Source: Vezdaea acicularis (taxonomy: Eukaryota). From it: a stretch of DNA of 36,555 bases. Within the stretch, counting starts at the first letter, position 1; each line of letters starts with the position of its first letter. Made by a program: the position numbers and the translations under genes. The notes beneath the pieces are model-generated. The model saw only the letters and a program-made list of their open reading frames with translations. It was not told where the DNA came from and searched no databases. This document shows positions 1 to 36,555 of this stretch, in pieces. The DNA is taken from NCBI GenBank assembly GCA_026025075.1, contig JAPEUI010000145.1, positions 1-36,555 of the forward strand, in the 5' to 3' direction.

Positions 1-323
1 TGCTTTGGTCCTTAGATAGCTTGCCCCAAAAAAGGAGCTATCTTCTTTAGAAAGTAGAACAAAAACGTCTGCTCAGTCTCTCCAGTTATATCCCCTTGTT
101 CCTGAGCGGAGATACCTCCTACCCACCTAGACAATTTTTCGCGGGGTAATTTTCGCGCTCCGCCCCACCCACCTCCCAGATATAATTTTCCACTACAAAA
201 CTCCACCCTTCTACCCTCCTCACTTACACCCCCAACCCGCCCATCCCCCATACAACCTCCCTCTTACCTCTCTCCTCCCCCCCTTCCCTCTTTTCTCCCC
301 CTTCTCACACTCTTTAAAAAAAA

Positions 324-980
324 ATGAAACTCCTAACCCACAACTTCCTAACCTGCGCCATCAAGACCTGCAAACCCTCTCCACAATCCTATCCGCTGCA
401 CTTCCGGGGCTGCGAACTCGTCCGCGCGGAAGTAGCGTACAATCCGCTGTTCATCATCGGTGTGCTGGGACGATTGGAGTGGGGGGCGCTGAGGGAGGGG
501 GCGGGGGAGGTGGGTTTTTTTCTGACGTTCTTTTGCTTTGATTTTACAAGGGGGGAGGGTGTGCTAATGGGCATTGAGGGAGGATAGTTGGGCTTCACGG
601 ATTTACCGGCGGAGAAACCTCATTTTTCGATTCCGCTGTCCTCCACGAAAGCCAGTCTTCCAGACACGTCCACCCCGCCCGCCGACTCCGACATACCGGA
701 AGAAGAAGAAGACACAAACATGACCACCTCTTCTCCCTCCCCCTTCTCCTCTCCCCTTCCACCTAACACCAACGAACCAACCCCAACTCCAGCCCTAACC
801 CAAAATGCCGCACACACCCCCGACCTCCCTCCCGAGCAAGACAAGCTGCTCCGCAGACTACACGAAGTCCTCCTCGAGACGCAGGTGCAGGATGGTAGTC
901 TAGTCTGTGGCAATTGTGGGCATGTATACCAGATCAAAGAGGGGATTGCGAATTTCTTGCTCCCGGCGCATTTGGTGTGA
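324..980 (+). CDS. TRM112: Trm112 methyltransferase activator; exons 324-509, 588-980 (192 aa)
   Basis: N-terminus MKLLTHNFLTCAIKTC..SYPL and C-terminus LLETQVQDGSLVCGNCGHVYQIKEGIANFLL match the Trm112 family. Intron 510-587 (GTGGGT...GCTAAT...TAG) joins the exons in phase 0. Confidence 0.93.
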
Positions 981-1933
981 TTGTGTGGGGTAGTGAGGGG
1001 GGGATGGAGTGGAGTGGAGTGGATGGAGAATGGGACGGAGAGGAAGGGGGCTAGAGCATGGCATATGATGGTGGGATATCTTATCGAGCAGATGGCACGG
1101 GAACGGCGGAAAGGCGTTTATGGTATAGCATTCAGGCGCCTAGGAAGGGGGGTTGGGGGGAATAATCACACAATCAGACAACCTCATCACATCCACAACC
1201 CGAATCTCCCCCACAAACCTTCACATTTCACTTCCACACTTTCAGAGCCATCTCACACCACGTATCAAACAGCATCAAAGCTTTTGCTGCCCAGAAACCC
1301 AAAATAATTAGGGGGAGGGTGGGAACCTATATAAGCTCCACGAAGTGCGCGCGCGCCGTTTCCCATCAAGAGAAAGCAAGCATATGCTGCGCGCTCTCGC
1401 TTTCTGAATATCTGTATCATACACATACAAACAAGAGAAGAAGACCCAAGATCGCCCGCCGCCTTATCGCTACCATCGCGTGCTGCCAAAACGAAAAGAA
1501 AAAGAAGACGAAGAAGAAGGAGAAGAGGTGGTGGTGGAAGAAGGGGGGGGGGAAGGGGAGGGGAGGTTTGAAATTTTGGAAAAGGAGGTGCATGAATGCT
1601 TTGCAGGCGCCAAATCGCTAGAGTTGCCTTGCCCCCTGTTCCATGAGTGTTTTGGCTGGGTGGTTGTTTCCTCCTTTTTTCGTGTCCTTCGTTGCCCGTC
1701 TCTCTTTTCCCTTTGAAGAGGCGCGAGAGCAGATGAGCCGGAAGAGGGGTTGGAAGAAGGGACTGTTCGTTCGCTAGTCTCCGTCGTCGAGTAAGAGGCG
1801 CCCATGCTGAGGAGAGGGAGGGGGACAGGCCTGGCCACCACACGCAGAAGAGGACGGGGGAGAAGTAGGTTATAAACATTAATTCGAGGGGGGTGAGAGT
1901 GCGTGTTGTGAAAAAGGGCAAGGTGGCAAAGGA

Positions 1934-4900
1934 CTAGTTGAGGAAGCCTTTACAGCCGGTCGAGCCGCAGAGACAGGGGATACGGTCATCGCTATCCATC
2001 TCACGCTCAAACTTGTAGTCGTACGTGAGTTCCTCATCTGCAGGTCTCTCGTTAGTTTCATGGCCCATATCTGTCAAATGTAGAAAAAAAGGGCGGGAAG
2101 CTGCTCACTCTGCGCGATATCCCTCAGGGCATAGATAACAATCCGCTTGCTTCCCTCCACCTTGATGATCTTCGCGGTACAATTAGGCGTGCAGCTGTGG
2201 TTGATGAACCGCGCGATGCCACCTCGCTTCGTCGCGTCGACAACCGTGTTTTCATCAATACGAAAAAGATAGCTGCTCCCGATCCCACTCTTTTGATATC
2301 TCCGCTCCCGCATATCTGCGACTTGCTGCCGAACCTTCTCCCCAACATACTCGATGATCATGTCGTTTGCCGCAATGTTCTCCATAGCGTAGAGACCCCA
2401 GTTGTGAATGGCCGAGCGGGCGAATTTGACAAGTTTCTTCCGTTTCTTGAGTTGGTTGAACTTGAGAGCATCGGCGTCGGCGCTCAGAGTCTGTCTCTGA
2501 GCATTGAGGTCCGCCACGAAGCGGCGATTGTTCGCGCGATTTGACCGAGAAGTGGCTTTCGAGGCAACCTTGGCCGCCTGGGCAGCCTTCGCAAGCTCTG
2601 CAGCCGTGACGGGATCGTACTTGGCACGCGCTTCCCGTTCCTCCCGTGCCTTTTGTACCTTGATACGATGAGGAAGGTATTTCGACTTTTCAGATTCCAA
2701 GATCTTCTTGACGCCTTCAGTCCTTGCGCTACCAGTTGCATTAGAAACGTAGTAGCCTTCGATCTGCGTCTCTGTTCGGACAGCACCCCTTTCGCCATTA
2801 CGATTGAGTGCTTTAATCTCCTTTTGCCTGTGGGTCCAGAGGGTGTGGTTGCCAAGATCTGCTGAATGCACCTTTTGCAGAGCTTCTTTCAGGTATCGGA
2901 CATCTTCTGCATCTTTGACCAGTTCCTGCCAGCCGTCAATGTCAAGGACTATGCCGTCATCAATGTCGAACACCGGTCGAGGGAAGTCTGTCGTGACTGC
3001 CCATCGGCCATCTGAGTCTCCAAGCTCCTCGAGCCGTTTGATATCCTCCGGCGCAAGCTTTGTTTCCGTGGTCTGGTTTGCTTCGCTTTCCACGCTAAGA
3101 TCTGCGGTTGACTGACCTAGTTGATCATCTAGCAAAACCTTGTCTTGAGCTTTGCCAAGTTCCCGCTCTTCGAATAACTGTTTCTTCGTCTTTTTCTTGG
3201 CTTTCGCTTTCTTTCCTTGTTTACCGCGAGTCATGTAAGCTTCAGGATCAGGGGTTTCACTGGCACCCTGAGATACCAAGTCTCCGGTACTTTCGTTGGT
3301 GGCAGATGGAGAGTCTTTAGCATCTTCCTCAGAAGCGGTTGGCTGCTCCATCTCTTCTAATTGGATCTCTGCAAGTTTGGAGCGTTTCCGCGCCGCAGCC
3401 TCCTGGAGTACTCGCTTCCGCTTCTTGATTCCAGAAACTGCGAGATGAGTATCGTCCTGCATCTCCACATCTTCTTGAACTTCTGAAACTGGGCCAGTCA
3501 TAACGGACGCGAGATCATCAGCTGCCTCATCGTCGCTGTCCTCACCCCAAGCAGGGCCTTTCTCCCTGAGTCGAGACTTCCTCCTCGCTGGAGTAGCAAA
3601 TCTATCGTCTTCTACCATCTCCGAGCTCATCCGGCTGATAGGCCGACTTTCCTGATCTTCCGTATCCCTAGCGATAGAGCTACCTTCTTCGTCAGACTCT
3701 CCACCGTCGCTATCACCAAAGTTGTATAAGCGACGGTAAAGAGCGGCAGCTGGCTTTCTTTTGGGAGTCGGCCGCTTCCGTTGTCCGAATGGATCTGCGA
3801 AGCCTACATTCTTGGCCGCTTGAGAGGAATCAATCTTCCGGATTCGTGGAAGTGCGGTAATATTATATGTGGAAGAGCCCAAAGGACGACGTCCGCCATG
3901 TGATAGGTCCCCGTTCGAATCTGGAGTTCCTGGGACCTCATCTGCCCGTTCAATATGTATCGTGGGCCGCTTGGCGTCCGACGGGTCGTCGATTCCTAGC
4001 TTCCTCCGTTTTGCAACATGTTTGTCAGGGTCAAGATAATCGTAAAGAGCCGGAACTACAATCTTCTTTCGCACATCCCTCACAGAGATATCGCTTAGCT
4101 CGGCCATTAGTATCTCTAGGGCTGCAACAGCAGGGTCAAGATTGTCTGCTCTTTGTCTCTTCTCTTCCTCGACCACCATCTCTTCCTCCTCTCTCCGCCT
4201 TTCCTGCTCTTTTTGCTCATACTGCTCCGCTTTCAGACGCTCGGGACTTGGGGATCGCACATAGTCAGGCTTGCCAAACTTCTGGCATTCCATATTCATA
4301 ACATAAGTGAATAGCGCAGTCAAATTACACATATCGAAGCATCTTTGGGCTTCGAGTTCGCCTCGTCGGTGGTCCTCAAAGATGACATAGTAGCCAGTAC
4401 TATCAGCTTTGACGTCTGTCCAGCTGTAGCCTTTGAGGCGACGCTTGAGATGTGCTATGGTTGCTCCTAGTACGGGTACGTAGACGTTCGCAATAAAGAT
4501 GTATGGCTCACGCTTGAGCTGCTGAAGAATTGGTGTGCTTTCGATCAATGATGGGGCAGCAGGTCTTGCTAGAGCTGGCGGAAGATCAGGCCTTTGGGAA
4601 GGCTTCCCTGAAGGACCTTTAGGGGCGGTAGGTGGTGGCCCAGTAACTTGTACTACCGGCTCAGGTTCTAGTTGTGGCTCTTCCACGGGCTTGCGCTGAC
4701 TTATGGCTTTATCCATTTGTCGTCTCCATCCTTTCCCCGTCTTATCCAGCTCAACCTTCAGCGTGCATCCAGATACCTTTTGCTGATGTGCCTCTTTGAC
4801 AGCCCTTCTCGCCGCACTCACTGCTGCTACTGCTGGCCCGGCTCGGGTGTTCTGTTTACGATCTTGATATCGAACAGAAATGACGCCCAATGGCGTCCCA

Positions 4901-5951
4901 GTAGTCGGATCATTATGGACTATGAATTCCGAAACTTCCCCGTAGCTCTCAAAGAGTGCCCTAATACCGTGCAGGCTTGCTAGAGGGTCTGAAAGTATGA
5001 CTACAATTCGAGTAGGCGGCCCTGGACCAAGCGACGTAATTGGATCATATGCCCAGGGCTTTGTAACGTAGAGGGATTTTCGAAGCTGGCGTTTTTTCCC
5101 ATTTCTTGACCCCTTGCAATAATCTGGAATCGCCAGCCGAGGATCTACAGGCCGGTTGGGCATGTCTTCCTATAGAGTCACCAAGTTAGTTTGAGGCTTC
5201 CCAAGCTCTCGACTCTCACTATCTTCAAGCCCTCACTGGAAGGACTACCGCAGACTAGAGCACGTACCTCCTCTCCGAAATTTTCATACTTGGGCTTCAT
5301 CCTTCTCTTGTCCTCGGGATCGAACAGTAGCGCCAGGCCTTTGATTTGTCCCTTCCCAGGTCGAGGCTTCAGCCGAGGCGGAGGCGGTGGTTGTGCAATA
5401 TCTACATGTGCTGGGGGGGGTGAAGAAGAACCGCATGTTTGCTGAGACTCAAGGCTCTTGCTTTGCTCTGGTGCTGAGGTGGGAGGAGCGGTTTTGGCGT
5501 GTGACGGACTCAGTACCCGTCTCGGCGGAGAGGAATCGACGACAGTGAGGGGCGTCAGGGCTTGTCCATGAGGTGTCGTTCCAAGATTCGCCGAAGGGTG
5601 AGAGTTTGCCGCACTGAAGACAGAAGACACTGTACTGGTGTGCGAACTTGCAGAGCCCACGCCATTCAATAGATCTCCTTGAACAGACTCAGAGTCGTCC
5701 TGCGCAACACCATTTTGCTCAACAGCGGTAGCGTTGTGGACCACGCTGTTATGCTTGCCAGCGCCGTCTACTGCTTCATCTCGCGCAGTGGGTGCACTCC
5801 CAAACTCCGTCGAAAGAGAAGTGACAGGAGTGGCGACAGTCGCCTCCACGCTCTTGACCTTAGCACGTTGTCGCTCTTTATTCTTCTTCTGCTGCAGTAC
5901 CGACGGAGCAGTGGGGAAGAAATCCGCAAAGCCCGCCGAACTGCGCGACAT
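1934..5951 (-). CDS. SET1: Histone H3K4 methyltransferase Set1 (COMPASS); exons 5951-5268, 5169-2109, 2037-1934 (1282 aa)
   Basis: N-terminus [22 protein letters not shown]-like region, n-SET motif GSARTEG, SET motifs [22 protein letters not shown], post-[11 protein letters not shown]...[13 protein letters not shown]. Introns 5267-5170 (GTACGT..CTAAC..TAG) and 2108-2038 (GTGAGC..CTAAC..CAG) keep the frame. Confidence 0.97.
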
Positions 5952-7097
5952 CGTATAGAACGGACTCTACCTTGTCGGACCGAGGCACAACATACCGCTC
6001 TGACTGTACACCAACGTTAACCAGATCCGCCGATAACACCGTCATACATCCGGTAAGATCAGTATTGGCGCGTGAGTTGAGTGATCTAGAGTCGTATAAT
6101 CACGCGAGACTTGGAGGGGGGTTGGCGAAAATGAGGTTTAACGCGTGCACGTCAGAGGAGCGTGAAAAGGCTTGATCATAGGGATGTTGAGACCAACTGT
6201 CGGTGAACTCAGGTAAGTCGCCACGGTATGTTGTTCATCAGAGGTTCAGGTATGGCGAGGTTTCAATAGAGTAAGAAATGGGCGCGGTGAAGGCGGTCGA
6301 GATGGCAATGAGGTTGCTGGTAAACTCTCCAGGGCCAGACGGTGTTCTTTCTTGCGCACGTCTTCGGTTACGCCAAACCGCATCGGTGTTAGGCAAGGAC
6401 TACACCGACCGGAATCCCTGCCAAGCAACGCCAGATGCAACCAGCCTGGCTGAATGTTAGATGTTTTCTGGACTTCATCGCATGCAAACGTTTCAGCGTC
6501 ACTCACGAAGGCATTTCTTTTTTACCGAGGTAATGTTACGATCACACTGAAAATAGGGAAAAATCCCATGGAAAATAAGTGGCTTCATGACTAAAGCACC
6601 CAGCGCACACTACTTTCTGCCATCACCTCTCTGCCCTAAGAATTGTTCCTTTCCATGCGTAGACCCCCTTTATTCCTTTATCAAAAATGAATTGTGTTCC
6701 ACCGCAGGCACGTCTTAAGGCGTTCTGCGGAGGACGTCCTACAACCGTCAAGTAATTATTCATGCCCTGTACGTGCTTGTTCAAAAACAGCTTCGACACG
6801 AGCCAATCCAGAGAAATGTCATTGTTTAAGAGTGTATCCCTCAATTAGAGCGCGGCAATTACTAGTCTAGTCATAGGAATTTTAGAGGTTCATAGGAAAG
6901 CACTCGACGCCGCCCCAACGTTTACAGCACGGCATGGGTAAATGCGTATGCTCTTTCCAACCACTCTGTTGCTCGTTTTAGGTTGCCACCCACAGAAAAA
7001 AGGCGTTCTTGCATTGATGCAATGCAACTCAGAGAGGGAGAACGCCAGGATCAAGAATTAATATTGCCAACTTTCATCTGCAAATGTATCAGATCAT

Positions 7098-10000
7098 CTA
7101 GTAATTTGTAAACTCGATGTCTTGCAGCGCCGTGGGCTCCTTCTTCCGCTTCCAAAGAGACCTCTTCTTCTCACGTTTCTTCTTCAACTCCTCCCAACCT
7201 TCTTCCTCGTCCTCATCATCCACGCCCCTACTGATGCGCCCCGATGCAACAGGTTTTATAGACATAATTGTATCTGCTTTGTTCCAGTTTGGAGTTACTC
7301 CAGAAAAGGTTGACGCTCGACCTTGCTCTGCGATCCCAGATGGAACTTGGTTGACTGGTCGATAGCGGGACGGCATGCCGACGTTGCTGCGTTCCGACGG
7401 GGCAATCGATGGCTGATATCCTGCAATTCCTGGCGCGTGGCTATGCATGGAAGGAGCGTAGGTCGAATTTCGGAAGTTCAACTGCGACATACTGGGATCC
7501 AACATGCTCATAGTGCGTTGGTGTACTTGTAGGCCACTTGGAGAAGCAGGTGCTGAATTCGAATAAGTTGACAGAGGTCTCATACCCGGGCCCATCCCTT
7601 TAGGTAAGTTCGTCATTGGGGCCATGTTCATGCCCGGTTGACCATTTGGCATTCCTTGCATTTGCATCATTTGCTGCATCCACTGCATTTGTACTTGCAT
7701 CATCTGTTGCATTTGGTGTGACATTTGCATCTGAGCTTGATCGCCTGGTGACAACATCTGCTGAGGCCCCATCGGTCCCATCATACCAGGCGGCTGGAAT
7801 GCACCTGGCCCAGGTATTGATTGTCTAGGATTGCCGGCCAGCCCGGGGTGGGGATAACCACTCTGCGGCGAAGCCAATGGTGGTACATCGAAGCCACCAG
7901 TAGCATTTGGGCTTCCACGTCTCATTGCTCTGGCCCGCTCTTCGCCGGCAATCACCCCCACAAGTCCACCCGGAGGAAGATTGCCACCTTGAAGGGCACC
8001 ACCCTGGGCCGATGCGGGACGATTTGCACCAAATGCAAGCGACTGGCGGTTCGGTGGATTGACGATGCTCGCGCCAAAGTACGGGTCCTGAGGTAGACCT
8101 CGGGCAAACACAGGTAGCTGACTGTGTCGTTGGCCACCAGCGACGGTGTCTCCAGCAACAGATGCCGCAGGTGGAGGGTATGAGCTATTCTGGCTCACTG
8201 ATCGAAGATTCGGGTTTGAGCTTGTATTCACGACTGACAAACGGGTTGGCGGTCTGTTCTTGCTTGGAAACCCATGGGCTTGCAAGATAGCCAGGGGTAC
8301 TTCGTCGTCCTCGTCCTCACTTGACTTGCCCGCATCGCCGGCCTTATCTTCGTTGAGATTGATACCTGATATTGCCCCTAGCAGGTTTGGCGAACTGGCG
8401 TTTGCTTGAGAGGACCTGAGACTGCGAATTTCGGACGGTTGCTCTCCTGTGACCTTCATCATTTGCTGCCTGTAAACGGCGAGATGAGCTTCTTGCTTCC
8501 GACGCTGCTTTGCAAGTTCACGATTACGCTCTGCTTCATCGTCATCATCATAAGCATCGCCGCCATTCTCTGATTCACCACTATCAGAAGCATTACTCTG
8601 GGTACGCGATAACTCTCGCTCTCGGCGATAACGTTCGAATTGAGCCGGGGTCATCACCTTTTTCTGAGGTTGCTGTGACGGAGGGTTTGGCGGAGGGTCT
8701 GCTTGTTGTTGTTCGTATCGTGTTGCTAGATTAGCTGCAGTGAACAGCGAAGAGTCGTGAACGGAGTCTTGCACTGGAGCCAATGGTAATGTCTGCGCTT
8801 TTGGTGGGATCTCTCTGGGACCAGCCTTCCCAGACGACGCAGCAAGCGGTTCTGAATCTTCACTATTAAGTTGAGCCGCCTGGTTTCGCTTGCCTGTAGT
8901 TGATGGCAAAGAGCCCGAGTCTCTAGCGTTGAGGTTGGATCCTGTGTGCTGGGACCGTTGAAGGGCTCGACTCGCATTCACGGACTCTAAGACAAGTTTG
9001 GCATCTTGGTCTTCCATAGTCGGTGAGGATGACTGCATTCCTAAAGTATTGCTACGTCTCCAACCTGGCCCTAACCGCCGAGGTCTATTCTGGTTCGAAG
9101 TGCTGGTTTGTCCTGGTGACTGCTGCGGGGTCAAAGCACGAACATTGTTGTGCCTTGGAACTGGTGGCCCCTCATCGGAATCAGGTACCCCGCTCGCAGT
9201 AGGTGTAAGATTAGACATTAAGTTGTCCGTCGATCTACGGCCGCCCCAAGAATACGGAGATGACTCATTAGATCCATCGACGTTGATCCGTGCCGGCGTG
9301 TAATCGCTTCTGCCATTTATATAGGACTTTGGTGGCAATGTTGGTGGAGTCTCTGTGATAAAGCCCTACCCGATAAAGTTAGTAAGATCAATTGCTCGTG
9401 CGGTTATATTTCAATGAGACGTACAGGACTTCCAGTGAGTTGGGGGCTGTGCCCTCGTTCCTCTATGATGGCACTTTGACGCTTCCCAATATTCCCAAAC
9501 ATGTCCCCAAACCCCTTGAAGCCTCCTAAGTCTGGTGTACCCAAGTCCGTTTCGATCTTCGGCGGGGTTGCTGTACTGGCATAACTGCTTTCCGTCAACC
9601 CTCTATCCCTCCGTACTTGCTCCGAATTCCTCTCTGGTGTCTGAGATTGTAGGGGAATCTTCGAAAATTCTGGAATTTGTGGACTCAAAATTGGCGGTTT
9701 CGCCACCTTCGAGCCGAAAGAGAAGGTTCGGCCTCCGGCTTTCAGCGAAAATACGGGATCTTTTCCAGGCAGTTGAGGCATCGTCTTATTTTGATATGGC
9801 ATCTGACTAGGCTTGGCAAAAATGTTGTCCTCGTGAGGATGGGCGCTAGTTGAGGACGGTACAGTGGAGGCTGAGCTTAATCGTGCCGAGGAAGAAGAGG
9901 CATCATTGTAGCCTCCCGTCGATACTGAATTCGTGTTCGACGCTCCACTTCCTCTATAGAGTTACAAATTAGATTCAGAACATTTCCTGGGACGAAGAAT

Positions 10001-10292
10001 TCGGTTTGTAGACCCACCGAACGAGATTCTTGCCTGGCTGCTCTCCTAGATCATCTAACCCGTCTTTTCTTGACGGACGACCTGCACTCCAGAAGTTGAG
10101 GGCTCTTCCCCCGTCAAATGACTTGCTGCCCCCAGACACACGCTCCGCTGAACGCCTCGCTTTTGCGTCTTCGATTTCTGGGCGTGTAAAGACGCGAAAT
10201 GTTCCTCCTTCGGTGGGTTCGGCCCCCAGGTCCTCTAAAGCGTTTCCAGCAGACTTCCGGCGGCTAAAGCCTTTGGGCAGCTTGATTGGCAT
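7098..10292 (-). CDS. Conserved fungal low-complexity/disordered protein of unknown function; exons 10292-10018, 9953-9425, 9365-7098 (~1023 aa)
   Basis: Three ORFs join in frame through canonical introns 10017-9954 and 9424-9366. Motifs MPIKLPKGFSRRKS, KKVMTPAQFERYR, RRKQEAHLAVYRQQMMKVTGE, DDEVPLAIL, GGLVGVIAGEERARAMRRGSPN, an M/Q-rich tract and PSIAPSERSNVGMPSRYRP recall a filamentous-ascomycete family of unknown function. Confidence 0.85.
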
Positions 10293-12288
10293 ATAGAATG
10301 AGTGATGGTGTTGGCGATCAAGAGTCTCGAAAGAATAGTGCAGAGGCAATAACGCCTAGCTAACGCTTCACGTGGACATAAGTCGAATGTATGCGGGTCC
10401 TAAACCCCGAGAGCCGACAGAAGGAGAAGTTTTCTAGAATCTGGAGACTTCGGAAGGAAGTATTAGTCGTTAATGGTCAAATGATGACTCAAAGCAAGAT
10501 AGAGTTAGGAAAGTATATCAAATGGCCCGGAGGTATTGGAGTTTCCGAACGGTTAGACTCCATAGTATTGGAAAGGTACCTAGTTGCTGAAGTATGTGTT
10601 AAGCTGACCTGATATGGGAATAAAGGAAGTCATAGGCACAAAGTCCAGAAGCCTCAGCCATTCATCCGAGCCGTCCCAATGATGTGGCTAGAAGCGGTGG
10701 TACCTGTTGGTTGACTCGGGGTGGAATCTTATTGTTTGGAGTTTTGATGTATGGTTGCAAAAATAGACCACGAAAATCCGAAGGAGACAGGGTCCACAAC
10801 AAGCAAATGAGAAGTCAGACTTACAAGAGCAATAACGGCAGAGTGTCTAGAATGTACACGAAAGTCCAATTGGACAAGCTTGGGGATCTAAGAAAAGAGA
10901 ACGAGAATGGTAACGAGAGGATGGTAGGTTGACGTAAAACTGTGAAGTTGTCGTGGTTTAGGAGATGTTGCTGACACGGACGGATACGTAGAGGCCGGGT
11001 GTCCCTTGTCGGAACCCCGTTACGTCGTCCCTCCTGTGAATTCCGGCCGTCGCTTAGCCCACTCGGTTTGGCTCACTCCTGCCGCCACAGACGTCCAACT
11101 TTCCGCAATGGCGCCCGGCTTTCCTCGGGCTTGGAACTAGCATTACTGACCTTTCTTAACAGCTCGATGCACAAAGCAGGTTTGTTGGAATGAGCGAATG
11201 GAATCAATGTATCGATGACAACCGCCACAACAGATAACAAGTGCTTGGGAAACCTCTAGAGGGCGGGATTTCGAGACACGCTTAGGGCTATTACCAAACT
11301 ACTAAGTTAGGGTGTGGCCTCACAGCTTCGGGCAGCCGCCGTGATGCTGAGGCACGCCGTACGTAGAAATCGATAGCCTGGGGCTGGAGTTCTCTAGGCT
11401 ACAGACCTCAACTTTTGCCTATTCAACCGCAATGCCGGGGCCTGCGCTTAGCAATTGGCTCTTTTCATTCTGGTCAAGCTAATTCTTCCTCTGCATGTGT
11501 CAGGATCTGGCGAGGCACAGGAGATGGCCAGGAACCACGGATCAACCAACGCAAGCTGTATAGGAGATCTACCGCGCATGATTTCACTGTATTCCGAACG
11601 CTAAGCTATAACCATCAATAGGAGATTGGGAGCAGAACGCGGCAAGCACTGGGTGTAATGATGCCGACAAGCCGTCTCCAAACTAGAGCATACAAAGGGC
11701 TCCCGTTCACGAGTGGAGATTATTGGCCCTGGGCCTCATGTTTCACTTTCAACATTCAGGCGCGATGCAGCTTCTAGCGATGGTCCTCGTCCGACTCCGA
11801 CGAAGACCAATAGAGAATTGTCACAGCTCTTAGTCGCGAGCGACCCTCACGCGCAGAATACGAGCTTCATCCACACTGAGACGAGAGATAGAACCATATA
11901 ACTCATACGAGAACAACTGACAGGAGAGAATGCGAAGCGTTAACGCGACAAGCCCGAGATCCTCGCTTCAACAGCCATGCTCTCGATATGGTTAGGGCTA
12001 CAAAAGAGCATTGCCGAACAAAGCCATCGAAGCCATTAGGTTGACGCGCAAAACCAAACGGTCTCGAGCTCTCGACTCTCACTGGCCACAAGCGTGCCGC
12101 CTTCCGAGAAGCTCATTTCCACAATGGGCGGGGAAACGCCAACATGAGCGGAGACAACGCGCCTTGTCAACCTGTTGCGCGCAATGATAGCATCAATTGA
12201 GATATATAACATAAGACTTCTTGACATAGATTCGAATTATAGATACTAGAGGAGCCCCTTGAAATTCATTGCTTTCCTTGCGCAGAGG

Positions 12289-12512
12289 TCAGGCTATAGT
12301 TTTCTCACTGAGGGGACCTCTGGATTTCCGACTTTTCATGAAAACAATGACTGCTCCAACAACAATGCCGATAAGCAAAAATCGTCGGAACCAGGTAAGA
12401 CCGATCGTATCGTCCGACGATATTTTCGTCTCCCATACAGCTGAGAGAGTTGGCTCGCTTTCGAGAGGTTCTGCATCACCTTCCTTCCTCCAGGCGGCAG
12501 TACCGAATTCAT
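12289..12512 (-). CDS. cypB: Alternative terminal exon of cyclophilin B: acidic linker, transmembrane helix and basic tail (long isoform 278 aa)
   Basis: Donor G|GTATCC at 12597, branch ACTGAT, acceptor AAG at 12513. The in-frame exon reads DEFGTAAWRKEGDAEPLESEPTLSAVWETKISSDDTIGLTWFRRFLLIGIVVGAVIVFMKSRKSRGPLSEKTIA*. Confidence 0.75.
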
Positions 12513-12577
12513 CTTCATGAACGAGAACGTATCAGTAAATTCGAAGCAGAGTTGGGTAGGCACCGAAGGTGCCTGAA

Positions 12578-13582
12578 TCAAAGTTCCTTTTGGATACCTT
12601 CTTCTGGCATTGGCAACTCGCCACTCTTAACTATCTTCACTTTCTCGACAGGTTTATCACCCTGTCCTTTCTTGACGTTCTCGATTGCCTCCACGATGTC
12701 ATAACCCTCGAGAACTTCCCCGAAAACAACATGTTTCCCGTCGAGCCAACTAGGCGTCGCAATTAGCAGGATTCAAATATTGTTTGAGAGAGCAATAAAC
12801 TACTCACGAGGTAATGACGGTTGTAATGAAGAATTGAGACCCGTTGGTATCTTTGCCAGAATTGGCCATGCCTGGGTATGTTATAAGCAAAGAATATACT
12901 GAATCAATTAATCAATCAGCATACTGAGAAGGCCCTTCTTCGTATGCTGCGTTTCGTTAGCCTAGTGCCGAAGATGCCTTGCTTGTTAGGGTCCGAACCT
13001 TCAATTTAAAGTTCTCATCCGGAAATTTAGCACCATAAACTAATACCGTCAGGTTCATAGCTCTCCTTGCTCTTCGAAAATTACATACTCGATTTGCCAC
13101 CAGTGCCTTTGTGAGTTGCTGATTAGTAGAGCCTTCTCGTGGGAATTTCCGCCCTTACCATCATGATTCGTGAAATCACCGCCCTGGATCATGAAGTCCT
13201 TGATGACACGATGAAAGCTAGAACCTTCATAGCCATACCCTTCTTGACCGGTTGCTAAAGCTCTGAAATTTTCGGCAGTCTGCCAAACGATGAGACCCTT
13301 GTGATTAGGAATGACCCATCGGGCGTACCTTAGGAACTGTCTTTCCGTAAAGCCCTATCACTATTCTTCCCAATGGCTTGTCACCATGCTCAATGTCGAA
13401 GTAAACCTTGAGAAACGTCAGTTACAGATCTGGATATCGACCCATCCATTTCAATTGAAGCATGCCTTATGAGTAATCTTCGGACCCTTCGCAGCTTCCG
13501 CGGTGGTTGCCAGGAAGAGCAGCGTTGCCGCCACGAAGAAGAGAATAGACAGCATGAGTCTATTTAGGCTTCCAGTAGCCAT
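12578..13582 (-). CDS. cypB: ER cyclophilin B (peptidyl-prolyl isomerase), soluble isoform; exons 13582-13466, 13406-13329, 13279-13159, 13106-13089, 13039-12999, 12946-12925, 12871-12808, 12749-12578 (210 aa)
   Basis: Absent from the ORF track because of 7 short introns. The spliced product has a signal peptide, then [16 protein letters not shown]...[17 protein letters not shown]...[15 protein letters not shown]...GTGGKSIYG...FPDENF...[19 protein letters not shown]...[10 protein letters not shown], and ends EGIQKEL*. Confidence 0.95.
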
Positions 13583-13788
13583 GGTTGCAATGATATATAG
13601 TTTGATGGTGAAGAATGTCTTGAATATATCAATTATGAATTGGAGGAACTCGCTCGTAAAGGTGGCTTCAAGGGGGGCAGAGACGCCAAGGCTTTATACC
13701 GCTAGCACGTCTCGGGTATTCGTGATCTGTAAACGCATTACTCTGATACAACTAACGTCGCCATGAGTATGTGATCTTCCATAACACA

Positions 13789-14330
13789 ATGGTCAGTACA
13801 CTCCATAATTATCATTCAATGCTGATCTGGCTCAGGTTTTCCTATTAGGCATCAATTTTCCAGAACAAAGGCTGGTCAAGGTACAATTGAGCATGCCCCT
13901 AGACATCCGTCGGAGTAAAGTTTGCGAAGCTCCTGAACTCACATTATCATATAGCGATGCCTCGAAACATTTTACGGCATTGGGCCCCATGTGGCTGACC
14001 GACTGATGGCTCGATTCTTTCTTCATAAAACAGCAAGGGTTGGGGAGATGGACACCAAACAAGTCAACGACTTGACCGCAGAACTGTCGAATATGACCAT
14101 TGAGAACGATCTGCGGCGGAAAGTACGAGACAACATTAAAAGGTTAAGGGATATGGGGTCCTATCGGGGGAGACGGCATGCCATGGGTTTACCAGTCAGG
14201 GGGCAGAATACAAGATCTCAGGTACGAATTCAAAGCTATCCATGGCCCACATTCATAGCGTTAAGCATCCTAACCTTGCAATTAGATAAAAACCGCTCGC
14301 AAGCTCAATCGCATAGACCGACAAGGATGA
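13789..14330 (+). CDS. SWS2: Mitochondrial small-subunit ribosomal protein uS13m; exons 13789-13791, 13836-13880, 13955-14221, 14286-14330 (119 aa)
   Basis: Spliced product [27 protein letters not shown]...IENDLRR...[31 protein letters not shown] carries the S13 signature. Three GT-AG introns, all phase 0. Confidence 0.92.
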
Positions 14331-15424
14331 ATTTCCAGTGTTCGGGCCTGTCTTTCTATCAATTGACCGATTACAAGCATAGCATTCCTTAGTTAGAGAA
14401 TAACTTGCCGTCCCGCACATCTCGTTCAGCGTACCAACACAGAAAGGGCTTCAAAGTGGGTTTTCCTGGCGATGGGCGAAGTCTCAGATATGCAGATATT
14501 TAAAGAAAGGCGTGGGACTGTTCCTCTTTTCACTGTATACGTGTATTATAGGACCTTCCCATATGTCATAGAGGCAGCTGGAACTTTTTGACCCCTCACA
14601 AAGATTGTTTGTAGCTGAACAAGAAGCTATAAGGGAGCATCCTATCGAAGTATATAGACTTCTTGCCCTCACTTAACATGTAGCATTCAGAAGCCAGCTG
14701 GTCTGTTGTAGCTGGTTGGCTACTCTTGCTGGCACGCACGTAGCTACCAAGCCTTTGCCTCTTGGTGATGCTAAGATATGCAGAAATTTGTAGGCCATGT
14801 ATTCGGATAACGTTGTAAAATAGAGTTTATCATTACGTGAAGACAATTAACGAACATCAACTATCAGGCAGCTATATATCTGTGATAAAAGTCGGTGTGT
14901 GAGGATGAGTCGCCTCCCAGGTGCGTCTGGGCCTAGTCCGTTGAGAAAAATACGCTAAGCGAGCAGTATCGCCTATCCGCTGAAATTTTCCCACTGTATC
15001 TCTGTCAGTCTTAACTTTTCTCACAAACTCTCATCGATCCTCCTCCTCTCCAACATCTCCTACTTCACGATACACAACCTTTACTGTCCTTAGAAAGGTT
15101 TCCTTTTTGAGGCTTTGAGTTAGACATCTCCTCGGTCGCTCCATACTGACAGAAAGAACGCCGTTTGGGCAGTCTTTCTTTCTTGACGAAGTCATTTCAG
15201 CCCTCAATCTTTCATTTGGTTGAGCGTCCACCGACCAGCACAAACTGCAAGCCCCGCAGCACCAGTACACGCAAGCATTACTGACCTATCGTCGGTGCTA
15301 CATAACTTGGATTAGGCTCTGCTGATCTTTGATTTTCTTCAAGGTCGCTAACAACTTGAATTGTTGATTGAAAGCTTACGAGCATACTAAAATCAACCAA
15401 AGCCATCGAAATCACTTTTCAATC

Positions 15425-17637
<2,213 letters not shown>

Positions 17638-19060
17638 ATTACGGATCTGCATCGTTCGCTGCGCAACTATCTTAGTACCGGAGTACACGGCTTCCGCTCA
17701 ACTATTTGCTGTACGAGGTTCTGAGCGGCACTGCTTAGAACATTTTCCGATTGCTACTCTCATACGAAGCAACGATGCTTAACGACGAAGACCCTTACAC
17801 GCTCTTCATTCGCCTTTACCTAATTTCGATTGCAGCTTTCAAAAACTCTTTGCTTCATACTTTGCTCTTCTACGCGACATTTTCACATTCTTGCCTTCAC
17901 GGTTGGCGGCTATTACACGCAGCAGGCAGATTCTAGCCTTCTCAAAAATCCTTTGAGACTATGGTGCACTAGCGGTCTACATAGCCTCAAACCAGCATTC
18001 GATAGATAGCGTTGGCTTCTGCAACATTCGCGGATTGGCTACGGCGTAAGAACACGCTATAGCCGCGAGGGCTGGTGGTAGGATGCAGGACTGGATCTAA
18101 TTGCGTCACGACCGAAACGGCTTTCGTGCATTTTCATGGCTCCAATGGGAGTAGACTCGAACTATAGACAGCTTTGTTCCTCGATCTGCTTCTGATCACG
18201 AATTTCTTTGCCTTTATCGCTCCTTCAAATCTCTCGGATACGCCAGTTCAATACTCTGCCCCATATACTCTTTCCGAAGAGCTGGAACTGGATCTGCGCC
18301 ACTTTTCATCCTGAAGCGATATATAATGCGCAGCTCATGATAGGAATGGGGTGGGCAAGTGCCTACCATCTCCTTGTAGGCGGCGTTTCAAGGGCGCATT
18401 CTACGTAAGGAATTGGCATTGATGGTACGCATGGGCGCCAACAATGGATGGGCGAGCTTTTGCTCTTTCATCTAGAAGCGATGAGTTCTAGATCAACGAT
18501 CAGCACATAGTAAAGGAAAGCTGTTTATGCCGCTATACAAAGGTGGCCCAGATTTCTGCATCTGCTTTTCCAATAGGCCAAGGTGCCCGAAAGCATTAAA
18601 AGTTAGATTTCTTTCCTCAACTCAATCAACACCTTGCATTACAGATTCAAAATTATGGCTTTGAGACCGAATGTACAGTGCAAACCGTAGAATTGAGCGA
18701 GTAACAGATGTTCTTGTGCCGTCCAGACGTATATGACACGCGCCTGTTAATAAAGGTTAGCGAGCTTTTAAAGCTCGTAAGGTCACCATTCCTTGACACC
18801 TGCTCCCATCAAGGTGTCTGCCAGCCTCAGTACGGCACCCTCAAAAAGCAGATGGCGCCTTTCGATGAATAGTGGCCCAAGACACAAACTCAAGTATTCA
18901 TGGCTGCACGAACACACCTGGACTTACATCTGGCAATGAAACCGCCAGCACTTTCTCAGGAGCTTCATGAGAGATTTCATTCCCCTTCCAAGCACTAAGG
19001 ACTCTCTTACACTGCAACTTTACGTCGTCCCGGGAAGATCTCCATCTAGACACTATTGTA

Positions 19061-21525
19061 ATGGCTACGCCAGGGGAACCTATGGCTAGCAGTGAACTCT
19101 CCCTAGGTCAGGACACTAATCGAGCTCATTCACCTGGATCCACTATTTCGGACCCGGATCTGGAGCAGGATCCGCATGATGGAGCCTCGGCATCTTCACC
19201 TTTGAGAGCTGGAGAAACAGATCCCCGAAATCGTTTGCAACACGTTCTAGCTGAAAGTCCTCATGAACCTCGACATCAAGACGGTAGAGCTGCCGTACAT
19301 ACTCCAAGCCACAAAACAATCTGGATGCAGGAGGGCAAAGAAGTGACAGAGGCTGAGGGAGATAACGTGTCGGAGAGTGCTAGTAGAACTGCAGGTGGAA
19401 ATTCTGCCTCACATACAGGTCTGATAGGGCGTCGTATAACGGGGACTGGGCCACCTTCTTCGGTTTACTCTGGTAACAAAATCAAGCATCTCAAGAAGGA
19501 CGACGGGGTACCCCTTTGGCGCAAGGACATCCAATATGAGTTCCTGCGGGCAGTCTTTGAAGACGAGACCAAGGTCTTCACCGACAAATATCTAAATACG
19601 CCGGGGCATTCTTTTGCACAGATCTATATCCATACAATGGCCAACAGTAGCAAGACTAGCAAGATACTGAAAGAGAAGCTCATGTCGGAGCATCGCGCTG
19701 CAATTCACATGGCCATGGTCTGTCTGTTGGTCAATGTAGGGAGAATGAATACTACTCTCAACTGTATGTAGACCTTTCCCTCTTCACAGCGGTCCAAACT
19801 TCAGTCCTCTAACCTAGCTATAGTCTTCCCAGAAATGCGTGCCCAGCTACGTACTTATCACTCAATTCCTTCCCTACAAGCACGACAGGACCCAAACGCA
19901 TATAAACAGCTTCAGGATGCACCACGGCTGAAGTCTATCCTGAAAGGTGCCTCAGAGGACGCCAAAGAACCTAACTCTATCGAAGCAATTATGGCACAGC
20001 CAAAGCCACGCACCAACGCTGTAAATCTGGTTTTTGTGCTGTCATCTCATGCGATAAGAGTCTCCGAGACACACTTCACGCCACCGCGTGAATTTTTCGA
20101 CTTGATAACGCGTACCACTATCAGTAGCCGGAGTAGAGCAAAGACCTTCTTATGGCTGATGTGGTGGTACCTCGAGAGTGACTTCACAAAAGAAGACGCC
20201 GAGCGAAATCCATTCGGTCCGGGACAAGCCTCCGAAGACGGTGGCATGCCTGTGAAAGTTCCACCATTCGACTATTTGACCGAGGAGCAAGCCGAGGCTG
20301 AAAATGTAGATACAGAAGAGGAAATTGCTTACGGGGAGACCAAGAGGGTTGAAAGATTACGTAAGATTTACGGCTAAGGTTTATGGATTGTATTAACCCT
20401 GGATCTATAGGCATAAATGAAGCTGATGCTCTTGCTGCCGCGGCACCAAGACGTGGCAAAAAGGGTTCATACTCAGTCAATGGACCCTCCGACGATGGAC
20501 TTAGCCCTGCACCGGACTCATTAATAGTATCGGGTCGTGGCAGGGGTCGTGGGAAACGACATTCAGGTCTGGAAAACTACGGCTCGGACTCAGACAGAAC
20601 ACGATCTGCAACTCCCCCCGTCGGAGCTTTCCATTCCTTCGATCCTTCAGTGCCCCGTTCTGGGATGCGTATCAACAGTATGCTTAATGACGATCAAACG
20701 AGTACGCCATTAGTTGCTCCTAGAACTGGACGAGGTAGATGGCCACGAGACAAGTCAGGACAGGCCAGTACCCAAAGGCTGATACTGAAAACAAAAATGG
20801 ACCACGTGCCAGACAATTCGTCCCCTGCACCACCAGGCGCTGCACATCCCGTGTTACATCCAGAACATCACAATACTCGTCGGCAGCGTCCGATGACTGC
20901 ACATCAGCAAGCTGTGGAGAAAAACCGAGCACAGCGTGTCGATTATATACTTGATCGCAAGATGCGAAAAGTATATCAAAAGAAGGAGAAGTTGAGGTCT
21001 AGGGAAGGTGCAATTTGGCGGGCTTGGAATAGACAAGACGCCATGGTTGATCCTTTCGCGAATAGCGAGGACGAGGACAGCAGACTCAGGAGAACTGGTG
21101 GTCCAGTCCGCGATCAAGGCTTTGGCGGGTTGATGGCTCTCGAAACCGAGGAAGATGATTACGGCGAAGAAATCAACGCTTATGCAGCAGCATTACGACG
21201 CTCGAGCAGAAGACTTGATCGATGGGACATGCTCCGACCTGGTGAGTTCAGTAAGCCAGTTGCACCCAAGCCAACAAACGGAGTGCCAAAGTATCTACAT
21301 TCGGATATCTACGAAGACGCGAACGAAGATTCTATGGACAAGCCCCGAGAATACAGCCCAGAAGCCGAAGAGGCGGACGACGGCGATGAAGACGAGGCCG
21401 AGATGCTCGATGAAATGGACCGCGAGGAGGATGAAAATGAGGGAGAGGAGGAAGACGATGATGAAGGAGACGGTGATAGGGATGATGCTGACGATATGGA
21501 CATCGATGTTACGCCGGCATATTAA
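19061..21525 (+). CDS. IES1: INO80 complex subunit Ies1; exons 19061-19763, 19824-20360, 20411-21525 (784 aa)
   Basis: KHLKKDDGVPLWRKDIQYEFL, NVGRMNTTLNFFPEMRAQLRTYHSIPSLQ, KQLQDAPRLKSILK and FLWLMWWYLE are Ies1 motifs. Introns 19764-19823 and 20361-20410 restore the frame. Acidic C-terminal tail. Confidence 0.9.
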
Positions 21526-22212
21526 TTGTTTTGGTCACTATGTACGAGTATGGTAACGGAAAAGACGCTTTGGGCATCGAATGGGTCGTGAATCAGTCCT
21601 TGTTCCCTTGCTTTGCAGCGCTACGTGAGACGCCTTGCAAGACTCCGGGATTTAATGCCAGCACTTGAGTTGAGATATCTACATGGCAGGACCGTTTACC
21701 CCCCTTGCTTGAAGAGATACGTAAGAGTGGTTAAAGTCTCAAAGTACATCTATACTAAGAGCTGTATTTAGACCATTCAGGAATCTGAGTATGAAATCTT
21801 TGCTAATCCCGAAGTCAGGACGGAAGGTAGAAACTATGATTGTAGAGAATGTGCTTCGTCGCGGATACGCAGTTCGATGGGGTCCTACAGTAGCGTTGGC
21901 GTATGAGAAGTCGCCAAAATAGCGGCTAAATAGCGCCTACAAAAGCTTTGCGGGGCAGCCTGCTTTACCCGGTACAGTTTAGTCGCTACTTTTCCCAAGC
22001 GTCTTCTCAGATCTTTGATAGCCAAACCCAACTGGCACTCCCTGCATAAGGGATCACGAATCCTCGCCATGACTCTAGGATAAATGGAAATTTCCACTTC
22101 TGTTTACTACTAAGCTCCTTACCCACGTTGAGCATCTATCAGCCCCTTCTTGGACCAACAAGCCCTCTTCCACCTCCTGACTTTACCAGCTTCGGCGACT
22201 TGATAACAAGTC

Positions 22213-24033
22213 ATGAGCGACGCATCTGCCTCACCACCCCGAAGACCATCCATCCGAATTGGTGGGCCTCGAGGCTTCTTGCCTCTTGTCTCGGACGATG
22301 CGCTCTCAACGCGCGGGCAGACCCTCCCAGGCCTTCTCCGCGATCGGTCTACCACATCTTTGCGCAATCTTGCACATGGCATTCCTCGGCGACGGACCTC
22401 AATGATCGATGGCGAAGATAACGACGAGGAGGCCGGCGCCCGATCTATACAATATGCGTCATCATTTGAAGGCGCGGAGAGGGATGGGAGGAGGGTGAGC
22501 ATTGGGGGTCAAGTTTTAATGACCCCTCAGATGAGGAGTATGCGTTTAATTGGAAGCAGTAATCCGAGATACCAATGGTAAGAGCAGCGTGGCTATCTGA
22601 GCACGAACTTCTCGTCAAAAGGCTAACTTGCTTTCGTAGGCAAAAGTATTGGAAGAGTGAAAATGAATTAAAGCACATGAAGAAACCAATGTAAGTCGTA
22701 GTGTGGAAACCGTCCTCCTTTACGATCCTGCATCGTCTTCACGCCAAATGCTGATGCATAACGAGATAGACGACAATACTACGAGCGTACAAACTCGTTA
22801 ATACAACAATACCTCTATATAGACAAACTGTTAGACTCGTCTCTACCCCACAGTCTTCTTCAAGAGTACGAAGACGAGCCATCAGTACATATTCCACCTA
22901 CAATACGCGAAGAAGCGTCGCAAGCTCTCAAGTCTAAGCCGGAATCTACAATAATTGCCAACAGCCTTGCCGGAAACGGCCATGGCTCCAAATCAAAGGT
23001 CAAGAGAACACCAAAAGCACTGTACAAAGTCCCCCAAGAGGACACACCACTACTTTCACGAGAAGATGACGATGACCTGTCTTTACACGACGGCCCTCGG
23101 GTCCAGGATGTCAACTCCTATGAAGAAGAGGAAGAAGCGTCTAGCGGTTCAGCAGTCGTCAAAGTGGCTATCTACATCAATCTAATAGCCAACACCATCC
23201 TGCTCGCCGCAAAGATAGCCGTTATTGTCCTAACTAGCTCTCTCTCCGTCCTAGCCTCTCTTGTGGACGCTGCCCTAGATTTTCTTAGTACAGCAATCGT
23301 CTGGATAACTACACGTCTGATCCAGCATCAAGACCAATACGCATACCCTGTCGGCCGCCGGCGTCTCGAGCCCATTGGCGTCCTCGTCTTCTCTGTCATC
23401 ATGATCACCTCGTTCTTCCAAGTTCTCCTCGAATGTTTCAACCGCCTAACATCCGGCAATCATGCTCTCGTGCAGCTCGGTATTCCCGCCATCGTCATCA
23501 TGGCTAGCACCGTCGTTATCAAATTTCTGTGCTGGCTGTGGTGTCGCCTCATCAAAAACTCTAGCGTGCAAGCCTTAGCTCAGGACGCGATGACAGACGT
23601 CGTTTTCAACACCTTCAGCATTATCTTCCCACTCGTCGGCTTCTACGTCAAGCTCTGGTGGCTCGACGCCTTGGGCGGCATCATCCTCTCCCTCTACGTC
23701 ATCGTCAACTGGGCCCGCACCTCGAGCACACATATCCGCAATCTCACCGGGGCTGCTGCTTCGGCTGATGAACGGAATGTTCTGCTCTACCTGACGATGC
23801 GGTTTGCGAAGACGATAAAGCAGATCCAGGGCCTACAGGCATATCACGCGGGAGATAAGCTCAACGTGGAGGTCGACATTGTGTTAGATGAGGGGACAAG
23901 GTTGAGGGATAGTCATGACTTGGGCGAAAGTTTGCAATATGTGCTTGAGAGCGTGCCCTATGTGGATCGGGCGTTTGTGCATCTGGATTATGCGGGTTGG
24001 AATTTACCCACTCATATGGACCAGCATGATTAG
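22213..24033 (+). CDS. Cation diffusion facilitator, Mn-CDF/MTP8-like clade; exons 22213-22577, 22640-22690, 22770-24033 (559 aa)
   Basis: Six hydrophobic segments, SLVDAALD (DxxxD), YPVGRRRLEP, AQDAMTD (DxxxD) and C-terminal HDLGESLQ..VDRAFVHLDY. Introns 22578-22639 and 22691-22769 are canonical. Confidence 0.92.
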
Positions 24034-24309
24034 AGCGGGATAGCTGCGGTTCAAAAAAGCTTTGTGTAGTTTACTGGTAGCACGATATTTCGCGATACAT
24101 GACGAGAACTTCTACTCAGACCATTGATTTGAATGCTTGAGGTTTGGAAACTGACACTTGGCTATGTACCAAGCAGTATTGCCTACATTTAAGTGAAATA
24201 TCCTGTATATTGAGGACAAAAGTTCTGTCGAAAGCAGCAATATACACGTTTTACAAGCCAGTCATCTTACAGCAGCTCCTCCCACCCCTATATCCATGTT
24301 CAACAGCAA

Positions 24310-24777
24310 TCACCTCCAGGAAGACAGACTGTGATGACGAGCCGATCCCCGTTCCTTAACCAACAACAGGTCTAAAGCAGTCACAAGGCTATATGCGTAT
24401 CGCCTAGGCGCTATGTCGTAGTATTCCACCAGACCTTTCAGCTCTTCGAGTAGCCTAATGACAGTCCTTTGCGACATTGGCAGCCGCTTGTCGTAATGTT
24501 GATGAAGCCTCTCGAATGTGGGGCTGAGTATTCCCATTTTCCGATCGTTGCGCTGTTCCAAGAGCAAAAATTAGTGAGAGTATCAAAGAGCTTGGTAGAA
24601 AATTCATACAAAGTTAGGGTAATAGTCTTCGAAGATTCGACATAATGGGCAGGGATGTCGAATACGTTCACCCCAATTCTCCCGTGGCGAAATCTCGTCG
24701 TATAAAGCATGCCGAGAGTGATAACATGGTGTCAGGCATACTGGCACCATGACATGCATGCCGTCGCAGGGCCACAT
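24310..24777 (-). CDS. Candidate orphan spliced gene or pseudogene; exons ~24777-24610 and 24552-24310 (~136 aa, 5' end uncertain)
   Basis: A canonical 57-nt intron at 24609-24553 (GTATGA...CACTAAT...CAG) removes the in-frame stop between two same-frame ORFs. No family recognised. Confidence 0.4.
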
Positions 24778-26040
24778 TTCCGAAGTTTTGCTGAACCCGA
24801 ACGTACATCTTGAATTTCCATAGTGAGCTGACACCTGGCTCTTATAGTGATTTTACGGCACAGGTGAAGATTGATTGTATGCATGGTCGCTTGCGTCTCC
24901 ACCTCGTATTAGGATCCAGAAGCAAACCCGTCTTTACCCTCACGGTTTCAATGCCGAAGCAAAGCGTTGAGGTTTAGAGTAGTTCATTAGCGTCATGTAC
25001 ACTGCGATTGCGAAGGATGAGTGTCGAGTAAGGCGCAAACATGCAACTGGTGTTTGTCGCAAGGCTCTGCCACGGGATTAGCCATGTATTCTAACTGAAG
25101 TTTGAGCGCAAGTTGGACATCAAAAAAACTTTAAAGTCTCAGAAACGGAATAATGAAAAGCATCGGCCGTGAAGCTGACGCCTCCTAGCCTTGTTAAGTG
25201 GTATACGATAGTGCCATCACAGACATGGGCATGAAAACTTGAACGAGAATAGATCACTTACTTCACAGAATAGAAGTACGGCCTGGAGGCAGAGCTATTG
25301 GGCACGATATGTCTTGCAATATCTTTTCACATTAGTCTCCGGGTTATTTCTTGCCTGGTTTCAACGAGGGATAAGTCAAAACTTTATGGTTTAGCATGAG
25401 AAATTTGTCGTAATAATAGCTGTCTTGCGCGCAAAGCTCAGCCCAAACGTCGGCGTTCAGGAAAATCAATATTCAGGAATGAACGTTTGTGAGTGTTTAC
25501 AGTAGAGCGCATAATTTGACCTACTATCAATAAGAATCATAGCTCATACCTAACGTAGGTTTTTGACGGGGGAAGGGAAATTAAGCTGCCCTCACCTTAC
25601 TACGATTCAATTCAGCCCCAAGAGAAGAACCTGAGAGAGCAACTACCGACCCTATCTTATGAGTTGGGAGATTGAGATTGATCTCTAGAGGAGACTGCCA
25701 TGGTATCCCGCGGTAACGTCAGGGATGAGATGATATGGCGGAATCGGGTGGAAGGACACTACGTCCAGCATGGAATAGTGGTGCCTTCATCGTGGGAGTC
25801 TCATATTAGAACACTTGTGTCAGGCAATGTCATGTTCCGCGACTTAGACCAGTCTTTGTTGACAATACGATAGAATCGGAATTTCAGCTATGTGCTCAGC
25901 ATGTGTGATAGATGTGTTAAATTTTCCCTTTCAAATTCAAGTCCACAATATTTCGTCGCCAAAGCCACCCGGCTTAGAGATCAACACTCTACCACTTTCG
26001 CTTTAGCGTGTCAATTCTGGCGTTCCCTTAGCGCTCCCGA

Positions 26041-26052
26041 ACGCGTCGCGTT
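26041..26052. promoter_or_regulatory. MCB (MluI cell-cycle box) elements upstream of CDC6
   Basis: ACGCGTCGCGTT about 120 nt upstream of the CDC6 ATG. CDC6/cdc18 is a classic MBF target in yeasts. Confidence 0.6.
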
Positions 26053-26166
26053 AACCGTGCACGCCCGTCACGACTTCGCATCCCACTTTAGCGATAGCGA
26101 CCTCTACCATCCCAAGTACTTCTATCGACACCTTCTCCGTCGGTAACAAACCAAAAGCCAGTCACC

Positions 26167-28240
26167 ATGGCATCCACTATCTTGGGAAAGCGCTCAAGAG
26201 AAACTCCCGATTCATCAGGTGAGGTGTCTTTCAATCATCTACGGAAGTATCGTACTAACGTTCGTCTCAAGACCCGGTACCTCTGGCAACGCGTTCAAAG
26301 CGGCGTGTACAACCGAAGGTGTACCTCGATGATGAGAGTGATGATCCGTTCATCACTCAAAAAATTCCAAAAAGTGCTCGGAAGCTTCAAGATATCGAGT
26401 TGGAAGACGTTGAGAATTCCAGGCACTACAATGATTCAAGCAAACTATTTCCCGAGAACTTCGTTCCAGTTAAACATGGCGTCCTTGGGGCTAGACTTGC
26501 TCTCTCACCAACGAAGATCCATTCGTATGTCAATACGGCCATCGCTGCCTCTGGTGAGACCCCTTTCCTTCTCTAATCTCAGCTGAAGTTGTCTTACATG
26601 GTGCAGATGAAGCAGGAAAGACCGTCTACCCTCCGACCCCACAAACTCCGCGACGAAGGGATGCACTTTCTAAAAAAGTTCCTGTCACCCCACGGCATCG
26701 TGCCATAGCTAGTGGTAAATTCGGCACTCCTCGCACACCTCGAACACCCACAACCCCTAGTGCTGCGATCCAAACTGTGTATAATGAAGCGCGCCAGCTG
26801 TTCGTCAGAAGCGCTGATCCAGGCCGCCTCATTGGCCGCGAAGAAGAACGAAAGGAGGTCAAAATGTTTGTTCAGTCACATATCCAATCTTTCGGCGGGG
26901 GTTGCATGTACGTCAGCGGTCCGCCCGGGACCGGCAAGAGTGCCTTGATCACCGAGGTGTCCAAGGAATTCGACGAATCGAACACACTTCGAAAGGCATA
27001 CATCAACTGTATGAGCGTGAAAACTTCTAAAGAGATCCTCACTAAGCTATATGGAGATCTATGCGGAGATGAATTGACTGATACAGACGGGGTCAACAAG
27101 CTGCATGATATGTTCACATCTAGACAGCAGGGCGGGCCTATCTATCTCGTTATTCTTGACGAAATAGACCACCTCCTCACCTTAGATCTCGAGATTCTCT
27201 ACAAGCTGTTTGAGTGGTCCTTACAAAAGCAATCTAGACTTGTTCTTATAGGTATTGCGAACGCACTAGACCTTACAGATAGGTTCCTACCACGCCTGAA
27301 GGCACGAAATCTCAAACCTCAGCTGTTGCCATTTCTTCCCTATACAGCACCTCAAATATCAGCCATCATTAGTACACGACTACGGTCACTACCTTCCGGA
27401 AAGACTTTGGGAGTTTCGGAATTCGTGCCTTTCCTTCATCCCGCAGCGATTCAGTTCTGCTCCCGTAAGGTTGCAAGTCAGACTGGTGATCTTCGGAAAG
27501 CATTTGATATCTGTCGCCGAGCCATAGATGCGATTGAAGGAGAGACGAAACAGAAACACCAAGAAAAGTTAATGGAGGCCTCCATCATGGCCAGTCCATC
27601 CAAAGCGCCTCTCACAGAGAATATCAACTTGTCCTCACCTTCTTCAATACTGTCACCGAGCCGACATCTGTCAAAAGCCAACACCCATACACTGGCGGAA
27701 TCCCTAGCAATTCTTACTCCCGAGAACGCACCCCGTGCCACGATCGCTCATATAGCAAAGATAACTTCCTCGATTTTCAGCAACGGTGCGACCCAGCGTC
27801 TTCAAAACCTTAATCTCCAGCAGAAAGCCGCACTTTGCGCTCTGGTCGCACTTGAAAAGAAGAAACGGGCAACGACGTCAGACATTATGGCGACACCCTC
27901 TAAGTCCGCCCGAGCTGCGCCAACGATACGGGCTTTATACGAATCATACGCAATGCTCTGTAAGCGCGATCATCTGCTGCATCCTTTAAGCAGTACTGAG
28001 TTCAGGGACGTTGTCGGAAGCTTGGAGACATTATCTTTAGTCAACACGTTGGATGGTAAGGCAGGATCTCTGACAGGATCGGGCACACCAAGCAGAAAGG
28101 GCAAAAGTTCGTTCAAGATGGGAACTGGTGATGAGAAGAGAGTAGGCAGTTGTGTAGGGGAGAAGGAACTTGAAGAAGCTGTTCAAGGCGCCGGAAGCAG
28201 TATCCTACGGGGAATCCTTAGCGGGGACGCCCTGGATTAA
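26167..28240 (+). CDS. CDC6: Cdc6/Cdc18 AAA+ replication initiator; exons 26167-26218, 26272-26553, 26607-28240 (655 aa)
   Basis: TP/TPR CDK-site-rich N-terminus, GREEE, YVSGPPGTGKS (Walker A), LDEIDHL (Walker B), IGIANALDLTDRFLPRL and GDLRKAFDIC. Introns 26219-26271 and 26554-26606. Confidence 0.95.
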
Positions 28241-28654
28241 GGGTTATACCATTGATGTTAGCGGGGTAATTGATTGCATAGCGGCTTAAATGTAGTTCAC
28301 CGGTCGTTACGAAAGATTGAATTGGATAGAAGATTGAATTCCATGCTCTAATTAGAATGATGGAACTGAACGTGTGACTGTTTACGCGTCTCATTTGTCC
28401 ATGGCTGTTAGAAACGACATCAACGAGCGACACCTACCCAATCCGTGGGATGGCGAGGGGACCGGGGACCTGCAGTGCGGATCACAGCTCGCTAGAGTGC
28501 GGGACCCGAGCTTTGTGCAGCACTGTTTAAATATCACACCGCCCCTCACCACAATTTCTTCACGCTTTTGAAGTCTTTTTACTTTATGATAACCCATTGA
28601 ATCTTACATCTAAACGCTACACCTATACAACTAAGAGCCTAAGGTATTGGCGTC

Positions 28655-29618
28655 ATGTCGGGACCTTTGGCTGAAGTTGACACGAATGCTTTCCCACCTC
28701 TCGAAAAACGGCCAATAGCTAATACAATTTGCCTCTTTGATGTTGACGGCACGCTCACTCCCGCCAGGCGGGTAAGGGCCCATTGAGATTCCTAGACGTT
28801 TCCACAGCTCATTGAATCTTCTATCAGGACGCCTCTGTCGAAATGCTTGCCCTTCTGTCACAGCTACGATCCAAGTGTGCCATCGGCTACGTCGGCGGTT
28901 CTGACCTCGTCAAACAGCAAGAGCAGCTCGGAGGGCCCGGCATTTCCGTTACAAGCCTGTTCGATTTCTGCTTCGCCGAGAACGGGCTTACTGCCTTTCG
29001 CCTAGGCGAACCTCTGGCTTCCCAAAGCTTCATCACATGGCTAGGGGAGGAGAAGTATCAACGTCTGGCTAACTTCTGTCTGCGATACATTGCGGACTTA
29101 AAGTTACCAGTGAAGAGAGGCACGTTCGTGGAGTTTCGGAATGGCATGGTCAATATCAGCCCTGTGGGGCGAAATGCAAGCGTACAGGAGAGGCACGACT
29201 ATGAGGCCTATGACAAGATACATGGGATCCGAACCGCGTTCGTGGAGGCTTTGAAAAAGGAGTTCCCAGACTTCGGTTTGACGTGAGTGGCCACCTACTT
29301 GTGTCAATTGACGCCTCTGTTTGAAAGGTTTACCACTTGTGTGCTGAACTGAAAACATGATTTAGGTACTCCATTGGCGGGCAAATCTCCTTTGATGTTT
29401 TCCCCCATGGATGGGACAAAACGTACTGTTTGCAGCATATCGAAGCTGAATCGAAGCGGCCCGGGGGGGTCACTTACAAGACGATCCACTTCTTTGGAGA
29501 CAAGACCTATAAGGGCGGGAATGACTATGAGATCTACACAGATAGCAGAGTCATTGGCCATGCGGTGGAGAGTCCTGATGACACGATGCGGGAGTTGAAG
29601 AAGCTCTTTGATCTTTAG
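28655..29618 (+). CDS. SEC53: Phosphomannomutase (HAD-IIB); exons 28655-28771, 28828-29282, 29366-29618 (274 aa)
   Basis: Motifs [51 protein letters not shown] and [14 protein letters not shown]. Introns 28772-28827 and 29283-29365. Confidence 0.96.
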
Positions 29619-29943
29619 GACTCCTGCTGGAGGATGTGAATGAGCGATGTCATGCTTAAAATGCCACCATTTATGATACTCCAAAAGCTAGACGATCTGC
29701 ATTTAGAACGCCTTATTGTAGGAATGAACTTTACATGACATGAACCTGTATATACAACTCCGTCGTGTTTCATTGTTCTTATAAAGGAAGTCTTACGTAA
29801 GAGAAAGTAAGTGCCACTCAATTGCACGGCAATTGCGGCTATGATATGGGAGAGAAAGCCCTCGCACTGAGTTTCACGCCCGCCATGCTCAACAAATGCT
29901 CCCTTGAAATGGCCTTTTCTCGGAATATCATAAAGGAGGCCCA

Positions 29944-30738
29944 TCACATCAGCAGCCTCCAAGCACCCAGAATCAAGGCTGCCGTGCCCGTGCAAACACC
30001 CATCAGCCACTGCAGCGTACTGAACTTGACACCCTCGACCCTCTCCCGCAAGCCCGCCACCTCCTGCTCAATCCTCGTTTCCGTCTCCTTGATCTTCAAC
30101 TCCTGCACATTGGCCTCCTCCCTAATCCTGCCCTTCTCGAGATTCAAATCCAGACGGACACTCGCCTGGGTCCGTCCGATCTCATCTCTCAAGCGGCCAT
30201 TCAGCTTCGCCAGATCGTTGGCGAGCCGCTCGTGGCTGGTGCGCGTGAGCGACGACTCCGTGGAGTCGGCGGAGAGCAGCTCGGAGCGCAGTTTGGCGAA
30301 GTCGACTTTTTGCGTGTATGTCGATTTCTCTTGGTCTTCGCGCAGCACCATCGTTCGCGTGAGGTTCTGGATCGACTCTTCGATCACGTCGGAGAGGACT
30401 CGCATCAGTGCCACGGATTGCTCTTCGGAGAAACCCTCGTCGTGTAGGCGTTGTACGAATTTTAGGGTGTCGAAGTGGTGGTCGCGGAGGCGGTGAGGGG
30501 CACTGGAGAAGGGGCGTTGGGTGAGGAGGGATGAGGCGCGAATGAGGGGGCGTGGGGAGTGGACATTGTGGATTGATGAGGTTATGTTGTGTCTTGGAGG
30601 GTTGGAGGAGAGGTGGGGTTGTCGTGAGGTAGAAAAGCTTTTGGCTAGCGGAGATACGGTGGGCCGTAGGATTGCTTGCTTCCACGTTATTGCTGGTAGT
30701 AGAAAACGCGGTAGCGCTTGAGCTGGTATAGCTGCCAT
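29944..30738 (-). CDS. FMP32: Mitochondrial DUF1640/CCDC90-MCUR1 family coiled-coil protein (Fmp32-like), 264 aa, intronless
   Basis: Arg/Ser-rich presequence, HHFDTLKFVQRL..EGFSEEQS motif, long coiled coil (LDLNLEKGR) and a C-terminal TM segment (TLQWLMGVCTGTAALILGAWRLLM). Confidence 0.85.
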   Translation of the reverse strand: MAAIPAQALPRFLLPAITWKQAILRPTVSPLAKSFSTSRQPHLSSNPPRHNITSSIHNVHSPRPLIRASSLLTQRPFSSAPHRLRDHHFDTLKFVQRLHDEGFSEEQSVALMRVLSDVIEESIQNLTRTMVLREDQEKSTYTQKVDFAKLRSELLSADSTESSLTRTSHERLANDLAKLNGRLRDEIGRTQASVRLDLNLEKGRIREEANVQELKIKETETRIEQEVAGLRERVEGVKFSTLQWLMGVCTGTAALILGAWRLLM

Positions 30739-32945
30739 TGCGTTTAAAAGGTGTTCGATGTTGATGATGGATTAGAGGTAATTTCTTTGTCCTGGAGGTT
30801 CGATGTTTGGCACGTGCATTCGCCTGGTGAGTTTGCTACGCTAAACCTTTTAGGGAAATATTCTTTTCTAGAAAATCTCAAGCCACACGGAATGATTTTT
30901 CCAAGTCCGTATGACCGAGCAAACTCTGTCATTTCTTCTTGATTGACATGTCAGCTACTTCTTCACAGCATTCAGGAAGCTAATGCCTGAGTTGATGGCC
31001 TATCTGTCTGGATGTGGAGGAGGCTGTCTTAATTCCGAGCCGGCTCGGTATCTGTGCTCAGATAGCTGCTGTTGACAATTCATCCGGTCCCTCTTCCACA
31101 GAAGAACAACGACTATGCACTTCTTAATCTCCAGGTGGCTAGGACGCTGAGAAGCCTATGCGTCGCTACGTAGTACCATGCTTCATGGTTCTCAAACTCG
31201 CTGGGTTTTTCTTTGCTTGTTCAATGAATTAGCCTGGTCAGGGTTTAACTTAACAAGCGGATGTCCAGCTGTCTCTACGCATATTGGTTTCATCTCAACT
31301 TGCAAAATACTAATCATCCTAGTATTTGTCCTCGGAAAAGGCTATTCATGAATCTTGAATGAGAAGATTATTACGCAACAGAGTTCCAGAAGAGCCGATT
31401 CCCAAGGATCAGGCAAGAGCATCGCGGCTATGAGTTGATGATCAGGCTCTTCGGATCATCTCCAGTACGAAACCATGTGCATCGATCTGCTTGCAGATCA
31501 GTCAGTCATGAGCTATATACAATGAAGGAGACTTCGTCAATAAGGCCACAAGGCAGATTGGTTATGGTGTTCACATTTAAGCGTTATGCGTGTCAGACTC
31601 CCCCCACGACATGGTCCTCGAGCCTAGCTAATGGCGACAATAGGGTCTCGCCGGAGCAATGGGATGGCGTTGGCATCGGCGAATTGCAAGTTTACACTAC
31701 CGGACATCTACCTGCACGCTTTCCCGCCTGTCCCTGCGAACTGAATGGCCGATGCAGAAGTCCTCGCGGCACAGCTGGTCGCATTGCACCGACCCCTGTG
31801 CGCGGCCGGCGACGAATGAGTGCCTCCGGATAGCGGGAGCGTGGGCTAGCGATCGCCGCAGGATCTCGCTGCTTTGCTATTTTTGTCAATTGACTGCCAT
31901 TCCACGGGAACTAATTGCGCTGTTTTTGGTATCATCGCCGGCAGAGGCGTTCTCCTCCTTCCCACCGGCGGGCATTTTGCGACATACTTCAACCACGACC
32001 ATCCCTGACGCAACGGCCATGCACCGGTCATGCAAAGGCGACTCCTTTGGAAAACCGTGGAGGCTTTTGGTTCATGCTTCGTATCGTGTGCGACTAGAAG
32101 CCACCACGGTCAGATTTTAGATGTTCTCGCCACGGCCCCGAGCCGGCATCGAGATCTCCAAGCGGATGATCACTCTGACCACGGCTGACCACACCAGCCT
32201 GGGTTCGCTGGCTGAGATTATGAAGTCAAGAGTCCTTTGTCCCGGCGGGGTGCGAATGGGCTTCAGACGGTTTGAGACTGCAGCGGACGGACCAGTGGCT
32301 GCTCCGGAACGGACTGGATCGCTTGGGGGCCCTTCTAACCGCCTGGCGTTTCTCCGCCATCGGTTGGCTATCTTGCATCTTCCCTCGTGCCTGTCCTTGG
32401 TGCCTTTCGCTGGGGCCGGCCGACTTATCGCTACTTAGCGCTCGGGTCGCACTGGTCGCATTTCACCCGTCCCCTAGAGGTGGCGCGCTAGGCCGCTCAC
32501 AGACTAGCGAACATCGCCGGCGGCCAACCACGGGCGCGATCAACGTGCTGAGCAGTGCTCACATGCAGCAGGGACGGAGCACTTGGAGCACCACTTGCGC
32601 CCTCTCGAGCCAGGGCAATATCGAATGGCAAGGGGCCCGATCTTGCCATTGCGCAACGATTGGGTGCTCGTCCCAGTTCCATGCGTGCAAGCCAGATGCA
32701 TCCATACCTGCCGAGCGCGAGCGTCGACGACTCTCATTGGGAGCTCGTCCCCGCTCGTCGCATGCCCTTGCGCCAGTACGCGCCGAATATAACCACCTCC
32801 CGGGACATCGTACCTTTCCCTGAAGACACACCGCCCTCCCTCGCGAACCCGCTGCTCTTTCTTCTCAGAGCATATATCTATCAAGCCGTCAATCGCAGTC
32901 TGAAAGCCTTCAGGTAGCATTGTGTTGGGGGAATTACTCGTCTTG

Positions 32946-33267
32946 GTGAGCTCCTTTCCAGTCTGGTGCAGATATACCTGCTTGTCTCCGTCGAGGGCTT
33001 GAAGTCGGCGCTTTTCTTTTGAGAATCGAGATCTAATCGCCGCCACTATTGAAGTAGACCTTGAAAGAAGCCCGGGCGCCTATTGACCTTGGGCCACGAC
33101 CGAACTTCCCGTCTCAAGCCACAGAGCCTATCAGAACTGCCAGCGCCGTCTCGCTGTCTCAACTCTACGTGGACTGCTGGTGAGTGCCTCCATTCCCCAA
33201 CCTCCGGACACCCTTCCCCTTCCATACCTTCCAACCTTGATTCTAACTTGGGCTTTTCCCGATCCAG
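32946..33267 (+). other. Two putative 5'-UTR introns of the HAM-8-like gene (32946-33054/33057 and 33180-33267)
   Basis: GTGAGC...ATCTAAT...AAG/TAG and GTGAGT...TTCTAAC...CAG, inside an AUG-free pyrimidine-rich leader. Confidence 0.55.
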
Positions 33268-33587
33268 GTCTGCCACTACGGTCGAGGTCCAGCGCGCGCG
33301 CTTACACAAAAGGCTTGCCTTTCGCCCTCGTCGCATCATCTCTTCTTCTCTTCTCGACAGCAGGCCTCTCCAACGTAAATTTCGTCTTTCACTTATTATT
33401 GCATCCCCCAACACTTCAAAGCTTGGCTCTTTGAACGTGCGTGAGAAGATACTTGCGATCCCTTCCGGTCCATTTGATCTTCGTTCGATTCTCTTGACAA
33501 ACTCTTCGTCTCTGAGTCTGTCTTGAAGATAGCTCCGAGCAGACCGAGGAACTCTCACACCGGGCACTGGTCGAAGCGCATCTCACC

Positions 33588-35214
33588 ATGCCTCCAGTAC
33601 CTCAGAAGAAAGGGATGACCATCCTAACAAGGTCGCGAACATCGTCCGACTCTTCCATACCTTCGCTCAAGACACCACGGACGCCTCGGTTCGCCGAAGC
33701 GACTGCAGTCAACTCACCCATCGATGGACCGACGAAGGCTGGCAAGTCTCCTTTCGACGATCCTCCCGAAGCAACGACAACACATTTCAAGCCTCAACCT
33801 CAGCCGTCGGACGTAGGCTTTGGATACATCTCCGACAACAACCCTACACACCAGGTAGCCTATGTTCCCATGGATGAGGAGAAGCGAGGAATGGCGTCAC
33901 CATTGAAGAGCGCGATGAAGGTGCCGGGAAGTGCACGAAAGATGGACAATCCTCTGAGCCCAAGCTTCCAAGAACCCTCCATCCTGAGCCCAACATGGAA
34001 GGAAGAGAAGGCGGTAGAAGAAGCTGAAAAGAAGAACGATATCGATCAAGCCAAAGACATCGTAAGTTCATCTATCCCACCTGCTACACCCATCAGAATT
34101 CTAACGTGCATTGCCACTAGAAAATCAAAACCCGTGTACGGATGGCAAAGATGGTTTTGCGCGGCGTCAACTTCAGCTGCAGCTTGATCATTCTTTCCCT
34201 TCTCGCCACTACTTTCACGATCTTCAACGCGACAAGGTCTCTTCCTCCCAGGAACAACCTTCCCGCGTGGGCAAACGGCACCAAGACCTGGCCTCAAATC
34301 ACCCTTCTCGTCATGGCTTGCGTCTCTCTAACTTTCTGCCTCGCAGTTTTCTGGAATTACTGGAGAGGAGGTCACAGGCGAGCCGAGAAAGCTGCCATCT
34401 ACTACACTTACTTTGCCGTTGCGACCTTCATGTTCAGTCTTGTCATGTGGGGCATTGCAGCAGGTGTGTTGCAAGGAAGCAGAGCCAGTGGAAATGGTCA
34501 GGACATCTGGGGCTGGAGCTGCAAGGACAACAAGCGCAAACAGCTCTTCCAGAATGATGTTTCCTACTCCTTGGTTTGCAGACTTCAGGTGAGCACCGAA
34601 CAAACGTCAGCTGTGAATCCTTGCTAACAAACATTTAGAATTGGTCCTTGATTTGCATCATCATCGAGGTCATCGTCGAGACCATTACCATCGTCATCTA
34701 CGGAGTCATCTTTTATCGCTTCTACTCCAAGAAGAGACTCCAGAAGACGATGGATCTCCGTCACCGGACTAGGAACGATCTCTATCTCGCTCAGCTCCGC
34801 GTGCAATCTGCACCAAACACCCCAGGCGCACTCTCCCCAACCTTCAAGTCGCCCATGGCCGCTCAATTCCACCATGATCAATACTCGAAGGCAGAGGAAG
34901 GCGACTACTACGGTCCGCAATACGCCGAGGCGAAGACCTTCTCCAAGCCCAAGCCTTTCTCCCTGCAGCCCCCGCCAATCAAAGTACAACAGCCAACACC
35001 GACAACGCCTCAAAATGGCTTCGAATCAGCAGAAACTGTTCGGGAACACGCGCCCAAGGCACCAGGCGAACAGACGTATGACGCAGTCCCGATCCCAGGT
35101 GCATACATGAGCCCAACCAGCCCCGCCTTCCCTCAACAAGTTCACCAGACAATGCAAAACTTCCCCTTCCCAGGGCAAGCAGTCACCACAGACAACAAGA
35201 TCGAGAGGCGGTAG
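33588..35214 (+). CDS. Four-TM MARVEL-like membrane protein of the HAM-8 (hyphal anastomosis)-like family; exons 33588-34061, 34121-34588, 34639-35214 (505 aa)
   Basis: SLKTPRTPRFAEATAV, KIKTRVRMAK..LRGVNFSCSLI, DIWGWSC, VCRLQNWSLICIIIE and LYLAQLR.QSAPNTPG. Introns 34062-34120 and 34589-34638 are canonical. The family assignment is from recall and orthology to ham-8 is not verified. Confidence 0.8.
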
Positions 35215-35788
35215 AACATCACGTATATACATATTTCCTCTTCTACCGTCGTCATAAGATTTTCTACTGGGTCTGCATTCTTTGTTTTTACTTGCTGGGT
35301 TTGGTTGGATACCTCATGCGAAAAGACACCTAATCGGTATTGTCGCGATCTGCATTCTTCTTCGTTCTGGGTGCATGCCAGCGGCGCTGGCCTGGCCGTC
35401 AGCGATGTGCCTGCACAGGAATTTGTTCGTGCTGTCGAATGGGGGGGAAAGCGTCCGAGGTGGGTTGATATAGGCGTTGGCATTTGCATTAGCATCTGTT
35501 GTCACTCTTTGTAAATCTTCCCTATTATTGTGTGAAAGGACGTCCCGTAATGAGAGAATGGAGATAGTCTATAAATTAAGATTCTTCAAAAAACTTTTCA
35601 TTCCTTCAAATGTGAGGCCATGAACTTTGTGATAGCCCTCGAAGTCCCAGAGTCCCGCAATATGCGTCACTCGACGAACGTAAGTTTAAGGGGCACTACT
35701 CACCAGGCACCTGGTCGGTAACTTCCATGGCGAGGACCTCGCCTACTGTCGTCATGCCCTCAAAGTTCCAAAGCCTCCCTGCATCAGC

Positions 35789-36495
<707 letters not shown>

Positions 36496-36555
36496 TGAGC
36501 CACCCCTTTCCTCTCTCTTGCTCTCTTGGCTCTAAGGGGCAATATGCGTGCGTGA

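What the first reader, a model, noticed from the sequence alone, without database searches (positions are those of the whole stretch)
12289..12600. Cyclophilin B: optional terminal intron switches a soluble ER form (..QKEL) to a membrane-anchored form
Seen: unspliced, the last exon ends EEGIQKEL*, a KDEL-like retrieval signal. A donor inside it (GAA G|GTATCC, 12597), a branch ACTGAT and an acceptor AAG (12513) define an 85-nt intron that removes both KEL and the stop. Splicing joins in frame a 74-aa extension: acidic linker, hydrophobic FLLIGIVVGAVIVFM, then basic KSRKSR..EKTIA*, which fits type I membrane topology and the positive-inside rule. Inference: one gene encodes a luminal and a membrane-tethered foldase, with the retrieval signal coded inside the retained intron. 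I cannot confirm whether this has been described.
Basis: partly seen in the sequence, partly recalled or inferred. Interest (0 to 1): 0.8.

Follow-up and report, generated by a model that had tools for sequence, protein, structure and literature searches.

The report
Cyclophilin B soluble-or-anchored splice switch
A fungal protein-folding enzyme gene has a weak last intron: left in, the enzyme ends in an ER-retrieval tail; spliced out, it gains a membrane anchor. The layout is conserved across filamentous ascomycetes and is already visible in public gene models.

Summary
On the minus strand lies a Pezizomycotina cyclophilin B gene: ATG at 13582 and seven short constitutive introns. The short reading frame ends ..[11 protein letters not shown] (210 aa). 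A canonical 85-nt intron (12597-12513) removes that end and joins a 74-codon exon in frame (278 aa). That exon encodes a linker, a 15-residue hydrophobic segment, KSRKSR and ..SEKTIA.

- **Donor:** in 41 of 41 related metagenome loci it sits in the same Gly codon, and it never has G at +5. All seven constitutive donors in the window have G there.
- **Downstream exon:** a profile built only from annotated long-form tails finds it in 29 of 41 loci and in the window (E 8.6e-9), and in 0 of 42 reverse-strand controls.
- **Selection:** dN/dS of the exon is 0.17-0.37 in four informative pairs.
- **Transcripts:** intronless, cDNA-like contigs of relatives show the intron retained (3) and joined (2, plus one protein).
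- **Public models:** both a ~208-aa and a ~298-aa form are annotated for the same species.

This is a real, conserved two-isoform gene. Its regulation and the fate of the anchored form are unknown. I found no paper on it, but both forms are already in databases.

The parts
12289..13582 (-). Cyclophilin B gene, from the start codon to the stop of the long form
   Evidence: The exon model gives 210 aa (short) and 278 aa (long). The short form is 79-82% identical over its full length to proteins named peptidyl-prolyl isomerase B. Pfam PF00160 matches two window exons.
13493..13582 (-). Predicted N-terminal signal peptide (first 30 codons)
   Evidence: Hydrophobic N-terminus ending ..TAEA before the conserved KGPKITHK, aligned with orthologues. 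No signal-peptide predictor was run, so this is an inference.
13407..13465 (-). Constitutive intron 1, with GC-AG borders (aag|GCATGC)
   Evidence: It is required to join ..KITHK to VYFDIEHG as in all orthologues.
12598..12749 (-). Common part of exon 8 (end of the cyclophilin domain up to ..PMPEE plus the first base of the Gly codon)
12513..12597 (-). Optional 85-nt intron: donor GTATCC, branch tACTGAT, acceptor AAG
   Evidence: The donor has C at +5, while all 7 constitutive donors of the gene have G at +5. The same donor position occurs in 41 of 41 related loci.
12578..12597 (-). Short-form-only coding inside the intron: last two bases of the Gly codon, then I-Q-K-E-L and TGA
   Evidence: In relatives the stop lies 17 nt after the donor in 39 of 41 loci and 20 nt after it in 2. 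These 20-23 nt are 100% identical in 3 close pairs.
12558..12574 (-). 7-bp hairpin (AGGCACC / GGTGCCT, 3-nt loop), 3 nt after the short-form stop
   Evidence: Not statistically unusual (whole intron z = -0.96) and not conserved in relatives.
12289..12512 (-). Long-form terminal exon: 2 bases of the junction codon, 73 codons and TGA
   Evidence: P0001. Homology to tails elsewhere. The long form aligns end to end with annotated long forms.
12337..12381 (-). Hydrophobic segment FLLIGIVVGAVIVFM (predicted transmembrane helix)
   Evidence: Mean Kyte-Doolittle 3.09 over 15 residues. It aligns with the hydrophobic block of 21 other tails.
12292..12336 (-). Predicted cytosolic tail: KSRKSR then ..SEKTIA, matching the conserved end [EQ]-K-[ST]-[MLI]-[AV]
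   Evidence: Alignment A2. K70 is the only column conserved in at least 90% of sequences.

Best explanation
This is the single secretory-pathway cyclophilin B gene of a filamentous ascomycete. Its last intron is spliced inefficiently, so two mRNAs are made.

When the intron is retained, translation runs 17 nt into it and stops. This gives a 210-aa soluble luminal enzyme ending in a KDEL-like xxEL tail (here QKEL). When the intron is removed, the retrieval tail and its stop are lost and a 74-codon exon is joined in frame. This gives a 278-aa type I membrane protein. Its cyclophilin domain faces the lumen and is followed by a variable acidic linker, a short (about 15-residue) transmembrane helix, and a basic cytosolic tail with a conserved C-terminal pentapeptide.

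The split between the two products is most likely set by the donor itself. It lies in the Gly-Ile(-His) codons of the short form's tail and therefore cannot carry the consensus G at +5.

Shown: the anatomy, conservation of donor, stop and exon, the coding signature, and the existence of both mRNA types in relatives. Inferred: that both are made in this organism, the topology, the ER residence of either form, and that donor weakness sets the ratio.
For: - **Anatomy:** canonical GT..CTGAT..AG borders and an in-frame join.
- **Donor:** AAG|GT sits in the same Gly codon in 41 of 41 xxEL-class loci among the 80 fetched. Position +5 is C in 27, T in 10, A in 4 and G in 0. All 7 constitutive donors of the window gene have G at +5.
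- **Short-form end:** it is kept inside the intron in all 41 loci ([ED]L then stop).
- **Downstream exon, automated test:** found in 32 of 41 loci, against a mean of 5 per 100 shuffles. By eye it is also present in L001, L023, L027, L033 and L035, behind longer introns or below my hydrophobicity cut-off.
- **Downstream exon, independent profile:** a profile built from 16 annotated long-form tails hits forward downstream ORFs in 29 of 41 loci and in the window (E 8.6e-9). It hits 0 of 42 on the reverse strand.
- **Wider spread:** a profile of 22 tails finds 349 representative proteins at E<=0.001 among 1.84 billion.
- **Selection:** dN/dS of the exon is 0.17, 0.18, 0.20 and 0.37 in the 4 informative pairs of 9.
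- **Branch site:** CTRAY lies 12-37 nt before the acceptor in 23 of 26 introns.
- **cDNA-like contigs (intronless full ORFs):** retained in L018, L034 and L040, the last two with the anchor exon downstream in the same contig. Joined in L049 (277 aa with anchor) and L031.
- **A further joined product:** P0188, 267 aa with the anchor tail, sits on a contig of at most 938 nt.
- **Same species annotated both ways:** Alternaria alternata 208 and 298 aa, A. rosae 208 and 297, Pyrenophora tritici-repentis 208 and 297.
- **Soluble form known:** the title of Derkx and Madrid 2001, seen in a reference list, states that A. niger CYPB carries the ER retention signal HEEL.
Against: - No RNA from this organism could be examined, so splicing here is inferred.
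- No retained and joined cDNA pair comes from one proven species. L018 and L031 are 92.1% identical, and L030, which is identical to L031, merely ends at the donor.
- L049 and P0188 could come from lineages that lost the intron.
- In the searches I could make, transcript-derived proteins are overwhelmingly the short form. The tail search with an Alternaria long form found only 4 proteins, all genome gene models. The joined form may therefore be rare.
- The search that listed the short forms used a query containing the short-form end, which biases that comparison.
- QKEL has K at -3, seen in none of the 41 relatives.
- The rest of the intron is at least as conserved as the anchor exon at nucleotide level in every compared pair that differs (90-94% against 84-86% in close pairs). 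Nucleotide identity alone therefore does not mark the exon.
- One lineage (L018/L031) splices the same intron onto a short tail with no anchor.
Confidence: 0.8

Rival explanations
1. The intron is constitutive. Only the anchored 278-aa protein is made, and 'short forms' are unspliced precursors or annotation errors.
For: Many genome pipelines annotate only the long form (8 of the 120 listed; Alternaria clusters).
Against: The [ED]L-stop end is conserved at a fixed distance inside the intron in 41 of 41 loci. The 20-23 nt after the donor are 100% identical in 3 close pairs. Three cDNA-like contigs retain the intron, as do many roughly 1-kb contigs encoding full 208-aa proteins. A. niger CYPB is reported with HEEL (title only).
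Confidence: 0.04
2. In this organism the intron is never removed. The anchor exon is an unused relic of an ancestral long form.
For: There is no RNA evidence here. One related lineage has lost the anchor (L018/L031). The window's donor is weak.
Against: The window exon is intact over 74 codons and keeps all three conserved blocks: the start motif, the hydrophobic block with basic flank, and the end motif. It scores E 8.6e-9 against an independent profile. Donor, branch site and acceptor are all intact.
Confidence: 0.1
3. The downstream ORF is a separate small gene or a chance ORF.
For: ORF callers list such tails as stand-alone proteins of 36-191 aa.
Against: There is no Met before the hydrophobic segment in the window ORF. 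The exon is always on the same strand directly after cypB, and the reverse-strand control gave 0 of 42. Joined forms were seen in L049 and P0188.
Confidence: 0.01
4. The extension is reached by stop-codon readthrough or by Ire1-type unconventional splicing, not by the spliceosome.
For: cypB is a UPR-induced gene in A. niger (passage in PMC2322954). A hairpin follows the stop codon.
Against: Reading through TGA in frame meets another stop, and the anchor exon lies in a different frame because the intron is 85 nt. The borders are GT..CTRAY..AG in the window and in relatives. Intron folding is not unusual: window z = -0.96, mean z 0.00 over 26 loci, and 1 of 26 below -2.
Confidence: 0.01

Closest known systems
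Aspergillus niger CYPB / A. nidulans CypB (soluble ER cyclophilin B)
   Same: Same orthologue group: signal peptide, one cyclophilin domain and a C-terminal xxEL end. An Aspergillus-like locus (L036..GSHEEL) has the same donor and an anchor exon downstream.
   Different: The titles and passages I could see describe only the soluble HEEL form. The papers themselves were not read. The window ends in QKEL, not HEEL.
Public long-form 'peptidyl-prolyl cis-trans isomerase B' gene models (for example P0034 Pleopsidium flavum 272 aa, P0165 Alternaria alternata 298 aa, P0132 Trichoderma parareesei 262 aa)
   Same: Identical architecture. They diverge from the short form right after ..PEE and then carry a linker, a hydrophobic helix, a basic stretch and a ..K[ST][ML][AV] end. 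The window long form aligns end to end with them, at 67% identity to P0034.
   Different: They are single-isoform annotations. None of the names seen marks them as one of two isoforms.
Saccharomyces cerevisiae Cpr4 (secretory-pathway cyclophilin with a putative transmembrane domain), beside soluble ER cyclophilins
   Same: A luminal cyclophilin domain tied to a membrane. [quoted passage not shown]
   Different: It is a separate gene, in a group found only in Saccharomycotina (same passage). Here one gene would supply both forms. Homology of the anchors was not tested.
Secreted versus membrane immunoglobulin heavy chains; peroxisomal isoforms of fungal glycolytic enzymes made by alternative splicing (both recalled, not checked here)
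   Same: A choice at the 3' end of the pre-mRNA swaps a C-terminal localisation signal.
   Different: Different proteins and signals. Here the retained intron itself encodes the retrieval signal and its stop.

Membership tests
Cyclophilin-type PPIase (Pfam PF00160) | Domain match above the gathering score | tested here: met
   Window exons score 43.0 and 45.1 bits against a cut-off of 21.7. Long-form relatives score 166-174 bits.
Fungal cyclophilin B orthologue group | Full-length similarity to proteins named cyclophilin B / PPIase B | tested here: met
   The short form is 79-82% identical over 201-210 residues to the best 12 stored homologues.
Fungal cyclophilin B orthologue group | N-terminal signal peptide | tested here: inconclusive
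   The hydrophobic N-terminus aligns with orthologues. No signal-peptide predictor was available.
KDEL-type ER retrieval signal | C-terminal tetrapeptide fitting [KRHQSA]-[DENQ]-E-L (PROSITE pattern, recalled) | tested here: not met
   QKEL has K at -3. 37 of the 41 relatives also fail at -3 (V in 19, A in 18), so the strict pattern is a poor test for this group. Only the ..EL end is shared. Retrieval itself is not testable here.
Pezizomycotina long-form (anchored) CypB | Donor in the Gly codon 17 nt before the short-form stop, phase 1 | tested here: met
   The window has aag|GTATCC at 12597. The same position holds in 41 of 41 loci.
Pezizomycotina long-form (anchored) CypB | Tail homologous to annotated long-form tails | tested here: met
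   E 8.6e-9 against a profile of 16 annotated tails. E 8.4e-11 against a profile of 34 metagenome tails.
Pezizomycotina long-form (anchored) CypB | Joined mRNA present in the organism | not testable with these tools
   No RNA run was listed and no genome is held.
Di-lysine (KKXX / KXKXX) ER membrane retrieval | Lys at -3 and at -4 or -5 from the C-terminus | tested here: not met
   The tail ends ..SEKTIA, with Lys at -4 only. Position -3 is S or T in 19 of the 22 aligned tails. The rule itself is recalled.
Ire1/Hac1-type unconventional intron | Non-spliceosomal borders within paired stem-loops | tested here: not met
   The borders are GT..CTGAT..AG. Folding is not unusual.

The most novel reading that the evidence does not exclude
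Across Pezizomycotina, the only secretory-pathway cyclophilin would be split between lumen and membrane by a splice donor that coding constraint keeps weak, because it lies in the codons of the retrieval tail. The ratio would be tunable, for example by ER stress, through conserved intron sequence. The near-invariant cytosolic end [EQ]-K-[ST]-[MLI]-[AV] would be an undescribed sorting signal. This single-gene arrangement would do the job that yeasts assign to separate soluble and membrane cyclophilin genes.
Probability: 0.25. Interest if true: 0.65.

Novelty: new member of a known kind. Interest (0 to 1): 0.45.

Why it matters
CypB is a UPR-induced foldase, of practical interest where filamentous fungi are used as protein factories. 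If one gene supplies both a free luminal form and a membrane-tethered form, then knock-outs, over-expression constructs made from cDNA of one form, and proteome annotations have each been treating two proteins as one.

For annotation, it explains why the same orthologue is listed at about 208 aa in some genomes and 260-300 aa in others. It also explains a fused CypB-Trm112 gene model.

For splicing biology, it is a clean and deeply conserved case in which a retained intron is itself coding and carries the localisation signal.

Tried and rejected
- **RNA runs:** no RNA holder was listed for 12100-13700, so read laying could not be used.
- **Own genome:** none is held.
- **Word-index search with the 73-aa tail, longer proteins:** 88 candidates, none significant. 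The tail is too divergent for 5-residue words.
- **Tail-region search with the Alternaria long form P0088:** 4 hits among 413 candidates, all genome gene models and none transcript-derived.
- **'Wrong phase' control:** uninformative. A long ORF holds AG dinucleotides in all registers, so other phases reach the same ORF. I replaced it with shuffles and a reverse-strand control.
- **Choosing the nearest AG as acceptor:** this mis-set some acceptors. L004, L034 and L032 have no branch site before the chosen AG, and L011 and L013 carry extra residues.
- **First tail picker:** it took wrong ORFs for L015, L027, L035 and L048 and found none for L004. The profile still hit the window.
- **Conserved RNA structure in the intron:** rejected.
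- **Papers:** searches found nothing describing this alternative splicing. Passages read in PMC1618848, PMC8192932, PMC13162259 and PMC13170295 do not mention it.
- **Earlier scan notes:** nothing found.
- **Unverified recollection:** I recall that Swiss-Prot PPIB entries of some Pezizomycotina list 'Long' and 'Short' isoforms. I could not check this.
- **Taxon of the window:** not resolved beyond Pezizomycotina. The nearest named protein is from Pleopsidium flavum.

Full report
**What is at the site**

The minus strand of 12289-13582 holds an intron-rich fungal gene. A script joined the exons by coordinates. This gave seven constitutive introns of 49-59 nt and a 210-aa protein. The protein has a hydrophobic N-terminus, one cyclophilin domain and the end ..[11 protein letters not shown], with TGA at 12580-12578. 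Two window exons match Pfam PF00160 at 43 and 45 bits against a cut-off of 21.7. The whole short form is 79-82% identical to proteins that their sources name peptidyl-prolyl cis-trans isomerase B.

The neighbours are a Ribosomal_S13 gene (13955-14392, +) and a DEAD-box helicase (15650-17488, +). No whole genome is held for the window. The nearest named homologue is from the lichen fungus Pleopsidium flavum. I did not resolve the taxon further than Pezizomycotina.

- The donor gaa g|GTATCC starts the intron at 12597.
- The branch site is tACTGAT.
- The acceptor AAG ends the intron at 12513, which makes it 85 nt.
- The junction codon is G|AT.
- The following exon, 12512-12289, is open for 74 codons.
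- That exon encodes an acidic linker, FLLIGIVVGAVIVFM, KSRKSR and ..SEKTIA.

Reading through the TGA meets another stop, and the anchor exon lies in a different frame. Stop-codon readthrough therefore cannot reach it. The stop-to-stop ORF has no Met before the hydrophobic segment, so it is not a gene of its own.

**Relatives: proteins**

A search with the 57-aa last exon found 725 hits, of which 120 were listed. Most were orthologues of about 208 aa ending ..EGI[HR]x[ED]L. Eight of the 120 were 270-307 aa. These come from Lecanoromycetes, Geoglossomycetes and Dothideomycetes. They are collinear with the short forms up to ..PEE and then carry a linker, a hydrophobic helix, a basic stretch and an end such as ..EKSMA.

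Cluster look-ups show both lengths for the same species:

| Species | Short form | Long form |
|---|---|---|
| Alternaria alternata | 208 aa | 298 aa |
| A. rosae | 208 aa | 297 aa |
| Pyrenophora tritici-repentis | 208 aa | 297 aa |
| Trichoderma reesei / T. parareesei | 207 aa | 262 aa |

The two Trichoderma entries are different species. The window's long form aligns end to end with these long forms, at 67% identity to P0034. The tail has no Pfam family.

**Relatives: DNA**

A scan of metagenome contigs with an alignment of seven last-exon peptides found 510 relatives, of which the best 80 were kept. Forty-one of the 80 loci end in the xxEL class.

- **Donor.** In 41 of 41 loci the Gly codon before the tail is GGT preceded by AAG. 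This gives a phase-1 donor 17 nt before the stop in 39 loci and 20 nt before it in 2. Position +5 is C in 27, T in 10, A in 4 and never G. All seven constitutive donors of the window gene have G at +5. The optional donor is therefore consistently weak. It is also locked by the Gly-Ile-His codons that it overlaps.
- **Anchor exon, automated test.** I looked for an in-frame downstream ORF with a hydrophobic window. It passed in 32 of 41 loci, against a mean of 5 per 100 shuffles (range 0-26). The window passed, and 9 of 100 of its own shuffles did.
- **The nine failures.** Three have under 250 nt downstream (L019, L021, L043). L001, L023, L033 and L035 do carry the exon, behind introns of roughly 270-300 nt or below my hydrophobicity cut-off. 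L027 passed on a spurious ORF; its real exon lies behind a ~300-nt intron. L048 is unresolved. L018 lacks an anchor.
- **Anchor exon, independent test.** A profile built only from 16 annotated long-form tails hit forward downstream ORFs in 29 of 41 loci and in the window (E 8.6e-9). It hit 0 of 42 on the reverse strand.
- **Breadth.** A profile of 22 tails found 349 representative proteins at E<=0.001 in 1.84 billion. The best 150 are 36-191 aa, that is, stand-alone ORF calls of this exon.

**Coding signature**

Nine pairs were compared. One was identical and four were saturated. The other four gave dN/dS for the anchor exon of 0.17, 0.18, 0.20 and 0.37. The 200 nt after the exon are only 45-54% identical. 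The 20-23 nt from the donor to the short-form stop are 100% identical in three close pairs.

One result runs against a simple exon/intron contrast. The rest of the intron is at least as conserved as the anchor exon: 90-94% against 84-86% in close pairs, and 64-70% against 58-63% in three of the four more distant pairs; the fourth, L002/L013, is about equal at 49% against 50%. Indels in the variable linker lower the exon figure. The pattern may also mean that the intron is constrained. A CTRAY branch site lies 12-37 nt before the acceptor in 23 of 26 introns. No conserved RNA fold was found.

**Transcripts**

No RNA run was listed for this organism. Among the loci, some contigs carry the whole reading frame without any of the introns seen in genomic loci. 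I take these as cDNA; that is an inference.

- **Retained:** L018, L034 and L040. In L034 and L040 the anchor exon lies downstream in the same contig. The short form therefore arises by intron retention, not by early polyadenylation.
- **Joined:** L049 (277 aa, with anchor) and L031.
- **L018 and L031.** They are 92.1% identical. In L031 the same donor is joined to a short conserved exon without an anchor, so that lineage still splices but has lost the helix.
- **L030.** It is identical to L031 over 622 of 622 nt and ends exactly at the donor.
- **P0188.** This 267-aa protein with the anchor tail sits on a contig of at most 938 nt.

No retained and joined pair comes from one proven species. 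L049 and P0188 could also come from lineages that lost the intron. Many roughly 1-kb contigs encode full 208-aa forms, but that search was biased towards the short end.

**Mechanism**

The best-supported reading is one gene with two products, chosen by inefficient removal of a spliceosomal intron. Retention gives a soluble luminal foldase with an xxEL retrieval-type end. Removal gives a type I membrane-tethered foldase.

- The soluble ER form is known for A. niger CYPB. [quoted passage not shown]
- Topology, ER residence of the anchored form and any regulation are inferred.
- The tail is not a di-lysine signal. Its conserved end [EQ]-K-[ST]-[MLI]-[AV] has no function that I can name.
- The window's QKEL is unusual. 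K at -3 occurs in none of the 41 relatives.

**Comparison and novelty**

The kind, a 3'-end splicing choice that swaps a localisation signal, is well known. Yeasts have a separate membrane-bearing secretory cyclophilin, Cpr4 (passage in PMC1618848). Both forms of this fungal gene already sit in public databases as single-isoform models.

Seven full-text searches and passages of five papers gave nothing on the two-isoform reading. The supplements of PMC1618848 could not be opened. I also recall, unverified, a Swiss-Prot Long/Short annotation for some PPIB entries.

I therefore rate this as a new member of a known kind. It is real, conserved and testable, but not a surprise of the first order.

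Noticed in passing
window 13407-13465 (-): The first intron of the cypB gene has GC-AG borders (aag|GCATGC ... tctcaag). It is needed to join ..KITHK to VYFDIEHG as in all orthologues.
   Followed up: partly
window 12558-12574 (-): A perfect 7-bp hairpin with a 3-nt loop starts 3 nt after the short-form stop. The intron as a whole does not fold unusually (z = -0.96), and the hairpin is not seen in 26 related introns (mean z 0.00).
   Followed up: yes
window 12292-12306 (-); alignment A2 of 22 tails: The cytosolic end of the long form carries a conserved pentapeptide [EQ]-K-[ST]-[MLI]-[AV]-COOH (here E-K-T-I-A). It is not a KKXX signal, and I know of no described function for it.
   Followed up: partly
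L018:740-880, L031:620-720, L030 3' end: One lineage splices the same donor onto a short, conserved exon with no hydrophobic segment. L031 is joined and L018 is retained. The L030 contig, identical to L031, stops exactly at the donor.
   Followed up: partly
proteins P0150, P0125-P0136: A Cytospora mali model of 377 aa fuses long-form CypB to a Trm112-like protein. A Trichoderma 90% cluster mixes 127-aa Trm112 proteins with CypB. This suggests that trm112 lies directly downstream of cypB in Sordariomycetes and is sometimes merged with it by gene callers.
   Followed up: no
pairs L003/L006, L015/L022, L009/L014, L025/L038 and others: The part of the optional intron after the stop is at least as conserved at nucleotide level as the anchor exon in every compared pair that differs. 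This may point to splicing-regulatory constraint, or may simply reflect indels in the linker.
   Followed up: no
window 13955-14392 (+) and 15650-17488 (+): The neighbouring genes are a Ribosomal_S13 family protein, divergent from cypB, and a DEAD-box helicase with a Gly-rich C-terminus. The 7098-10355 (-) region holds long low-complexity ORFs without Pfam matches.
   Followed up: partly
protein P0039 (Orbilia brochopaga, 223 aa): In this early-branching Pezizomycotina model the ..EEGIQNE.. stretch runs on without a stop to a later ..HEEL end. The short-form tail is therefore built differently there.
   Followed up: no
L037 (1897 nt, ORF 1-978): An intronless 325-aa cyclophilin B-like ORF has a Thr/Ser-rich linker and a C-terminal hydrophobic segment but a different end. 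It may be a constitutive anchored form in a more distant lineage.
   Followed up: no
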